Shown: one piece after another, positions 1-64,000 of the stretch | Layout of the letters: the number at the start of each line of letters is the position of its first letter | Position numbering within the stretch: position 1 is the stretch's first letter | Assembly (NCBI GenBank): GCA_017940265.1 | Contig: JAGAYY010000031.1 | Span: 9,151 to 73,150 of the forward strand | Reading direction: 5' to 3' | DNA length: 64,000 nucleotides | Source of the DNA: Bacilli bacterium | GTDB taxonomy: Bacteria > Bacillota_I > Bacilli_A > RFN20 > CAG-826 | Translations under genes and position numbers: made by a program | Notes under the pieces: generated by a model | What the model saw: only the letters and a program-made list of their open reading frames with translations | Database searches by the model: none | Told to the model about the DNA's origin: nothing

Positions 1-1103
1 GTGGTGCGATCTTACAATGTGAAAATGAAAATGAAAAAGGGTATATCATTCCTGAATCATTACATAGAGCGACACCAATCCAAATCATCTATTGCGATAG
101 ATGTTTTGAAACAATGAAAGCTTTCAATAATAGTGAGCTTGAACAAAAGGTCGACCAAGAAGTCTTAAAGATTCTTGATGACGCTTTCGCCACAGACGCA
201 CTTATTATCTGGGTTGTTGACTTGTTCTCATTCAACGGCACTCTTAATAGTGAAATCGCTAAGAAAGTGAAGAAGTTAAACGTTATTGTCGTTGGCAATA
301 AACGCGACTTATTCCCACTTAATGTGAAAGATGAATCCTTAGTGGAATATCTTAATGTCACATTCAATGCCTATGGCATTAAACCAAAATCTGTCAGACT
401 TTTAGGCGCTACAAACAAGATTGATTCTAAAGAATTAATCGATTCAGTGAACGCTGCGAGAAAAGGTCATGACGTTTATATGATCGGTAATTCCACCTCT
501 GGTAAGACTTCTATTATTAATAGAGCGATGAAAGGTTTTGAAAATAAGACAAGTAGACAAATCAAAACCATCACCTATCCAGGCACAAACGTGAACGTTT
601 TAGAAATTCCATTATCCCGTTCTTCATTTTTCTATGAATTACCAGGTATTTCTCAAACTACATCCGCGACAGGTAAATTAGAAAAAGATGTCGTTAGACA
701 AATCGTTCCTAAGAAAATGGTGAAAGTCATTACCCGCACAATGAGCGCTGGTGATGCCCTCATGGTTGGCTCCTTAGCGGCTTTTGAAATTATTAAAGGT
801 AAAACCACAAACTATCGTTTCTATTCCGCAGAAGGCGTGGAAACAAGAAAAGTGCAATCCAAGAAGTTGGATGACTACATTAATGAAAACAATATCCGTC
901 GTTTTGCTAGACCAGTCTCTGAAAGATTAGTCAGCTTCTTAGACTACGATATGTTTGAATATGCGATGGAAAATGATAAGAAATGGCACGATATCGCCAT
1001 CGAAGGCTTAGGCTGGTTATCATTTATCGCGCAAGGACAAATGATTCGTGTACGCTTACCTAAGGGCGTCGCACTCAAAGAAAGTATCGCTAAAATTAAA
1101 TAA
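1..1103 (+). CDS. yqeH: Ribosome-biogenesis GTPase YqeH (5' end runs off the window)
   Basis: The frame of ORF 114..1103 stays open back to base 3. The upstream residues (GAILQCENENEKGYIIPESL...IIYCDRCF) supply the Cys-rich N-terminal zinc finger. Circularly permuted GTPase motifs are present: VGNKRDL precedes GNSTSGKTS. Confidence 0.85.
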   Translation, partial: GAILQCENENEKGYIIPESLHRATPIQIIYCDRCFETMKAFNNSELEQKVDQEVLKILDDAFATDALIIWVVDLFSFNGTLNSEIAKKVKKLNVIVVGNKRDLFPLNVKDESLVEYLNVTFNAYGIKPKSVRLLGATNKIDSKELIDSVNAARKGHDVYMIGNSTSGKTSIINRAMKGFENKTSRQIKTITYPGTNVNVLEIPLSRSSFFYELPGISQTTSATGKLEKDVVRQIVPKKMVKVITRTMSAGDALMVGSLAAFEIIKGKTTNYRFYSAEGVETRKVQSKKLDDYINENNIRRFARPVSERLVSFLDYDMFEYAMENDKKWHDIAIEGLGWLSFIAQGQMIRVRLPKGVALKESIAKIK

Positions 1104-1105
1104 CT

Positions 1106-1393
1106 ATGTTAACACCAAAACAAAAACGTGATTTGAAGGCTTTAGCCTCAACATTAACCATCCGTTACCAAATCGGTAAAAACGAAATATCCCAAACTCT
1201 TATCGATATGCTCGATAAAGCTTTAACTGCGCATGAATTAATCAAGATTGATGTGATGAAAGGTTGCTCTCTTCCAGTTATGGAAGTGGCAATTGATATC
1301 TCTAACAAGTTAAACGCTGAACTCGTTCATGTCATGGGTAGAGTTATCATCCTATTCCGTAGGAATAAAGAGAATCCAAAAATCAAATTATAA
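1106..1393 (+). CDS. yhbY: YhbY/CRS1-type RNA-binding protein (YqeI)
   Basis: 95 aa. The N-terminus (LTPKQKRDLKALA..IGKNEIS) and the position between yqeH and nadD match the conserved yqeH-yqeI-nadD-yqeK arrangement. Confidence 0.8.
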   Translation: MLTPKQKRDLKALASTLTIRYQIGKNEISQTLIDMLDKALTAHELIKIDVMKGCSLPVMEVAIDISNKLNAELVHVMGRVIILFRRNKENPKIKL

Positions 1394-2472
1394 TGAATAG
1401 AATTATTTTCGGTGGTGGTTTCGATCCAGTTCACCTAGGACATATCAATATGGCCATCATGGCCCAACAAGCTTATCCTGGTGAAGTGGTTTTCGTACCC
1501 GCGAAAATCGCGGTTTGGAAAAGTTCATCCATTAGCCAAGAACACAAATTAGCGATGGTGCAGATTGCCATCAAAAATATTCCTGGCTTCAGTGTGGACA
1601 CTTTTGAGCTTGATCAGCCTGAACAACCTCGTAGTTATCAAACAGTGGAGTACTTCAAAAAGAAATATCCAAACGATAAACTCTACTTTTTGATTGGCCA
1701 AGACCAAGTCAATGCCTTCCATGAATGGGCAAAACCAGAAGAAATCGCTAAAAACACCCAAATAATCTATTATGAAAGGCCAAAATATGAACTAAACGAG
1801 GTCAATGTGGATAAATACCATATGATTGCGATTTCTGGCCCCACAATGGATGTTTCATCATCTGACATTAGAGAACTTAGAAGCGCTTATCTTCAAGAAG
1901 ATGTTATCCGTTATATCGAAGATAACGAACTTTATTTTATAAAGAAATTAAAACCTCTTTTAAAAGAGAGCAGATTCAAACACTCCAAATCAGTGGCCCA
2001 TATGGCTTATCAACTCGCGGAGCACCATCATTTAGATTTCTCTAAGGCATATGTCGCTGGTATTCTTCATGACGTCGCTAAAGGGATAAATGATGAAGAA
2101 TCTTTAAGATTAATGAAAGAATTCTACCCAGGATTCTTAGATATTGGTGCCTATGCTTACCATCAATTCTTAGGCGCAATGGTGGCTCGTGATAAATTCG
2201 GTGTCGCCGATCCTGAAATATTAGATGCGATTAAATATCATACGACTGGTAGAAAGAAAATGGGGTGGCTAGAAAAGCTAGTTTTCGTCTCAGATAAGAT
2301 TGAACCAACCCGTCCTTATGACTCAAGTGGCCTCATAAAGGCGATGTATGAAGACTTTGAAAAAGGGTTTATAACCGTCTTAAAAGCCAATAGAGAATTC
2401 CTTATTAGCAAGGATAAAATGGTGGATAACAGGTTCACCGCAGACTGTTTCAAATACTATTTAGGCCTCTAA
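1393..2472 (+). CDS. nadD: Nicotinate-nucleotide adenylyltransferase NadD fused to a YqeK HD-domain hydrolase
   Basis: The N-terminal half has the GGGFDPVHLGH nucleotidyltransferase motif. The C-terminal half has HD-domain motifs (HSKSVAHMA, GILHDVAK, KYHTTG). It is a single 359-aa frame whose start overlaps the yhbY stop (TAATG). Confidence 0.85.
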   Translation: MNRIIFGGGFDPVHLGHINMAIMAQQAYPGEVVFVPAKIAVWKSSSISQEHKLAMVQIAIKNIPGFSVDTFELDQPEQPRSYQTVEYFKKKYPNDKLYFLIGQDQVNAFHEWAKPEEIAKNTQIIYYERPKYELNEVNVDKYHMIAISGPTMDVSSSDIRELRSAYLQEDVIRYIEDNELYFIKKLKPLLKESRFKHSKSVAHMAYQLAEHHHLDFSKAYVAGILHDVAKGINDEESLRLMKEFYPGFLDIGAYAYHQFLGAMVARDKFGVADPEILDAIKYHTTGRKKMGWLEKLVFVSDKIEPTRPYDSSGLIKAMYEDFEKGFITVLKANREFLISKDKMVDNRFTADCFKYYLGL

Positions 2473-2498
2473 AATAGGGGAAGACAATAAGACAAATT

Positions 2499-2524
2499 GC
2501 CTCAGAGATGAGGCTTTTATTTTT
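2499..2524 (+). terminator. Rho-independent terminator of the yqeH-nadD operon
   Basis: GCCTCA-GAGA-TGAGGC hairpin followed by TTTTATTTTT. Confidence 0.75.
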
Positions 2525-2632
2525 GCCTGTGGTTATTAACACACATTTGATTAAGGATTTGAGGAAAACCGCAAAAATAGGCAATTAAATAATCGGGGGG
2601 TTCTGACATGAATCAAGCTAGAGAGTGATGAA

Positions 2633-2812
2633 AGTGGATAAGTCGACTTTTCCACATTTTCCACATCGATTTGCGTGAATACATTAACTTCGCATAATTG
2701 TCATTATGTTAACTTAAATAACGAAAAATAAAACATTTACTTCGTAATATAAAAGACTGACAAATGCAGTTTTTGACTTATACACTTACATTCATCAGTC
2801 TAAATATCCACA
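2633..2812. promoter_or_regulatory. Cluster of DnaA-box-like 9-mers
   Basis: Four sites match TTATCCACA at 8/9. They are 2633-2641 (TTATCCACT on the minus strand), a tandem TTTTCCACA pair at 2648-2656 and 2657-2665, and ATATCCACA at 2804-2812. A 7/9 site lies at 2528-2536. Confidence 0.35.
2687..2714. other. dif: dif chromosome-dimer resolution site (Xer target)
   Basis: ACTTCGCATAA-TTGTCA-TTATGTTAACT has 11-6-11 architecture. The inner arms CGCATAA and TTATGTTAA are identical to E. coli dif. The outer ends ACTTC and AACT match B. subtilis dif. It sits at the convergent strand switch. Confidence 0.8.
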
Positions 2813-2834
2813 TTTTAGCAGATTTTCAAAAGTA

Positions 2835-3455
2835 CTAGAAATCTACTAATTCTTCGGCGTCATGCTTTACGTAATTATTTCTAATGTAGCCAAGCGTGAC
2901 TGCTCTAAGAAGATTTAATTGTTCTGGTGTTAACCTATATCTATTTATGATTTCAACGCACACTTCACCATAATCTTTGATCAAATTCTTGTGAAATTGA
3001 GCATGTAAACCATTAATAGCTTCTTCACTTAGTAAACGTCTTTTGTCTATTGCTCTGATTTGATTGATAACCGCAATTGTTCTGTGCCCGCTGTTGATTC
3101 CTTTTATAACTCCGAGCCTAATATCACTCGCTGGATTCAGCTCTTTAATCTTTTCGGATTTAAGCGGCACAACAGTAATCAGCGGATTCAATTGATTTGA
3201 GTCTAAAAGAACTGCTACAAAATGATCGCCATGAAGCTCTGCACCAAATTCCATTGGAAATCTTGCTAAGTAAACGTCGCCTGCTTTGACCGCAAACTGT
3301 GTTTCAAAATATTTGTAGGCAAATAGATAAGTGTTTAATGCACCCATATATCTATGAGCCTTTTGTCCTTTGATATAAGGTTGAGCCATTGGAATTCTTC
3401 TTTTCTTAAGGATTAGCTGTTGTTTTTCCCTGACGGTAACTTTATTCTCTTTCAT
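2835..3455 (-). CDS. MazF/PemK-fold protein with N- and C-terminal extensions, and no adjacent antitoxin ORF
   Basis: The core GDVYLARFPMEFGAELHGDHFVAVLLDS...ITVVPLKSEK...RTIAVINQIRAIDKRRL parallels the MazF pattern GDxxxxxF.P..GsE..G.RPxvVxS...vvPxT...q.r.id..R. It has a strong RBS (AAAGGAGGGTG) and is monocistronic. Confidence 0.55.
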   Translation of the reverse strand: MKENKVTVREKQQLILKKRRIPMAQPYIKGQKAHRYMGALNTYLFAYKYFETQFAVKAGDVYLARFPMEFGAELHGDHFVAVLLDSNQLNPLITVVPLKSEKIKELNPASDIRLGVIKGINSGHRTIAVINQIRAIDKRRLLSEEAINGLHAQFHKNLIKDYGEVCVEIINRYRLTPEQLNLLRAVTLGYIRNNYVKHDAEELVDF

Positions 3456-3510
3456 GTTTCTTTTGCACCCTCCTTTCTTTATCTAATTCCAACTTAAAAC
3501 GGAAAAATGC

Positions 3511-3538
3511 AAAAGAAAAGAGCATATTTGGTATGCCC
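3511..3538 (-). terminator. Terminator downstream of deoB
   Basis: Minus-strand GGGCATA-CCAAA-TATGCTC hairpin followed by TTTTCTTTTG. Confidence 0.6.
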
Positions 3539-3574
3539 TTCCTTGTAAAAATAGCTCATAAATTTTTTGGAAAA

Positions 3575-4780
3575 TTAGTCAAATAATTCTTCAATTGGCT
3601 TTCCGAGTAAGTGTTCTGGTTTAGCAATTCCAAAGTTTCTAAGGACTGTCGCACCGATATCAGCGAAAGACGCTCTTTCAGGGAGAAGTCCACCATTCTT
3701 GAACGCTTTATTATAAATAATAAGAGGAATCTTTTCTCTTGTGTGGTCAGTACCAGTCCAAGTTGGATCGTTACCATGGTCCGCAGTGATGATTAACAAA
3801 TCATCGTCTTTAAGGAATGGTAAAAGTTCACCAACACGTTTATCAAATGCTTCAATACATTTACCATATCCGATTGGATTTCTTCTATGACCATATTCAC
3901 TATCGAATTCCACTAAGTTAACAAAGCATAAACCGGTGAAATCATGGTTTTTAGCCTCGTCAATGGTCTTATCCATACCATCTTCGTTAGAGACAGTCTT
4001 TTGTGTCTTAACGACGCCATACATGTCGAAAATGTCACCAATCTTACCGACACAGCTTGTCATGAAGCCGTTATCTTGTAAGACATTCATCACTGTTGGC
4101 GCGCTTGGCTTTAATGCTAAGTCATGTCTATGGCCTGTGACACGTTTGAAGTTGGTCTTATCTGTACCAACATATGGTCTAGCGATGATTCTACCAACCA
4201 TCCATTCAGGCTTCATACAAATTTCACGAGCGATTTCGCAACACCTATATAATTCTTCTAAGCCTGTGACTTCTTCGTGAGCGGCGATTTGAAGCACGCT
4301 ATCGCTTGATGTATAGACGATGAGAGAATTGTCTCGACATTGTTCTTCACCAAGTTCCACTAAAATTTCAGTGCCAGAAGCGGCTTTATTACCAATCACT
4401 TTGTGACCAGTTCTTTTTTCTAATTCATCAATGAGTTCTTTTGGAAAGCCGGTATCAGTAAATGTCTTAAAAGGTGTGACAGTATTAATACCCATAATTT
4501 CCCAGTGACCAGTCATTGTGTCTTTGCCATTACTCACTTCGTGAGCTTTAGTGATAAAGGATTGTGGATGGTTCACTTTGCTTGTGCCTCTAATTGGATC
4601 AAGGTCACCCATACCCATCGCGTTCATCACTGGGACATTTAAGCCATTAGGCATTTTCTCGCCAATGTGGACTAAGGTATTAGAGCCTTTATCACCAAAC
4701 TTATCAGCGTCTGGAAGATAACCGCTGCCCATAGAGTCAGCAACGATTACAAAAATTCTCTTAAAACGATAATTTTTCAT
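3575..4780 (-). CDS. deoB: Phosphopentomutase
   Basis: 401 aa. It has the metal-dependent alkaline-phosphatase-superfamily pattern, with ADSMGSG near the N-terminus and ITADHGNDPTWTGTDHTRE near the C-terminus. Confidence 0.9.
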   Translation of the reverse strand: MKNYRFKRIFVIVADSMGSGYLPDADKFGDKGSNTLVHIGEKMPNGLNVPVMNAMGMGDLDPIRGTSKVNHPQSFITKAHEVSNGKDTMTGHWEIMGINTVTPFKTFTDTGFPKELIDELEKRTGHKVIGNKAASGTEILVELGEEQCRDNSLIVYTSSDSVLQIAAHEEVTGLEELYRCCEIAREICMKPEWMVGRIIARPYVGTDKTNFKRVTGHRHDLALKPSAPTVMNVLQDNGFMTSCVGKIGDIFDMYGVVKTQKTVSNEDGMDKTIDEAKNHDFTGLCFVNLVEFDSEYGHRRNPIGYGKCIEAFDKRVGELLPFLKDDDLLIITADHGNDPTWTGTDHTREKIPLIIYNKAFKNGGLLPERASFADIGATVLRNFGIAKPEHLLGKPIEELFD

Positions 4781-4790
4781 TGTTTTTTCC

Positions 4791-5666
4791 TCACTTCATA
4801 ATCTTATCATAATCTGACTTCAGTTTCTCGCTAGAAACGTGCGTATATATTTGCGTTGTCGCAATATTTGTGTGTCCAAGCATCCCTTGCACCATGCGTA
4901 GCTGGGCCCCATGGTTGAGTAGATGCGTCGCAAAGCTATGTCTAAGCGTGTGTGGAGAAATGGTCATCTCAATGCCGGCCAATTCGGCATATTCACGCAC
5001 TTTCTTAAAGAAATAAACTCTGCTGAGAGGATTTCCGCTTCTATTAAGGAACAAATAGTCGCTCTTTTTAAATTCGCTTTTGTTACGGACTTCGTTGATA
5101 TATTTCTTGATATATTCAACTGCGTACTCAGCGATTGGGACTTTCCTCTCCTTAGCGCCCTTGCCAAAGACAGTAATGATACACTTATTTAGGTTCACTT
5201 GTCCACGTTTAAGATTTAAAAGTTCACTAACTCTTAATCCTGAGGAGTACATTGTCTCTAGCATTGCTCTATCTCTAATCCCACTTGGAGAAGTTAAATC
5301 AGGGGCTTCTAAAAGCCTATCAATCTCTTCTTCACTTAAGCAGTTTGGTAAGTGTTTTGGCTTTTTAGGTGTTTCAATATCGGGGATATTACCGATAAAA
5401 TAGCCTTCTTTCTTTAGAAAAAGATAAAAACTACGAGTGGAACTAAGTCTTCTTAAAGCGGTTGAAACGGATTTGCCTAACGAGAGTTCAAACTTTAAGA
5501 ACTCATATAAATCAGTTTCGAGTAAATCGCTTGTGTCTTTCTTATCGGAGAAATAGTTAAAGAAGGCTTGTAAGTCTTCTAAATAAGACACCCAAGTCTG
5601 TGGTGATAAGCCACGTTCCACTAAAACGTATTGTTGAAATAAATCAACGGCGTCTTTTATTTCCAT
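4791..5666 (-). CDS. XerC/XerD-family tyrosine recombinase
   Basis: It has an N-terminal SAM-like core-binding domain (VERGLSPQT). The catalytic region is HTLRHSFATHLL..GAQLRMVQGMLGH..IATTQIYTHV, closest in feel to RipX/XerD. Confidence 0.85.
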   Translation of the reverse strand: MEIKDAVDLFQQYVLVERGLSPQTWVSYLEDLQAFFNYFSDKKDTSDLLETDLYEFLKFELSLGKSVSTALRRLSSTRSFYLFLKKEGYFIGNIPDIETPKKPKHLPNCLSEEEIDRLLEAPDLTSPSGIRDRAMLETMYSSGLRVSELLNLKRGQVNLNKCIITVFGKGAKERKVPIAEYAVEYIKKYINEVRNKSEFKKSDYLFLNRSGNPLSRVYFFKKVREYAELAGIEMTISPHTLRHSFATHLLNHGAQLRMVQGMLGHTNIATTQIYTHVSSEKLKSDYDKIMK

Positions 5667-6840
5667 CTTTCTTTACCTCACTGGCTCTTTTTAATAATGG
5701 CTTCTTTAAGGAACGATTCAAATCGTTAATGAGTAATTTAGTGGCACTTTCTTCTTCGTGTCTAGAATAGTCAAATAAACTCATTTGCACCGCCATTTCT
5801 TGATAATCGATGAGATTTTGAAGGGTGATTCCCACGAGTCTAAGCGTCATACGTGAGAAATTTTTCTCGTATAAAGCGCAGGCGACATCATAAATGGTCT
5901 CCCACTTATTCGTTGGATTTTCAAAAGTCGTCGATTTATTAAATGATTTAAAGGCTTGGTCTTTGACCACAATTTGGACAGTATGGCCAAGTTTATCTTC
6001 CTTTATTGCGCGTTCGGAGACCTCTTTAGCGAGCTCTAAGAAGTATTCTTTAATCTTCACTTTGTTATCAGTGTCATATGGAAGTGTTGTGGAATTGCCA
6101 ATGGATTTAGGATCCCATTTCTCTAATTCAATCTCATCAGAGCCTTTGCCCTCTAACCACTCTTTGAGTGTATAGAAGAATTTGCCGGTGATGCTCTTAA
6201 CATCTTCGTCATCACTTTCTAACTTCTGATATAAATCTCCGATGGTCTTGATACCAATGCTTTTAAGTCTAGGAGCAGTTCTTTTACCCACGCCAAACAT
6301 TGATTCAACTTTAAGTGGGAACAAGATACTTTCAATATCACGTTTATGAATAATGGTTAAGCCCATTGGCTTTTGATAGTCACTTGCCATCTTAGCGAGG
6401 AATCTAGTCGTAGAAACACCAATGGAACACTTTAAGCCTGTCTCTTTAAATAAATCCGCTTGGAGTTTTCTAAAGAAAAACACAACATCGCTTTGTCCTT
6501 TAATAGCGTCAGTGAAATCGGCGAAACATTCATCGATAGAGGCTGGTTCAACAAGCTTTGTGTATCTTCTCACAAAGTTAAAGAACTTCTTGCTCATCGA
6601 AGAATAATAATGATAGTCACCTGGAATGATAATTAAGTTCGGACAAAGCTGTTTAGCCTTGAACATCGGCATAGCCGAAGAGACACCGTATTTTCTCGCC
6701 ACATATGAACACGTTGAAACAATCCCTCCTCTACCATCATGACCAATCGCCACTGGCTTATTCTCTAATGAGGGATCTTTGATTTCTTCACATCTAGCAA
6801 AGAAAGCATTAAGGTCAATATGGACGATAACTTTGCTCAT
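5644..6840 (-). CDS. dinB: DNA polymerase IV (Y-family)
   Basis: Motifs HIDLNAFFA, SIDECF and the little-finger region are present. The start is trimmed to ATG 6840 (MSKVIVHIDL), because the track start at 6861 is GTG. Confidence 0.9.
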   Translation of the reverse strand: MSKVIVHIDLNAFFARCEEIKDPSLENKPVAIGHDGRGGIVSTCSYVARKYGVSSAMPMFKAKQLCPNLIIIPGDYHYYSSMSKKFFNFVRRYTKLVEPASIDECFADFTDAIKGQSDVVFFFRKLQADLFKETGLKCSIGVSTTRFLAKMASDYQKPMGLTIIHKRDIESILFPLKVESMFGVGKRTAPRLKSIGIKTIGDLYQKLESDDEDVKSITGKFFYTLKEWLEGKGSDEIELEKWDPKSIGNSTTLPYDTDNKVKIKEYFLELAKEVSERAIKEDKLGHTVQIVVKDQAFKSFNKSTTFENPTNKWETIYDVACALYEKNFSRMTLRLVGITLQNLIDYQEMAVQMSLFDYSRHEEESATKLLINDLNRSLKKPLLKRASEVKKDGNKRRR

Positions 6841-6885
6841 ACCTACATTATATATGCGCACGTTGATTATGTTAACTAAATTGTT

Positions 6886-6916
6886 TGCAAAATAAAATCC
6901 TGCTTAAACAGGACAT
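6886..6916 (-). terminator. Terminator after xseB
   Basis: Minus-strand TCCTG-TTTAAG-CAGGA hairpin followed by TTTTATTTT. Confidence 0.5.
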
Positions 6917-6974
6917 TATTTCTAATACAAAGTATTATTTCTACTAAATAACCACTAGTAAAATACTATGAAAA

Positions 6975-7169
6975 TTATTTATTTTCGATGACCTTTTCGA
7001 CCTTTTCTTCCGCGTCTTTTAAGGCTTTTTCTAACTTTTTGATGATCTCTTGACCTTCCTTATAGAGACTTAAACACTCATCTAAAGGGAGTTTTTCTGA
7101 AGATATATTAGCGACGATTTCATCTAATCTCTTCATCTCTTTTTCAAAGTCAAATTGCTTTTCTTCCAT
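6975..7169 (-). CDS. xseB: Exodeoxyribonuclease VII small subunit
   Basis: A 64-aa helical protein (FEKEMKRLDEIV..LPLDE.L.LYKEG) lying immediately 3' of xseA. Confidence 0.85.
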   Translation of the reverse strand: MEEKQFDFEKEMKRLDEIVANISSEKLPLDECLSLYKEGQEIIKKLEKALKDAEEKVEKVIENK

Positions 7170-7170
7170 A

Positions 7171-8310
7171 CTATTTTTTCTCCGTGTCTATGACTTCACT
7201 ATTGATAACACCATCTTTTAAGATGGTTCTAATCTTTTGTCCTTTTTTAACTTGTCTTATATCGCTCACTGGCTTACCTTGCTCATCAACAGTTAAGGAG
7301 AAGCCACGATTAATCACATTATCAGGATTAAGAGCCTCTAAAGCGACTTTCTTATGGGCTAATAGTTCTTTATAATGGCTCACTAATTGTCTAATTTCTA
7401 AATCTAAATCTTCTTTATAAGAAGATAAATCATCTTTCATTCCTTGAATACGGCTCTTTAAACTTTCTTCCATATCCTGTAAAGCGAATGAGAGCTTTTC
7501 TTCTATTTCTCTGCGGTCCACAGTAGCGAGTTCCGCTGCCGCTGTTGGAGTAGATGCACGCTTATCAGCGACAAAATCGACGAGTGTGGAATCTATTTCA
7601 TGGCCAATACAGGCGATTACAGGCGTTTTGCTATTAGCAATGGCTCGTACTAATGCTTCATCATTAAAAGCGCTTAAATCCTCGCTAGCGCCACCTCCAC
7701 GGCCAATTAGAAGTGTGTCTAAAGGATAAGTCTGGGCTAACCCAAATGCTTTAAGTAATTCTTTAGGAGCGTTTTCACCTTGTACCGCACTATAAAAGAC
7801 ATAAATATCAGCGATTGGATATCTTCTTTTGATGTTGAATAAGATGTCCTTAATAGCCGCACTATTAGGGGCGGTAATAACACCAATCGCATTTGGATAA
7901 AGATTTATCTTTCTTTTCCTAGATTCATCGAACAAACCTTCTTCTAGGAGTTTCTTTTTAAGCTTTTCTAGTTCTAAAAGTTGTTGGCCAGCGCCTACTT
8001 CTTCCATTTGATAGACGATGATTTGATATGTGCCTCTACCAGGATAGGCATCAACTGAACCAAAGACGACAACTTCTTGACCGTTTTCTGGTTTAAAGTT
8101 GATTCTACCGGCGTAGTTAGAAAACATCATTGCCCCAATTAAGGATTTTTCATCCTTAAGAGAAAAATAAAAATGACCGTTACTAGCCATTTTAAAATTA
8201 GAGATTTCTCCTTTAACGTAGATGTATTTTAAATTTTCATCACTGCTAATGAGAGCTTTAATGTATTGGTTGATATCGCTGACTGTAAAGACTGGGCGAT
8301 CTTGGTTCAT
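7171..8310 (-). CDS. xseA: Exodeoxyribonuclease VII large subunit
   Basis: It has an N-terminal OB fold (VKGEISNFK..SGHFYFSLKD), then a catalytic region (RGGGS.EDL..FN.E) and a coiled-coil tail. Confidence 0.9.
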   Translation of the reverse strand: MNQDRPVFTVSDINQYIKALISSDENLKYIYVKGEISNFKMASNGHFYFSLKDEKSLIGAMMFSNYAGRINFKPENGQEVVVFGSVDAYPGRGTYQIIVYQMEEVGAGQQLLELEKLKKKLLEEGLFDESRKRKINLYPNAIGVITAPNSAAIKDILFNIKRRYPIADIYVFYSAVQGENAPKELLKAFGLAQTYPLDTLLIGRGGGASEDLSAFNDEALVRAIANSKTPVIACIGHEIDSTLVDFVADKRASTPTAAAELATVDRREIEEKLSFALQDMEESLKSRIQGMKDDLSSYKEDLDLEIRQLVSHYKELLAHKKVALEALNPDNVINRGFSLTVDEQGKPVSDIRQVKKGQKIRTILKDGVINSEVIDTEKK

Positions 8311-8732
8311 TATAAGACCTCATCAAGAATAGCGTTGATAAACTTCGCTTGTTTCTCTTCGATATATTTTTTAGCGAGTTCAACTGCGGTATTAATAACG
8401 ATACGTTTATCAATCTTTTCTACATAGTAGAAATGAGCGTAACTCATTAATAGGACTGCTTGTGTTAATAATGGTAATCTTTCCCATTTCCAGTTTCTTA
8501 AGTGAGGTTGGAAAGCGCAGATAATCGCACCATAGTTATTTAAGACACTAGAAATCATGTTTTGTACATAAGCACTATGTTCCTTAAACGAACGAGGATC
8601 ATCAGTCATCTCAGTGATGATTTCATCAACATCACGGAAGTTATGTTCCCTGCTTGCCACTTGGTCAGCAATCTCGTCATAGATGACGGTCATGATTATA
8701 AAGTTTTCTTGATTACGAGATATTTTTTCCAT
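8310..8732 (-). CDS. nusB: Transcription antitermination factor NusB
   Basis: 140 aa with NusB-like helices. It sits in the conserved asp23-nusB-xseA-xseB order and its stop overlaps the xseA start. Confidence 0.8.
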   Translation of the reverse strand: MEKISRNQENFIIMTVIYDEIADQVASREHNFRDVDEIITEMTDDPRSFKEHSAYVQNMISSVLNNYGAIICAFQPHLRNWKWERLPLLTQAVLLMSYAHFYYVEKIDKRIVINTAVELAKKYIEEKQAKFINAILDEVL

Positions 8733-8752
8733 AAAAAAAGACTGTTAATAAA

Positions 8753-9094
8753 TTAAATGATTGATATAACTTTGACTTGCACGTCAAATGGTACCTGTTC
8801 AGTGGCCATTAAGAAAGCGTTAGTGATTTCATCTTGGATATTATGAGTCACTTCTTGTAAATTTGTGCCTTTAGCGACATCCACTGCGACCCAAACGTGA
8901 ACAATACCACGTCTAATTGTGGTTTGTACTGGTCTATTAAGACGAATCTTTTGATTACGTTTCATATGGGCACTGCTCATGGAGATGCCTTTAACGCTCG
9001 CTAAAGCATTTGTCACTAATGCATCGAAGACATTGAGTGAGATAGCGATTTTACCTTTATTTGAGTAGTTATCAATATAGACGTAGTCTGCCAT
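8753..9094 (-). CDS. Asp23/Gls24-family alkaline shock protein
   Basis: 113 aa. GKIAIS..VF..L...A...V.G and the position upstream of nusB match the YqhY-type Asp23 family. Confidence 0.75.
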   Translation of the reverse strand: MADYVYIDNYSNKGKIAISLNVFDALVTNALASVKGISMSSAHMKRNQKIRLNRPVQTTIRRGIVHVWVAVDVAKGTNLQEVTHNIQDEITNAFLMATEQVPFDVQVKVISII

Positions 9095-9166
9095 AATCTG
9101 TACCTACTAATAATATATCTTAAATATATTCGTTTGTAAAAGAAGAAAGTGGAAAAGTTTTCAGCG

Positions 9167-9195
9167 ATTATAGTCACTTCCACTTCTTTTAGCAA
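9167..9195 (-). promoter_or_regulatory. Candidate sigma-A promoter of the asp23-nusB-xseAB operon
   Basis: On the minus strand: TTGCTA, a 17-nt spacer, then TATAAT. Confidence 0.4.
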
Positions 9196-9417
9196 GCAAA
9201 TAAAAACAATTCTTTTTACTTGCAAACTGACCTTCAAAAGTCTATACGCATAATGCGTAAGCGTATACGCGTGTACACGAACCGTGGGGTGTAAGATTTG
9301 TCAAACGTTTTTGGAAGAATTTTTGCCCACGCGAAAAAAGGAAAAATACTTGACTTAAAAGGCTTATTAATGTATTTTCCTTTTTATATATAAAAAGGAG
9401 TGGTGGTGGAGACTATC

Positions 9418-9443
9418 AAAAAAAGAAGCGGTGGTCCCGCTTC
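9418..9443 (-). terminator. Terminator of tkt
   Basis: GAAGCGG-gacca-CCGCTTC hairpin followed by a 7-T run on the minus strand. Confidence 0.75.
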
Positions 9444-9463
9444 TAATTTTGCGTTTTGTTTAA

Positions 9464-11437
9464 TTATTTAAGTTTTTCAACAACACCAGCGACAAATTCT
9501 GGAGTGAAGTTGAATTTCTTAAAGACATCTTTTGCTGGAGCACTGGCGCCGAATTGATCTAAGCCAATGTTTGTATCAGCGTATTTGGCCCAACCAAATG
9601 TGGAAAGCATTTCGATAGAAACACATTTTTCCTTTGGAAGGTTGATGACACTCTTCTTATAAGCTTCATCTTGTTTTTCAAAATATGACCAGCATGGCAT
9701 AGAGACGACTCTCACATCAATACCCTTTTCAAGTAATAAGGCTTGAGCGGCGACCGCTAAGCTTACTTCACTACCTGTCGCGATTAAAACAAAGTCGGCT
9801 TTCTTTTGTTCTTTAGAAACAACATATGCACCACGCTTTAAGGCTTCACCATCACTTTCCTTTAATAAAGGAAGATTTTGACGGGACAAGATAATGGCGG
9901 TTGGATGATTCTTACTTTGTAAAGCGGCAAACCATGCACCATATGTTTCTCTTTCATCGGCTGGTCTAATAACATCCATATTTGGAATGCTACGTAACAT
10001 CGCTAATTGTTCGATTGGTTGATGTGTTGGACCATCTTCGCCTACGGCGATACTATCGTGAGATAATAAATAGATGGCTGGAACATGACTTAAGCAAGCC
10101 ATTCTAATGGCTGGTTTCATGTAATCAGAGAAAACGAAGAATGCACCGACATAACTACGTACACCACCGTGTAAGAGCATACCGTTTTGTGCACTCGCCA
10201 TTGCGAATTCACGAATGCCCCAGTTGATGTTGTGACCTTCTCTATTGTTGGCATCGAAGTTTGCACCATTATCGAGTTTGGTCATAACTGAACCGGCAAC
10301 GTCAGCGGAACCACCATATAAGTTTGGTATGGAAAGCATTAAGTAATTTAAGGCTTTGCCAGAGGCAACACGAGTGGATGTAGAAGAACCTTCAGCGAAG
10401 TCTGGATAAACACCTGGTAAGTATTTATCGACATCAACACCGTTTAAGGAAATGAAACGATCATATTCATCTTTGGTCTTCTTATCAGCGGATAATTTTG
10501 CTAAGGCATCATTATAGGCCTTAAGAGCTTTTTCGCCACGCGCACCAAAGGTGTTAGCGAATAAATCATATACTTCTTGTGGGACATAGAAGTCTTCATG
10601 GTCGAAACCATAGGATAACTTCGCGGCTTTGCCGTCTTCTGCGCCTAATGGGTTACCATGGACTTTATTTGTGCCTTGTTTTGCACTACCATAACCGATC
10701 ACGGTATGGATCATAATCATTGTTGGTTTGTCTTTGCTCTTTTTAGCTTTGCTAATAGCGGCATCGATAGCATCGACATCATTACCATCAGCAACTTCTA
10801 AGACATCCCATTCACTCGCTAAGAACCTAGCTTTAACTTGTTCGGAGAATGATAAATCTAAGGCACCATCAAGTGTAACTTGGTTAGCGTCGTAAAGAAG
10901 AATCATCTTATTGAGTTTTAAGTGACCGGCTAAGGAGATAGCTTCTTGAGAGATACCTTCTTGTAAGCAGCCATCACCACATAAGGCGTATGTGTAGTGA
11001 TTGCAAACTTCATCGCCAAAGCTATAAAGCTTGTTAACCATTTGTTCCGCCATCGCCATACCAACGGCTTGGGAGATACCTTGTCCTAAAGGACCACTAG
11101 TGGCATCAACACCATCAGTCCAACCATATTCTGGGTGACCTGGAGTTAAGGAATCGATTTGACGGAATTGTTTCATGTCATCCATGCTGATTTTATAACC
11201 GCTTAAATGAAGCATTGTGTATAAAAGTGCGGATGCGTGACCAGCGGAGAGGACAAAACGGTCTCTATTGAACCATTTGCTGTCTTTTGGAGTGGCCACT
11301 AAATGCTTTGTGAATAAGGTGTACAAAGCAGGAGCGCTACCTAAGGCCATACCTGGGTGACCAGAGTTCGCTTTGTTAATTGTGTCAATGCACAATGATC
11401 TGATTGTGGCAATTGCTAATTGATCGTTTTTGTTCAT
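9464..11437 (-). CDS. tkt: Transketolase
   Basis: 657 aa. It has a ThDP motif region (GHPG, GDGCLQEG) and the transketolase signature SHDSIAVGEDGPTHQPIEQL. Confidence 0.95.
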   Translation of the reverse strand: MNKNDQLAIATIRSLCIDTINKANSGHPGMALGSAPALYTLFTKHLVATPKDSKWFNRDRFVLSAGHASALLYTMLHLSGYKISMDDMKQFRQIDSLTPGHPEYGWTDGVDATSGPLGQGISQAVGMAMAEQMVNKLYSFGDEVCNHYTYALCGDGCLQEGISQEAISLAGHLKLNKMILLYDANQVTLDGALDLSFSEQVKARFLASEWDVLEVADGNDVDAIDAAISKAKKSKDKPTMIMIHTVIGYGSAKQGTNKVHGNPLGAEDGKAAKLSYGFDHEDFYVPQEVYDLFANTFGARGEKALKAYNDALAKLSADKKTKDEYDRFISLNGVDVDKYLPGVYPDFAEGSSTSTRVASGKALNYLMLSIPNLYGGSADVAGSVMTKLDNGANFDANNREGHNINWGIREFAMASAQNGMLLHGGVRSYVGAFFVFSDYMKPAIRMACLSHVPAIYLLSHDSIAVGEDGPTHQPIEQLAMLRSIPNMDVIRPADERETYGAWFAALQSKNHPTAIILSRQNLPLLKESDGEALKRGAYVVSKEQKKADFVLIATGSEVSLAVAAQALLLEKGIDVRVVSMPCWSYFEKQDEAYKKSVINLPKEKCVSIEMLSTFGWAKYADTNIGLDQFGASAPAKDVFKKFNFTPEFVAGVVEKLK

Positions 11438-11502
11438 GTTTTTACCTCTGTAATTAGTAATTATTTAGTATTTTAATAGTTTTTGTATAACTATGTTATA
11501 AC

Positions 11503-13227
11503 CTAGTTGTCGAATTTGATGCCTAATTCATCAAGTTGCGCTTGTGTAACGCTTGTTGGCGCATTGGTCATTGGGTCCACCGCCGCTAAGTTCTTAGGGA
11601 AGGCAATGACATCACGAATGTTGTCTGTACCACCTAAAATCATCGCTAATCTGTCTAAGCCAAAGGCCATACCAGCGTGTGGAGGTGTGCCGTATTGTAA
11701 GGCATCGACGAAGTAACCAAATCTCTCTTTGATTTCTTCATCACTTAAGCCCAAGACTTCAAAGATTTTTCTTTGCATATCTTGGTTATAAATACGAAGA
11801 GTGCCACCACCAGCTTCATAACCATTAATGACAATGTCATAAGCGTAGCTTAAGACTTTGGTTGGATCTGTGTCTAAGTATTTGACATCTTCGTCTCTTG
11901 GACGGGTGAAAGGATGGTGAGTCGCAACAATTGCCCCACTTTCCACATCTCTTTCAAACATTGGGAAGTCAATGACCCATAATAAATCAAAGGTTCCTTC
12001 TTTGATGAGACCAAGTTCACGTCCGTACTTTAAGCGTAGCGCACCTAATAAAGGCGTAACACGATTATCATTGCCTGCAGCGATGATTAATATGTCATTA
12101 TCCTTGAGCGCTAATCTTTCATTTAAGGCCTTAATTTCGGCTTCAGAAAGGAATTTTACGAAGGAACCGGTTAATTCCCCGTTTTCTTTCTTAAGAACGG
12201 TTAAACCGCCTAAACCGAACTTCTTGGCTTCTAATGTTAAGCCATCAATAACTTTACGGCTTGTTTGGCCCGCTACACCATTAACGACAATAGCCTTAAT
12301 GGCTTCTGCGGTTTGATAACCAGCGAAAGTCGTATCTTTAAATATATCTTTAATATTATTTAATTCGATGCCGAATCTTGTATCTGGTTTATCGCTACCG
12401 AATCTATCCATGGCTTCTTTATAAGTCATTTGTCTAAGCGGAAGCTTCACATCGTAGTTAATCGTGGCTTTAAAGATGTCTTTAATGAGTTCTTCCATTA
12501 AAGTTAAGAATTGATTTTGATCTAAGAAACTTGTTTCAACGTCGATTTGGGTGAAATCAGGTTGACGGTCCGCTCTTAAGTCTTCGTCTCTAAAGCATCT
12601 CGCGATTTGATAATATCTTTCAAAGCCGGCAACCATAAGGAGTTGTTTAAACATTTGTGGGCTTTGTGGCAAAGCATAGAATTGACCTTTATGCACACGG
12701 GATGGCACTAAGTACTCTTTAGCGCCTTCTGGAGAAGAGGCACAGAGCATTGGTGTTTCAATTTCGATGAAGTGATGACGATGCATAAAACTATGTGTGG
12801 TCATCTTAATTGTGTCGCGCACATCGAAATAATGTTGCATACAAGGACGACGTAAGTCGAGATAGCGATATTTAAGTCTGGTGTCTTCAAGAGCATCAGT
12901 TTCATCAGCGATGATTAAAGGTGTAGTTTTCGCTGTGTTCAACAAAACTACTTCACTAGCGATAACTTCGATTTCACCACTTTTGAGTTTAGGATTAGCG
13001 ACCGCTCTTTTGGCGACTTCGCCTTTCACTTGAATGACGTATTCATTTCTGACATCAGGAATTTCTACGTTGTCGTTAACGACAATTTGGATCAAACCGT
13101 AACGGTCTCTTAAATCGATAAAGAGTAAAGATCCAAGATTTCTTCTTTTGCTGACCCAACCAAGGAGGATGACTTTCTCACCAACATTAGCTAAGCCAAG
13201 TTCGTTGCTGTAATGGCTTCTTTCCAT
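11503..13227 (-). CDS. aspS: Aspartate--tRNA ligase
   Basis: 574 aa with an OB anticodon-binding N-terminus and class II motifs (FRDEDLRADRQPDFTQID, GGGTLRI, GLDRL). Confidence 0.95.
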   Translation of the reverse strand: MERSHYSNELGLANVGEKVILLGWVSKRRNLGSLLFIDLRDRYGLIQIVVNDNVEIPDVRNEYVIQVKGEVAKRAVANPKLKSGEIEVIASEVVLLNTAKTTPLIIADETDALEDTRLKYRYLDLRRPCMQHYFDVRDTIKMTTHSFMHRHHFIEIETPMLCASSPEGAKEYLVPSRVHKGQFYALPQSPQMFKQLLMVAGFERYYQIARCFRDEDLRADRQPDFTQIDVETSFLDQNQFLTLMEELIKDIFKATINYDVKLPLRQMTYKEAMDRFGSDKPDTRFGIELNNIKDIFKDTTFAGYQTAEAIKAIVVNGVAGQTSRKVIDGLTLEAKKFGLGGLTVLKKENGELTGSFVKFLSEAEIKALNERLALKDNDILIIAAGNDNRVTPLLGALRLKYGRELGLIKEGTFDLLWVIDFPMFERDVESGAIVATHHPFTRPRDEDVKYLDTDPTKVLSYAYDIVINGYEAGGGTLRIYNQDMQRKIFEVLGLSDEEIKERFGYFVDALQYGTPPHAGMAFGLDRLAMILGGTDNIRDVIAFPKNLAAVDPMTNAPTSVTQAQLDELGIKFDN

Positions 13228-13247
13228 AATACTACCTACCTTTGTGA

Positions 13248-14537
13248 TTAATCACAAAATTCTTCACCCATTTCAGTGGAAATGGTTTCTATTAATTTAT
13301 CTAGTTCACAACTCTTTTGTTCAGTTGTTTCTAGATTTTTAATAACAACTTGTTGTTTGCTCACTTCATCTTCACCGATGATAATGGCAAACTTCGCGCC
13401 TTTTCTTTCAGCGCGCTTAAACATATTACCGAGTTTGACATCCTCAAAGCAGATATCAGTACGATAGCCAGATAATCTAAGTTCACTAGCGACTTGTTGG
13501 GCCATGGTCTTGGCCTCAACTCCTAATGGCATCACATAGATTTCAACATTTGTGTTGATATTATCTGGTAATAGTTCATCATCTTTAAGAACGGAATATA
13601 ATCTTTCGACACCGAAAGAGAATCCCACACCAGCGGCATCTGGACCACCGATTTCTTTGACGAGTTTGTCATAGTGACCACCAGCGCCAATCGCGCCATA
13701 ATCATTACCGGTCTTAGAGACATAATGGAATTCAAAGACGGTTTCAGTGTAGTAGTCTAAGCCTCTCACTAAAGTATCGTCTACTTCGTAAGGGATATCT
13801 AAAGCATCTAATAATTCAAGGACTCTTGCAAATCTTGCTTTAGCAGCGTCACTTAAATAATCCTTCATCTTAGGAGCACCTTTAACGATTTCTTGATCTT
13901 CTGGAACCTTGCAGTCGAGAATTCTTAAAGGATTAAGTTCATAACGGCTATGGCAGTCTGGGCACATCTTATCTAAGTGCTTAGCAAAATAAGCTTTAAG
14001 GGCTTCTTTATAAGCGTTTCTAGATTCATCATCGCCTAAGGTATTAATGGCGATTTTAACGTTTTCTAAGTTCAAGGAACTTAAGATTGTGTACGCTAAA
14101 GTGATGACTTCAACATCGATTTCAGGAGTGTTGTTGCCTACTGCTTCCACACCGAATTGGTTGAACTGTCTATATCTACCTAATTGTGGTCTTTCATAAC
14201 GGAAGACTGGACCACAGTAATAAACCTTATAAGGAAGTTCGTTAGTGGCTAATAACTTATTTTGCACGATTAAACGCATAATACCGGCGGTAAATTCTGG
14301 GCGTAAGGTGATAGAACGATCAGCTTTATCGTTAAATGTGTACATTTCCTTACGGACGATGTCACTACCTTCACCAACACCACGGACAAATAACTCGCTA
14401 TGTTCCATGACTGGAGGTCTAACTTCGTTATAAGCGAATAATTCACAAATTTGTTTTAAAACATTTTCGATATAAGCGAAACCATTAGCTTCTTCACCAA
14501 TGATGTCGTGAGTACCTTTAACATTATTTGTTAACAT
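13248..14537 (-). CDS. hisS: Histidine--tRNA ligase
   Basis: 429 aa with class II motifs (FRYERPQLGRYRQFNQ, GGHYD) and an SD sequence AAGGAG upstream. Confidence 0.95.
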   Translation of the reverse strand: MLTNNVKGTHDIIGEEANGFAYIENVLKQICELFAYNEVRPPVMEHSELFVRGVGEGSDIVRKEMYTFNDKADRSITLRPEFTAGIMRLIVQNKLLATNELPYKVYYCGPVFRYERPQLGRYRQFNQFGVEAVGNNTPEIDVEVITLAYTILSSLNLENVKIAINTLGDDESRNAYKEALKAYFAKHLDKMCPDCHSRYELNPLRILDCKVPEDQEIVKGAPKMKDYLSDAAKARFARVLELLDALDIPYEVDDTLVRGLDYYTETVFEFHYVSKTGNDYGAIGAGGHYDKLVKEIGGPDAAGVGFSFGVERLYSVLKDDELLPDNINTNVEIYVMPLGVEAKTMAQQVASELRLSGYRTDICFEDVKLGNMFKRAERKGAKFAIIIGEDEVSKQQVVIKNLETTEQKSCELDKLIETISTEMGEEFCD

Positions 14538-14548
14538 ATCTTTTCTCC

Positions 14549-16759
14549 TTAATGAATGACACGGTCAATACGATAAACGCCGGTAATACCTTTTAACAAA
14601 ACAAAAATATCATGCAGACGTTTAGCGTCGCTAACCATGATAGTCGCGCTAATTGTCGCGGATAAGTTTTGGCTGTTACTTCTCGCGTGTAAGTTATTCA
14701 CGCCCACTTTCGCGTTTTGGAAGACCGCCATCACATCCATGAGCAAGTTATTTCTATCACTCGCTTCGATGATGATATCCACAGGATATGTGGCGAATTC
14801 AATATCGTCTCTCCAATAGACATCAATTAATCTTTCTTTTTCGTTAGCGATATTTGGGCAGTTTTTTCTATGCACGGATATGCCCTTACCACGTGTAATA
14901 TAGCCGATAATGTCGTCTCCTGGGACTGGAGTGCAGCAATTTGCTAAAGCAATGGCAATCTTACCAGCGCCTTTGATATAGACTGGACAATGATCGTTTT
15001 TATCAGTTTTACGTTTCGTGAAGTTAACTTCTAAGTTCACCGGACGCTTAATCTTTAAGAAATCAATGAGCGCACTAGCGGTTGGTTTTCTACCAGAGAC
15101 ACCGATAAATAATGAGTCAACATCTTGGAAATTGTAATAATCTAAGACTTTATCTGTATTGAGAAGCTTCATCATTTCATCTTCTTCAATGCCACGTTCA
15201 TGGAAGGCATCAACACAGCTTTGTTTACCTTTAGCGATTCTGTCTTCTCTCATCATCTCAGCGTTCTTTTTCGCAATATATTTTCTAATCGCCGTTTTTG
15301 CTGAGCTAGAAGCGACAAAGTCGAGCCAGCCTTCACTTGGCACAGAGTTCTTGCTAGTTTTGATTTCCACCATGTCACCAGTCTTAAGGACAGTGTTAAG
15401 TGGCACCATCACGCCATTGACGAGTGCGCCTGTACATTGGTCACCCACTTTCGTATGGATACGATAGGCAAAATCAACTGGTGTGCTTTCACTAGGAAGT
15501 TCCACGACCTTACCTTTTGGGGTGAACACATAAATATGTGATTCGAAGATATCACGGTTGAGATTGTCCATATATTCAGAGGCATTATCGTTTTCCGATT
15601 CGCTTGATAAGGAGACAAATTCTCTAAACCAGTGCAGTTTATTTTCGATTTCTTTTTGTTCTTGTTGTGAGTTATAGACACCTTCTTTATAAGCCCAGTG
15701 CGCAGCGATGCCGGTTTCGGCGATGCTGTCCATTTCTTTAGTTCTAATTTGGACTTCATAGAAGTTACCATCACCACCGACAATTGTGGTGTGTAATGAT
15801 TGATACATATTTGGTTTAGGCATCGCGATGTAATCTTTAAATCTACCAGGTACTGGCTTATACATTTGATGAATCAAACCAAGTATTTCATAACATTCGA
15901 TTTCAGTTTCCGTAATAATACGTAACGCTAAAATGTCGTAGATTTCTTCAAAAGGATGGCCTTTGATGTACATCTTACGATAAATAGAGTTAATGGATTT
16001 GACACGAGAAGAGATTTCAAAAGGAATCTTCTTTTCAAATAAGACATCGGCCACTCTTTTCTTTAAACCGTCAAGTGACTTTTGTAAAATCTTAGTCTTT
16101 TTACTAAGTAAACGCTTGATTTCAGCGAATTTCTCAGGTTCAAGATAAGAAATACATATGTCTTCCATTTCGCCTTTGATGATGTCTAAACCTAGACGTT
16201 CAGCGATTGGGGCAAAGACTTCCATAGTTTCTTTACAAATAGCGATTTGTCTTTCTCTTGATAAAGCGCCTAATGTTCTTAAGTTATGCAATCTATCAGC
16301 GAGTTTGATTAAAATGACACGGATATCTTTAGCCATGCCGATGAAGATTTTACGGTGATCTTCCGCTTCAAACTCTTCGCTAGTGATTTTGGATAATTTT
16401 AAACGTTGAATCTTTGTTAAAGCATCGACAATACGAGCGACTTCTTCTCCCCATCTCTTCTTGATATCTTCAATAGTGACATCAGTGTCTTCGACAACGT
16501 CATGTAATAAACCAGCGATAATGGTATTAGGACCAGATTGAAGGCTCGCTAAAATGTAGGCGACTTCGATAAGGTGATGATAATAAGGTTCACCACTTTT
16601 TCTTACTTGGCCTTGATGCTTTTCAATAATAAAATTATATGCCTCGAGGATTCTTCTTCTGTCTTCAGGAGAAGAGATGTAAAGCATATAGATATCTTCT
16701 ACTTCTTGAAAAGTGTGCAGTGGATAGCCACCGTTAACGGGAGGTTTCTTATTTTCCAT
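14549..16759 (-). CDS. relA: Bifunctional (p)ppGpp synthetase/hydrolase RelA/SpoT (Rel)
   Basis: 736 aa with an HD hydrolase domain (HDVVEDT), synthetase domain, TGS domain and C-terminal ACT domain. Confidence 0.95.
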   Translation of the reverse strand: MENKKPPVNGGYPLHTFQEVEDIYMLYISSPEDRRRILEAYNFIIEKHQGQVRKSGEPYYHHLIEVAYILASLQSGPNTIIAGLLHDVVEDTDVTIEDIKKRWGEEVARIVDALTKIQRLKLSKITSEEFEAEDHRKIFIGMAKDIRVILIKLADRLHNLRTLGALSRERQIAICKETMEVFAPIAERLGLDIIKGEMEDICISYLEPEKFAEIKRLLSKKTKILQKSLDGLKKRVADVLFEKKIPFEISSRVKSINSIYRKMYIKGHPFEEIYDILALRIITETEIECYEILGLIHQMYKPVPGRFKDYIAMPKPNMYQSLHTTIVGGDGNFYEVQIRTKEMDSIAETGIAAHWAYKEGVYNSQQEQKEIENKLHWFREFVSLSSESENDNASEYMDNLNRDIFESHIYVFTPKGKVVELPSESTPVDFAYRIHTKVGDQCTGALVNGVMVPLNTVLKTGDMVEIKTSKNSVPSEGWLDFVASSSAKTAIRKYIAKKNAEMMREDRIAKGKQSCVDAFHERGIEEDEMMKLLNTDKVLDYYNFQDVDSLFIGVSGRKPTASALIDFLKIKRPVNLEVNFTKRKTDKNDHCPVYIKGAGKIAIALANCCTPVPGDDIIGYITRGKGISVHRKNCPNIANEKERLIDVYWRDDIEFATYPVDIIIEASDRNNLLMDVMAVFQNAKVGVNNLHARSNSQNLSATISATIMVSDAKRLHDIFVLLKGITGVYRIDRVIH

Positions 16760-16794
16760 ACATATTATCTTAAATCATTTCCTTTAATTTTCTC

Positions 16795-16827
16795 AAGAAA
16801 ATAAAGAACTCTTATTAATAAAAGAGT
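16795..16827 (-). terminator. Terminator after the ABC exporter pair
   Basis: ACTCTT-ttattaat-AAGAGT hairpin followed by TCTTTATTTT on the minus strand. Confidence 0.55.
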
Positions 16828-16833
16828 ATAGAA

Positions 16834-18615
16834 CTAGTCGTTTTTGAACTGTAAAAGATAGAGCTTGTGGTAATAACCCTTTTGTCTAAGTAAGGATTGA
16901 TGTGTGCCTTTTTCAATGACTTCACCTTTATTTAAGACAATGATTTGATCAGCGTTTTGAATCGTTGATAATCTATGAGCCACGACAAGCATTGTGCCGA
17001 TATTTTTAATCTTTTCTAAAGAATCTTGGATGAGCTTTTCAGTTTCTGTATCGATATTAGCGGTCGCTTCATCAAGAATAAGTATTTGTGGCTTATGTAA
17101 AACAGTTCTTGCAAATGAAAGAAGCTGTCTTTGACCTTGGGAGAAGTTTTCACCTTTTTCTAAGACTTCAGTATCTAAGCCATTATCTAATTTATTAATG
17201 AATTTATCAGCGTTCACATATTCACAAACTTTATTGATTTCTTCATCACTATATTCATCATCATGAAGGGTAATATTATTACGAATTGTGCCAGTGAATA
17301 AGAAAACGTCTTGAAGCATTTGTCCCACGGCTTTTCTTAAAGAATGGATTTCAATATCGTTAATATCCACTCCATCGAGGAAAATTTGACCCTTTTGGAT
17401 GGAGAAATTTCTCACTATCAAAGATAGAATTGTGGTTTTACCCGCTCCGGTAGCGCCCACAAAGGCGACAGTCTGACGTGGTTCAATCACAAATGAGACA
17501 TCCTTAAGGATCCATTCATCTTTTTCATAGGCAAACCAGACATTTTTAAATTCAATACGACCTTCAAAGTGGTCCATAACGATTGGATTTGGTTTATCTA
17601 AGACTTCTGGAGGTACATCAAGAAGGTTAAATAATCTCTCACTAGATGATGCGGCTTTTTGAATTTGATTGATTTGGTCCGCAATATTTTGTACTGGGTT
17701 AAAGAACCTGTTCAAATAGTTGTAGAAAGCCACGATAATACCTGGAGTAAAGTTAAACTTAACACCCACGAAGAAAGTCACCGCTAAAGCGGAGAAATAG
17801 ACAAATGTGATAAATGGACGATAAATAGCAAACGCCATTAAGACTTTGAACTTAGTGTTTCTTAATTGTTTGTTTTTAACATTGAATTCATTTTCCTTAC
17901 GCTTTTGTTGATTAAAGATTTGGATAATCTTCATACCAGAAAGATTCTCGTTAAGGAATGTGTTCATATCACTGGTGTATTGTCTTTCTTTACGGAATAA
18001 CTTGGTGACAATATTTCTAAAGATGAATGAGGCCACAAAGACAACGGCGACAAAGGCAAGGAGAATTAAAGAAAGCTGCCAAGATAAGATGAACATGATG
18101 ATATAGACACCAATAATGGTCAAAATGTTACGGAGTAACATAACCAAAACATTAGTGAATAAATCACTCATTGATGTCGTATAGTTAGCGACTCTAGTGA
18201 CTAAAGAGCCCACAGGCATCATATTAAACTGATTTTGTGACATGTTTTCAATATGCGTGAAGACTTCCATTCTTAGTTTATAAACAATTCTTTGACCAGC
18301 CTTTTGCAGGATCATACTCTCAAAGTAAATAAAGGTTTGTGACAAAATACTTAACGCAAGCCAGCCAAAAGATATGCCTAGAATTGTACTAAGCGAAGTC
18401 ATAATTATTGGCGCTTCTTCAGTCACGGCAATACTATCGACGAACTGTTTGATGATAAGTGGTAACAAGATATCACCACCGACATTTAATAAGATTAGAA
18501 AGAAGGCCAAAGCAAAAGCTTTCCATTCAGGAATGACGTAATGGCCAATGCGCTTCATCATCACTTTAAAAGGAATCTTTTTATCGCCAAAAAGCTTTTC
18601 ATTATCATCATTCAT
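16834..18615 (-). CDS. ABC exporter, fused permease/ATPase subunit (heterodimer partner B)
   Basis: Six TM helices, then Walker A GATGAGKTT, signature FSQGQRQLLSFAR and Walker B ILILDEAT. Confidence 0.9.
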   Translation of the reverse strand: MNDDNEKLFGDKKIPFKVMMKRIGHYVIPEWKAFALAFFLILLNVGGDILLPLIIKQFVDSIAVTEEAPIIMTSLSTILGISFGWLALSILSQTFIYFESMILQKAGQRIVYKLRMEVFTHIENMSQNQFNMMPVGSLVTRVANYTTSMSDLFTNVLVMLLRNILTIIGVYIIMFILSWQLSLILLAFVAVVFVASFIFRNIVTKLFRKERQYTSDMNTFLNENLSGMKIIQIFNQQKRKENEFNVKNKQLRNTKFKVLMAFAIYRPFITFVYFSALAVTFFVGVKFNFTPGIIVAFYNYLNRFFNPVQNIADQINQIQKAASSSERLFNLLDVPPEVLDKPNPIVMDHFEGRIEFKNVWFAYEKDEWILKDVSFVIEPRQTVAFVGATGAGKTTILSLIVRNFSIQKGQIFLDGVDINDIEIHSLRKAVGQMLQDVFLFTGTIRNNITLHDDEYSDEEINKVCEYVNADKFINKLDNGLDTEVLEKGENFSQGQRQLLSFARTVLHKPQILILDEATANIDTETEKLIQDSLEKIKNIGTMLVVAHRLSTIQNADQIIVLNKGEVIEKGTHQSLLRQKGYYHKLYLLQFKND

Positions 18616-20402
18616 TAGCTCTTACCTCCTTCCACTTCACTTTCGAGTTCTTGAAGTTTCACCATCTTTTGATAAGTTGGAGAAATCTTTAACAAGTTAT
18701 GAGGTGTGTCAAAAGCCTCGACTTCACCATCGTTTAAAACAATAATTTTATCTAACTGTGAAACTGTTGAAATACGAGATGCCACCACTAAAGTGGTCTT
18801 ACCTTTTCTTTCATTAGTGATATTGTGCAAAATTGTTTCTTCGGTTTTAGTGTCAACCGCACTAACGGAGTCATCTAAGATTAAGATTGGTGCATTTTTA
18901 ACATAAGCACGAGCGATAGAGATTCTTTGTTTTTGTCCACCAGAAAGAGTGACGCCTCTTTCACCAGAGACTGTTTGATAGCCCTTATTAAAGCCACGAA
19001 CATCATCATCAACACCGGCAAATATCGCGCCCATTCTCGCGGTTTCTTCAGTGCCGCTTTCTAGACCGAAATTAATATTATGTTCGATAGAATCAGAGAA
19101 AAGGAAATTATCTTGTGGGACATAAGCGATATGATCTCTAAGAGAATCAATATCTAAAGTCATGATGTCATGCCCGTCAATAAATAAAGTACCTGGTTCA
19201 ACGTTATACATCATTAATAAGACGTTAACTAAAGTTGTTTTACCACTACCGATTTTACCAACGATACCGATAGACTCACCAGCTTTGATTTCAAGATTGA
19301 TGTTCTTTAAGTTAGCGTAGTCATATGTTGGATAAGAGAAGCTAAAATTACGATAAGTAATATTGCCTTCAACTTGTTCTAACTTCACCGCATTTTCGGG
19401 TGATTTAACATTGATTTCACTACTTAAAAAAGCACTCACTCTCTTTAAAGAGGCTCTACTTCTAGAATACATTGGCACCACTTGACCTAAAGCAATCATT
19501 GGCCAAATAAGAATATCCATATAGCCAATAAAGACGATTAACTTATCAGGAGTGATTTCTTCAGTGACCCCAAATAAAGTAATCGCGCTTTCATGGTTAA
19601 AAGCGTAAACAAACCAGCCACCAAAGATGAGGGCGATAGCCATCATTAAAGCAATGATGATTTCAATAATGACATCGAAGATGACAGATAATCTGGCAAA
19701 TGAGATATTTACATTCGCATTCTTTTTAGCAACTTTTGCGAAAGCATGGATTTCTTTTGTTTCTTTAACAAAGGCTTTGATAACACGAATACCAGTGAAA
19801 TTTTCTTGTGAGAAATCATAGAGTTCATCATAAGCCTTTTGTCTTTCATCCCATTTCATGGCCATGAATTTTTCATTAATGACACCCCAAATGATGATTA
19901 AAACAATTGGAATAAAACAAATAAAAGACATGATGCCATCAAGCATTATCATCTTTACAATAGTAAGGACCGACAAGAATAATGAGTCTACAATCATGAC
20001 TGTGCCCCAGCCAAGGTGATCACTAATTGTTTCTAAGTCATTAGTGAACCAGCTCATCACGCTACCAACTTTCGTGTCATGATAAAACTGTCTTGGTAAA
20101 GCCTCTGCCTTTAAAAACATCTTATGACGTAAATCCGCTTCGATACGGAAAGAAGCATTAAATAAAGCGATACGCCAAATAAAGCGACCCACAAACATCC
20201 CTGCAGCCACGATTAAGACATATATACCTAAGGTAAAGATGCGGTTAGTGTCGCCGTTATGTTCTAAGATATAAACAACTTCACCAAGATATTCAGGAAT
20301 CTTAAGTTGGATATAATCGACCGCGATTAAAGCCAGGATGCCAATAAGAAACAGCCAGCCATATTTGAGATAATAACGATTAATGTACTTTCCGAATAAC
20401 AT
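18615..20402 (-). CDS. ABC exporter, fused permease/ATPase subunit (heterodimer partner A)
   Basis: Six TM helices, then Walker A GKIGSGKTT, signature LSGGQKQRISIARA and Walker B ILILDDS. Its stop overlaps the partner's start. Confidence 0.9.
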   Translation of the reverse strand: MLFGKYINRYYLKYGWLFLIGILALIAVDYIQLKIPEYLGEVVYILEHNGDTNRIFTLGIYVLIVAAGMFVGRFIWRIALFNASFRIEADLRHKMFLKAEALPRQFYHDTKVGSVMSWFTNDLETISDHLGWGTVMIVDSLFLSVLTIVKMIMLDGIMSFICFIPIVLIIIWGVINEKFMAMKWDERQKAYDELYDFSQENFTGIRVIKAFVKETKEIHAFAKVAKKNANVNISFARLSVIFDVIIEIIIALMMAIALIFGGWFVYAFNHESAITLFGVTEEITPDKLIVFIGYMDILIWPMIALGQVVPMYSRSRASLKRVSAFLSSEINVKSPENAVKLEQVEGNITYRNFSFSYPTYDYANLKNINLEIKAGESIGIVGKIGSGKTTLVNVLLMMYNVEPGTLFIDGHDIMTLDIDSLRDHIAYVPQDNFLFSDSIEHNINFGLESGTEETARMGAIFAGVDDDVRGFNKGYQTVSGERGVTLSGGQKQRISIARAYVKNAPILILDDSVSAVDTKTEETILHNITNERKGKTTLVVASRISTVSQLDKIIVLNDGEVEAFDTPHNLLKISPTYQKMVKLQELESEVEGGKS

Positions 20403-20416
20403 AAAAAATCTCTATT

Positions 20417-20445
20417 GGAAAAATCTTAACATATCAAAATGTTAA
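20417..20445 (-). terminator. Terminator after the lipoprotein gene
   Basis: TTAACAT-N6-ATGTTAA hairpin followed by GATTTTT on the minus strand. Confidence 0.45.
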
Positions 20446-20477
20446 AACAATACCAAACACATTATTAATGTATTTAT

Positions 20478-21140
20478 TTAATAATATAAGTCAATTTTCT
20501 CGAAAATTGCACGACGCTTACCAACTTTAATAGTGACCGCTCCAGCGGCTTGTTCTAAGTGGTAGCTAAGTTTACTAGAAGAAACTTCTTTGCTTTCTTC
20601 GTTAACTTCTTCGTTTAATTTAATGTAACCAGTATTATTGACGGCAATACAGACTTCATGGTCATAAGTTAAGACTTCTTCATTAAAGGCTGTAGAGATT
20701 GAATAATAAGGTTTAGCGGTTATTTCAATATTTTTAATATTGACATTGAAATATAAAGTAATCATGCCGTCCACATATGATGAATCCGCACCGATGAAGA
20801 AGGTGCCATCATCTTTAGTGCTCACATAATGCGGATTATCAACGCCTGTTAAGATGTCTTGATCCACATTTAAATAAGACATAATGAGTTCTTTATCTTC
20901 GATATCACTTTTTGAAGTGTTGATATTGGCAAATGTTAAAGTCGCTTTATTTAGACCAGTGTTATCTAGGGTAGCGTTATCCATGTAGGAGTAGCTAATC
21001 ACACCACCTTCTTTAGATGATGTTTCTCGATCTGGTCCAACGGAATGAGTGTCACCATTAGAAAAACCAATTTCTATTTGGTTATTACAACCAGTAAGAA
21101 GAATCACTAATGGGAGAAGTAATAATCTAGACTTTTTCAT
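20478..21140 (-). CDS. Lipoprotein of unknown function
   Basis: It has a signal peptide plus lipobox (MKKSRLLLLPLVILLTGC). The start is trimmed to that Met. Confidence 0.7.
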   Translation of the reverse strand: MKKSRLLLLPLVILLTGCNNQIEIGFSNGDTHSVGPDRETSSKEGGVISYSYMDNATLDNTGLNKATLTFANINTSKSDIEDKELIMSYLNVDQDILTGVDNPHYVSTKDDGTFFIGADSSYVDGMITLYFNVNIKNIEITAKPYYSISTAFNEEVLTYDHEVCIAVNNTGYIKLNEEVNEESKEVSSSKLSYHLEQAAGAVTIKVGKRRAIFEKIDLYY

Positions 21141-21161
21141 AGAAATATTATGACACATTTT

Positions 21162-22772
21162 TTATTTTTCGCTTTGATAAATATCACTAATTAAAAATTC
21201 CACCGTGGTCTTACCGTAGTATGTGGAGATTCTAAATGTTCCAATCATATCGACAAATTGATATTGGCTGATTTCACTTTTTGGGAAATAGAAGCCTGTT
21301 AATCTCGCAGCTTGACCAATGCTAGTAAGGATATGTTGAGTATCACGAGAATACATTAAAGACTGTGTTCTAATACGTGATAATTTGAACTTAGGAGATT
21401 GCCACATTTCTCCGAAAGGAGAAAATGATTGAATTAAATCATAGTTTTCACGCGTGATTTCGTTTAAATATAAATCAATTGTCTGTGGTCTTTCTTCTTT
21501 GATTTCTGTTTGCGCGGCTAGCGCAATAAAAGCGTCTTTAAATTCATCAAATAACTCTTTTTTAACAGAGCAACCACCAGCGGATTCATGACCACCTGCG
21601 GTCAACATATATTTATCTAATTTGTTAAAGGCATCAACGACATTAAAGCCCTTAGGAGCGCGGCATGAGCCCTTATAATATTCACCACTAGCGTCCAAGG
21701 CAAAGATGATTGTTGGTTTTAAATATTTCTTCGCAAAGTTATTAGCGATTAAACCAATAACCCCTTCTTTTTCATTAATAACCGCGATGATAGCCGCTTT
21801 ACTTGTATCAACTTCTTTACTATTTTCGGTAGCGATTTTAGTGATTTCTTTTCTTTCACTATTTACGGAATTAATCCACTCATTGTAGTTTAAAAGAAGG
21901 TTTTTGTCCTCGCTAGTGAAGAATTGGACAGTTTTAATAAGAGAATCCTCATCTTCCACTAAACGGCCAACAGCGTTGACTTTTGGGGCGATTTTCATGC
22001 CAATCGCGCTTTCATTGAAGCTTTCTTTTTCTTTTAATAAATCTATATTAAAGAATTGGCCTTCTTCATACTCTTCAATGACTAGTTTTAATAAGTTACG
22101 ATTATATTCTCTAATTGGCATCATATCTGAGACCACAGAGATACCCGCTAAGGTGGCGAGATATTGGTCATATCTTCCTAAGAATTCTTTAGCGAACATG
22201 AATGTCACAAAACCCGCACTTGTGGGTGTTTCACCAAAGTTAGAAACGACTGGGTGAAGAATATAGTCAGCAATAGGTAAAACTTCATCGGTTTGGTGAT
22301 GGTCAAAGACTAAGACTTGCATGCCATTTTTCTTACAATATTCAATGCCTTCAAAAGCGGTCACACCATTATCAACGGTAATTAATAAATCATAGCCATT
22401 TTTAACGATTTCTTCCGCGTGTTTGAGGGTTAAGCCATATCCATCGAGATAACGGCTAGGAACATAGTAGCTAACTGGATAAGAAAGATAAGAGAACATT
22501 TTGACTAAAATAGAGATCGACATGATGCCATCGCAGTCATAATCCCCATATATATAAATCTTCTTATTTTCTTTCATCGCACTTCTTACGACTTCGACGC
22601 ATTTATCGATGTCTTTAAAAGAGTGACCGATAGCGAAATTCTCTTCACTCACCGGAGCGAGGAGTTTTTGATATTCGCTTTCACTAATTTGGAAATATGT
22701 TAGAAGTCGATTGAGTAAAGTTTCCATATTCATATTATAAAATAAAGGCCGCTTATAAAGCAGCCTTTTCAT
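21162..22772 (-). CDS. recJ: Single-stranded-DNA exonuclease RecJ (DHH/DHHA1)
   Basis: DHH motifs (GDYDCDG, DNG, VFDHHQ) and DHHA1 motif GGHESAGG. The true start may be ATG 22733 or 22727, downstream of the hairpin at 22738-22768. Confidence 0.85.
   Translation of the reverse strand: MKRLLYKRPLFYNMNMETLLNRLLTYFQISESEYQKLLAPVSEENFAIGHSFKDIDKCVEVVRSAMKENKKIYIYGDYDCDGIMSISILVKMFSYLSYPVSYYVPSRYLDGYGLTLKHAEEIVKNGYDLLITVDNGVTAFEGIEYCKKNGMQVLVFDHHQTDEVLPIADYILHPVVSNFGETPTSAGFVTFMFAKEFLGRYDQYLATLAGISVVSDMMPIREYNRNLLKLVIEEYEEGQFFNIDLLKEKESFNESAIGMKIAPKVNAVGRLVEDEDSLIKTVQFFTSEDKNLLLNYNEWINSVNSERKEITKIATENSKEVDTSKAAIIAVINEKEGVIGLIANNFAKKYLKPTIIFALDASGEYYKGSCRAPKGFNVVDAFNKLDKYMLTAGGHESAGGCSVKKELFDEFKDAFIALAAQTEIKEERPQTIDLYLNEITRENYDLIQSFSPFGEMWQSPKFKLSRIRTQSLMYSRDTQHILTSIGQAARLTGFYFPKSEISQYQFVDMIGTFRISTYYGKTTVEFLISDIYQSEK
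22738..22768 (-). terminator. Hairpin plus T-run immediately after secDF
   Basis: AGGCTGC-tttataa-GCGGCCT followed by TTATTTTA on the minus strand. It lies inside the longest recJ ORF. Confidence 0.45.
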
Positions 22773-22775
22773 TAA

Positions 22776-25454
22776 TTAATCGTTAATGCCAATGAAGATT
22801 GCTTCTTCTGGTTCCGCAGATTTGTTGACACGTACTGGACGTGCTTTCTTCTTATTGGCTTTTGGTTTGATAATTCTAACACCGTGGAAGGCTTTAAAGA
22901 ACACTTGGGCTAATGGACCGAAACAGACGAGTGTAAGGCCAGTAGCAATGCTCACGCCTAAGATGACGGCTAAGAAGATATATGAGACATTTGTGAACAT
23001 GAAGCCGAAGAAGTTAACACCAAGGTATAAAGCCATAATGAAGGCAATGGTCATTGGTGTTGAGGCTAAAGCAGTAGCTTTAATCATCATTGCATTTCTT
23101 GCTTCAACGGAGTTGTCTCTATTACGATCATCGAGAATCATATCTCTTTCTTTATTCATTAAGATAATGCCAACCGCTAAGGAGAAGATGGCGACAAATG
23201 GAATTGCTAAACCAGCATAGGAAGTGACTGGTAAGAATCTTAACATCGCAAATAAGCCAGCGGCAATACCAGTGGCGCCAAAGCTTACGATTAAGGAAGC
23301 AAGGCCACGGCTTAAACGGTAACGGAGTAAGAGATAAACTGCACTAATACCTAAACCAACGCTTGTAGCGATGATTAAGGATGTAACAGAAGGTTGATCC
23401 GCACTAATTCTCACAGAATCCTTTAAGGAAACGTTAACATTAGCAGGCATATTGAGGTTTGCACCACTAGCGTTATTTAATTCATCAAGAGTGAAGAATT
23501 CGCTAACGGCGATTGGATTTAAATCACCATATTTGATCATTTCATCACCCTTCAATGGTTTATTGAAGTTAATGATGTAGTAACCATAGTAGACAGTAGC
23601 TGTACCACTTGCAGTGGTATCGTACTTAGAGGTGTATTCATATGTATCAAGTTCAGTAATTTCTTTTAAACTTGTGCCTTCTAAAGAGGCATTGTCTAAA
23701 ATAGCATCGATTCTTTCTTTAACATCAGAAGTTAATGTTGTATTACCAGCAACTTCACTGACATATTCAATATAGACTTGGCTATTGCCATATGGGGAAT
23801 CTGAACTATAGATAGCGCCTTTTTGCGCAATACCGAAGACGATCATAGAAGCCACACTAGCAACGAATAAGATAGCGGCAAGAATACCAACTGGTTTCTT
23901 ATGTTTTGTGAAGTCTTTGTCAGCGTTAGCGCCTTCGTATTTTTCTTTGCTTTCTTCTAAGCCATCAGCGACTTGATCTTTGCTGACATCGAATAAGTCA
24001 TAGCGACCAGCTAAGCCTTGTTCGTTTGTGACAAGCCATTCCATGCCACGTAAGAAGATGAGATTTAATAATAAGGAAACAACGCCACCTAAGATACTAA
24101 CGACAGCGAATGATTTCATCATAACGCCACCTAATAAGTAGCAAGCCACACCCATCGCCACTAAAACAACGTGTAAGTCAACGATTGGTAATAAGGACTT
24201 CTTAGCAGCTTCTGTATTAGCTTTCTTAAGAGTTCTACCACGGTAGCATTCTTCTTTGAATTTGTGCATATAGATGACACCGCTTAAGACACTGATTAAG
24301 CCTAAAGCGATTAAGCCAACCATACCAGCGACATTGAATTCAGCGCCTAATAAGACGACGAACAAGAAGCCTAAGAATGTAGCAATGATACTTGTCACTG
24401 CAATACCACTAGCGCCTAATCTATAGAAGTAGATAAGTAATAAGCTAATGACAGCGATAGCCACGATTGTAGCGATAAATGTTCTACTCCAGGCAATGGT
24501 CTTATGTGTGCCTAATTCCACTAAGCTTTCAACGAATAAGTTAGCGGTCTTAGAGAACATGAAGTCAACATGGTATTCCATTTGACCAGCATTGAGCAAG
24601 TTCACATAGTATTTTGCGTTTCTGAATGCTTTTCTTAAAGCGTCAGGAGAGACTTTACTATCTTCACCAACTTCTGGTTGGACATAAGCTCTTAAAGCGG
24701 TATGTTCTTCATCTAAGAATGGATCAGCAGCATCGAAAGTCATTAAGACTTTGCTAGCGATAGCTGCATCATATGTATCTTGAGAATTTTGATTGATTTT
24801 ATCATATGAGTAATAGTCTTCGATGTAGTCGTACCAGAGGTAGAGGTAAGCATGTCTTTTGGCTTCTTCTTCCTCTTCTTCACCTTCTTCGTGTTGGTGT
24901 TGTTCTTCGACTTCACCAGTATTGTTATCACTCATTTCCTTAGCTTCTGTATAAACAGCTTGGAATAATTCATTATCATAATTGATTGGAATGATGATTG
25001 TTGGATAGCCCTTATCACTGGTCCAATATGCTTCTTTATTTGTGTCGAGGAATTCAGTTGCTAAAGCATATGTTTCCTTTGAGTTTGAGATAGCCAAACT
25101 GGCATTAAATGAAAGGTAGTTTTGAATAATTTCGTATTCTTGATCTGTATCTTGAACGAAAGAAACTTTAATTGTATCAAAACCAGCGGTTTCAACTTTA
25201 TAACGAGAGATATCAGCAGTTGCTAATCTCTTTTCCATGATTTTTGCGGTTTCTTTAACAGCTTCATCATCGGTGAATTCATAGTCTTTGTCTGGATTAC
25301 CATCATCATCTTTAGCGTTGATGCGGAATGTTAATTCACGACCTCTCTCGAATTCGATATTACTGTTCATATTTGTAACTACGGTGGCAAATGTTGCCCC
25401 AACCATCAATAGCGAAGTAGCCGCTATGACAATATGTGACCATAATCTACGCAT
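22776..25454 (-). CDS. secDF: Fused protein-export membrane protein SecDF
   Basis: About 892 aa with two six-TM SecD/SecF modules and large external loops. The start is trimmed to MRRLWSH, preceded by AGGAGG. Confidence 0.9.
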   Translation of the reverse strand: MRRLWSHIVIAATSLLMVGATFATVVTNMNSNIEFERGRELTFRINAKDDDGNPDKDYEFTDDEAVKETAKIMEKRLATADISRYKVETAGFDTIKVSFVQDTDQEYEIIQNYLSFNASLAISNSKETYALATEFLDTNKEAYWTSDKGYPTIIIPINYDNELFQAVYTEAKEMSDNNTGEVEEQHQHEEGEEEEEEAKRHAYLYLWYDYIEDYYSYDKINQNSQDTYDAAIASKVLMTFDAADPFLDEEHTALRAYVQPEVGEDSKVSPDALRKAFRNAKYYVNLLNAGQMEYHVDFMFSKTANLFVESLVELGTHKTIAWSRTFIATIVAIAVISLLLIYFYRLGASGIAVTSIIATFLGFLFVVLLGAEFNVAGMVGLIALGLISVLSGVIYMHKFKEECYRGRTLKKANTEAAKKSLLPIVDLHVVLVAMGVACYLLGGVMMKSFAVVSILGGVVSLLLNLIFLRGMEWLVTNEQGLAGRYDLFDVSKDQVADGLEESKEKYEGANADKDFTKHKKPVGILAAILFVASVASMIVFGIAQKGAIYSSDSPYGNSQVYIEYVSEVAGNTTLTSDVKERIDAILDNASLEGTSLKEITELDTYEYTSKYDTTASGTATVYYGYYIINFNKPLKGDEMIKYGDLNPIAVSEFFTLDELNNASGANLNMPANVNVSLKDSVRISADQPSVTSLIIATSVGLGISAVYLLLRYRLSRGLASLIVSFGATGIAAGLFAMLRFLPVTSYAGLAIPFVAIFSLAVGIILMNKERDMILDDRNRDNSVEARNAMMIKATALASTPMTIAFIMALYLGVNFFGFMFTNVSYIFLAVILGVSIATGLTLVCFGPLAQVFFKAFHGVRIIKPKANKKKARPVRVNKSAEPEEAIFIGIND

Positions 25455-25560
25455 ATTTATTCCTCCTAATACGTGTATGTGCATTCGCTCGTAAGGCGAC
25501 GTCATTGAATAATATACTCTAATTACATAAGTAATTCAACATATTTATCGCACTTTCTAT

Positions 25561-25592
25561 AAAACAAAAGAACAAGAATTTTTTTCTTGTTC
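25561..25592 (-). terminator. Terminator after the 181-aa membrane protein gene
   Basis: GAACAAGAA-aaaaa-TTCTTGTTC hairpin followed by TTTTGTTTT on the minus strand. Confidence 0.75.
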
Positions 25593-25618
25593 ATCGATTG
25601 GTAAAAATAACACTAAAA

Positions 25619-26164
25619 TTATTTCAATAATTTTTCTTTAGCAATAACAACGGTTGGAATAGCTAGAAAAACGGCAGAAAGCAAACTTAATAAGGCTGCA
25701 AAAATATAGCCAACACCAAGTATTCCACCTTTATAAGAGGATGATTTAAGAGAAAGAATAACCTGTAATGGGATAAAAAGCATCAAAACAAATGATAAGG
25801 ACAAGAAGGCAATTGTAATAATATGCAAAATAAATGAAACAAATAGCAGCGAACGATCATCTTTAGTGGATAGATATGAGCCAAATAGCAATGAGAAAAA
25901 GCTTAATATCGTTAATACAAAAGAAATAACCGCTAATGGGGAAGGATGGAAGGTAGAAGTGTGTGTGGTTACATAAGTGTAGCCATAAGTATATGAATAA
26001 GTGGAACCAAATAACAAATCCCTTCCTGAAAAAGTGCTATTACCATCATTTTTAAATAAAATAGCACCAGTAGTGAATAAGAATAAAAGTATGATTAATA
26101 CAATAACTATCAAAACAATAAAACCAGTGTTTTTAAGTTTTTTTATTTTTTCATATTTAAACAT
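25619..26164 (-). CDS. Polytopic membrane protein, unknown function
   Basis: 181 aa with about five hydrophobic helices. It is tightly packed 3' of ruvB. I recognise no motif. Confidence 0.6.
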   Translation of the reverse strand: MFKYEKIKKLKNTGFIVLIVIVLIILLFLFTTGAILFKNDGNSTFSGRDLLFGSTYSYTYGYTYVTTHTSTFHPSPLAVISFVLTILSFFSLLFGSYLSTKDDRSLLFVSFILHIITIAFLSLSFVLMLFIPLQVILSLKSSSYKGGILGVGYIFAALLSLLSAVFLAIPTVVIAKEKLLK

Positions 26165-26166
26165 AA

Positions 26167-27177
26167 TCAGAATAATTTTGTTTGATAATTGATTTTTAGA
26201 TGCTTATAAGCCTTATCGGTAGCCACTCTACCACGAGCGGTTCGATCAATCATGCCGATTTGTAGTAAATAAGGTTCGTAAACATCTTCTAAATTATCAA
26301 TTTCTTCACCGATAGCACTAGCTAAAGTATCTAGTCCAACCGGTCCTCCCTTAAACCTTTCAATAATTGTTTTTAAATATCTAATGTCAACATCATCTAA
26401 ACCAAGCTCATCAACTTTCAACGCTTTTAAGGCTTGAAGAGCATCATTAACGGTGATGTGATCTTGACCAGCATAGTTAGCAAAGTCACGAACACGTCTA
26501 AATAATCTATTAGCAATACGCGGAGTACCACGTGAACGTTTAGCAATTTCTAAAGCCGCAGCATCTTCAATTGTGGTATTAAAGACTTTTGCGGTTCTTT
26601 TGACAATAGCGACACATTCATCAATATCATAGAAATTGAGCTTTTCAGAAATACCAAATCTACTTCTAAGAGGAGCACTTAAATTACCCGCACGGGTGGT
26701 CGCACCAATAAGTGTGAAAGGTGGTAAATCAATAGTTAAAGTTCTCGCGTTTGTATCACGATTAATAACGACGGAGAATTTGAAATCTTCCATGGCGTTA
26801 TATAGTGTTTCTTCCACTATTCGTGGAAGTCTATGGATTTCATCGATGAAAAGGATGTCTCCACCATCTTTATTTAAATTAGATAAAATTGCCCCTAAAT
26901 CACCAGGTTTTTCAAGCGCTGGACCATTAACAAAATGGATGTTAGCGTGCATCTCGTTAGCGACAACATAGGCCAAAGTTGTTTTACCTAAACCTGGAGG
27001 GCCATAGAAAAGAATATGGTCTAACGGTTCATCTCTATGAAGAGCGGCACCAATAAAGACTTTTAAATTAGCCTTTAAATCTTTTTGACCAACGTATTCA
27101 TCAAGAGTTTGCGGTCTAAGAGATAACTCTTCTTGTGATTCGTTACTATTTCTATTTGCGTCTAATAATCTGGACAT
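26167..27177 (-). CDS. ruvB: Holliday junction helicase RuvB
   Basis: AAA+ Walker [12 protein letters not shown], Walker B ILFIDEIH, and a winged-helix C-terminus. Confidence 0.95.
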
Positions 27178-27178
27178 A

Positions 27179-27730
27179 TTATTTCCTTAATTTAGCTAAA
27201 GCTAAGCGTAAGATTTCTTCTGGGGAAGCGTCTTTTTCATTGATGGTTGCTAAAACACGGTCAATAGCCGCTCCTTTAAAGCCTAATTCTTTTAAGGCTT
27301 CATACACTTCATCATAAACACCTGGATCACCTTTAGTGCCAGTTAATTCGCCTTTAAGATCAAGAATGATTTGGCTAGCGGCTTTCGCACCGATGCCTGG
27401 TAACTTCTTTAAATAAGCCACGTTATTAGAGGCAATCGCGTTTCTGACTCCATCCACGGTTGTGGCGCTTAAGGCACCGATAACTGTTTTTGGACCTAAG
27501 CCTTTAACTTTGATTAAAGATAAGAAGACTTTCTTTTCATCTAAAGATGAGAAGCCAACGAGATATTGTTCATCTTCTCTAATGACATTATATGTATATA
27601 AAAACACTTCTTGACCAACTTCGTAGTCACTAATATGACTGACCAAAACTTGATAGCCGACATCACGAACATCAACAATGACGGTATCGCCATCAGTCAT
27701 TAAAACTCTGCCTTTTAAAGAATAAATCAT
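27179..27730 (-). CDS. ruvA: Holliday junction DNA-binding protein RuvA
   Basis: OB domain followed by tandem HhH motifs ([17 protein letters not shown]). It lies 1 nt upstream of ruvB. Confidence 0.9.
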
Positions 27731-27750
27731 AGTAATTACCTTCCTTAATT

Positions 27751-27849
27751 TTACAAATTAACGATGATAAATAGAACAAGAAAAAGGAGAACAGCAAGTG
27801 CGCTTAATAAACTAGATATGAAAATTACCTCTAATTTATTAACCTTCAT
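27751..27849 (-). CDS. Candidate 32-aa single-TM micro-protein
   Basis: MKVNKLEVIFISSLLSALAVLLFLVLFIIVNL. Its ATG directly abuts the nadE stop (TAAATG). It is below the ORF-track size cutoff. Confidence 0.3.
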   Translation of the reverse strand: MKVNKLEVIFISSLLSALAVLLFLVLFIIVNL

Positions 27850-28590
27850 TTATTCACCTCTATCAAACTCTTTCGGCATAGGTGTAGGCACTCTTTTATG
27901 CTCACTAATCTTATGGAGATGTTGAATGCGCTTTTCCACCGCTTCATCAACCTTCCCGCCTAAGATATAAGCATCTAAATCTTTATAGGTTACACCCATT
28001 TCTTTTTCATCAGTTTGGCCTTCAAAAAGGCTCGCTGTTGGAACTCTTTCCGCTAAATGGTTGCTAATACCTAATAGCTTACTTGCTTCCACGACTTCGC
28101 CTTTTAATAAATGCGCGATAGGAAGAATATCGCATGCTCCATCACCATGTTTAGTGAAGTAGCCTGTATATCTTTCATCAGCATTATCTGTGCCAATAAC
28201 TAAACCATTATATTTTTGCGCATAAGCATATAAAATGCTCATTCTAATACGCGCTTTTAAATTACCTAAAGTACTTCTATCGAAATCATGGCCGAGCTTT
28301 TTAAATGTATCTACATAGCCATTGAAGATTTCAGTAGCGTCCACTGTGACATAGTTTAAGTCCAATTCTTTCGCTAAAAGAAGAGCGTCATCTTCATCAG
28401 CTTTTTGGCTTTCAATTGGAATGATTAAACATAATAAGCGGTCTTTACCGACAGCGTTTCTGGCTAAAGCCGCGCATAAAGAAGAATCAACACCACCAGA
28501 AATACCAAGCACATAAGTTTTGCAGTGGGCTTTTTCAATATATTCCTTTAGGAATTGTTCGATTTCTTTTAAGTATTGTTCTAATTTCAT
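27850..28590 (-). CDS. nadE: NH3-dependent NAD+ synthetase
   Basis: 246 aa with the PP-loop SGGVDSS and NadE-like C-terminal motifs. Confidence 0.9.
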   Translation of the reverse strand: MKLEQYLKEIEQFLKEYIEKAHCKTYVLGISGGVDSSLCAALARNAVGKDRLLCLIIPIESQKADEDDALLLAKELDLNYVTVDATEIFNGYVDTFKKLGHDFDRSTLGNLKARIRMSILYAYAQKYNGLVIGTDNADERYTGYFTKHGDGACDILPIAHLLKGEVVEASKLLGISNHLAERVPTASLFEGQTDEKEMGVTYKDLDAYILGGKVDEAVEKRIQHLHKISEHKRVPTPMPKEFDRGE

Positions 28591-28592
28591 AA

Positions 28593-29870
28593 CTATCTCA
28601 CGTATTCAAATTCGAAGTCATCTAAGATGACAGTATCGCCATCTTCTGCCCCTCTATTTTCTAATTCATCATCGATTCTAAGAGCGCGAATCTTACTCAT
28701 TAAGACCATCATGCCTTCATCAGTGGAGATGTTAGTCATATGGTAGAACTTAAGCATCTTTTCACCTTCAATAGACCAAGTATGAGCATCAATTCTTCTA
28801 ATAGTGAAGAATGGTTCTTCATCTTCAAGAGTATAGGTCTTATGGTCAAGATCTTCTTCTTTAGCATCATAAAGTGGGAATAAAGGAGTACTTTTAAGAA
28901 CTTCCGCACATTTATAGAGGAGTTTATCAATATTCTCTTCAGTAATCGCACTGATTGGAATAATTTCTTTACCAATTTGTTTTTCTAATTTTTTGAGTTT
29001 TTCATTAGCCCCTTCTTCATCCATCTTACTAGCGACAATGATTTGTGGGCGTTTATCTAAAGCAAAACCATATTCTTTAAGTTCATTATTAATGATTTGA
29101 TAGTCTTCATAAGGATCTCTACCTGTTTCAGATAAGTCAATAACATGAACAATAACACGGCATCTTTCAATATGTCTAAGGAACTGTAAACCTAAGCCTT
29201 TACCTTGGTGAGCACCTTCAATTAATCCTGGTAAGTCCGCCATCACGAAGGAGCTACCATCTTTAACAGAAACTACACCGAGATTTGGAGTAATTGTGGT
29301 AAATGGATAATCAGCAATTTCAGGTTTAGCAGCACTAACCACACTTAAAAGTGTGCTCTTACCAACACTTGGGAAACCAACTAAGCCGACATCGGCTAAA
29401 AGCTTGAGTTCAAGAATTAATCTTTTTCTTTCGCCTGGTTCACCGTTTTCGGCAATCTTAGGCACTCTATTAGTGGAACTCTTGAAGCAGGAGTTACCTC
29501 TTCCACCTCTTCCACCTTTAGCGACTCTAATCATCTTGCCATCTTCATTTAAGTCACCTAAGAACTCTTTGTCTTTTTCTAAATAGACAACTGTTCCCAC
29601 TGGGACATCGACGATGACATCTTCTGCGTATTTACCATATTGGTTTTTGATACCGCCTTTTTCACCATCATTAGCGATGAAGGTTTTGCTATGGCGGAAA
29701 TTAAATAATGTATTGATGGTTTTACTGGCTCTTAAAAAGATTGAACCACCACGACCACCGTTACCACCGGCAGGTCCACCCTTTGGGACATATTTTTCAC
29801 GTAAAAAGGCAATGGCGCCATCGCCACCTTTACCACTTCTTACTTCAATAACTGCACGATCAATAAACAT
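28593..29870 (-). CDS. obg: GTPase Obg/CgtA
   Basis: Gly-rich Obg fold (MFIDRA..SGKGGDG), G domain GFPSVGKSTLLS, and a C-terminal OCT domain. Confidence 0.95.
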   Translation of the reverse strand: MFIDRAVIEVRSGKGGDGAIAFLREKYVPKGGPAGGNGGRGGSIFLRASKTINTLFNFRHSKTFIANDGEKGGIKNQYGKYAEDVIVDVPVGTVVYLEKDKEFLGDLNEDGKMIRVAKGGRGGRGNSCFKSSTNRVPKIAENGEPGERKRLILELKLLADVGLVGFPSVGKSTLLSVVSAAKPEIADYPFTTITPNLGVVSVKDGSSFVMADLPGLIEGAHQGKGLGLQFLRHIERCRVIVHVIDLSETGRDPYEDYQIINNELKEYGFALDKRPQIIVASKMDEEGANEKLKKLEKQIGKEIIPISAITEENIDKLLYKCAEVLKSTPLFPLYDAKEEDLDHKTYTLEDEEPFFTIRRIDAHTWSIEGEKMLKFYHMTNISTDEGMMVLMSKIRALRIDDELENRGAEDGDTVILDDFEFEYVR

Positions 29871-29905
29871 AAAATTCTTCTTTCTTTTCTATTATATAAG
29901 AAAAG

Positions 29906-29935
29906 CATACAAAAAGACCACTAAAATGTGGTCTT
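29906..29935 (-). terminator. Terminator of the rplU-prp-rpmA operon
   Basis: AAGACCAC-atttta-GTGGTCTT hairpin followed by TTTGT on the minus strand. Confidence 0.7.
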
Positions 29936-29953
29936 AATGTTCTTTTTTAACAA

Positions 29954-30238
29954 TTAGTCTTGTGGAACGACTTTCACGAGTGTTCTGTCTTTGCCAGAAC
30001 GTTCATACTTCACAACACCATTACATGTGGCGAAGATGGTATCGTCTTTACCTTTTTTGGTATTGACTCCAGGATAAATTCTTGTTCCTCTTTGACGGTA
30101 GATAATGCTACCTGCATGGCACCATTGTCCATCGGCGACTTTAGCGCCAAGTCTACGACCAGCAGAATCACGTCCGTTTTTTGTGGAACCGACACCTTTT
30201 TTACTAGCAAAGAGTTGGAGATTTAATTTAAATAACAT
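29954..30238 (-). CDS. rpmA: 50S ribosomal protein L27, with cleavable N-terminal pro-peptide
   Basis: [25 protein letters not shown] is the Firmicutes-type extension removed by Prp. Confidence 0.95.
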
Positions 30239-30262
30239 CTTTATTTCCTCTTTTCTACCGAA

Positions 30263-30574
30263 TTACTTATCGGTTTTGATAGCGATGAACTTCGGATTTG
30301 TTTCGGCTATGGTATTTAACCCACAGACGATTGTTTCAATCACGACTTCATCATGGGCATCTAATGGATGTTCACTTTTGAATAATGCATGTCCTTCATC
30401 TAACTTAATTTCGTAATCTTTAACGTTCACTAAGTTATTGAATCCTCCAGTCACTACTGCACTGACCGCTGCACAGACAAGATCTTGTCCATATTCAGCT
30501 GAGTTAGCGTGACCCTTAACTTCTAAAAAGTTAATTTGGTTATTAGATGCACGGCCAATTATCACTTTAATCAT
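30263..30574 (-). CDS. prp: Ribosomal-processing cysteine protease Prp
   Basis: It sits between rplU and rpmA, with the GHA...VCAAVS His/Cys pattern. The start is trimmed to MIKVIIG. Confidence 0.85.
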   Translation of the reverse strand: MIKVIIGRASNNQINFLEVKGHANSAEYGQDLVCAAVSAVVTGGFNNLVNVKDYEIKLDEGHALFKSEHPLDAHDEVVIETIVCGLNTIAETNPKFIAIKTDK

Positions 30575-30576
30575 GA

Positions 30577-30885
30577 TTAGGCATTGATAGCTTCGATTAC
30601 TAAGCAAGTATATGGTTGACGATGACCAATGGTCTTGTGTTCGTTAGCCTTTGCTTTGTACTTGAAGACGCGGATTTTTTTGCTTTTGCCTTGTTTCTCG
30701 ACTTTGGCTGTAACTTTGGCACCTTCGATATATGGGTTACCAACTTTGAGAGCCTTGTCTCCGATTAGGAGCACTTTGTCGAGGGTGATTTTTGCACCGA
30801 CTTCGGCATCGAGTTTTTCGACGTAGATTTTGCTGCCAACTTCCACGCGAACTTGTTTTCCACCAGTTTCAATAATTGCGTACAT
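30577..30885 (-). CDS. rplU: 50S ribosomal protein L21
   Basis: [14 protein letters not shown]-terminus, 102 aa. Confidence 0.95.
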
Positions 30886-31000
30886 AATGTCCCTCCTTCT
30901 AATTAATCACTAAGTACTCGCTATTAAGGTACTTAATAAAGTTTCATAAACCTTTTCTATGCGGTTGTAGCTAGTGAGGCGACAACGCATGTAATATAAC
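30886..31000 (-). promoter_or_regulatory. Structured 5' leader of rplU (L21-leader-like)
   Basis: Two strong hairpins on the minus strand: ATGCGTTGT...ACAACCGCAT and TAAGTAC-N11-GTACTTA. They lie directly upstream of the rplU SD, as in low-GC Gram-positive L21 leaders. Confidence 0.45.
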
Positions 31001-31044
31001 ATAAGTTATAAAAGCGTTCAACAATAAATTAAAGAAATTTTCAA

Positions 31045-31752
31045 TTATGAAAATACTTTAGAATGGAGAAAAGAATAATATCCTGTTTGCCCAATGATTA
31101 GATGATCAAGAAGTTTAACCCCTATCTTTTCCGCTCTCTTATTAATTTTTTCGGTAAATGTGATGTCAGAAACACTGGGAGATAATGAGTTATTTGGATG
31201 GTTATGAATGAGGTAAAAATAATAGCCATTATGGAGCACTAAAAGATGGATTATTTCACGTGGAGAAATAGTCACATTTTCATCATCGCCTTTATACAAA
31301 ATCTTCTCAAAAATGATTTGTTTATTCTTATTAAGAATAACTAAAACAAAGTTTTCTTGAGATTGTCCCACTAATGAAAGAGCGTATCTCTGGTAAAGAG
31401 AGTCGCTATTTACTTCCGCTTTTTCTTCATAAACAAGACGTGTTTTTTCATTCATTCTTTTAGCGATTTCAATGGTCGCCGCAAGCTTTAAAGCGTTCAC
31501 TCTCTTTAACCCCTTAAACGAATGAAAATATTGATATGGTTTGTTATATAAAGCCGTTAATGTGTGACAGTCATTTAATACTTCTCTAGCAATATCAAGG
31601 GAGGAATGTCCAACTGTTCCAACGTTGATAATAAGGGCTAATAATTCCTCATCACTTAAAGTTTCAATCCCAAATCTAGCCGCTTTTTCGCGTGGCTTAT
31701 CTAGAGTGGGTAAATCATCAATCTTGCTCATTAGTTCCAAGAGAATTTCCAA
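31045..31752 (-). CDS. radC: RadC-family JAMM domain protein
   Basis: HhH N-terminus (PREKAARFG..LSDEELLA) and JAMM motif HNHPNNSLSPSVSD. An alternative start at 31731 overlaps the upstream stop as TAATG. Confidence 0.85.
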   Translation of the reverse strand: MEILLELMSKIDDLPTLDKPREKAARFGIETLSDEELLALIINVGTVGHSSLDIAREVLNDCHTLTALYNKPYQYFHSFKGLKRVNALKLAATIEIAKRMNEKTRLVYEEKAEVNSDSLYQRYALSLVGQSQENFVLVILNKNKQIIFEKILYKGDDENVTISPREIIHLLVLHNGYYFYLIHNHPNNSLSPSVSDITFTEKINKRAEKIGVKLLDHLIIGQTGYYSFLHSKVFS

Positions 31753-31913
31753 CCACCTGGGACAGTGGCACTGCCTTTAGAGGAACGGAACAAACGATAG
31801 ATCACTACTGCCATAATGGCAACACATAAAATAGCCATAACTGCAGTCACTGTAATGGCTTCACCAACATAGTGGTTTTGCATCTCTTCTTTGCTGAGTA
31901 ATGTATAAGTCAT
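31731..31913 (-). CDS. Small single-TM membrane protein (60 aa)
   Basis: The start MTYTLLSKEE is preceded by AAGGAGG, and there is one hydrophobic helix (ITVTAVMAILCVAIMAVVIY). It is translationally linked to radC. Confidence 0.5.
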   Translation of the reverse strand: MTYTLLSKEEMQNHYVGEAITVTAVMAILCVAIMAVVIYRLFRSSKGSATVPGGWKFSWN

Positions 31914-31951
31914 AAAAAAGACCTCCTTATTAATTAAATAGGGAGGTTTTT

Positions 31952-34564
31952 TCAAATTTGTCCGAAAATTATGCAATTTTTTTCTTTTTTTTCTAATAAA
32001 ACTTGTAAATTCTCTTGATGTTTGGCTAATTTTTCACGTTCTAATGCAATCTTAGCTTCAGGAGCTTTATTAATGAAGTTAGGATTATTAAGCATATTTT
32101 CGCAGCGTTTGATTTCGTTATTTAAAGCTTCGATATCTTTATTTAATTTTGCGAGTAATTCGTCTTTATTAACATTACTAGCGATATAAAGTTCAGCTTC
32201 ATTATAGATATGAGCTTCACCTTCAACGTGTTCATCTTTCTTTAATAACTTCACTTCAGAGAAACTGAATCTCTTGAGGTAGGCTAAGAAGCCATCAAAC
32301 ATACTTTCTTTAATTAATAAAGATAAGTCAAGATTAGCGTTAGGCGCTAATTTGTTTTCGATCTTGTAGTTTCTCACATCCTTAATAAGATTAAATAAGA
32401 GATCAACTTGATAGTCTTTAGATTCATCCACTAAGTTATCTTCATATTTAGGATAACTTTCAAGCATGATTGACTCTAAATGAGTTGGTAAAGAACAATA
32501 TAATTCTTCAGCGATAAAAGGCGTATATGGATAGATGAGAAGAATAATATTCTTCAAGCACTTAAGTAAGACCGCTTTTGTGGTGTTCTTCACTTCTTCA
32601 TTTTCGCTATTTAGAGCGACTTTAGACATTTCTAAGTATTGAGAGCAGAAATCATCATAAACGAAGTTATACAAGTGGTTACTAGCCGCATTGAAGTCAT
32701 ATTTATCCATATTCATGGTGACGTTTTTAATTGTGGTATTAAGTCTATTGATAATCCACTTATCCAAAGCAGACATCTTATCTAGAGATAATTCACTTTC
32801 CTTATAATCATCACCAAGGATGGATAACACATAACGCGCGCTATTCCATATTTTATTTAAATAATTAGAAGCGGCTTGGACTTTCTCATCGATATATCTC
32901 ATATCTTGTCCAGGTGTACTGTTAGTGGTTAAGAAATATCTAAGTGCATCCGCACCATAATCGGCAATGACTTGAATTGGATCAACGCCGTTTCCTAATG
33001 TCTTTGACATTTTACGGCCTAATTCATCTCTAACTAAGCCGTGAATAACAACTTCTTTAAATGGTCTTTGACCTGTCATTTCTAAGCTTTCAAAAATCAT
33101 TCTTGAAACCCAGAAGAAGATAATGTCATAACCAGTGACTAAAACATCAGTTGGGAAATATCTTTCTAAGTCTGGTGTTTTATTTGGCCAGCCCATTGTG
33201 GAGAATGGCCATAACTGAGAGGAGAACCATGTATCAAGAACATCGCTTTCTTGTTCCCAGTTTTCCATATCACTTGGCGGATCCATTAAAACCTTAACTT
33301 CACCTGTATGCTTATTATAATAAGCAGGAATACGGTGACCCCACCATAACTGACGAGAAATACACCAGTCTTCGGCTTTTTCCATCCATTGGATAAAGAC
33401 TTTTTCAAATCTTTCTGGCACAAAGTTAACTTTAGTGGATTTCTTTCTTTGATTGGCTAAAGCTTGCTCCGCGAGTGGGCGCATCTTAATAAACCATTGT
33501 TTAGAAAGCATTGGCTCCACGACCGCGTTACTTCTTTCACTGTGACCAACTGGGTGGACGATTTCTTCTTGTTTAACAAAATTACCTTCTTTTTTAATGT
33601 TTTCAATTAAGGCTTCACGACAGACGAATCTATCCATGCCCTTGTACTCTCCACACTTTTCATTCATCGTAGCATCTTTATTAAAGATGATTGGTTTTTC
33701 TAAACCATATTTTTCACCGATGATAAAGTCATTTGGGTCATGGGCAGGTGTACATTTCATCGCCCCAGTACCAAAATCAATATCAACGTATTCATCACAA
33801 ATAATTGGTAATTCATCATGGTTAGCAGGATTTATAACCTTCATTCCATGATATTTTGTGTATCTTTTATCTTTAGGATTAACGACCACACAAACGTCAC
33901 CGAACATGGTTTCTGGTCTAGTTGTGGCGACGATTAAGGATTCATCACTACCGACAATTGGGTATTTGAAATAATACATATAACCCTTGTCATCTTGGTG
34001 AATAACTTCAACGTTACTAAGGGCGGTCATTTGCACTGGATCCCAGTTAATGATTCTTTCGCCTTGGTAGATTAATCCTTTGTTGTATAAAGTCACGAAG
34101 ACTGTTCTAACTGCGTAATTTAAGCCTTCATCAAGAGTGAATCTTTCCTTGTTATAGTCAAGAGCAAGACCCATTTGCGCCCACTGCTCATGGATGTGGC
34201 TAGCGTATTCATCTTTCCAGCCCCACGCCCACTTCAAAAACTCTTCTCTTGTGATTTTCGTCACGTCTTTGCCCATATTTCTGAGCTTTTCCATGACTTT
34301 CGCTTGAGTGGCAATACCAGCGTGGTCCATGCCTGGAAGCCATAAAACATCATAGCCTTGCATCTTCTTATAACGGACAATGATGTCTTGAATGGTTGTG
34401 TCCCAAGTGTGACCAATATGTAACTTACCAGTAACATTTGGAGGTGGGATGACAATGCTAAATGGTTTCTTAGAAATATCACCACTTGCAAAGTAGCCAG
34501 CTTCTTTCCATTTCTGGTATTTTCCTTTTTCCACTTCAAGATGGTTATAACGTTTTTCTAACAT
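31952..34564 (-). CDS. valS: Valine--tRNA ligase
   Basis: 870 aa with HIGH (GKLHIGH), KMSKS (KMSKTLGN), a CP1 editing domain and a C-terminal coiled coil. Confidence 0.95.
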   Translation of the reverse strand: MLEKRYNHLEVEKGKYQKWKEAGYFASGDISKKPFSIVIPPPNVTGKLHIGHTWDTTIQDIIVRYKKMQGYDVLWLPGMDHAGIATQAKVMEKLRNMGKDVTKITREEFLKWAWGWKDEYASHIHEQWAQMGLALDYNKERFTLDEGLNYAVRTVFVTLYNKGLIYQGERIINWDPVQMTALSNVEVIHQDDKGYMYYFKYPIVGSDESLIVATTRPETMFGDVCVVVNPKDKRYTKYHGMKVINPANHDELPIICDEYVDIDFGTGAMKCTPAHDPNDFIIGEKYGLEKPIIFNKDATMNEKCGEYKGMDRFVCREALIENIKKEGNFVKQEEIVHPVGHSERSNAVVEPMLSKQWFIKMRPLAEQALANQRKKSTKVNFVPERFEKVFIQWMEKAEDWCISRQLWWGHRIPAYYNKHTGEVKVLMDPPSDMENWEQESDVLDTWFSSQLWPFSTMGWPNKTPDLERYFPTDVLVTGYDIIFFWVSRMIFESLEMTGQRPFKEVVIHGLVRDELGRKMSKTLGNGVDPIQVIADYGADALRYFLTTNSTPGQDMRYIDEKVQAASNYLNKIWNSARYVLSILGDDYKESELSLDKMSALDKWIINRLNTTIKNVTMNMDKYDFNAASNHLYNFVYDDFCSQYLEMSKVALNSENEEVKNTTKAVLLKCLKNIILLIYPYTPFIAEELYCSLPTHLESIMLESYPKYEDNLVDESKDYQVDLLFNLIKDVRNYKIENKLAPNANLDLSLLIKESMFDGFLAYLKRFSFSEVKLLKKDEHVEGEAHIYNEAELYIASNVNKDELLAKLNKDIEALNNEIKRCENMLNNPNFINKAPEAKIALEREKLAKHQENLQVLLEKKEKNCIIFGQI

Positions 34565-34565
34565 A

Positions 34566-34790
34566 ATAAGATCTCCTATAAAATAAAAACGCCCTATCTA
34601 AGGACGCTCTCACGTGGTACCACCTTAGTTCGTAGAATCATCTACGCACTTCATTAACCTATTTTCGCTAGGTAACGATTCCTCCAAAGCGACCTTCATC
34701 TACTTCTTCTATCGAGCTTCCACCATCCTCGATTCTCTATGAGAAGATTTATAGATTACTCCTCTTCTTCAACGGACGATAACATTATAC
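34566..34790 (-). promoter_or_regulatory. T-box riboswitch leader of valS
   Basis: The minus strand carries the T-box sequence AACTAAGGTGGTACCACGTG (plus-strand 34605-34624). A terminator follows (GCGTCC-ttagata-GGGCGT plus TTTTTATTTT). An AGAGA box is present, and a GUA (Val) triplet sits in the GAAGAAGUAGAUGAAGG candidate specifier region. Confidence 0.85.
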
Positions 34791-34794
34791 TAAA

Positions 34795-34977
34795 GTGACA
34801 TACTCCCACCACTTAAAGAAGTGGGGGCTTCTTGCTCGAGGAGTCTAATGACCCCAGCATAAACAAGCTATCCGGATGTGTCCCATCCTTTGTAAGTATT
34901 GTAGTTCCCTTACTTAGAATATTTTTCGTGGCGTTTATATCTTTAACATGAATAAATCCACATTTAGGACAAGTCTA
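34795..34977 (-). mobile_element. tnpB: 5'-truncated IS200/IS605-family tnpB remnant with right-end hairpin
   Basis: The minus frame 34974..34813 reads TCPKCGFIHVKDINATKNILSKGTTILTKDGTHPDSLFMLGSLDSSSKKPPLL*. This gives the CxxCG zinc finger, a D-x-NA-x-NIL RuvC-III motif and a typical ...KKPP tail. An in-frame TAG lies immediately upstream. The end hairpin is GAAGCCCCCAC-TTCTTTAA-GTGGTGGGAGTATGTCAC. Confidence 0.7.
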
Positions 34978-35093
34978 TTTCATATCGCATCGTCCTATTA
35001 TTAGGATATCAATTTATTGATATATTCTCAACAAATATTTACTGTTTTATATAGAAATTTACTTGTTTTTATAAACGTTTATAATTAGCAATT

Positions 35094-35144
35094 CATCCCC
35101 CACCTGTAGAGGTAGCCATCAAATTGATGTGGTGACTTCTTGCT
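35094..35144 (-). repeat. Second orphan IS605-type right-end-like hairpin
   Basis: Minus strand: AGCAAGAAGTCACCAC-ATCAATTTGATGGCTACCTCTACA-GGTGGGGGA. It shares the AGCAAGAAG-[YCMCCAC]...[GTGGKGGG]A frame with 34795-34836. No ORF is attached. Confidence 0.4.
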
Positions 35145-35152
35145 AAAATATG

Positions 35153-35731
35153 CTAAAGGCTATTCTCAATCCCTTTTTTCAAAAGAGATAAACTATCATT
35201 CTTCAGTATTGATGTATAAAATACTTGCTCATTAGCGAGTCCCATTTCTTTTAGGTATCGATTAAGAGTGGACTTTTTCTTTTGATTAACCTTATCGTAT
35301 TTAGTAATGACTAAAGCAAAAGGAATATTATTTTCTTTAACGTATTCAACAATCTCAAGGTCATCTTCGCTTAATTCTCTTCTAGCATCAAGTAAGATTA
35401 AAACAAGTTTTAAATCCGTGTTGTTATCAAAATAAGAAGACATCATTTCAGCGAATAATCTATCGAGATCAATGCCCCCTTTAGCGTAGCCATATCCAGG
35501 AGCATCAACGAGATAGAATTTACCGTCTATATCGTAATAATTTAATAATCTAGTATGACCTGGTTTGCTACTTGTAAAGGCAAGTTTTTTCTTTTGTGTT
35601 AAGGCGTTAATGAGACTAGATTTACCAACATTAGAACGCCCAACGATTAAAACCTCAGGTTTTTGCGCCTGAGGTTTTTCATTTCTATTCGGGCAAGATT
35701 TGATGAATGTCGCGTTTAGAAAATTAATCAT
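35153..35731 (-). CDS. engB: Ribosome-biogenesis GTPase EngB/YsxC
   Basis: G1 motif GRSNVGKSSLINAL and G3 motif DAPGYG. It overlaps the lon stop, giving the lon-ysxC order seen in Bacillus. Confidence 0.9.
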   Translation of the reverse strand: MINFLNATFIKSCPNRNEKPQAQKPEVLIVGRSNVGKSSLINALTQKKKLAFTSSKPGHTRLLNYYDIDGKFYLVDAPGYGYAKGGIDLDRLFAEMMSSYFDNNTDLKLVLILLDARRELSEDDLEIVEYVKENNIPFALVITKYDKVNQKKKSTLNRYLKEMGLANEQVFYTSILKNDSLSLLKKGIENSL

Positions 35732-38055
35732 TGTACAAAGCTTTCCTTCACAGCATCTTCCACGGAAGACATAAAGACGATTTGTAATGTGTCTTTAACT
35801 TCCTTAGGAAGTTCATCAACATCTTTCTTGTTGTCTTTAGGAACAACAATTTTCTTAATACCACTTCTGAGAGCGGCTAAAGATTTTTCTCTTAAACCAC
35901 CGATTGGTAAAGCTTGACCTCTTAAGGTGACTTCACCAGTCATTGCGACGTCTGGAGAAACTGGACGATGACTGAGACATGAGATAATCGCACATGTCAT
36001 AGCCACACCTGCGCTTGGACCATCTTTTGGCACAGCGCCTTCAGGAACGTGAATATGAATATCACTATTAACGAATAATTCAGGATCAACTTGGAAGGCT
36101 TCAGCGTTACTCTTGACATAGTCAAGGGCAATACTCGCACTTTCCTTCATCACGTCACCTAAATGGCCTGTTAAGATGAGAGCGCCTTTACCTTTGAAGT
36201 AATTAACTTCGATTGGTAAGATGTCACCACCATATTCAGTATAGGCTAAGCCAGTGACAACACCGACTTGTGGTTCTTTTTCTTTTTGCGTGTCTTCGAA
36301 TATTGGGACACCTAAATATTCTCTAACCTTATCAACGTTAATTGTGGTTAATCCACAATCAGGATTTTTAACAAAGTTAACCGCGACTTTTCTTAAGCAA
36401 GAGGCAATCTTTCTTTCAAGTTCACGGACACCCGCTTCACGTGTATATGAACGGATGATGAATCTTAAGGCATCGTCTTCAAAGACGACTTGTTCTGGTT
36501 TTAAACCGTTAAGAGCAATTTGTTTAGCCACTAAGTGTTCCTTAGCGATGTGCATCTTTTCAATCTCTGTATAAGAAGAGAGTTGAATGAGTTCTAAACG
36601 GTCTCTTAATGGACCAGGAATATTTTCTAAGTAGTTAGCGGTACAGATGAAGAGAACATCACTTAAATCATATGGTTCTTCAACGTAATTATCGTTGAAT
36701 TGATTGTTTTGTTCTGGATCAAGAACCTCTAATAAGGCACTGGCAGGGTCGCCTTTATAGCTAGAAGCGAGTTTATCGACTTCGTCGAGTAAAAATACTG
36801 GGTTAGTGACTCCCGCTTTTCTCATGCCTTGAATGATGCGACCTGGAAGAGCACCGACATAGGTTCTTCTATGACCTCTAATTTCCGCTTCATCGGAAAT
36901 ACCGCCTAAAGAGCACTTGAAGAATTTTCTTCCTAACGCTCTAGCGATGGATTTACCTAAAGAAGTTTTACCTGTACCCGGAGGCCCATAGAAACAGAGA
37001 ATTGGAGATTTTAAGTTACCAGTTAATTTCTTAATGGCTAAATATTCCACGATTCTCTTCTTTGGGTTTTCTAAACCATAATGGTCTTCATCTAAGATGG
37101 CTTCGACGTGTTTAAGGTCTTCATCATCTTCAGTCTTTTCCCACCATGGAATGTTCATAAGAACATCTAAGTAGCTTTGAATCAAAGCGCCTTCTAAGGA
37201 GCCTTGAGGCATCATATCAAACTTAGAAAGTTCACTCTTAACTTTCTTTTTAATGTTTTCTGGATAAGGATTCTTCTCTAACTTTTCTAAGATAGATTCA
37301 GGAGAATTAGCACTATCAGTGGTTTCACCTAATTCTTTCTTAATGGCTTTGAGTTTTTCTCTTAAGAAATATTCTTTTTGGCTCTTTTCAGTTGATTCTC
37401 TCACTGAGTTAGCGATGTTTTCATCGATTTGAGCCTTTGTTTGTTCGCCAGAGATGAGAAGTAAGATCTTCTCCATTAATTCATTAACGTTGTTACATTC
37501 TAAGATTGCTTGTTTCTCTTCTGTAGAACATTGGAGATTGCTCGCTAAAATGTAGCATAAAGAAGCCGCATCTTTAACTTTGTTAACTTGGTTAAGGGTA
37601 CTCTTATTTAATAATGATAAAACGTTTGGTAAATTGTTTAATTTATCAACGATTGCACGAATGATGGAGTCATTAGTGATTTCATCCATCATTGGAGCAT
37701 TGTCGATTGTACCATTAGCGACATAATAGCCATTTACTTGGTCATAGGAGATATCGTTTAAAACGATTCTTTCCACGACATCAACACGCACTCTCACTAA
37801 ATCGCCTTTTTCCACAATGGAAACGATACGGCATAAAGTACCAACATGATAAATTGAATCGAAATCAATAGTGTCATCATTTGGGTTCTTTTGACAAGCA
37901 ACAAACAATAAAGAGTCCGCTTGTAAATGCGCCGCATGAATCGCGTTAATAGAGAAACTTCTTCCTGCTTCTATTGGTTGAATAGTACTAGGAAAAAGCA
38001 CGAAACTACGTGTTGGAAGTAATGGTAATGTCAATGTTTGGGGTCTATCGCTCAT
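35728..38055 (-). CDS. lon: ATP-dependent Lon protease
   Basis: LON N-domain, AAA+ Walker A GPPGTGKTS, and protease Ser in DGPSAGVAM. Confidence 0.95.
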   Translation of the reverse strand: MSDRPQTLTLPLLPTRSFVLFPSTIQPIEAGRSFSINAIHAAHLQADSLLFVACQKNPNDDTIDFDSIYHVGTLCRIVSIVEKGDLVRVRVDVVERIVLNDISYDQVNGYYVANGTIDNAPMMDEITNDSIIRAIVDKLNNLPNVLSLLNKSTLNQVNKVKDAASLCYILASNLQCSTEEKQAILECNNVNELMEKILLLISGEQTKAQIDENIANSVRESTEKSQKEYFLREKLKAIKKELGETTDSANSPESILEKLEKNPYPENIKKKVKSELSKFDMMPQGSLEGALIQSYLDVLMNIPWWEKTEDDEDLKHVEAILDEDHYGLENPKKRIVEYLAIKKLTGNLKSPILCFYGPPGTGKTSLGKSIARALGRKFFKCSLGGISDEAEIRGHRRTYVGALPGRIIQGMRKAGVTNPVFLLDEVDKLASSYKGDPASALLEVLDPEQNNQFNDNYVEEPYDLSDVLFICTANYLENIPGPLRDRLELIQLSSYTEIEKMHIAKEHLVAKQIALNGLKPEQVVFEDDALRFIIRSYTREAGVRELERKIASCLRKVAVNFVKNPDCGLTTINVDKVREYLGVPIFEDTQKEKEPQVGVVTGLAYTEYGGDILPIEVNYFKGKGALILTGHLGDVMKESASIALDYVKSNAEAFQVDPELFVNSDIHIHVPEGAVPKDGPSAGVAMTCAIISCLSHRPVSPDVAMTGEVTLRGQALPIGGLREKSLAALRSGIKKIVVPKDNKKDVDELPKEVKDTLQIVFMSSVEDAVKESFVQ

Positions 38056-38078
38056 ATAAATGACCTCCTTAATTTAAA

Positions 38079-39356
38079 TTACTTGTTGTTTTCGAATAAG
38101 AAGTTTTCAATCTTTTGCATGATAAGATTGTGACGTAATTGACCTAATTGTTGGCCTAAAGCATTCTTGATTTGGTCGATAGTCATATTGTATTGTTCCG
38201 CCATTTTGGAAAGTTCGAATTCTAATTCTTCTTCGGTGATGTTGAGTTTTTCTTTTTCACCAACGGAATCCATAACGAAGAATGATTCTAAACCTTTTCT
38301 AGCTTCTTCAGCTAATTGCTTTTCTAAGTCTTCTTCTTTTGTCTTAGTTAAGACATAGTATTGTTCTAAATCGATACCGGATTGTTGTAATCTTTGTTCG
38401 AGTTGTTTCTTACGGTTTTCTGTTTCTTCTTTAACGATTTCTTCTGGGATATCGAATGTAGAAACTTTCTTGATTTCATCAACTAATTTGTTGAGATATT
38501 CTTGTTTGGCGTTTTTTTCTTTTTGTTTTAATAAAGCTTCTTTTCTATTAGCTTTAAGTTGTTCTAAATCAGCGACGCCTGGGATGTTTAAGTCTTTGAT
38601 GAATTCTTCATCTAACTCTGGTAAGACTTTTTGTTTCACTTCGTGAATCTTGCAGTGGAAGACGGCATCTTTACCAGAGATTTCATCTGGACCATAGTTT
38701 TCTGGGAATTTGACTTTAACGTCAACTTCAATACCCGCGGTAGCACCGATTAATTGATCTTCAAAGCCTGGGATGAATTGACCACTACCTAATTCTAATT
38801 CGTGGTTTTCAGCGGCACCGCCTTCAAATGGGACACCATCGACTGAACCTTCAAAGTCCATGACAACGGTATCACCTTTTTCAGCTTGACCTTCTTTTGG
38901 TGCGATTGTGGCATATTGTCTTCTTAAACCTTCAATAGCGGAATCAACTTCTTCATCAGTGACTTCCACTGTGGCTTTGCCTAATTCATAGCCAGTATAT
39001 TTACCAAGGTTAATTTCTGGACGTGTGGCGATGGTCACTTTGATTTCTAAGTCTTCTTCGCTTAATTTAGTGACATCGAAGGCTGGTCTAGCAACTGGTT
39101 GGATATCTTCGTTTTTTAAGATATCTTCATAAACTGGTTGTAAGACGTTATTGATAGCTTCGTTAAAGACTTCCATTTGGTTAACACGGCCCTTGAGCAT
39201 ATTGGCTGGGGCTTTACCTTTACGGAAACCTGGAACGGTAATGTTACTAGCAACTTTGTTAAAAGCTTTTTGTTGAGCTTTTTTCCATAAATCTTTGTCC
39301 ACATTGACTAACACTTCTGTATGGCAGTGTTCTAATTTGGTTACTTTTCTTTCCAT
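38079..39356 (-). CDS. tig: Trigger factor
   Basis: Ribosome-binding signature PGFRKGKAP, a central FKBP PPIase domain (GFEDQLIG) and a helical C-terminus. Confidence 0.95.
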   Translation of the reverse strand: MERKVTKLEHCHTEVLVNVDKDLWKKAQQKAFNKVASNITVPGFRKGKAPANMLKGRVNQMEVFNEAINNVLQPVYEDILKNEDIQPVARPAFDVTKLSEEDLEIKVTIATRPEINLGKYTGYELGKATVEVTDEEVDSAIEGLRRQYATIAPKEGQAEKGDTVVMDFEGSVDGVPFEGGAAENHELELGSGQFIPGFEDQLIGATAGIEVDVKVKFPENYGPDEISGKDAVFHCKIHEVKQKVLPELDEEFIKDLNIPGVADLEQLKANRKEALLKQKEKNAKQEYLNKLVDEIKKVSTFDIPEEIVKEETENRKKQLEQRLQQSGIDLEQYYVLTKTKEEDLEKQLAEEARKGLESFFVMDSVGEKEKLNITEEELEFELSKMAEQYNMTIDQIKNALGQQLGQLRHNLIMQKIENFLFENNK

Positions 39357-39407
39357 GATTAATATTTATCCTTTCAAATGTGTGCGTGTATAAATATATC
39401 ACGTGTG

Positions 39408-39438
39408 TAAAATAAAACACAAGCAGAAAGCGCTTGTA
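39408..39438 (-). terminator. Terminator after the 304-aa gene
   Basis: ACAAGC-gctttct-GCTTGT hairpin followed by GTTTTATTTT on the minus strand. Confidence 0.55.
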
Positions 39439-39464
39439 TTTTCTTTATTAAAGAATAGTTAATC

Positions 39465-40379
39465 TTAAAAATCTTCTAAGTGGGCTTTAATTTTATTAAC
39501 TTCTTCACGAATTTCTTCTTCGCTAAGGTTATATTTCTCGCACATTTTAGATAAGCTAGTATCTTTACTTTGGAGTAATTCTTTAGCGATGTAACCAAAG
39601 ATTACGAGTAATTCTTCTTTAGAATAATTAATTTGATTTGGATAGATATAAACCATATAGGAAGATAAAACGTTAACAGCGTTTTGGCTTAAGGAAGGAT
39701 CATGATATTCGTTTTGGAATAATGATGTGATCTCTTCAATATTACCTAAACCTTTAATGACAAATGGTTCATCAAGTTCTTTAGGAACAACGGTAATGAT
39801 TCTATCATTTTGTAGGAATTCGACATTCTTATCATATTTATACGCTACAAGTAAAAGAAGAGCGTAGGTTCTCACTAATTGCTTAGGATAAGTCTTCATG
39901 ATATTGAGGATTGGAAGAAGGAAGTTTTCAACTTGTTGACCTCTGACCGCATCAAGAGCGCTTAAAACATCAACATCGTTTTTAGATAAGAGTTTCTTTC
40001 GAATCTCATCTTGACCTACTTCTTGACGTTTATAGACTTTGATTTCTTCTTCTCTAATGTATTTTGGAAGACGGTTTAAAAGCTCTTCTGTTTCTTGATT
40101 TTCATAAGGTAATTCTTGATAGTAACGAAGTTCACTATATGCTTCATCAAATTTACCTAATAAGCATAATAATTCAATATGAATTTTCATTAAAACGCCT
40201 GGCTTATTGAGTAAGATTTGTCTTTTAGCATTGATTAACTTTAAAGCATCATCACTATGACCGGTGGCAAGTAAAGCACTGAGACGATAAAAGATGGCTA
40301 AAGAGTCTTGACTATTCTCCGTTAATTTCAAGACTAAGTCATATTGTTTTTTATCCATTAAACTTTTTAATGAGTCCAT
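39465..40379 (-). CDS. Helical-repeat (TPR-like) protein of unknown function
   Basis: 304 aa, all-helical by composition, lying 6 nt downstream of rarA. No catalytic motif is recognisable. Confidence 0.6.
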   Translation of the reverse strand: MDSLKSLMDKKQYDLVLKLTENSQDSLAIFYRLSALLATGHSDDALKLINAKRQILLNKPGVLMKIHIELLCLLGKFDEAYSELRYYQELPYENQETEELLNRLPKYIREEEIKVYKRQEVGQDEIRKKLLSKNDVDVLSALDAVRGQQVENFLLPILNIMKTYPKQLVRTYALLLLVAYKYDKNVEFLQNDRIITVVPKELDEPFVIKGLGNIEEITSLFQNEYHDPSLSQNAVNVLSSYMVYIYPNQINYSKEELLVIFGYIAKELLQSKDTSLSKMCEKYNLSEEEIREEVNKIKAHLEDF

Positions 40380-40385
40380 AATTTA

Positions 40386-41642
40386 TTACTTCTTTTTCTT
40401 GATTTTATCCCAATATTCTTTGAATGTTTGCTCATTCTTATTCTCTTGTGGGATATAGTATTTTCTCTTCTTTAAATCATCTGGAAGGTATTGTTGTTCC
40501 ACATAGTGATTTTCAAAGTCATGAGGATAGAGATAATGCTGTCCTTTGACCTTTGCGTCTTTACCATCGAAGTGGGTATTTTGTAAGTTTCTAGGAACTG
40601 TTGCCCCCTTACCTTGATCAATATCCATCATCGCGGTATCCACGGCGAGATAAGCAGAGTTACTCTTCGGGGCTGTAGCGATTAAAATTGTGGCGTTCGC
40701 TAAAGGTAATCTTGCCTCAGGCATACCAAGTTGAAGCGCACTATCGACACAGGCTTTAACAATAGGTATTAATTGAGGATAGGCTAAACCTACATCTTCA
40801 CTTACTGAGCATAATAATCTACGGCTTGCAGCGATGATATCTCCACCCTTTAATAGCTTAGCTAAATAGAAGATCGCAGCATCTGGGTCACTACCTCTAA
40901 GAGATTTCATAAAAGCACTTAAAGTATCGAAGTGTTTATCTTCACTTCTATCGTAAGCAATATTGGCTTTATTAACTAATTCACCAACAGCGTCTAGGTC
41001 AATAACGTTTTTACCCTTAATCGCTCCATAGACAAAGTCTAAGTTATTAAGTGCTTTACGCATATCCCCGTTACTAGCAAGGGCTAAGGTTTCTAAAGCA
41101 TCTTCTTCAATCTTAAGACCAAGTTTATCGCACGCTCTTAAAAGGCCCTCTTTGATGTCATCAACTTTTAAAGCTTTGAATTCAAAGACAGTGCAACGTG
41201 ATAAAAGTGCGGGATAGATATAGAAATATGGGTTTTCAGTTGTGGAGGCAATTAAGGTGATATCACCAGATTCTACGAACTCTAATAGAGATTGTTGTTG
41301 TTTTTTATTCAAGTATTGGATTTCATCCAAGTAGAGTAAAACACCATTACCGTTTAAGAAGCTATCCGCTTCCTTGATGACAGTCTTGATATCATCAATT
41401 GAGGCATTCGTGCCATTAAGTTTATATAAAGATAACTTTGAGTTTTTAGCGATGATATTAGCGAGTGTGGTTTTACCAACACCTGGAGGGCCATAAAAAA
41501 CCATATTGGTTAAATGATTAGCCTCAATACTTTTTCTAAAAACAGAGCCTTCGTCTAAAAGATGGTGTTGACCCACCATTTCCGATATTGATTCAGGACG
41601 TAAAAGATCCGCTAAAGGCTTTTGCATACCTAAATCATACAA
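40386..41642 (-). CDS. rarA: Replication-associated recombination protein A (MgsA/RarA AAA+ ATPase)
   Basis: Walker A GPPGVGKTTLA, Walker B LLYLDEIQ, and the MgsA C-terminal domain (DAAIFYLAKLL..GD). The track start is TTG. ATG 41627 (MQKPLADLLRP) is the likelier start. Confidence 0.9.
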   Translation of the reverse strand: MYDLGMQKPLADLLRPESISEMVGQHHLLDEGSVFRKSIEANHLTNMVFYGPPGVGKTTLANIIAKNSKLSLYKLNGTNASIDDIKTVIKEADSFLNGNGVLLYLDEIQYLNKKQQQSLLEFVESGDITLIASTTENPYFYIYPALLSRCTVFEFKALKVDDIKEGLLRACDKLGLKIEEDALETLALASNGDMRKALNNLDFVYGAIKGKNVIDLDAVGELVNKANIAYDRSEDKHFDTLSAFMKSLRGSDPDAAIFYLAKLLKGGDIIAASRRLLCSVSEDVGLAYPQLIPIVKACVDSALQLGMPEARLPLANATILIATAPKSNSAYLAVDTAMMDIDQGKGATVPRNLQNTHFDGKDAKVKGQHYLYPHDFENHYVEQQYLPDDLKKRKYYIPQENKNEQTFKEYWDKIKKKK

Positions 41643-41675
41643 GCAAATCTATAAAAATGGAATAAGAGATAACGA

Positions 41676-42275
41676 TTATCGTTGAATAGCTTCTCTTATT
41701 AAGAGAATCTCATTAGTGATTGTAGATAAAACCACAGTTGAACCTAATTCAATTAAGAAGTTCCAGCCAACAACACCAATAAGAATAAAGCCCCAGGCGC
41801 CTAAGACATCTCTACCATCAAAAATCCAATCTCTAAAGAAGATGAAACTACCGAGAATGAATAAGCCAGTGTTGATGATAGGCACGAGCGCTGCCGCTAT
41901 AGGTGTACCTATGTGAGCAGGAATCAAAGAGAATTTTCCCTTCGCGAGCTTTTTAAAGCCGTGATACACGAGCGAACTCGCAACGCCTGCTATCGTGCAC
42001 TTTAGTAAGCACACAATTACAGTGCCCACAGGTGACATTGGCATGAAAAAGCCAATTGTGGATGGTGATAATAAGGCCATAATGCCATTAAAAAAGCCCA
42101 ATATCGCTGCAGATATGGGTCCACCAACAAAGCCAGCAATGACGACAGGCACTAACGAAATGTTAATGTTTGCTGGTCCGATTTGTAAATAGTTACCGAT
42201 TAATTGGAACACAATTTCCAAAGCTAACAATAGTCCGGTAATAACGATTGTTTTAGTGTTGAAATGTTGTTTCAT
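41676..42275 (-). CDS. Polytopic membrane protein, ECF-transporter S-component-like
   Basis: About 199 aa from MKQHFNTK, with 5-6 TM helices and an S-component-like size and profile. The substrate is unknown. Confidence 0.45.
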   Translation of the reverse strand: MKQHFNTKTIVITGLLLALEIVFQLIGNYLQIGPANINISLVPVVIAGFVGGPISAAILGFFNGIMALLSPSTIGFFMPMSPVGTVIVCLLKCTIAGVASSLVYHGFKKLAKGKFSLIPAHIGTPIAAALVPIINTGLFILGSFIFFRDWIFDGRDVLGAWGFILIGVVGWNFLIELGSTVVLSTITNEILLIREAIQR

Positions 42276-42418
42276 AATTCCCCCTATAGGCCATGTAGGT
42301 CCCATGAGTACGAATTGATTATACTGGACAAAGCCGTTCTATTAAAGCAAAATATCTACACAATACAAAAAATTTGTATTATTATAAGTTTGTAGAGAAT
42401 ATCAGGATATTATAATCG

Positions 42419-43510
42419 ATGAATATTAAAAAGTTTGTAAGTAAAGCAACTGACGGTCTTTTAGATGACGTCTTCAGGCAATCATTTTTAGTGTCTGTTC
42501 TTTCTTCTTTGTGCACAATCATTGTTGGTATCGCGGCGGTTCCACACTTTATTGATGATGATTGGCCAAAGGTCATGGCTTTCATCTTACTTGGTGTGGC
42601 TATTTTATCTATGGCTATTCTTTTATTAACAATATTCGATAGAAAGCATCATTACATTTGGCGCCGTGTCTTTATGGCGGTCACAATTTTATTCTTTGGT
42701 TATCTTTGCTATGACGGTGGTCCACAAGGTTTCTTACATATTTGGATCTTATTACTTCCTGCTTTCTCTTTCATTACCTTTGGTATTTATGAAGGTTTCA
42801 TCACCGCTTTACCAGTCTTCTTAGTCATGGAGTTATTCTTCTTTGGTCCATTGCATGACTTCCTTAAATACACCGATTTAAGCGTTGACTTCAGACTTCG
42901 TATGACTCTTGTCTATTTAGTTTGTTTATTACTTGGTTTCTTCGCCGAACTTCTTAGAAGAGTGGCGGCTAAGCGTTTAAGTAGTTATACAGAGAACTTC
43001 AAATATGCTTCTATGCATGACTCCTTAACAGGTTTAGCTAACCAAAACTTACTCGCTAAATATTTAGATGATGTCTATACAAATAGAAAAGAGAATTCTT
43101 CTCTTGGTTGCTTATTCGTTGACGTTGATAGCTTTAAAAACGTTAACGATAAATATGGTCACTTATTCGGTAATGTGGTCTTAATTAGAATTGGTGAAAT
43201 CCTCTCCCAAGAAAAAGAAGCATTTGTCTGCCGTTGGGGTGGAGATGAATATGTTGTCTGCTTCGCCGATATTAGTGAAGATGTCTTAATGCGCATTGGT
43301 GAAAAATATCGCGCAGAGATTGCTGCGTGTAGATTTAAAGATTATCCAAAGTTCCACATCACTGTTTCCGTTGGTGCGGTTGTTATTAAAGTCGATGAAT
43401 CATTCAACTTAGACCACGTTCTCGATTTAGCGGATTTCGCGAATAGAACAGCGAAAAATAACGGTAAAGATAACGTTACCTTATCTAAAGCCGATCAAGC
43501 GGACGCTTAA
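42419..43510 (+). CDS. Membrane-anchored GGDEF-domain protein (variant active site)
   Basis: An N-terminal domain of about 170 aa with 5-6 TM helices is followed by a GGDEF domain: DSLTGLANQ, VDVDSFKNVNDKYGHLFGNVVL, RWGGDEYVVCF. Confidence 0.85.
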   Translation: MNIKKFVSKATDGLLDDVFRQSFLVSVLSSLCTIIVGIAAVPHFIDDDWPKVMAFILLGVAILSMAILLLTIFDRKHHYIWRRVFMAVTILFFGYLCYDGGPQGFLHIWILLLPAFSFITFGIYEGFITALPVFLVMELFFFGPLHDFLKYTDLSVDFRLRMTLVYLVCLLLGFFAELLRRVAAKRLSSYTENFKYASMHDSLTGLANQNLLAKYLDDVYTNRKENSSLGCLFVDVDSFKNVNDKYGHLFGNVVLIRIGEILSQEKEAFVCRWGGDEYVVCFADISEDVLMRIGEKYRAEIAACRFKDYPKFHITVSVGAVVIKVDESFNLDHVLDLADFANRTAKNNGKDNVTLSKADQADA

Positions 43511-44005
43511 TTACTTAAGTAAACTTGTTAAATAATCGTTAACTTCTTGTCTTGAATTTAAGATATGAACGTTAACGTTTTTATATTGTTTTAATAAAGT
43601 TTCTTCTTCTTTTCTGGTGCGCTTTTCATAATCGATTGTCCATTCGATTAATTCCACAGCGTCCTTTTTAGTTTCAACCCAAGGAATGTCATCTCTAACT
43701 TCCCCGATTCTTTCTAATATGCCTTCAATGCATTCTTCACGTGGCATCTTTAGAAAGAAGACATCTGTCGCGTATTCTAAACGTTGTTTTAATATATCGT
43801 GGTAATTTCCATCAATAATCCAGTTTTCACCTTTTAAATAAGGTAAAAGCTTAGCTTCTAACTCTTTATAGGAGATAGACTCTTTATCTTTATTCCAATA
43901 GAGATTATCCATATGGATGACAGGTAAGCCGTTAATCTCACTTAGTTTTTTTGCAAAATATGTTTTACCTGCGCCTGGACAACCTATGACCAATATTCTT
44001 TTCAT
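43511..44005 (-). CDS. P-loop NTPase, adenylate-kinase-like ('topology modulation' family)
   Basis: Walker A GCPGAGKTYFA at the N-terminus and 164 aa in length, as in FlaR-like kinases. Confidence 0.7.
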   Translation of the reverse strand: MKRILVIGCPGAGKTYFAKKLSEINGLPVIHMDNLYWNKDKESISYKELEAKLLPYLKGENWIIDGNYHDILKQRLEYATDVFFLKMPREECIEGILERIGEVRDDIPWVETKKDAVELIEWTIDYEKRTRKEEETLLKQYKNVNVHILNSRQEVNDYLTSLLK

Positions 44006-44074
44006 GTCTATAATCTTAATGTTATTGATTTAAAAATTAAAGACAAGATAGTAAAAACTGGTTATATTACTTGT

Positions 44075-44512
44075 ATGGAATTATTAACAGAACAACTTAT
44101 TAGCCTGATTGATAAAGACTTACCACTTATCACTAACTTAAGTAACGCAAGCGCTTTACTTAATAACTTAAAAGATATTAACTGGTGTGGTTTTTATATT
44201 AAAAACGGTGATAACTTATACCTTGGACCTTTCCAAGGTGATGTCGCTTGTACAGTCATTCCTTTAAATAAAGGAGTGTGTGGCAAAGCCGCGAGAGAAG
44301 CTAAAACAATTATCGTTCCTAATGTTAATGAATTCCCTGGTCATATTGCCTGCTCTAGTTTATCTAAAAGTGAAATTGTGACCCCGATTATATTTAATAA
44401 CGAAGTCAAAGCGGTCATTGATATTGACGCGCCTATTTATAATCGCTTCAATGAAAACGATCAAAAGTTACTTGAAGAACTCGCTAGTGTCCTAGCCCCA
44501 CTTTTTAAATAA
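44075..44512 (+). CDS. GAF-domain protein, free methionine-(R)-sulfoxide reductase-like
   Basis: NWCGFY...LYLGPFQGDVACTVIPLNKGVCGKAA...FPGHIACSSLSKSEIV matches the fRMsr/YebR pattern. Confidence 0.8.
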   Translation: MELLTEQLISLIDKDLPLITNLSNASALLNNLKDINWCGFYIKNGDNLYLGPFQGDVACTVIPLNKGVCGKAAREAKTIIVPNVNEFPGHIACSSLSKSEIVTPIIFNNEVKAVIDIDAPIYNRFNENDQKLLEELASVLAPLFK

Positions 44513-44567
44513 TTCTACTAAAGTAGAAAGTATAAACTCTACTAACCAATCTACCCTTTAAGAGAAC

Positions 44568-44597
44568 ACTCTACCTTATAAGTAGAGTTTTTATTTT
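44568..44597 (+). terminator. Terminator of the GAF gene
   Basis: ACTCTAC-cttataa-GTAGAGT hairpin followed by TTTTTATTTT. Confidence 0.7.
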
Positions 44598-44659
44598 ATC
44601 AGTTCACTGACCTTTATTAATTTATCTATTAAGATAACGATGAAAGGAAGGCAAAGATT

Positions 44660-45337
44660 ATGTCATACAAAGAAAATATTGAAGAAATTAAGATTCCAGA
44701 ATACACAAAAGGACAAGAAAGGTTTAACACTATTTCACACGTTATTGGTATTCCTTTAGCCTTTGTTATTTTATTTATTGGTTTATATCGCTTACTTATA
44801 AGAGCAATCGATATTACAGCTTTCCTTGGTTTATTAGTGTTTGTCATCACGATTATTGATGTTTATTTTGTTTCTAGTTTATATCATGGTACAGACGCTA
44901 CTACGTTTAATAAAAAGTTATTTAGAGTCTTAGATCACTGCACTATCTATTTATTAATTGCGGGTACATATACCCCAATATGTGTTGTTTTAATGAACGA
45001 ACATGTTGTGGGCTTAGTGATGTTACTTGTGGAATGGGGATGTGCAGTTATTGGTATTATCCTTAATGCCTTCTTCTTTAAAAGTAAGGCTATTCAAGTT
45101 ATATCTTTGATACTTTATCTAGCGATGGGCTGGCTTGTTTTATTCTGTGGAGGGTTCCTCTATATGAGTGCGATTAGCTTTGGCTTTGTTTTAGCGGGTG
45201 GAATTGTCTATTCAATAGGTGCGATACTTTACGCTGTTGGTAAAAAGAAGAACTTATATTTACATAGTGTCTTCCATGTCTTTGTCTTAGTCTCCACAGT
45301 TATCCAAGCCATTGGCGTTTTAACGATGTATTTCTAA
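44660..45337 (+). CDS. Hemolysin III / PAQR-family membrane protein
   Basis: Seven TM helices with conserved His/Asp positions (NTISHVIG, LDHCTIYLLIAGTYTP, HSVFHVFV). Confidence 0.85.
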   Translation: MSYKENIEEIKIPEYTKGQERFNTISHVIGIPLAFVILFIGLYRLLIRAIDITAFLGLLVFVITIIDVYFVSSLYHGTDATTFNKKLFRVLDHCTIYLLIAGTYTPICVVLMNEHVVGLVMLLVEWGCAVIGIILNAFFFKSKAIQVISLILYLAMGWLVLFCGGFLYMSAISFGFVLAGGIVYSIGAILYAVGKKKNLYLHSVFHVFVLVSTVIQAIGVLTMYF

Positions 45338-45341
45338 TTAA

Positions 45342-45368
45342 GAAAAAAGAGGCAAAGCCTCTATTTTC
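45342..45368. terminator. Bidirectional hairpin between convergent genes
   Basis: AGAGGC-aaa-GCCTCT flanked by an A-run and a T-run. Confidence 0.6.
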
Positions 45369-46503
45369 CATCAAATTCACTTTCAGTTTTATCAAGAGCT
45401 TTCTTCATTCTCCTGACCACTGAGTTACCTTTAGACTTTTTAACATTAATTGGTTCAAGCCCTCTAAGTTTTCTTTGCTCTTGAAGGGCTAAAGTAATTT
45501 CTTCCTTAGTGGCTTTTGGACGATCCTTACTATCTTCAGGATTAACAGTCACTTGTGGATATGGAATTTGAACATTATTCTTCTTAAATAAAAGATAGAA
45601 TTCACGTTTTAAGTCTCTAGTGACTTGGAATCTATTAGCTTCATCAGTGAAGGCAATCACTAAGAAGTCAATGGAAGAAGCACTGACATTATCAATACCT
45701 TTATACCATGGACCTTCAATGATATTAGGAACTTTAGTTTTTAAGGCTTCAACTTCTTGGATGATAAGAACTTCCACTCTTTCGACATCTTCGTTATAAG
45801 AGACTGATAAAGTCACAGAAGTGACACTTCTTAAACGAGACATATTAACGACAGTGACGATTGAACTATTAGTGATAGATTTGATGTTACCACCGAAGTC
45901 TTGTAATTTAGTGGTCTTTAGACCAACATCAACGATTGTGCCTCTAAAACCATCAATAATGACTGTATCACCGACAGCGAAATAATCATCAAAGACGATA
46001 AAGATACCACTGATAACATCTTGGATAAGAGATTGACAGCCAAGACCAACAATAAGTGTTAAAACACCAACACCAGCGATAATACCAACAACATCTACGC
46101 CCCAAACGACAAGGATGACACAAATCATCGCAATAATGATGATGTATTTGCATAAAGATCTAATTAATGCCGAGATTGTTCTGGCTTTTCTAGATTTGCC
46201 ATCAAAGATGTGAGTAATAAATGTCGCGATAAAAATAAGCGTGATGCCAATAGAGACAATAAGCATGCTAACAATCCAACGGACACCACCATCGATAAGA
46301 CTATTACCGATGATAATCCAACCATTAGCGATACCTTCGCCAAAGAACTTATTACCAAATTCATCGCCGAATACCACTCGACCATTCATTAACAAGATAA
46401 AGCCTGCTAACGAGAGAACGAATAAGATTGCGCCAACGATGAAGCTAGCTTTTTGACCTGGGGTTTTTCTTTTCCACCAGTTTTGTTTCTTTTCTTCTGC
46501 CAT
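45361..46503 (-). CDS. MscS-family mechanosensitive channel
   Basis: N-terminal TM helices and the conserved MscS beta-domain (DVISGIFIVFDDYFAVGDTVIIDGFRGTIVDVGLKTTKL). Confidence 0.9.
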   Translation of the reverse strand: MAEEKKQNWWKRKTPGQKASFIVGAILFVLSLAGFILLMNGRVVFGDEFGNKFFGEGIANGWIIIGNSLIDGGVRWIVSMLIVSIGITLIFIATFITHIFDGKSRKARTISALIRSLCKYIIIIAMICVILVVWGVDVVGIIAGVGVLTLIVGLGCQSLIQDVISGIFIVFDDYFAVGDTVIIDGFRGTIVDVGLKTTKLQDFGGNIKSITNSSIVTVVNMSRLRSVTSVTLSVSYNEDVERVEVLIIQEVEALKTKVPNIIEGPWYKGIDNVSASSIDFLVIAFTDEANRFQVTRDLKREFYLLFKKNNVQIPYPQVTVNPEDSKDRPKATKEEITLALQEQRKLRGLEPINVKKSKGNSVVRRMKKALDKTESEFDGK

Positions 46504-46506
46504 ATT

Positions 46507-47022
46507 TTATTCCTCCACTGTGTATTTATAGTTTTCAATTATTTTGGTGTAATCAACACCATTGGTGAATTGGATATAGAAATGCAATTCATCACCTTTA
46601 TTAACACCTACATAAGAGCCGCTATAGGTTCTTTCTTCAGAGCAGTCACCTGTGATGACTTTATTGGCGTTTATTTCTAAGAAATAATTAATTGTGTATT
46701 TACCAGGATTAGAAACAGTAAATTCATAATTAAAGACATGCTCAGTCACCGTATATGGTTTAACGCTGATTGAAGGCGGATTAAGAATATAAGCGTTAGC
46801 GATAAGGCTACCTGTTCTAATAGCGGCCGCAGTCAACAGTAAAGAAATGCCTGTCGCACTGATGGCACGAGAAAGTTTCTTGCTTCTAGAATAAGCAGTG
46901 CCCATTTTATCTTGATAAATAGGAGAAGCTTCAAGCTCATCACTAGTGGCAATGTTATTTGTCTGACCATTGAATGTTACTTTAGCGTTATCGTATTCTA
47001 AGACGTTTAATTCTTGTTCCAT
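46507..47022 (-). CDS. Bitopic membrane protein, unknown function (ends in -VEE)
   Basis: 171 aa with a cytoplasmic N-terminal segment of about 55 aa, one TM helix (GISLLLTAAAIRTGSLIANAY) and a beta-rich external domain. It lies 3 nt upstream of the mscS start, and the mscS SD lies within its 3' end. Confidence 0.65.
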   Translation of the reverse strand: MEQELNVLEYDNAKVTFNGQTNNIATSDELEASPIYQDKMGTAYSRSKKLSRAISATGISLLLTAAAIRTGSLIANAYILNPPSISVKPYTVTEHVFNYEFTVSNPGKYTINYFLEINANKVITGDCSEERTYSGSYVGVNKGDELHFYIQFTNGVDYTKIIENYKYTVEE

Positions 47023-47069
47023 AGGAAAAGTATGAACGAAAATACAAATCTAATCAACCTTTATGCTGA

Positions 47070-47855
47070 TTAGATATTCTTTTTAATGTGCTCCACGTAT
47101 TGTTTGATGATGTCTAGTTCTGGCTTTAATTTATAAACCATTCTCGAACCAACTGGATCTTCTAATTCGATTATTTTATAGCCGTCTTTAGTGAGTAAGA
47201 AGTCCACTCCGATGAAATCTGCTTTTAGCAGACTTGCTATCTTAGTGGCTGTGTCCACCATTTCTTGACTTGGTTCGAATAGAGTAACTTCTCCCCCAAG
47301 GGAATAGTTATTGCGGTAGTCAACTTGACTCTTTCTTTTGATTGAGACCACGGCTTTTTTATTTAGAACATAAATTCTGACATCCCCGTTATTTTCCAAG
47401 AATTCTTGAAAGATGAACTTAAGATTAGGATGTTCGGTTTTGATTTGATTAACTTCTCCTATGGTCTTAACAAAAAACACTTCTTGACCACCATGACCTG
47501 AAACACTCTTCATAATGCAAGGAAATGATTTAGGTTCTAAGTATGTTTCAATGTATGGAAGATTTTCTTCCTTTAAGACTTTATAAGTAAGATACTTATC
47601 GTTCGCAACTCTATTAGTCAGAACGTTATTGAAAGACCTAATACCGTTTTCTTCAAGTTCATCTAATAAACGATAATTACGGCCACGATAAATGACAAAG
47701 TCCACTTTATTAGTGGCTGCATATTCAAGTAACTTTTCTTCATCAACGTATTTCAAAGAAAAAGTCTCATCATTTAATAATTCGAGACACTTATTGATGA
47801 AGAAACGATTACATTTAGCGTCGTAAACGTTATAAACTATTAACCCACTTATCAT
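47070..47855 (-). CDS. RimK-type ATP-grasp ligase B
   Basis: 261 aa with an ATP-grasp core (KSVSGHGGQEVFFV, FQEFL, DVRIYVL, IGVDFLL..GYKIIELEDPVG). Confidence 0.8.
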   Translation of the reverse strand: MISGLIVYNVYDAKCNRFFINKCLELLNDETFSLKYVDEEKLLEYAATNKVDFVIYRGRNYRLLDELEENGIRSFNNVLTNRVANDKYLTYKVLKEENLPYIETYLEPKSFPCIMKSVSGHGGQEVFFVKTIGEVNQIKTEHPNLKFIFQEFLENNGDVRIYVLNKKAVVSIKRKSQVDYRNNYSLGGEVTLFEPSQEMVDTATKIASLLKADFIGVDFLLTKDGYKIIELEDPVGSRMVYKLKPELDIIKQYVEHIKKNI

Positions 47856-48712
47856 AGATTATTTAAGATATAGTCAGCGATGACTTCTGCGAGATTAACG
47901 CCAGTATATTGGAGTGTGCTTGCAAACTGTGGATTACTATTAAGTTCACAAATAATTGGTTCGTCATTTGGACCAAACATGACATCCACTCCAGCAAAAT
48001 CTAGACCCAGTGCTTTAGAGGCTTTAATGGCTAAATCAATATATGCTTGTTTAGGTTCAAACTTAGCGCCTGTTCCACCATTAGAGATATTACTTCTAAA
48101 GTCATTTTTGTTTTCTCTAAGCATAGAAACAATCGCCTTATTGCCTACGATATTAATACGGATATCTCTTCCTTTGGAGGAAGCAATATATTCTTGCATT
48201 AAGAAATCTTTATAGCCGATTTGATCAATAATCTTATTCGCTTCTTCTAAACTATTAGCGAGATAGACTTGTTCACCAAATGAGCCATATGCTTCTTTAA
48301 TTACCAAAGGTAAACCGATTTGTTTAATGACATCATTAACAAAATCACGTTTAGAATAATTTAGTCCTTCAAATGTTTTAGGGGCAATAAATGTACGTGG
48401 GATTCTAACGTTAGCGGCCGCTAAAGCTTGATACATTAAAATCTTGTTATCACATAGTTCAACTGCTTTCGCGGAATTAAATAATTTATAGCCTTGAGCT
48501 TCTAATCTTTGAGCGAGATAAATATCTTTATCCCAGAAGATGATAAAGTCCACTTTTTCATCAATCTTTTTGCCTACTTCTAAAGAGATATCAGAAGCGG
48601 TTTTAATATCTAAAGAAACACCTCTTTTATTAAAGGCAAGTGAAAGCATTTCATATAAGTGTTTAAACTTATCGCTGTTCATGAATGAATTAACCACTAA
48701 CCACGCTTTCAT
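47852..48712 (-). CDS. RimK-type ATP-grasp ligase A
   Basis: 286 aa with an ATP-grasp core (LPLVIKEAYGSFGEQVYL, MQEYI, DIRINIVG, AGVDVMF...ICELNSNP). There is a 4-nt ATGA overlap with ligase B. Confidence 0.8.
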   Translation of the reverse strand: MKAWLVVNSFMNSDKFKHLYEMLSLAFNKRGVSLDIKTASDISLEVGKKIDEKVDFIIFWDKDIYLAQRLEAQGYKLFNSAKAVELCDNKILMYQALAAANVRIPRTFIAPKTFEGLNYSKRDFVNDVIKQIGLPLVIKEAYGSFGEQVYLANSLEEANKIIDQIGYKDFLMQEYIASSKGRDIRINIVGNKAIVSMLRENKNDFRSNISNGGTGAKFEPKQAYIDLAIKASKALGLDFAGVDVMFGPNDEPIICELNSNPQFASTLQYTGVNLAEVIADYILNNL

Positions 48713-48844
48713 ATTAACCTCTAATTAAATAACTTTTAGTAAAACTGTTTCTTTTTAATAACTTTGTTATCAGTTTTTAATATTCTATACCACTATTTTT
48801 ACTTTGTAATTAAAAATAAAAGACAACAATGCTATCATAGTGGC

Positions 48845-49918
48845 ATGTACGTTTTAGATTACTTATACCGCTATCAAAATATTGATTTTAAAGAAGTGCC
48901 ATTCAATGAAGTGGATGCTCTTGTTTTAGCAATGGTTTCTTATTTTCCTTTTGATGAACTTAAGGATCAAAAAGAAATCTATTCCAGTGATGAATTATTA
49001 AAAAGAATTAATGAATATAAACCTGCTAAAAACACTGGTGAAAGAAAATTAAATTATATTGAAGTCGTCAAAATTATTTGTCGTTCTCTTAGATTTAAAA
49101 ACGCCAAATTTGCGTGGTTTAAAAAAGAAAGAGATGTCGTTAATTCTAAACAGTTTCAAGCCATCACTATTATCTTGCATGACTTTGCCTATGTTTCTTT
49201 CTGTGGTACTGATTCCACGACCTTAGGCTGGAAAGAAGATTTCAATATGGCATATCTAGATACAGTGCCTTCTGAAATTGAAGCGGTCCGTTATTTACAA
49301 GATGTTTCTTATAATTTCGTTTTTAAGAAAATGTATGTCGGTGGTCACTCTAAAGGTGGACGTTTAGCGATTACCGCGGCTAAACGCTTAAATAAAAGAT
49401 ATAAGTTATTAGGGGTTTATTCTTTTGACGCTCCTAACTATCCACAGAACTGTTACGATACGGAATATAAGAGTATCTTACATTTATTGCGTGAATATAC
49501 ACCTGATGAATCAATTATTGGGCGTTTAATGAACGAATATCGTGAAAAGAAGATTATTTCTTCTTGTAATGGCCTTTTACTCCAACATGACGCTTTTTCA
49601 TGGGATATTGAGGGTCATGAGTTTGTGCGTAAGCAAGCTTATACACCTCGATCAACACATATTGTGGATACGATGAACTACGCTCTTAATAATTATGATG
49701 AAGAAATGAAGAAAGACTTCGTTGATGGGATATTTGATTTCTTAACTAATATCGATGTTGAAAAATTGCCTAATGAAAGAGAACTACTACCATTCTTCGC
49801 TAAAAGACTTAAGCTCATTAGAGATGAATGGAAAAATACACCGAAAGAAAAAAGAGCGGTCTTTAAGAAGATGCTCTTTAATCTCTCTAAGGACTATTTA
49901 TTAAAGAAGAAGGATTAG
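48845..49918 (+). CDS. Alpha/beta-hydrolase-like protein (DUF2974/Mbeg1-like)
   Basis: Nucleophile elbow VGGHSKGG and an N-terminal YVLDYLYRYQN...DALVLAMVSY pattern. The start is trimmed from the TTG at 48764 to ATG 48845. Confidence 0.7.
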   Translation: MYVLDYLYRYQNIDFKEVPFNEVDALVLAMVSYFPFDELKDQKEIYSSDELLKRINEYKPAKNTGERKLNYIEVVKIICRSLRFKNAKFAWFKKERDVVNSKQFQAITIILHDFAYVSFCGTDSTTLGWKEDFNMAYLDTVPSEIEAVRYLQDVSYNFVFKKMYVGGHSKGGRLAITAAKRLNKRYKLLGVYSFDAPNYPQNCYDTEYKSILHLLREYTPDESIIGRLMNEYREKKIISSCNGLLLQHDAFSWDIEGHEFVRKQAYTPRSTHIVDTMNYALNNYDEEMKKDFVDGIFDFLTNIDVEKLPNERELLPFFAKRLKLIRDEWKNTPKEKRAVFKKMLFNLSKDYLLKKKD

Positions 49919-50223
49919 TCTTGAAGAATTGAATCTTCCACTTCTTCTTTTTTCTTCCTTTTAAGGAAGTCAGGTTTTTTAAGTCTTACTATTAGAAGGA
50001 CACCATAAAGGGAGCCCGCGAGTCCTAATAATGTTAAAATAATATAGAAGACTGTAATACCAGGTTTACCAGCATTAATGGTTAAAATGAATCCCACAAG
50101 ACCCAAGATTAAAGCGGCCGCACCAGTAATCGGTAGTAAGAAACTTAAAATCTTATTTTCGATATAAATAGCTTTTTGTTCTTTTTGCTCTTTATCGAGC
50201 TCTTTTTTTGTTTTTTCGTTCAT
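49915..50223 (-). CDS. Small two-TM membrane protein
   Basis: 102 aa with a KE-rich N-terminus, two hydrophobic helices and a basic/acidic tail. Confidence 0.5.
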   Translation of the reverse strand: MNEKTKKELDKEQKEQKAIYIENKILSFLLPITGAAALILGLVGFILTINAGKPGITVFYIILTLLGLAGSLYGVLLIVRLKKPDFLKRKKKEEVEDSILQD

Positions 50224-50563
50224 ATATTTATATTATCACCATTTAGAAGATAAAGTAATCTATACATATTTTTCATATAAAAACGCTTTTCCCAAGTGCT
50301 TATTATTTTCATAATTATCTAAGCAAACACAATCTTAATAAATATTGATTATGACAGATATTTTTAATTTTTTCCAAAACTATTAATCAGATAAATAAGA
50401 TTTTCATACAAAAATATGAATATGTTTATTTAGGCTTCATATTTTTGTTTAAAGCGCATTCTTCGTAACATATATTTTTATCTGTTGGTATCATACTATT
50501 TTGCGTTATTATTACAATTTTTTAGTATGCTATCACAATGTTTTTTTACAAGGAGGTATTAAA

Positions 50564-53440
50564 ATGTTAAAAAAACTTATTTTAGGTTTGCTAGCAGTGA
50601 GCATTTTAGGTTCGCCGGCAATGCAATTATCTAGAAGCACAAATGATGCAGACCTAAACATTCAAGCTAAAGAGCAAGACATTGCTCACAAGCGTTTTGG
50701 AGGAATCAGTCCAGTATCATACACTGATGCCGGTATGTTCTCATCTGAAGATCTAACTATTGGTCGAGGTAAGTTAGATCCAGTGATTCGTCTACGTACA
50801 TTCAGCATAATTGTCGAAGGTTCAAATATCGAGTATTCATCAAATGATGGCACTGTCATTACCAAAAAAACAATTAATTCTAAAAAACGTAGTACTGAAT
50901 TTTTAATTAAAGTCAATAAAACTGTTGGCGTTCACGAATTTCTTTATGGAGCTGGCACTAAAACGAGATGTGTTTGTAGAGTTTTTTCTTATGTATATAA
51001 AAATGAAGTGTACATATCTGAAGACTCCAAAGAAGATGCCTGGCGCAAAGCACTTGATTATGACATAAAAAACGAATTAATAACAAAGCAAGAAATAGAA
51101 GACAGTTATTCTAATTTTCTTTTGTCATCATCACCAAATAGTAATCAATTAGGAATTGATTCAGTACCTGCCGATGTCTTGTATGATTATTATGCCAGCC
51201 AGCCAGAAAACTCTTCAGCTTGTTTTTATGCTACACCACGATGGCAGGATAAAAATGGGAACTGGTCTTCTTTGACACTATGCAAAGCATCGCTTTATAT
51301 TAACGGCAAATGTGCTCAAACTTCCGCCCTTAATGAAAGAGGATTCGTTTCTTTTAGTATTAATAACAATAGTAATTATTGGGGAAAACAATGCAAAGTT
51401 CAGCTGAGAATATACACTCAAACAGATACATTCACTTTGGGAAGCGATTATTCAACAATCGTCGATGGAACTAACTATGGCGCGTTTGATGGATACTATA
51501 TGATTCCTTCCGAAGAACATACTGTGTATATAAATGAAGATACTGATTTTTATATTCCAGTTGATAGATCTTATGAGCAATATGAAAAAACTTCAAGAGC
51601 CATGTCTTTGTGTCAATCATTAGCGCTGTGTGAAACTTTTGCGAGACAAAACATCAACGGGTTTGATGGGCATCCAAATCTAATTACAAGCCATTTAAAC
51701 GTTGAAACTTCTTATAACGCTTGCAATTTCAATTTAAATGAATCATCAACTCTGTATTTTGAAGCCGAAGAAAGATGGATCTTGCCTTTCCGTTTATATG
51801 GATTATTTGTCGAAGGCGTTTTAGGCATGCTTAGCTCAAATACAATCATGAATTATTATGACGATTATGGCAATTTCATGTATGAGGACAACTGGATGTA
51901 TGGAAAAGAAATGTCTGCTCAAATAGTATGGCATAGAGCGTTAGCTGATATGTTTGCTATTCTAGCTTACGATTCTGTAAAAGATAAAATTGGCTATTTA
52001 GCCACTACAGAATCAATAAGAGAATTAATAGAAATGATTGAAAACTACACACCAGATGAACATGCAGGTGAAGGCTCCATTTTGTGCTCGACTGTATATC
52101 TATATAACATCTATTCAGGTTACACGGCGAAAAATGGCCAAATTGTTCCTGGTAAAAACGATAGATACGCCACTTTCTTTAACTTCACTTTCATTCCAGG
52201 TGCAAATACTTTAAGAGAGTTTTTGAGATTTAACTTTCCAGGAGAAGATCCACTTACACACAAAGCAAATAATTCTCTTTTAGAAAGATTATGTATCGCT
52301 CCAAGTAATGTTAAATTGGTGAATCAAATCACAGATTATAATAGACCTATTTTCGAATGGAACGCTGGAGGCTGCTTGGCATCCCCAAATGATGTTTTTG
52401 ATTTATACATTTATGGAGAAATTGACTTCAAAATCGAAAACATTAGAAATAATAGTTATTCTTTGAATAATGGTATTGTGAGGTATACATTATCTCTCGA
52501 AGACAAAGCTAGACTTTTAGAATCAATGGGAAAAGAAAATAGTTGTTATGCCATAGTATGCGCTTATAAAAAAATGGAGGGAAATTATGATACCGGTCCT
52601 TATTTTTCAACCGCATACCACATTGTCAATCCTGTAATAATCGATGACGAACCGATATACGAAACAGAAATACATTATTGTCTTTTTGAAAGAGATGAAA
52701 ATGGAAACAATACGCAATATAAAGGATTTGAAGAAAAAACATATGTCAAATTCACACAATCATGCACAGCCATGTTCTTAACAAGAGGGGATGTAGATTC
52801 TATAATAACCATTTCAGATTTAGATGGACAAGCATTGGCACAAGATTCATATGGTGGTTTTGGAGACAATGCTATGATTTCACTAGGTGTTATAGCCAAT
52901 GAAATATATGAAATCAGTGTTAAAACAATTTCAAGCAATCGTAATTATCAAGCATGGAGTAGGTTTGACATAATTCCAACCGTAAATAGTTATGACGACA
53001 ACTACCAGATCAATCATCCTACAACGTACAACGAAATCATGAAAATCGATTATGATGCAGATTATTGGCAAAGACCAGACTACGATCCAGAACTTGATTA
53101 CGATTATCTTCATGATTTTAATGTCGAACAAGGTAGTACATCAATGTTTCTCTTTGAACCACAATATGGTGGCGGATACCATCTTGATGTTAGATATATG
53201 TCAAATATCCATTTGATCATAATGTGCTTAGGGCAAACAACTCCGTGGGACTATGACTATTATTCTGGTGCCTCTTCTTATTCAATTGGTTATTTTGAAG
53301 GCTATATCAACATTATGGAAGGCGACACTTGCATGATATTAGTCTCTAGAGAAGATAGAAATGCTAATATCGGACCAAGCACTCTAAGCCAAAGCTTTAC
53401 ACTAAAATTCGGATGCACCTATCTTGATGGAGATTGGTAA
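50564..53440 (+). CDS. Large secreted protein of unknown function (958 aa)
   Basis: The start is preceded by AAGGAGG, and there is a signal peptide (MLKKLILGLLAVSILGSPAMQ). I find no recognisable catalytic motif and no HExxH. The C-terminal portion has two beta-rich modules resembling pre-peptidase C-terminal domains. Confidence 0.7.
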   Translation: MLKKLILGLLAVSILGSPAMQLSRSTNDADLNIQAKEQDIAHKRFGGISPVSYTDAGMFSSEDLTIGRGKLDPVIRLRTFSIIVEGSNIEYSSNDGTVITKKTINSKKRSTEFLIKVNKTVGVHEFLYGAGTKTRCVCRVFSYVYKNEVYISEDSKEDAWRKALDYDIKNELITKQEIEDSYSNFLLSSSPNSNQLGIDSVPADVLYDYYASQPENSSACFYATPRWQDKNGNWSSLTLCKASLYINGKCAQTSALNERGFVSFSINNNSNYWGKQCKVQLRIYTQTDTFTLGSDYSTIVDGTNYGAFDGYYMIPSEEHTVYINEDTDFYIPVDRSYEQYEKTSRAMSLCQSLALCETFARQNINGFDGHPNLITSHLNVETSYNACNFNLNESSTLYFEAEERWILPFRLYGLFVEGVLGMLSSNTIMNYYDDYGNFMYEDNWMYGKEMSAQIVWHRALADMFAILAYDSVKDKIGYLATTESIRELIEMIENYTPDEHAGEGSILCSTVYLYNIYSGYTAKNGQIVPGKNDRYATFFNFTFIPGANTLREFLRFNFPGEDPLTHKANNSLLERLCIAPSNVKLVNQITDYNRPIFEWNAGGCLASPNDVFDLYIYGEIDFKIENIRNNSYSLNNGIVRYTLSLEDKARLLESMGKENSCYAIVCAYKKMEGNYDTGPYFSTAYHIVNPVIIDDEPIYETEIHYCLFERDENGNNTQYKGFEEKTYVKFTQSCTAMFLTRGDVDSIITISDLDGQALAQDSYGGFGDNAMISLGVIANEIYEISVKTISSNRNYQAWSRFDIIPTVNSYDDNYQINHPTTYNEIMKIDYDADYWQRPDYDPELDYDYLHDFNVEQGSTSMFLFEPQYGGGYHLDVRYMSNIHLIIMCLGQTTPWDYDYYSGASSYSIGYFEGYINIMEGDTCMILVSREDRNANIGPSTLSQSFTLKFGCTYLDGDW

Positions 53441-53466
53441 TAATAGCTAGTTACTACTAAATACAA

Positions 53467-53497
53467 AGAGACACTCATTTATGAGTGCCTCTTTTTG
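53467..53497 (+). terminator. Terminator of the 958-aa gene
   Basis: AGAGACACTCAT-tt-ATGAGTGCCTCT hairpin (one mismatch) followed by TTTTTG. Confidence 0.7.
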
Positions 53498-53542
53498 TTC
53501 CATTCTAATATAAGAATGTAAAACACATTTTTAAATGTTTAA

Positions 53543-54976
53543 TTAAGCAACGATTGGTTCTTCGAGTTCGCCATATTTCGCAAACATTTCTAATAATTGA
53601 GCAGAAGATGTTGGAAGTTCATCTGTGCCATTTTCGTTAACGGTTTCAACTGGTTGCATACCTGTTTCATAACCAGGAATCATCACTTTACGAACGGCTT
53701 CGATTGTTTCGTCTGTGACGCCAACTTTCTTTAATAATGTCACAGCGTTTTCATTGACAGTCTTCTCAAAATCAAAGCCTTCGATTTGTGTGAATGCATA
53801 TAAGAATTTTGGGAAGTATGCACTACTTGAATTGTGCATATGGCATCTCTTGTTGTTTGTTTGACTTGTGATTTCGAAGTCGATGATTAAGTCAGTATAA
53901 CTGACACCACAGATAGCATTGAGTAAGAAGGCGATTGTGCCAGTTCTATCAGCACCACCCCAGCAATGGAAGTAAACGTGTTTTTCTTCAGCGTTAGCTA
54001 AAGCTTCAAAGATTTCTTGTGGAAGATTTCTATCAGCGTTTTCAGATTCGCTTGTCTTGTTTGGATCGGTAATGAAACCAGCATATGAGTTAATAGCGCA
54101 TCTCTTATATTCAACGCCTTCAACCGCGGACTTTTCTTGATTTCCTTGATAGGTACCGCTCTTGGCTCTTAAGTCTAATTCAAGACCAAGGTTCATATCT
54201 CTTTCAGCAACTTCTTGTGTTTCAGGGGTATAAGAAGCATTGTGACCGCCACTCCATCCTTTTTCGTTGATTTCATAACCACGGAAAATTAAGCCTTGTC
54301 TTGTTCTCACACCATATGAAGTCATATAGCCACCTAAGTCACGAACATTGTTGACTGCGCCCATTGTCATAACTCTGGTATAGTCAGCAGTTTCAAAGCT
54401 GCCCATTTGAGAAACATCTTCACCATCGACTAATTGATAGTAATAGGTTGTGGCTCTCTTAAGGTTTGGTAATTTAGCGGAAGCGCCACCTTCTTCAAGT
54501 TTCGCATAATGAGCGTCGCTCTTATCGAATTCTGTCCAGTAACGAATGACTGCGTCTTCAGAGAATTCTTTTTCACCTTTTTCCCATTTAAGTTCGATTG
54601 GAACGTTTTGGTACTTTTGCTTGTTGTTTAACATTTGGCAAACATCAACGCCACCTGTTTCATCAGCAGGATAATCTTTATGATTATCATCGCTTTCAGC
54701 TTTATCAGACATTTTCTTCAAGTCAGTTGGACCAAATAAGTAACTAATACGATCTGGATAAGTAAGGTTCTTTTCTTGCTCGTGCATTGCATCAATGTAG
54801 GCTTTAACTTCTTCGGTAACACCAACATTGTTTTCTAATTCTTGGAAATTAACTTCCATAGTTGGAGTTTTTTCAGGTTCCATTTTTGGTTCAGATGATC
54901 CGCTTGGTGTTTTGCCTTGACATGCGCATAAGCAAAGAGACATTATAGCGGAAACTAAAAGATAACTTTTTTTCAT
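53543..54976 (-). CDS. Lipoprotein with a tyrosine-phosphatase-like (CX5R) domain
   Basis: Lipobox ...LCLCAC, an FN3-like segment, then the P-loop HCWGGADRTG, as in the PF13350-type phosphatase family. Confidence 0.75.
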   Translation of the reverse strand: MKKSYLLVSAIMSLCLCACQGKTPSGSSEPKMEPEKTPTMEVNFQELENNVGVTEEVKAYIDAMHEQEKNLTYPDRISYLFGPTDLKKMSDKAESDDNHKDYPADETGGVDVCQMLNNKQKYQNVPIELKWEKGEKEFSEDAVIRYWTEFDKSDAHYAKLEEGGASAKLPNLKRATTYYYQLVDGEDVSQMGSFETADYTRVMTMGAVNNVRDLGGYMTSYGVRTRQGLIFRGYEINEKGWSGGHNASYTPETQEVAERDMNLGLELDLRAKSGTYQGNQEKSAVEGVEYKRCAINSYAGFITDPNKTSESENADRNLPQEIFEALANAEEKHVYFHCWGGADRTGTIAFLLNAICGVSYTDLIIDFEITSQTNNKRCHMHNSSSAYFPKFLYAFTQIEGFDFEKTVNENAVTLLKKVGVTDETIEAVRKVMIPGYETGMQPVETVNENGTDELPTSSAQLLEMFAKYGELEEPIVA

Positions 54977-55076
54977 TATAAAATCCTCTTCATTTCTAAT
55001 TGTTTATAGTTTACAAAAAACTATTAGTAGTTTCAACAATATGCCAAATATTAACAACAATGTCGCACGCTAATCA

Positions 55077-55103
55077 AAAAAAGACCCATAAGGCCTTTTA
55101 GTG
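55077..55103 (-). terminator. Weak terminator after the 198-aa lipoprotein gene
   Basis: AAAGGCC-ttat-GGGTCTTT hairpin (with one G:U pair) followed by a T-run on the minus strand. Confidence 0.4.
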
Positions 55104-55124
55104 TGTAAATGAAATATTTATCTG

Positions 55125-55721
55125 CTATGGTCTTGGATTATATGAATATAAAGCTGTGACATTAAGCGAATTAAAAGAAGCAGGATTACTACCATAGAGC
55201 TTAGTGTCCGCTTCAGCGGTCTTCATAAAAGATTCTAAGGAAACAAAGGTTCCATCTTCATTGATAACATATTCTGCACTAACCATTGTGTAACCTTTAA
55301 ACTCTTCTGTTGGAACAAGATCTTTCTTTTCAGCATCACCAGGAACAGGCAATACGAGATATTCCACTATTCTAGCTTCATAAAGATTCATTGAAGTGAC
55401 TGACATATTATTTGTGTCGATTCTAGAAGGATAAGTTTGATATTCCAAATAATCACCTGTGTAATTAATTTCTAATTGATCACCTGCAACGATATTATTG
55501 ATACCAAAATCACTAAGCTTAAAAGGAATAAGCGCTGTGCCAAATAACAAAGTGACATGCTCTTGCACATGTAAACCATAGTCAGGAGTAATCATTCTTG
55601 AAATCATATAATTCCCTGTTTCATGAACCTCTGTTCTAGAAATAGGCAAAAAAGAGCACGCTGAGATTGATAGAGCGATTAACGGTAAACCAATGTTAAC
55701 TAATAATTTATTTGTCTTCAT
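55125..55721 (-). CDS. Lipoprotein, paralogous to the N-terminal domain of ORF 62897..64000
   Basis: Lipobox LIALSISAC. Shared blocks with the paralog include DYGLHVQ..TLLFG..IPF, AGD..E..Y.G, TYP and YG.NPAS.NSL.V.A.YSYNP. Confidence 0.75.
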   Translation of the reverse strand: MKTNKLLVNIGLPLIALSISACSFLPISRTEVHETGNYMISRMITPDYGLHVQEHVTLLFGTALIPFKLSDFGINNIVAGDQLEINYTGDYLEYQTYPSRIDTNNMSVTSMNLYEARIVEYLVLPVPGDAEKKDLVPTEEFKGYTMVSAEYVINEDGTFVSLESFMKTAEADTKLYGSNPASFNSLNVTALYSYNPRP

Positions 55722-55888
55722 AATTTTCTCTTTCATTATACAAGACGAATCAATTATCGAAAACTGCTAAAAAAATAGACAGATTTGAATACAAAAATAT
55801 GCCAAAAATACGATTTTATCGATAATTTCGATATTTATTGCTAAACATATTGTTTTTTTCCTAAAATAGTAAGCGAGGTAATTAGAAT

Positions 55889-56251
55889 ATGGAAACAATT
55901 AATGGTTATTCTGTTAATGATAAAAGCAGATTACAAGCTGAAATTGAACAATTCAGAAGAAAAAGAAACACATCTCTTGGTGTTGGTATCTCATTGAGCG
56001 TTATCGCGATTATCGGGATCATCGTTGTTGCAGCAATGTTAGTGAATCAAATGTATGAATACGCTCAAAGTCATGGTTCAGTTAGTGAAAGTGAACTTTA
56101 TTCTGCCTTTATGGGCCAAATCGCTCTTATCTATTTGTTCAGTTTTGTGGAAACCGCTGATAATATCATCGCTTTAGCGGGTGGCATTTCTAACCATGTT
56201 AAAATGGCCAACAGAAGAAGAACATTAGAAAGATTAAGAAACCTTGAATAA
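55889..56251 (+). CDS. Small two-TM membrane protein
   Basis: 120 aa with two hydrophobic helices and a basic C-terminal tail. No motif is recognisable. Confidence 0.5.
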   Translation: METINGYSVNDKSRLQAEIEQFRRKRNTSLGVGISLSVIAIIGIIVVAAMLVNQMYEYAQSHGSVSESELYSAFMGQIALIYLFSFVETADNIIALAGGISNHVKMANRRRTLERLRNLE

Positions 56252-56274
56252 TCTCGATTAATTCAAACAAAATT

Positions 56275-56300
56275 AAAGCCACATTGCTGTGGCTTTTTTG
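56275..56300. terminator. Bidirectional terminator between convergent genes
   Basis: AAAGCCACA-ttgc-TGTGGCTTT hairpin with T-runs on both strands. Confidence 0.75.
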
Positions 56301-56305
56301 TTTGT

Positions 56306-58129
56306 TTATTTTTTGCTTTTCTTATAAGCTTTCGCGCCTTTTTTCGCCGCTTTTAGCATCTTCTTTTTGGTCTTCTTACTACTGCTAACAAAGACAATAA
56401 TTAAGATGATTAAGAGTAAACCACCACCGATAATCGCAATATAGAATATATATTGTGGAATAGGTGCTTTAGCGATATTAATCTTATAAGAAGTAGAGAT
56501 ATCCTTATAAGTAACGGTGACTGTTTGTTCACCTTCTTTAGACATATCAGGTTTACTAATAGTAAAGCCAGTTGTACTCTCTTCGCTTGTACCGTTTTTA
56601 TAATTGACTTTAACTTTTAATCCCTCAGTGGAGAATTCTTCTCCCACTTTGAATTCTGTCTTCATACCGGAAACAGAAATGCTTTCAATAATTAAGTCAC
56701 TAACGGTAACACTGATTGTTTTATTAATTAAGTCACCACCAGTATAGGCTGAAGCACGGATTGTAGTTGTGCCGTTTTTTAAAGCAGTAATCGTGACTTC
56801 TTCATCATTAACAGTGCTAGTTTTATCGATGGAAACTACACTATTATCGTCGACTGACCAAGCGATATCTGCATCAGCGTTCTTACCTGAAACTTTAATG
56901 GTTTCACCCACTGAGAATTTGATATCTTCGATGGATACTTCAAATGTATCACCAGCTTGACCAATCACATCAGTGGCAGGCTTTGCCGCACCTTTAGGTG
57001 TGGAGTTATAACCTGTACCATCATAATTAGCGGTACCCCAGATATATTCCGCCCATTCTGGGAAATCGATAAATGGGTTTCTATTATTTGTGTAGTTTTT
57101 ATAAAGAAGATTATTTCTATGGACTTCGTATTCATCAACTGGATCGAGTTTATTCCAGGCCAATAAGTCACTTAATAAGCCCATGCCGAATGATTTAGAG
57201 GCGGTACTTGTACCGGTTGTATTGTTTTGTGAAAAATCATTAAGCATCACAAGATTTGGATTATTGCCATCAATACCTTCGGTTGCACCTGCGTAGTTGT
57301 TATATCTAGCGACCATATAGAAGATAGCTCTAGCAATATCACCTTTATCACTATCTTGTGGTTCGAATACTTTTTCATTACCACCAGCATTTTTAGAATA
57401 ACCAGTTAGGTTACCATAAGCTGTTTGGTACTTCGTACCAGCATCACTATAATCTTTTGTCTTATCAACAAAAGCAAAGAAATTGTTGCTATGTTCATGG
57501 TTAGCCCAACCATTACCGGCCCATAAGTGCATTGGGTCACCTCTTGCACCACCTGTACCATCACTACCTTTAGTGTCAAAGCCATGTGATTTCGCCCAGA
57601 TATGTTCTTGGTTGATACCCCAACCATCTTGTTCATGGTTACCCCAGGCTTTTGCTTGGTTATCTAAATCTCTATTGTTATATAGAGCATGGACATATGG
57701 GTTATTACCACTTTGATAAGTGGAATTAGTGCTATATTGATAGCCAGTAATTGTATTTGTGCTAGGATCATATGTTCCTTTTGTTATCGAACTAGCAGGA
57801 GATTTCTCCCAGTCACGATCAGCAATCTCATAAATCTGCCAGATTTTGGTATTACTATCGTAACTATAGTACTTTTGATTGTTTGATAAGATTGGCTTTA
57901 AATTCTTAAGGAGGTTTGTGCCTTTTCTTTCAGATTCACTAAGTGAATCAAGACCAGCATAATAACTTCTGATTTCAGCATCAGTGCAATCATTTAAGTC
58001 AATCGTGGTTGGTAAATTAGCGATAGAATAAGCACTTACTTCTTGATAGTTCTTGTTTTGAAAAACAACAATAGCGCTAGCAAGAGATAAAACAGATACC
58101 GCTAAAGCGGGTATGATAAACTTCTTCAT
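56306..58129 (-). CDS. Surface-anchored endonuclease-I-family nuclease with Ig-like (Big_2) repeats
   Basis: Signal peptide MKKFIIPALAVSVLSLASA. Endonuclease I blocks are present (NQEHIWAKSHGF, GDPMHLWAG, KGDIARAIFYMVARY, NRNPFIDFPEWAEYIWG). Two Ig-like repeats follow, then a C-terminal TM helix and a K-rich tail. Confidence 0.8.
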   Translation of the reverse strand: MKKFIIPALAVSVLSLASAIVVFQNKNYQEVSAYSIANLPTTIDLNDCTDAEIRSYYAGLDSLSESERKGTNLLKNLKPILSNNQKYYSYDSNTKIWQIYEIADRDWEKSPASSITKGTYDPSTNTITGYQYSTNSTYQSGNNPYVHALYNNRDLDNQAKAWGNHEQDGWGINQEHIWAKSHGFDTKGSDGTGGARGDPMHLWAGNGWANHEHSNNFFAFVDKTKDYSDAGTKYQTAYGNLTGYSKNAGGNEKVFEPQDSDKGDIARAIFYMVARYNNYAGATEGIDGNNPNLVMLNDFSQNNTTGTSTASKSFGMGLLSDLLAWNKLDPVDEYEVHRNNLLYKNYTNNRNPFIDFPEWAEYIWGTANYDGTGYNSTPKGAAKPATDVIGQAGDTFEVSIEDIKFSVGETIKVSGKNADADIAWSVDDNSVVSIDKTSTVNDEEVTITALKNGTTTIRASAYTGGDLINKTISVTVSDLIIESISVSGMKTEFKVGEEFSTEGLKVKVNYKNGTSEESTTGFTISKPDMSKEGEQTVTVTYKDISTSYKINIAKAPIPQYIFYIAIIGGGLLLIILIIVFVSSSKKTKKKMLKAAKKGAKAYKKSKK

Positions 58130-58198
58130 AGTATACCTCCATGAATTTAATGTCATTTTTATTGTCGCATAAAACTATGCTTATAAGCACCACTTTTT

Positions 58199-58230
58199 TA
58201 AAAAAGAAAACCTCGTTTGTGACGAGGTCT
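58199..58230 (-). terminator. Terminator after lipoprotein 58239..58772
   Basis: GACCTCGT-cacaa-ACGAGGT hairpin followed by TTTCTTTTTT on the minus strand. Confidence 0.75.
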
Positions 58231-58238
58231 TCACTTAA

Positions 58239-58772
58239 TTATTTTGAATATTTGTAAGTTGTGGAATTTTTCGTTCCGCTACCATCTTCGTTGGTTTGAG
58301 AAACCATTAAGCCTTTGTTGTTAAATTTGATTTCACTGATATTGGTCATACCTTCCATTTCAATTGTGACGTTGATGACATAGGATGTTCCACCCATACC
58401 ACTAGTAAGACCAAATTGGCAAACATCATCAACTTCTAATGACGGATCAATAAGTTTAATAGTGGTTGGTAAGGTTTTGAGATAAGATGGGAGATCAAGA
58501 GTGATGACATCTGAAAATTCTACTTCTGTGCCGTCAATCTCTTCCGTGTGTTTACCTCTCCAAACTTTTTCTTCCTGGCTATAAGTGTATTCGATGGTTT
58601 GCTTTTCTCCATCTTCCTCAGTTGTAGCGGTTACTTTGGTGTAATCCCAAGAAAATTCAGTTTCTGCGATTTTCGCTTTATAACCTTCGTAGTCAAAATA
58701 GATTGTTGCACTACAAGCGGTCAAAGAAAAAGCGCAAAGTGAAACAAAAGAAAATAAAAAATGTTTTTTCAT
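58239..58772 (-). CDS. Lipoprotein of unknown function
   Basis: Signal peptide plus lipobox MKKHFLFSFVSLCAFSLTAC. 177 aa. Confidence 0.7.
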   Translation of the reverse strand: MKKHFLFSFVSLCAFSLTACSATIYFDYEGYKAKIAETEFSWDYTKVTATTEEDGEKQTIEYTYSQEEKVWRGKHTEEIDGTEVEFSDVITLDLPSYLKTLPTTIKLIDPSLEVDDVCQFGLTSGMGGTSYVINVTIEMEGMTNISEIKFNNKGLMVSQTNEDGSGTKNSTTYKYSK

Positions 58773-58820
58773 AAAATGTATGAGTCCCCTTTTTGTGCTT
58801 TTATTATATCGCTTTTTTAC

Positions 58821-58853
58821 AAAAAAGGAAAGCCACTTAAACGGTGGCTTCCC
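58821..58853 (-). terminator. Terminator of clpB
   Basis: GGAAGCCAC-cgtttaa-GTGGCTTTCC hairpin followed by TTTTTTG on the minus strand. Confidence 0.8.
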
Positions 58854-58858
58854 TAAAA

Positions 58859-60973
58859 TTAAACTCGTTTAACTATGACTTCTTGGCCGTTATAATCAAC
58901 TGAGTATTTGTGTTTGGTATCAACCTCTTGTGAAATAATCTTATTCGCAATAATGGTCTCCACTTTATTCTGGATGAATCTTTTAATCGGTCTTGCACCA
59001 TAGATTGGTGAATAAGCACTATCAAGGATCCAACTCTTTAAAGCATCAGAGAATTCAAACGAATAATAAGATTCTTTTAATCTATCATTGAGATTGTTAA
59101 GCATCTTATCAACAATCTTAGATTGAGTCTCTTTAGATAATGGGGAGAAGTACACTATTTCATCGATACGATTTAAGAACTCAGGCTTAAAGGTTTGATG
59201 TAATAATCCTTCTACTTTATCTCTTTCATTATTGAGGAGATATTCACTACCTAAATTACTAGTCATGATGATAATCGTATTCTTGAAGTCCACGACTCTT
59301 CCTTGACTATCGGTAAGTCTCCCATCATCTAACATTTGTAGTAACAAATTAAAGACTTCGGGATGAGCTTTTTCGATTTCATCGAATAAGACGATAGAAT
59401 AAGGATTTCTTCTCACTTTCTCCGTGAGTTGTCCGCCTTCTTCATATCCGACATATCCTGGAGGGGCACCAATAAGACGAGAAGTGCTATATTTCTCCAT
59501 ATATTCACTCATATCGATACGGATGATATGACTCTCCGAATCGAACAAGGATTCCGCCAAAGCACGAGCGACTTCGGTTTTACCCACACCAGTAGGACCT
59601 AAGAACAAGAAACTACCGATTGGTCGATTGCTATCTTTAATCCCCGCTCTCTGACGGAGAATCGCATCGCTAACTAAAGTTAAAGCTTCTTCTTGACCGA
59701 TTACTCTCTTCGATAAAGTCTTCTTTAAATCGAGAACTTTCTCTCTATCGCCTTTTTCAATCTTGCTGAGAGGGATGTTGGTCATACGAGAGATAATCTT
59801 CGCGATTTGTTCTTCATCCACGACTTCGGATAAGAGTTTATTCTCGCTTTGAGAATTATCGTTCTCTTTTAATTTCTTCTCTAATTCTGGGATGGTCTTA
59901 TATTGTAATTCACCCGCTTTTTCGTATTCGGAACGACTTAAAGCGACATCCAAATCAAACTTCGCTTTTTCGAGTTTCTCTTTAATGTCTTTAACTTTGA
60001 GAATTTCATCTTTCTCTTGTTTCCATCTCTTCTTGAGTTCGTTATCTTTCTCATTAAGAGAAGAGAGTTCTTTTTCGACATCCGCGAGTCTCTTCTTGCT
60101 CGCTTCATCACTCTCCTTCTTTAAAGCAGCCTTTTCAATCTCTAATTGCCTAATCTTTCTCTCTAATTCATCGAGCTCACTAGGCATAGAGGCAAGTTCC
60201 ACTTTGATGGAAGCACAAGCTTCATCCACTAAGTCGATAGCTTTATCAGGAAGGAAACGAGATGTTAAATAACGATTGGATAAACTTGCCGCGGCAATTA
60301 AAGCATTATCGGTAATCTTCACGCCATGGAATGATTCGAACCTATTCTTTAATCCTCTTAATATAGAAATAGTATCTTCCACAGTCGGTTCATTGATAAG
60401 TACGGGTTGGAATCGTCTTTCTAGAGCGCGGTCCTTTTCAATATATTCACGATATTCTTTTAATGTCGTCGCCCCAATACAATCGATTTCTCCTCTCGCA
60501 AGCATCGGTTTGAGCATGTTAGAAGCATCGAGGGCACCATCCGCTCGGCCAGCGCCGACAATGAGGTGGATCTCATCGATAAAGAGAATGATTTTGCCTT
60601 CGCTTTCCTTAATTTTATTAAGGACTGCTTTTAATCTCTCTTCAAATTCACCACGGTATTTTGCACCCGCTACTAATGCGCCCATATCTAATTCATAAAT
60701 AGTTTTATCCTTAAGTATGGTCGGCACATCATCTTTGACAATACGTTCCGCAAGACCTTCAAGTATTGCGGTTTTACCAACGCCAGGTTCACCTAAAAGA
60801 ATGACGTTGTTTTTAGTTTTTCTGGCTAATATTTCAATGATTTTTCTAATTTCCTCATCACGACCGATGACGGGATCAATTTTCCCTTTCTTAACTTCTT
60901 CGTTAATGTTACGGCCAAATTTTTGAAGGACATCTTTATCATTTTCATAGTCAGGCATTTGTTCCATTTGCAT
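58859..60973 (-). CDS. clpB: Chaperone disaggregase ClpB (lacks the N-terminal domain)
   Basis: Two AAA+ modules ([18 protein letters not shown]) with a long coiled-coil M-domain between them. The protein starts just before [15 protein letters not shown], giving 704 aa rather than about 860. Confidence 0.95.
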
Positions 60974-61012
60974 AAATTTATCCTCCTTTTATAACTCTAT
61001 TGTAGCACAAAA

Positions 61013-61039
61013 TTAGCACTCGGCAAGTGAGAGTGCTAA
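61013..61039. promoter_or_regulatory. CIRCE operator (HrcA binding site) over the clpB promoter
   Basis: TTAGCACTC-N9-GAGTGCTAA is a perfect consensus inverted repeat. An extended -10 (TGCTACAAT) lies 4 nt downstream on the minus strand, followed by the SD AAGGAGG. Confidence 0.9.
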
Positions 61040-61398
61040 AAATTATATTAATAACTTGTTATTACTTTTTTGTATTTTATCTCGAAAACACCCTTTTTAT
61101 GCTCAAAAGCTTTGTTTTTGTATAAATGAAAGGTACCCCAAATCCTAGACATTAGGAAAGGGATACTTTTTCTATGAAATATTGACCTATAACTTAAATG
61201 ACAGCTTTTATGATAAGCTTCATATTTTTGTCCTCGACTACATTATTTATTAATTCCCAATTTTAAGATATTTTTGATTTTGGGAAGTATAACTACATTT
61301 CTTTTTATTCATAAAAAGATTTATATTGAAAAATAAAATCCCCGATTAGTATCAGGGATTATATACGATTGTGGAAAGGTTTACCCATTTTGATACAA

Positions 61399-61451
61399 TG
61401 CGTACCCCTTAGCAAATTTGCATACCCCTAGGTGTTTTTTGCATACCCCTA
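61399..61451 (+). repeat. Three phased direct repeats TGCRTACCCCTW
   Basis: TGCGTACCCCTT at 61399, TGCATACCCCTA at 61419 and TGCATACCCCTA at 61440. The spacing is 20 and 21 bp. Confidence 0.7.
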
Positions 61452-61502
61452 TTATTAGGGCAAAATTGGGCATTTTGTGTTAAACACAGGAAATGCAGAG
61501 TC

Positions 61503-61563
61503 TGCGTATACAGTCTCATTTGGTGAGTACCACGAGATTCGAACCTTTTTGACTTATTTGTCA
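61503..61563 (-). repeat. tRNA-3'-end-like repeat, copy 1 (att-like)
   Basis: The minus strand reads GGTTCGAATCTCGTGGTACTCACCA, which is a T-loop, T-stem 3' strand, acceptor 3' strand and CCA. There is no matching 5' half. About 60 nt are shared with 62802-62862. Confidence 0.55.
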
Positions 61564-61598
61564 GATAAACAAAAACGTGTCTTAAATTTGCTGTTTGC

Positions 61599-62105
61599 TC
61601 ATTGTTTGAATTCATTTTTCTTTTTATTAAGCCATTTAAAAACTTTAGGTAGTTTAGAATTTATTTCGTTACAAACTTCTTCATATATACCTTCGTGGAA
61701 CGATTTCACTTTTATGTGGAACAACGGTTTTTTAAAATCAGCTGCTTTATCTTTGCTAACGCCATAATATCCCAATGATCCACAATAATAAGTATCGGTA
61801 TAGAAGAATAATTTGTGTTTACCTTTTAATAAATACCAGTCGTCACAATCACTTGGAGTTATTTCGTCAATCTTGCCGTTAAAAAGTCGGAGAACATTGC
61901 TTTCTTTTTCGCTTCTATTCAAGCGAACATAAGATGCTTCCACAGTAATTGCGTTTCCTCCTTTAGCTGGGCCAATATAAATTAAATTCAAAAAGTCTCC
62001 TTCTTGTTTATAGAACATGGGATATTTATTATCAAATCCAATGTCTACGAGTTTTGGAACCACTATTTCAAATAATGCTTTTTTAATCAATTGATTTTGT
62101 TTCAT
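61599..62105 (-). CDS. Cytoplasmic protein resembling DUF4304-type immunity proteins
   Basis: The N-terminus (KKALFEIVVPKLVDIGFDNKYPMFYKQEGDFLNLIYI), the size and the absence of a signal peptide fit the DUF4304 pattern. The track start is TTG, so I used ATG 62105. Confidence 0.5.
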   Translation of the reverse strand: MKQNQLIKKALFEIVVPKLVDIGFDNKYPMFYKQEGDFLNLIYIGPAKGGNAITVEASYVRLNRSEKESNVLRLFNGKIDEITPSDCDDWYLLKGKHKLFFYTDTYYCGSLGYYGVSKDKAADFKKPLFHIKVKSFHEGIYEEVCNEINSKLPKVFKWLNKKKNEFKQ

Positions 62106-62197
62106 TTTTTTCAATTCTTTCTAACAACTCTCTAATACAATTAAAAGAAAAATCTAAAAGTGAAATTGAACTAAGAACAATATTTTCTACTAACATA

Positions 62198-62680
62198 CTA
62201 GTTAAGATGATCTCCAATAAGTTTCTTATGAGATGCAAATAAATCTAAGAAGTCCTTCTTCCGAGTTATAGTTATAACGACTATGTTTTTCATTCTTTTT
62301 TCTTCACATTCAGAAAGGTAAGACCTAAAAGAATATGACTTATCTAAGTAACCATCCATGTTTATTACAACAAAATTGTTATTTTCGAATCTGCTTTTAA
62401 AAACCTGCTTTATGTCATCTTTACGTATAACGATTTCTTTGCTATTCTTTGACTTTTTATAAATAATTGTTTCATCATCATACTCAATGATATCAAGACC
62501 AAAGAAAAATAAGGAAAAGAGAGACATGCCTATTCCAATCAATGTGAAAAATATTACCGTCCATTCCAGCAAAACAGCCACAATGATGCAGGGAGTTGAT
62601 ATAAAACCGCCAATAACAATAAATGATATGCCTATTCTGATTTGTCCATGAATTACCCTTTTTTTAGCATTATTTTCCAT
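62198..62680 (-). CDS. Two-TM membrane protein with a small cytoplasmic beta-domain
   Basis: 160 aa with two adjacent hydrophobic helices and then a domain of about 90 aa (IIYKKSKNSKEIVIRKDDIKQVF...). It is preceded by TATAAT-N6-ATG. Confidence 0.5.
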   Translation of the reverse strand: MENNAKKRVIHGQIRIGISFIVIGGFISTPCIIVAVLLEWTVIFFTLIGIGMSLFSLFFFGLDIIEYDDETIIYKKSKNSKEIVIRKDDIKQVFKSRFENNNFVVINMDGYLDKSYSFRSYLSECEEKRMKNIVVITITRKKDFLDLFASHKKLIGDHLN

Positions 62681-62801
62681 ACCAACATTATATATGAAAA
62701 AAGTTGCTATTTCCTAGCAACTCTCTTCTTATTTTATTGCACTTTCTTAAGATAAGGAGTGAGGTCTGAATCCGAAACACTCATCATCTATATAATAAGG
62801 G

Positions 62802-62862
62802 TGCATATACAGTCTCATTTGCTGAGTACCACAAGATTCGAACATTTTTGTTATTTTTGTTA
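62802..62862 (-). repeat. tRNA-3'-end-like repeat, copy 2 (more degenerate)
   Basis: The minus strand reads TGTTCGAATCTTGTGGTACTCAGCA plus shared flanks (AAATGAGACTGTATA). By eye it is roughly 85-90% identical to copy 1. Confidence 0.5.
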
Positions 62863-62896
62863 CACACTTGAAGTTAAAAGATGGGATAATTATAAA

Positions 62897-64000
62897 TTAT
62901 ACCCCACGTAAATAATCAAAAGTAATTTCGTTAACTATTCGATATGCGTTATATTTTCCATCCGCTGTGCAAACATAAAAATCAGTAGGACTTTCAAAAA
63001 CAATATATCCTAACGAATTTTCAAATTTATAAATATTGTAGGAATTTTCTACTTCAGGAAAAAACACATCACCTAGGTCTTCAAAAATCATGTCTCTCAT
63101 GCTACTGATGTTTTTAAAATCGTTAGTGACAATGTTACCGCTAGACATATCTACAGCTTTCATGCCGAGTAACGCATGCCACATAAAGCTATTGCCATAT
63201 GGCAAGCCAAAGGAAGGAAGGCTGGTGTTAACTGTAGCGTATTCGCCATTAATACTTAGCCAGCCATCAACATTCGTATTAATCGTATATTTCTGTTCGT
63301 TAGTGACTATTGTTAAGCTTTTAGTTCCAGTTCCATCCCTTAAATCTGGATTATTAAACAAAATTTTCGTCGAGTTTAAATATTGATAAACACGATGAAA
63401 TTCTGAAGCGGCTACACTGTAATAATATTCATCAAGAATATCCAAACGTGGGCTTATTGATCCATGAGTTATGCCAGATATGACCATCGTTATATCTTCT
63501 TCTTTTAAATCTTTTATCCATGAATAATAATCTTTCAAGTCTATACTTTCTTTGCGTTCGCTTGGATTATAAGAATAGAAGGCTAGAACGCTTAAAGAAT
63601 TATAACTAGCAGGATTAATGCCATAAATTCTAGTTCCTACTGGATAGTCAGTAAGATAATCAAACGTTCCATCGCGATTGATACAGTTTGTTGTCAAATA
63701 GTTTCCTGGCGTTATAGAAGAATCTAAAATCCTTAAACTTTTCCCACCGCCAGGATTTTCAGCTACTTCAAATTCAAAAATACGGCCATGGGTGACTTTA
63801 ACGTCCACTATTTCTCCATCTAATGCTACAGTAGCTGGATAGGTTTCTCTAATTAACCATTCACCTTTATAACTAACTTCAACATAATCGCCAGCGGCTA
63901 AATAATCTATGTTGTAGTCTTTGTAGTTAAAAGGAATAATCATATCGCCAAATAATAAAGTTGTTTTCCCTTGCACGTGTAAGCCATAATCGACATTGAT
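62897..64000 (-). CDS. Paralog of lipoprotein 55125..55721 with an extra ~220-aa C-terminal domain (5' end off the window)
   Basis: The frame stays open to base 64000 (INVDYGLHVQGKTTLLFGDM...). The first ~140 aa align with the 55125 lipoprotein. The C-terminal domain is unrecognised. Confidence 0.7.
   Translation of the reverse strand: MNVDYGLHVQGKTTLLFGDMIIPFNYKDYNIDYLAAGDYVEVSYKGEWLIRETYPATVALDGEIVDVKVTHGRIFEFEVAENPGGGKSLRILDSSITPGNYLTTNCINRDGTFDYLTDYPVGTRIYGINPASYNSLSVLAFYSYNPSERKESIDLKDYYSWIKDLKEEDITMVISGITHGSISPRLDILDEYYYSVAASEFHRVYQYLNSTKILFNNPDLRDGTGTKSLTIVTNEQKYTINTNVDGWLSINGEYATVNTSLPSFGLPYGNSFMWHALLGMKAVDMSSGNIVTNDFKNISSMRDMIFEDLGDVFFPEVENSYNIYKFENSLGYIVFESPTDFYVCTADGKYNAYRIVNEITFDYLRGV

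Follow-up and report, generated by a model that had tools for sequence, protein, structure and literature searches.

A very probable dif site flanked by conserved DnaA-box-like motifs in an uncultured rumen or gut bacterium of the Bacilli

Chromosomal dif sites are predicted from their similarity to known sites, palindromic structure, single occurrence and nearness to the point at which the skew shifts, and the Firmicutes-type dif profile is known to reach many phyla (PMC3025954). The nearest described counterpart of the site discussed here is the dif of Bacillus subtilis, the target of CodV and RipX, with the same 28-bp layout of two 11-bp arms around a 6-bp centre and, like our site, located at a GC-skew switch next to which, in our case, a recombinase of the XerD/RipX type is encoded. 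How recombination by CodV/RipX is controlled was listed as an unsettled question in a 2017 review, direct activation of the pair by SftA and SpoIIIE not being known (PMC5357621). In streptococci and lactococci (XerS/difSL) and in Campylobacter and Helicobacter (XerH/difH) the recombinase gene is linked to the presumed site, as it is at the locus described here. The plasmid sites cer and psi, for their part, carry conserved extra DNA at a fixed distance beside the XerC-type arm, a trait that also has its likeness at our locus.

The 28-mer ACTTCGCATAATTGTCATTATGTTAACT is found at positions 2687-2714 on the plus strand of the window, i.e., the whole 64-kb stretch of DNA that was analysed. It consists of a left arm, ACTTCGCATAA (2687-2697, plus strand), which by homology with the dif sites of E. 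coli and B. subtilis would be the XerC/CodV-type half-site (PMC5357621), a central region, TTGTCA (2698-2703, plus strand), equivalent to the strand-exchange segment, and a right arm, TTATGTTAACT (2704-2714, plus strand), of the XerD/RipX type. The arms are complementary to each other at 8 of 11 positions, which bears out the 11-6-11 imperfect palindrome described in the original prediction. The sequence is unique in the 64-kb window, where no second copy exists at up to 3 mismatches and the best other match to the arms has 6 mismatches over the 22 arm positions.

Identity to B. subtilis dif is 20/28 (a recount, against the sequence as it had been written out in the original prediction, of what was there given as 19/28). 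Shared are the outer ends ACTTC and AACT, as had been pointed out, and the inner TTATGT. However, the left inner arm is here CGCATAA, which is E. coli-like, and not CTAGAA or CTATAA, the centre is TTGTCA and not TATATA, and the xerD-type gene lies only 2 kb from the site. Identity to E. coli dif is also 20/28 (8 positions in the left arm, 2 in the centre and 10 in the right arm), exactly the number first counted. With E. coli the site shares the whole of the inner arms, CGCATAA and TTATGTTAA, again as claimed, and the right arm agrees at 10 of 11 positions, whereas the outer left arm and the centre are unlike. The count therefore stands, but it carries no significance of its own, since resemblances of at least 20/28 to E. 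coli dif appeared somewhere in 32 of 200 windows generated by first-order Markov resampling of our window, and to B. subtilis dif in 51 of 200. Raw similarity was consequently dropped as evidence for dif, as 20/28 arises in 16-26% of resampled windows. The pattern ACTTCNNATAATNNNNATTATGTWAAC, written so as to cover both the present site and the Bacillus/Staphylococcus type, is matched exactly at all of its 21 specified positions, with 0.03 matches expected per shuffle even if up to 3 mismatches are tolerated. The pattern match is beyond chance; the raw 20/28 score is within chance in 64 kb of AT-rich DNA.

When the same pattern was used as a query, at least 120 stretches of DNA were retrieved, and 119 of the 120 listed had a single match. 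The genera among the matches listed included Bacillus, Staphylococcus, Lysinibacillus, Gracilibacillus, Enterococcus and Lacticaseibacillus, and the commonest sequence among them, ACTTCCTATAATATATATTATGTAAACT, is identical to the present site at 21/28 positions. Matches in Longimicrobium and elsewhere are explained by the fact that the Firmicutes-type profile spans many phyla (PMC3025954). Of the 44 listed loci that extend for 2 kb or more to either side, 43 had a GC skew that was greater to the left of the site than to its right, the reverse sign pattern was never seen, and in the four complete chromosomes among the matches listed the site is placed at 44-56% of the length. With the present site, this Bacilli dif family takes in Erysipelotrichaceae-like bacteria of the rumen, in which the left arm is of the E. 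coli type. The family being already known, the dif call is in itself ordinary and of low intrinsic novelty.

An exact-match scan of 185,579 species, each represented by one genome, recovered the identical 28-mer from 10 other species, with one exact match per genome (exact matches only, in contigs of metagenome-assembled genomes, MAGs). All ten are uncultured MAGs from rumen, gut or digester, labelled as Erysipelotrichaceae, Bacilli or Bacillales. Gene order is common to all of them. Their proteins have diverged to different degrees (NadD-YqeK is 40-99% identical across these species and the PemK-like protein 29-40%), and the intergenic DNA around the 28-mer is unalignable from one species to another. 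A wider set of 52 loci, obtained by a search seeded with NadD-YqeK, was examined by a Hamming search accepting up to 9 mismatches anywhere, and about 30 of them had one dif-like site downstream of nadD-yqeK. Most of the variation over these syntenic loci falls within the 6-bp centre, the 11-bp arms being nearly invariant. The centre exists in nine versions (TTGTCA, TTGCCA, TAGTCA, TTGTTA, TTTCTA, TGAATA, TGTCCA, TGTATA and TTTCCA), always of the form T-NNNN-A. Mean pairwise identity among 24 non-redundant loci was 96% in the arms, 74% in the centre and 33-41% in the flanks, for sites chosen by a pattern that fixes some arm positions; because of this choice, it is the Hamming search with up to 9 mismatches that provides the unbiased support. 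In the same 24 loci the left arm is invariant except at position 6 (1 of 24) and position 7 (C or T, 3 of 24), and the right arm varies only at its outermost bases. All of the related sequences are MAG contigs. Judged from this comparison, conserved arms with a free centre are the signature of an Xer core site, in which the arms would be held by two DNA-binding proteins and the centre would need only to be identical between the recombining copies.

The site lies in a 362-bp gap between two convergent gene sets (stop codons at 2472 and 2835), precisely as first described. To the left, the gene calls give a plus-strand operon of yqeH (114-1103), yhbY (1106-1393) and a nadD-yqeK fusion (1393-2472). 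To the right, a minus-strand run opens with a PemK/MazF-like gene of 206 aa (2835-3455) and deoB (3575-4780), followed by the XerD-type recombinase gene and by dinB, xseB, xseA, nusB and asp23. It then continues, through tkt, aspS, hisS, relA, recJ, ruvB, ruvA, nadE, obg, valS, lon, tig and mgsA, up to 42305; all credible genes between 2835 and 42305 are on the minus strand, in keeping with the roughly 40 kb of nearly pure minus-strand coding that had been noticed. The window is of low GC content (about 36%). With housekeeping genes such as aspS, hisS, valS, relA, ruvAB, obg, lon and tig, the replicon is a chromosome.

This strand switch had been proposed to be of the type found at a terminus and not at an origin, and at local scale, from about -29 kb to +61 kb of the site, the proposal is supported. 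GC and AT skew are positive over the ~29 kb of plus-strand genes on the left, and skew is negative over the ~61 kb of mostly minus-strand genes on the right; over these 61 kb the cumulative skew of the window drops steadily. The outermost 7-8 kb of the left side, supplied by metagenome contigs, contain plus-strand genes only. Among related loci, 20 of 21 have converging genes and a GC and AT skew that changes from positive to negative, left to right, across the site, with at least 86% of the coding bases on the plus strand to the left and nearly all on the minus strand to the right, although these loci are syntenic, hence mutually non-independent, and the evidence is local. The skew switch is absent in the one exception (L040), which has only 3.7 kb of left side. 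Five merged contigs reach 21 kb to the left, a stretch in which the plus strand has 17 of the 19 genes, and their cumulative G-C peaks at a distance from dif of 42-50 bp in three of them and of 1.6-2.1 kb in the remaining two. Along similar lines, GAAGAAG, a heptamer of the A-rich type reported as an orienting motif in lactococci (PMC5357621), is biased to the leading strand by 48:7 in the right arm of replication and 5:0 in the left, a bias that is confounded with coding strand, as is the GC skew. The KOPS motif GGGNAGGG was looked for and is absent from the window. Taken together, skew and gene orientation support a terminus polarity and not that of an origin.

The recombinase gene (4791-5666, minus strand) is 2 kb from the site. 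Its product scores 322 bits with the XerD model TIGR02225, just under the cut-off of 329.6, and 303 bits with PRK00283, above the cut-off of 279. Among solved structures the best match is E. coli XerD (1A0P, E 3.5e-57); the two align over their full length, and all of the catalytic residues (Arg, Lys, His-x-x-Arg, His and Tyr) are in register. Every locus of the clade has a xerD-type gene no more than about 2 kb from dif, and the order dif-deoB-xerD is seen again in 26 of the 120 other Bacilli loci among the matches listed. Neither a second Xer gene (xerC/codV) nor a gene for an FtsK-family translocase was found within the 64-kb window.

The locus thus brings together an 11-6-11 core, the arm consensus, conserved arms with a variable centre, a XerD gene and, at local scale, a skew junction, which are the attributes of a classical dif. 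We consider it almost certain that the 28-mer is the dif site of this chromosome, very probably located at the replication terminus where the two replichores meet. That the original prediction was right in calling it dif is supported by its membership of the Bacilli family, the contrasting conservation of arms and centre, the single exact match per genome and the XerD-type neighbour. It is very probably a classical XerC/XerD dif of the Bacilli type, belonging to an uncultured Erysipelotrichaceae-like bacterium (Bacilli) of the rumen or gut. By analogy with E. coli and B. subtilis, an odd number of crossovers between sister chromosomes after replication would give rise to a chromosome dimer. 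A recombinase of the XerC/CodV type would then bind the left arm ACTTCGCATAA, and the XerD/RipX-type recombinase encoded 2 kb away the right arm TTATGTTAACT, as their homologues do in E. coli and B. subtilis (PMC5357621). Two copies of dif would synapse and exchange strands across TTGTCA via a Holliday junction, restoring the monomers. Which protein sits on which arm, the recombination itself and its dependence on a translocase of the FtsK/SpoIIIE type are all inferred from those models. On the practical side, a dif that shows where the terminus lies in a contig of an uncultured lineage helps in MAG scaffolding, in assigning replichores and in peak-to-trough estimates of growth rate.

A different view of the recombinase has to be considered, namely that the single linked XerD-type protein binds both arms and performs the full reaction, along the lines of XerS/difSL and XerH/difH. 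Tight linkage of gene and site is the hallmark of such systems (PMC5357621, PMC1914069), B. subtilis RipX is able to bind both half-sites (PMC5357621), and both the constant nearness of the gene throughout the clade, with the recurrent dif-deoB-xerD order, and the lack of a second Xer gene in the window point in the same direction. However, the absence of xerC from 64 kb is uninformative on the remaining genome. Besides, the site is a classical asymmetric 28-mer and not a 31-bp difSL, and its outer arm halves differ (ACTTCG vs. AGTTAA) as they do in sites served by two recombinases. The protein, too, is of the XerD type: it matches XerD well, reaches only 113 bits with the XerS model NF003462 (cut-off 267), and resembles XerH (5JJV) far less than XerD. 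With a classical site and a classical protein to account for, we regard a one-recombinase system as decidedly unlikely.

The two remaining possibilities would take the site away from chromosome dimer resolution altogether. One would assign it to a mobile element, as the att site of an IMEX or prophage or as a plasmid site for multimer resolution of the cer/psi kind. Dif-like sequences are indeed known from mobile elements; seven viral contigs of IMG/VR contain the relaxed pattern, and the conserved motifs that flank our site (see below) loosely recall the accessory sequences of plasmids. Nevertheless, the 64 kb contain no second dif-like copy with which the site could enclose an element, it is surrounded by housekeeping genes whose synteny is conserved across species, and no phage, plasmid or other mobile-element genes are present in the window. 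The sites in the viral contigs sit in unrelated, mostly high-GC DNA that has no skew switch, and the sole match in the plasmid database is the dif of a Ralstonia megaplasmid, all of which makes an origin in a mobile element highly improbable. The other possibility is a palindrome due to chance, or else a terminator or operator unconnected with Xer; imperfect palindromes are abundant in AT-rich intergenic DNA, and we have seen how readily a 20/28 resemblance appears in resampled windows. Yet the 28-mer is 100% conserved across species in which the surrounding intergenic DNA is at background identity. A hairpin would not require what is observed either, with a centre (the equivalent of its loop) that varies and arms that are conserved individually but complementary at only 8 of 11 positions; an operator would have no promoter to regulate between two convergent gene ends. 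A structured RNA was also looked for in the gap and rejected, the sole match being PYLIS_5 with 24.6 bits (gathering score 60), so that no Rfam family gives a credible match. The exact-match scan, the Hamming search and the arm and centre identities effectively refute a chance or regulatory origin, to which we attach next to no probability.

The conservation around the classical dif does not end at the 28-mer, and it is the flanking architecture, more than the routine dif itself, that perhaps repays further work. An AT-rich stretch, GAATACATTA (2677-2686, plus strand), adjoins the left arm; its clade consensus, AATATAnnA, is kept in nearly all of the 24 loci, the most distant ones included, with 52% identity against 34-41% in the wider flanks. 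Farther to the left there is a tandem pair of DnaA-box-like motifs, TTTTCCACA TTTTCCACA (2648-2656 and 2657-2665, plus strand), which ends 21 bp from dif, preceded by an inverted motif, TTATCCACT (2633-2641, minus strand), that forms a palindrome with the first tandem box (AAAGTGGATAAGTCG / CGACTTTTCCACATT). On the right we found another such motif, ATATCCACA (2804-2812, plus strand), whose TCCACA core is 92 bp past the end of dif (as a zero-based offset), and near it a weaker one, TTATACACT (2778-2786). Counted as matches to TTATCCACA with at most 1 mismatch, three boxes share a span of 33 bp, with a fourth 139 bp beyond them, and this dif-flanking group is the densest DnaA-box-like cluster of the window.

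The motifs are a constant of the clade. In 15 of 25 non-redundant loci the TCCACA cores of the tandem pair have the same fixed places, -36 and -27, and in 25 of 26 loci, the distant ones included, a TCCACA of the same orientation lies between +76 and +99, mostly at +87 to +93. Within 120 bp of dif, the 24 non-redundant loci contain 31 occurrences of TCCACA/TGTGGA on the left and 27 on the right, with about 0.4 expected per side, and each of the 24 has at least one; the other intergenic DNA of these loci has 3 in 21.6 kb. The motifs are thus some 70 times commoner within 120 bp of dif than in the rest of the intergenic DNA. The consensus of 61 occurrences, TTWTCCACA, is that of the DnaA box. 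Nearly all of the boxes share one orientation on both sides of dif. They stay with dif even when the neighbourhood changes: in one locus (L032) the left box has remained beside dif although two inserted genes separate dif from nadD-yqeK, and the right-hand box persists in lineages that have no PemK-like gene. The DnaA-box-like motifs follow dif and not the neighbouring genes.

The most economical reading is that the flanking motifs are probably sites bound by some protein at the level of the DNA. More specifically, dif might be the centre of a module of ~200 bp in which the flanking TTWTCCACA sites bind DnaA or another protein, a proposal that is tentative and that we ourselves find rather doubtful. 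Such motifs could be accessory sites controlling Xer recombination, or they could couple the last-replicated locus to the availability of DnaA. The sequence may also be an AbrB-like TGGNA-N4-TGGNA, or the target of some other protein. Several simpler roles were considered and rejected. As polar signals of the KOPS kind the boxes fail by having the same orientation on both sides of dif, and as promoter elements by the lack of any convincing sigma-70 promoter in the gap and by a spacing to the AT-rich stretch that is too short. The idea that the PemK-like neighbour binds DNA at the terminus was discarded, as its model (pLDDT 83) consists only of the MazF/PemK ribonuclease fold plus extensions and its gene is missing from several lineages that retain the motifs.

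Nor are DnaA boxes beside dif a general trait of the Bacilli, as they are confined to the relatives whose left arm starts with ACTTCG; the exceptions are a few unrelated lineages, e.g., Longimicrobium. Many Bacillaceae differ from our locus in having TCTCAC...AAGTATACTT...TGAGA on the XerC-arm side where TTWTCCACA flanks are found here. In about 18 Bacillaceae genomes this takes the form of a palindrome of ~35 bp, TCTCACTAT-N3-AAGTATACTT-N-TGAGA, 15-30 bp from the XerC-type arm, i.e., an unrelated sequence at a position equivalent to that of the DnaA-box-like motifs. The situation is reminiscent of cer and psi, although the context is here chromosomal, the motifs resemble DnaA boxes and not ArgR, PepA or ArcA sites, and the most widely conserved one is on the XerD-arm side. 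We found no description in the literature open to searching of DnaA boxes or of accessory elements, the Bacillaceae palindrome included, beside a chromosomal dif. If the module is real, then together with the Bacillaceae palindrome it would point to lineage-specific accessory proteins at the chromosomal dif of Bacilli, and if the motifs are indeed protein-binding accessory sites they would offer a handle on the control of Xer recombination, or on the behaviour of the terminus, in Firmicutes.

The rest of the gap includes the ends of the two transcription units, each with a terminator-like hairpin. The nadD-yqeK operon is closed by an intrinsic terminator (2499-2524, plus strand) with a 6-bp stem, containing 4 G-C pairs, and a run of T. 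On the other side of dif, a hairpin AGACTGA...TCAGTCT (2754-2801, minus strand) followed by a minus-strand T run is likely the terminator of the xerD-deoB-pemK-like transcription unit, and a hairpin of other sequence is found at the equivalent place in other loci. At 2833-2850, overlapping the end of the PemK-like gene, there are conserved direct repeats TACTA-N6-TACTAAT, which resemble the RTP Ter sites of B. subtilis and the DnaA-trios of oriC. The idea that they are Ter sites is not supported. The same doublets are present at about -18.4, -13.8, -3.4 and +8.7 kb, mostly at gene ends, so that they are not specific to dif, and the polarity of the one at +8.7 kb is wrong for a fork trap. Finally, between the right arm and the hairpin, the sequence TTAC-N3-GTAA (2737-2747 in the window) is conserved at about +23.

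The predicted dif site of the window (2687-2714, plus strand) is accompanied on either side by DnaA-box-like motifs of the form TTWTCCACA (2633-2665 and 2778-2812). Their spacing to dif is constant, with the left cores at -36 and -27 and the right at about +90, and the motifs of both sides share one orientation. Their density within 120 bp of dif is ca. 70 times that in the rest of the intergenic DNA of these loci, and they remain with dif even where the neighbouring genes change. Among the loci compared with the window, dif-flanking motifs of this kind were found in L001-L043, L069, L073, L078, L108, L110, L160, and L176. A different arrangement is seen in phylogenetically distant genomes, i.e., Longimicrobium (L121, L140) and Anaeroplasmataceae (L131), where two to three TGTGGA(A/G)A motifs lie within 60 bp to the right of dif and directly adjoin its XerD-type arm.

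Other small elements are also conserved beside dif. About 22 bp to its right the window carries a short palindrome, TTAC-N3-GTAA (TTACTTCGTAA, 2737-2747), which is kept in many loci of the clade, that is, the uncultured rumen and gut relatives sharing dif and gene order with the window. In the window this palindrome belongs to a 15-nt direct repeat, the left flank of dif (2678-2692) being 87% identical to 2730-2744. Many genera of Bacillaceae share a conserved imperfect palindrome, some 35 bp in length and of the form TCTCACTAT-N3-AAGTATACTT-N5-7-TGAGA, which is located 15-30 bp to the left of dif, beside the XerC-type arm (L075, L076, L080, L083, L088, L091, L100, L118, L127, L136, L142, L143, L146, L153, L164, and L167). 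We know of no previous description of this element.

The gene order is also conserved. The succession dif, deoB, xerD (window 3575-5666) recurs in 26 of the loci L063-L182 and is shared by many uncultured lineages that belong to the Bacilli or are Mollicutes-like, and thus the XerD-type gene is genetically linked to the presumed dif site. Linkage of a recombinase gene to its own site is unusual among two-recombinase systems. A dif-like 27-mer with the same pattern as the dif family of the window was also found in seven IMG/VR contigs called viral (L197-L203), mostly of high-GC DNA, and no skew switch occurs at the site in these contigs. Either IMEX-type elements or host DNA caught in prophage calls could account for them.

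Within the clade, dif is adjoined in every case by a gene for a MazF/PemK-fold protein, in the window 206 aa long (2835-3455, minus strand), with extensions of about 55 aa at the N-terminus and 60 aa at the C-terminus and no adjacent antitoxin gene. The protein diverges quickly, with 29-40% identity from one species to another, and just 159 homologues were found among 5.8 billion proteins. Its stop codon is TAG in all the loci translated. At this stop begins a weak match to the Rfam family PYLIS_5 (2755-2837, minus strand; 24.6 bits against a gathering score of 60, E 0.086), which is most likely due to chance. In the window the last codons and the stop also overlap direct repeats (2832-2851) of the type TACTA-N6-TACTA(AT), which have 11-bp spacing and two to four copies. 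Such repeats occur again at 11454 (minus strand) and, in merged contigs (L183 plus L013, and others), at about -18.4, -13.8, and -3.4 kb relative to dif, for a total of five in 30 kb where ca. 0.7 would be expected. They are usually placed at gene ends, in positions conserved between species.

Elsewhere in the window, a 359-aa protein matching PRK07152 (1393-2472, plus strand) fuses NadD, the nicotinate-nucleotide adenylyltransferase, to YqeK, an HD-domain Ap4A hydrolase, the same fusion as in mycoplasmas, which fits a Mollicutes-related lineage. Three large ORFs, of 909 aa (22776-25505, minus strand), 979 aa (50501-53440, plus strand), and 304 aa (39465-40379, minus strand), matched nothing in Pfam at an E-value threshold of 1e-5. 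Two RNA leaders, both on the minus strand, scored above the Rfam gathering threshold, a T-box upstream of valS (34597-34781) and an L21 leader upstream of the rplU-rpmA region (30903-30976).

Follow-up and report, generated by a model that had tools for sequence, protein, structure and literature searches.

The window, the whole 64-kb stretch of DNA that was analysed, contains at 42419..43510 (+) an open reading frame of 363 aa with an ATG start, which encodes a MASE6-GGDEF membrane protein and predicted cyclase (all features given below lie on the + strand). The ORF and its Pfam matches to GGDEF and MASE6 bear out a preliminary description of this DNA, which had placed a membrane GGDEF protein at 42419-43510. 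An AGGA resembling a Shine-Dalgarno sequence, read directly from the sequence, is situated 11 nt 5′ of the ATG (42404..42407), and promoter-like hexamers at 42355-42382 occurred no more often than in shuffled sequence. The gene is monocistronic, diverging from the upstream ECF S-component gene and converging with the downstream P-loop gene. Its neighbours encode MgsA, the ECF S-component, a P-loop kinase-like protein, a GAF protein, HlyIII, and MscS. No known cyclic-dinucleotide role was found among these local neighbours, so a local partner gene for the cyclase was rejected, and no RNA family was found near the gene. Synteny around it is kept in 20 of the 22 genomes of one rumen Bacilli genus.

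Domain architecture and catalytic residues

Residues 25-182 (42491..42964) form a MASE6 sensor domain with six predicted TM helices. The match to Pfam PF20966 is weak but, at 31.2 bits, exceeds the gathering score of 27.4, a threshold that most orthologues also pass; both this score and the multi-pass topology, with six helices in the model, place the domain in the family. The sensor had been described as an uncharacterised domain of 5-6 TM segments, a count that stands with six modelled, but as a family the domain is not wholly uncharacterised, since it matches Pfam MASE6. The one full-text match for the MASE6 name was an unrelated paper, and no ligand or signal was found for the family. In the AF2 model (mean pLDDT 81.9), helices span residues 17-46, 52-73, 75-99, 105-141, and 156-199. 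The long helix at residues 156-199 (42884..43015, by DSSP on the model) runs from the last TM segment into the GGDEF domain and is presumed to be a signalling helix by analogy with other helix-coupled diguanylate cyclases.

The GGDEF catalytic domain occupies residues 199-351 (43013..43471) and scores 106 bits against PF00990 and 103 bits against TIGR00254, exceeding the respective cut-offs of 23.8 and 37.4 bits. By both sequence and fold, its matches in the PDB are diguanylate cyclases and the Hypr enzyme GacA, with the best sequence matches (E 1e-20 to 1e-13) being diguanylate cyclases of the PleD/WspR/IsPadC type. Alignment and codons locate the metal-binding DxD motif at D235-V-D237 (43121..43129; PleD D327/D329), invariant among orthologues, while Asn243 (43145..43147; by alignment PleD N335 and GacA N339) is the sugar-face base contact. 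The active-site signature R272-W-G-G-D-E-Y278 (43232..43252) has a central Asp and a terminal Tyr, its GGDEY portion being encoded by GGT GGA GAT GAA TAT at 43238-43252. The phosphate-binding pair K346 and K350 (43454..43468), likewise invariant, is equivalent to PleD K442/R446, with the second Lys in place of Arg. The hallmarks of a competent cyclase, namely the metal-binding Asp residues, GG[D/E]E with its general-base Glu, KxxND, and the phosphate-binding basic pair, are all present. The full set (D235, D237, K240, N243, D244, R272, G274-G-D-E277, K346, and K350) is invariant among orthologues save for N243, which is kept in 120 of the 121.

The terminal Tyr and the absence of an RxxD inhibitory site, both given in the preliminary description, agree with our reading. 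At the I-site position, counted from the signature GG, lies E265-K-E-A268 (43211..43222), and RxxD is absent there from every variant among the 121 orthologues. As a noteworthy difference, the Tyr carries no weight alone, since Phe and Tyr alternate in close orthologues (GGDEY 64, GGDEF 57, GGEEF 0; n = 121).

These residues bear on the alternative of a catalytically silent GGDEF domain working as a receptor for nucleotides or as a scaffold, like degenerate GGDEFs elsewhere, a role that the preliminary description had suggested as that of a degenerate receptor. The example of GdpS of staphylococci, a membrane GGDEF protein that is not known to synthesise c-di-GMP, counts in favour, as do the two non-canonical substrate-reading residues described below; the query scores 70.6 bits against the GdpS NCBIfam model, far under its 400-bit cut-off. 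Several observations point the other way. The metal-binding, phosphate-binding, and general-base residues are all invariant, the protein lacks the I-site on which receptor-type GGDEFs rely, and the catalytic domain is more tightly constrained than the sensor (mean identity of 80% versus 64%). The genome also encodes GGDEFs that are truly degenerate, and in these the signature is lost (e.g., SDDHF and EADTF). We assign a silent domain a very small probability: by its residues, the protein would be a catalytically competent cyclase, and a dead receptor is unlikely.

Specificity residues

Asn252 (AAT; 43172..43174) sits at the Watson-Crick-face specificity position, corresponding to PleD D344 and GacA S348 by profile alignments and codon. 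The codon confirms an earlier reading of the guanine-contacting Asp as Asn at these nucleotides. Using phmmer against PDB chains, GHLFGN aligns gap-free to GHNIGD (IsPadC), GHVAGD (WspR), and GHLVGS (Hypr GacA, 6D9M), and when profile alignments were checked for a shifted register, Asn252 stayed at the specificity position. As a register control, counting back from GacA Ser348 yields Asn339 and Tyr304, numbered as published (PMC6456294). The second altered determinant, missed in the preliminary description, is Gln209 (CAA; 43043..43045), which by alignment and codon replaces Arg at the cross-dimer position (IsPadC Arg537, GacA Tyr304). The comparison with Hypr GGDEFs made at that stage was apt and holds more strongly than could then be seen, as this further Hypr determinant is also changed and the family lacks GGEEF. 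Both residues are invariant in 121 of 121 orthologues (63-100% identity), with Asn252 extending to genus members at just 37-38% identity, so the Asn is more than a chance change. In a broad control set of 80 generic GGDEF domains, collected by their RWGGDEF signature, every domain combined Asp at the specificity site with Arg at the cross-dimer site (80/80).

Published work assigns weight to both positions. The cross-dimer Arg is kept in 94% of predicted diguanylate cyclases, the Y304R substitution in GacA moves its product towards c-di-GMP, and cGAMP is the main product of Hypr enzymes whose cross-dimer residue is Tyr, Ser, Ala, or Gln; those with Ser/Thr at the specificity site use GGDE[F/Y] exclusively (PMC6456294). 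Relative to a strict c-di-GMP synthase, the query has Asn252 instead of Asp at the PleD-344 position, Gln209 instead of the cross-dimer Arg after LTGLxN, and EKEA instead of the RxxD I-site, which is common but not obligatory. Lacking Ser/Thr at the PleD-344 position, it falls outside Hypr by the published definition. It does have the GGDE[F/Y] signature and never GGEEF (GGDEY here, GGDEY/GGDEF in orthologues), and a non-Arg cross-dimer residue as in cGAMP-preferring members, Gln being among those listed. On this basis the protein belongs to an uncharacterised Asn/non-Arg GGDEF class and, by its intact residues, is predicted to be an active cyclase; the product may be other than c-di-GMP.

Proposed mechanism

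In the mechanism that we propose, the six-helix MASE6 domain would sense a membrane or envelope signal and relay it along the long helix to a homodimeric GGDEF domain, which would join two nucleoside triphosphates by condensation to form a cyclic dinucleotide. Homodimerisation is textbook behaviour for GGDEF cyclases; for this protein we infer it together with helix signalling and, above all, the product. Product feedback would be absent because the I-site is missing. Both guanine readers are replaced, the Watson-Crick-face Asp by Asn252 and the base-stacking cross-dimer Arg by Gln209. The Asn amide, like the Hypr Ser hydroxyl, can both donate and accept an H-bond, and so could pair not only with guanine N1-H/N2-H but also with adenine N1. 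Our tentative preference, which we rate a little below an even chance, is that the enzyme takes ATP besides GTP and makes 3′,3′-cGAMP and/or c-di-AMP beside or instead of c-di-GMP. The intact catalytic residues, the constraint on the GGDEF domain, the synteny, and the recurring residue pair favour this relaxed purine specificity; that no dedicated non-c-di-GMP pathway was seen in the genome speaks against it, as does the uncertain coupling of the two residue changes. There is also a contrary precedent, as the analogous Asp-to-Asn change in Ras-like GTPases turns specificity to XTP, not ATP (e.g., PMC2120845).

The same XTP precedent (PMC2120845, PMC2120555), along with the use of other purine NTPs by Hypr GGDEFs in vitro (PMC6456294), would fit an active cyclase that uses some other substrate (ITP/XTP or a pyrimidine NTP) or gives a linear or non-standard product. 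Pyrimidines have been argued to be too short to span the metal and base readers (PMC6456294). No supporting genomic context was found, and we regard this explanation as highly improbable. Cells also keep XTP and ITP at very low levels, a further point against it.

A c-di-GMP-only product, in contrast, is nearly as likely as relaxed purine specificity. Here the protein would be an ordinary diguanylate cyclase in which the Asn252 carbonyl accepts H-bonds from guanine N1-H/N2-H and Gln209 is tolerated, perhaps at the cost of a higher Km for GTP, serving as one sensor-specific input among several into the c-di-GMP network of the genome. We consider this quite plausible, if well short of probable. 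Among the evidence against it, Asp is near-universal at the specificity site in strict c-di-GMP producers (PMC9140294; 80/80 in our control), S-to-D at this site in two tested Hypr enzymes drives GTP specificity (PMC6456294, PMC9140294), and both guanine readers are altered together and fixed over deep divergence.

Cyclic-dinucleotide genes in the genome

A whole-genome inventory of turnover and effector genes, as proposed in the preliminary description, returned 11 GGDEF, 6 EAL, and 1 HD-GYP matches and 3 GEMM-I riboswitches, with no PilZ found anywhere in the genome. The 64-kb window contains no EAL, HD-GYP, or PilZ, the EAL and HD-GYP matches lying on other contigs; the earlier statement that no such partner is visible in 64 kb is correct, yet it says little given the genome-wide matches. 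The genome has, as judged from these genes, an ordinary and complete c-di-GMP network with several canonical cyclases, 6 EAL, an RxxK-type HD-GYP, and three GEMM-I, and this completeness supports a c-di-GMP-only product. The other signature-intact GGDEFs of the genome carry Asp at the specificity site and Arg (one Lys) at the cross-dimer site, which makes the MASE6-GGDEF protein a specialised extra.

Checks of the HD-GYP motif and the riboswitches found no cGAMP-specific component, also in keeping with c-di-GMP alone. The sole HD-GYP has the canonical RPYK motif, where we take the RxxX motif to map onto R-x-Y-X, and in five other genomes with Asn-type GGDEFs the cGAMP-type RPYQ occurs in 1 of 19 HD-GYPs, equal to the published base rate. 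A link between cGAMP-type HD-GYPs and Asn-type GGDEFs was rejected on these counts. All three GEMM-I copies carry A at the Vc2-G20 position. In a comparison of 81 relatives, A and G at this position stand at about 27:17 within the genus and about 20:15 beyond it, orthologous copies switch between A and G, and some gene-carrying congeners have G20 only; the A20 riboswitch as a cGAMP reader tied to the gene was rejected, A20 being equally common with and without it. No DAC domain was found in the source assembly (88% complete). As DAC is present in 22/22 congeners and 78/81 relatives, the idea of the GGDEF protein substituting for a missing c-di-AMP synthase was rejected as an assembly gap, and with CdaA in all congeners, c-di-AMP already has a synthase.

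Asn-type GGDEF domains beyond the genus

Asn-type GGDEFs are also present in Clostridia, Zixibacteria, and Ignavibacteria. Across 488 catalytically intact domains, the cross-dimer residue is Arg in 350, Lys in 21, and another residue in 28 of the Asp-type domains, compared with 8, 1, and 75, respectively, of the Asn-type. Clade counts were taken from a FastTree of this short domain in which few branches are supported: 8 of 10 all-Asn clades lack the cross-dimer Arg (Q, Q/H, Y/F, L/A/H, H, and Y), and their sister groups are mostly Asp/Arg. In the same weakly supported tree, a Zixibacteria/Ignavibacteria Asn clade with a GacA-like N[YF]RYF motif is sister to Ser-type Hypr sequences. An Asn-type enzyme of Zixibacteria combines Asn and Tyr at the two positions with GGEEF (N/Y/GGEEF). 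An independent-pairs co-evolution test restricted to supported branches had 1-3 pairs and thus no power. In the neighbourhood of the query, the Asn/Gln pair is perhaps a clade signature of single origin; the wider Asn/Gln clade consists of metagenome proteins. Cultured carriers of Asn-type GGDEFs are Erysipelatoclostridium sp. AM42-17 and Acetanaerobacterium elongatum.

The recurrence of the pairing in unrelated lineages argues against a c-di-GMP-only product. Two Asn clades retain Arg, one of these with GGEEF, showing that Asn alone does not force the second change; such domains, canonical-looking otherwise, favour c-di-GMP, as does the lack of Arg in 12% of the sampled Asp-type domains. No description of an Asn variant at the GGDEF specificity site was found in the literature searched. 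A broader and more speculative proposal, which we think doubtful, is that Asn-type domains (Asn reader, non-Arg cross-dimer residue) might be a second natural non-canonical class across Bacillota, Zixibacteria, and Ignavibacteria. Such a class would make 3′,3′-cGAMP or another adenine-containing cyclic dinucleotide, and would provide the missing Firmicutes synthase for bispecific A20 GEMM-I riboswitches and Rxx(Q/N) HD-GYP phosphodiesterases.

Few signalling enzymes are as common in bacteria as GGDEF domains, and annotation treats them wholesale as diguanylate cyclases. To our knowledge, Hypr is the only recognised exception, defined by Ser/Thr at one site and found mainly in Deltaproteobacteria and Bdellovibrio. 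Firmicutes have been reported to carry candidate cGAMP phosphodiesterases commonly (bioRxiv 10.1101/600031), and a bispecific riboswitch that recognises cGAMP has been described from a clostridium (PMC6140456). As far as we found, the literature identifies no GGDEF-type cGAMP synthase in Firmicutes, and a concrete candidate for this role is the Asn-type class, in which loss of the second guanine reader recurs. If the product is instead plain c-di-GMP, GTP selection would need neither the "specificity" Asp nor the Arg that is 94% conserved.

Comparison with known cyclases

The closest full-length fold, and the only solved full-length match, is ImcA of Pseudomonas aeruginosa (PDB 8WCN; TM-score 0.62-0.64 over ~380 columns), a homodimer in which a six-TM domain is followed by a GGDEF domain (PMC10904736). 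Sequence similarity is limited to the GGDEF domain; the N-terminal 160 residues of the query instead match Pfam MASE6 (PF20966) above the gathering score. ImcA is a canonical c-di-GMP synthase, a likeness that lends support to a c-di-GMP-only product, and is under the control of the partner protein IsmP (PMC10904736); no IsmP-like partner was found near the query gene. With PleD, WspR, and IsPadC (5LLW/5LLX), the query shares the DxD metal site, KxxND, RxGGDE, and the phosphate-binding basic pair (a Lys pair in the query), and it differs from these canonical enzymes in the change of Asp344 to Asn and of the cross-dimer Arg to Gln, the absent I-site, and the signature-final Tyr.

The Hypr enzymes, represented by Geobacter GacA/GSU1658 (PDB 6D9M) and Bdellovibrio Bd0367, differ from the query in several respects. 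Their reader is Ser/Thr, the published defining feature, whereas that of the query is Asn; Bd0367 keeps the RxxD I-site (PMC9140294) that the query lacks; and Hypr sensors are Rec or GAF rather than a six-TM MASE6 domain. Unlike the Hypr setting, this uncultured rumen host of the Bacillus class has no recognised cGAMP riboswitch or phosphodiesterase. Among Hypr-like homologues, one from a Geobacter MAG reads S/Y/GGDEY and one from Bacteriovoracaceae S/Q/GGDEF. Common to the Hypr enzymes and the query are the fold and catalytic machinery, a GGDE[F/Y] signature with a central Asp, and alteration at both the Watson-Crick reader and the cross-dimer residue.

Results

The ORF at 42419–43510 (+), read from the sequence with an AGGA box 11 nt before its ATG, encodes a protein of 363 residues. 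Pfam assigns a MASE6 membrane domain to residues 25–182 (31.2 bits, barely over the 27.4 cut-off) and a GGDEF domain to residues 199–351 (106 bits). The generic GGDEF domain model is the only NCBIfam match above cut-off, and all named NCBIfam equivalogs score far under theirs. An AlphaFold2 model built from 24 orthologues (mean pLDDT 81.9) predicts six membrane helices and a long helix (156–199) entering the catalytic domain, whose modeled fold resembles those of solved diguanylate cyclases and of the cGAMP-forming (Hypr) enzyme GacA (PDB 6D9M).

The preliminary description had reported an Asn at the guanine-contacting position (Asp344 in PleD, Ser348 in GacA), a GGDEY signature, and no RxxD inhibitory site. 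Reading the codons returned Asn252 (AAT, 43172–43174) and GGDEY (43238–43252), and EKEA stands where an RxxD site would be. The assignment of Asn252 to the specificity position also held under proper alignment using phmmer against PDB chains. No gaps interrupt the stretch between the DxD metal site and GHxxG[D/S/N], KxxND included, and Asn252 lines up with Asp in IsPadC and WspR and with Ser in GacA; counting back from GacA Ser348 yields Asn339 and Tyr304, matching the published numbering (PMC6456294). Follow-up revealed a second substitution absent from that description, Gln209 (CAA, 43043–43045, +), located directly after the conserved LTGLxN motif. In canonical cyclases, this cross-dimer position holds an Arg that stacks over the guanine held by the other subunit and that 94% of predicted cyclases share (PMC6456294). 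GacA has Tyr304 there, and a Y304R variant has its output shifted to c-di-GMP; cGAMP is the main product of Hypr enzymes whose cross-dimer residue is Tyr, Ser, Ala, or Gln, and the Ser/Thr enzymes exclusively bear a GGDE[F/Y] signature (PMC6456294). Given Asn252, Gln209, and GGDEY, the protein thus combines changes at both published specificity positions with a Hypr-type signature. The earlier observation is confirmed and extended.

The catalytic residues D235, D237, K240, N243, D244, R272, G274-G-D-E277, K346, and K350 are all present and do not vary in orthologue alignments. Neither Asn252 nor the N-Q-N triplet varies across 121 orthologues of 63–100% identity, among which GGDEY (64) alternates with GGDEF (57), so the terminal Tyr is neutral. 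Mean orthologue identity is 80% in the catalytic domain versus 64% in the sensor. The gene occurs in 20 of 22 genomes of one genus of rumen Bacilli, in a fixed order among congeners (MgsA, ECF S-component, GGDEF, P-loop protein, GAF protein, HlyIII, MscS). Members of the genus at only 37–38% identity retain Asn/Gln, and the closest homologues beyond it are Asp/Arg. Several lines therefore favor a live enzyme. The preliminary description had also proposed a degenerate receptor; such a silent protein is unlikely because of the intact catalytic residues, the conservation, which is higher in the GGDEF domain than in the sensor, and the synteny, more so as a receptor-type I-site is absent.

Across the genus, the GGDEF and adjoining ECF S-component genes diverge much faster than their neighbors (window 40386–46503 and the corresponding loci L130–L143). 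In one example, GGDEF identity is 74% versus 84–98% for most other genes of the block, and the fast-evolving part of the protein is the MASE6 sensor.

Among the 149 representatives nearest the protein, the specificity and cross-dimer residues are Asp/Arg in 130, Asn/Gln in 13, Asn/His in three, and mixed in three. The Asn sequences fall within one 23-member clade on the tree, so the nearby Asn/Gln pair could derive from a single event. A wider search, with each species represented by a single genome, looked for DNA encoding ND[K/T]YGHLFGN, a pattern blind to the cross-dimer site, and recovered 65 Asn-type domains. The cross-dimer residue is Gln in rumen Bacilli, Tyr or Phe within a GacA-like N[YF]RYF motif in Zixibacteria and Ignavibacteria (signature GGEEF), and Leu, Ala, or His in several clostridial families; a few clostridial sequences keep Arg or Lys. 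When all 488 catalytically intact domains collected were pooled, Arg, Lys, and other residues numbered 350, 21, and 28 for Asp-type domains and eight, one, and 75 for Asn-type domains. As a control, 80 of 80 broad RWGGDEF domains carried both Asp and Arg. On the best tree, a FastTree reconstruction from ~170 columns whose few supported branches are a serious caveat, eight of ten all-Asn clades lack Arg and two have it, with mostly Asp/Arg sister groups; the Ser-type Hypr sequences fall, with weak support, as sister to the Zixibacteria/Ignavibacteria Asn clade. A formal independent-pairs test on the supported branches had no power. Together, these distributions are suggestive of coupling between Asn and loss of the cross-dimer Arg.

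Loci L290–L358 include a coherent Asn-type clade of ~525–555 aa proteins (e.g., L299 and L350 in Zixibacteria, L309 and L325 in Ignavibacteria). Two cultured carriers, Acetanaerobacterium elongatum CGMCC 1.5012 (L329) and Erysipelatoclostridium sp. AM42-17 (L330), would permit direct measurement of cyclic dinucleotides; one of their domains has Asn and Arg with ARWGGDEFLG, the other Asn and Leu with RMGGDEF. A literature search, whose coverage missed some key papers, found no account of Asn-type GGDEFs.

The source assembly (1.73 Mb, 88% complete) contains 11 GGDEF and six EAL matches, one HD-GYP, and three GEMM-I riboswitches, with no PilZ domain or GEMM-II riboswitch detected in it. Each of its remaining intact GGDEFs pairs Asp with a cross-dimer Arg or Lys, so the protein is an extra, specialized member of an ordinary c-di-GMP network. 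The sole HD-GYP gene adjoins, convergently, a canonical Asp/Arg/GGEEF membrane GGDEF gene (C33:1098–3034, loci L018 and L002), and the two may form a synthesis/degradation pair. A further GGDEF match with an in-frame TAA (C31:37371–37820, L007) represents either a disrupted gene or a pair of neighboring genes. Rfam models match the window at two places only: a T-box leader at 34597–34781 (−, 106 bits) and, at 30903–30976 (−, 41 bits), a ribosomal protein L21 leader.

Three links to another messenger were rejected. The assembly lacks a DAC domain (c-di-AMP synthase), but all 22 congeners have one, so its absence is an assembly gap and the gene is probably within the 12% missing from the assembly. 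The GEMM-I riboswitches (L020, C28:12806–12883, +; L021, C28:22914–22989, +; L019, C42:6714–6803, −) each carry A at the Vc2-G20 position, the change enabling cGAMP binding (PMC6140456). This A is equally common in relatives with and without the GGDEF gene, and switches between A and G occur among orthologous copies. Finally, cGAMP phosphodiesterases are reported to bear Rxx(Q/N) in HD-GYP (bioRxiv 10.1101/600031); the genome's HD-GYP reads RPYK, and other genomes with Asn-type GGDEFs show the Rxx(Q/N) variant only at the base rate. The ORF downstream of each riboswitch has no Pfam match; one product, P0384, begins with a hydrophobic segment ending TYAWF, reminiscent of SipW-dependent (TasA-like) signal peptides.

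Discussion

Asp at the specificity position accepts hydrogen bonds from guanine N1–H and N2–H and should repel adenine N1. With Asn, the side-chain amide could serve as acceptor from guanine or donor to adenine N1, an ambivalence comparable to that of the Ser hydroxyl in Hypr enzymes; loss of the stacking Arg would remove the other guanine-favoring contact. The interpretation that we tentatively favor is an active MASE6-GGDEF cyclase that belongs to an uncharacterized Asn/non-Arg class and has relaxed purine specificity. Counting against such relaxation, Ras-like GTPases with the equivalent Asp-to-Asn substitution become specific for XTP rather than ATP (PMC2120845, PMC2120555). An ordinary enzyme making c-di-GMP has almost the same probability as the favored reading. 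Use of an exotic substrate is unlikely.

The proposed cyclase has a structural counterpart in ImcA (8WCN), a six-TM cyclase matched by the whole modeled chain (TM-score 0.62–0.64); ImcA is a homodimer whose activity requires its membrane domain (PMC10904736). The protein carries Asn and Gln where canonical cyclases are defined by Asp and Arg. It shares GGDE[F/Y] with the Hypr enzymes but has Asn in place of the Ser/Thr by which they are defined.
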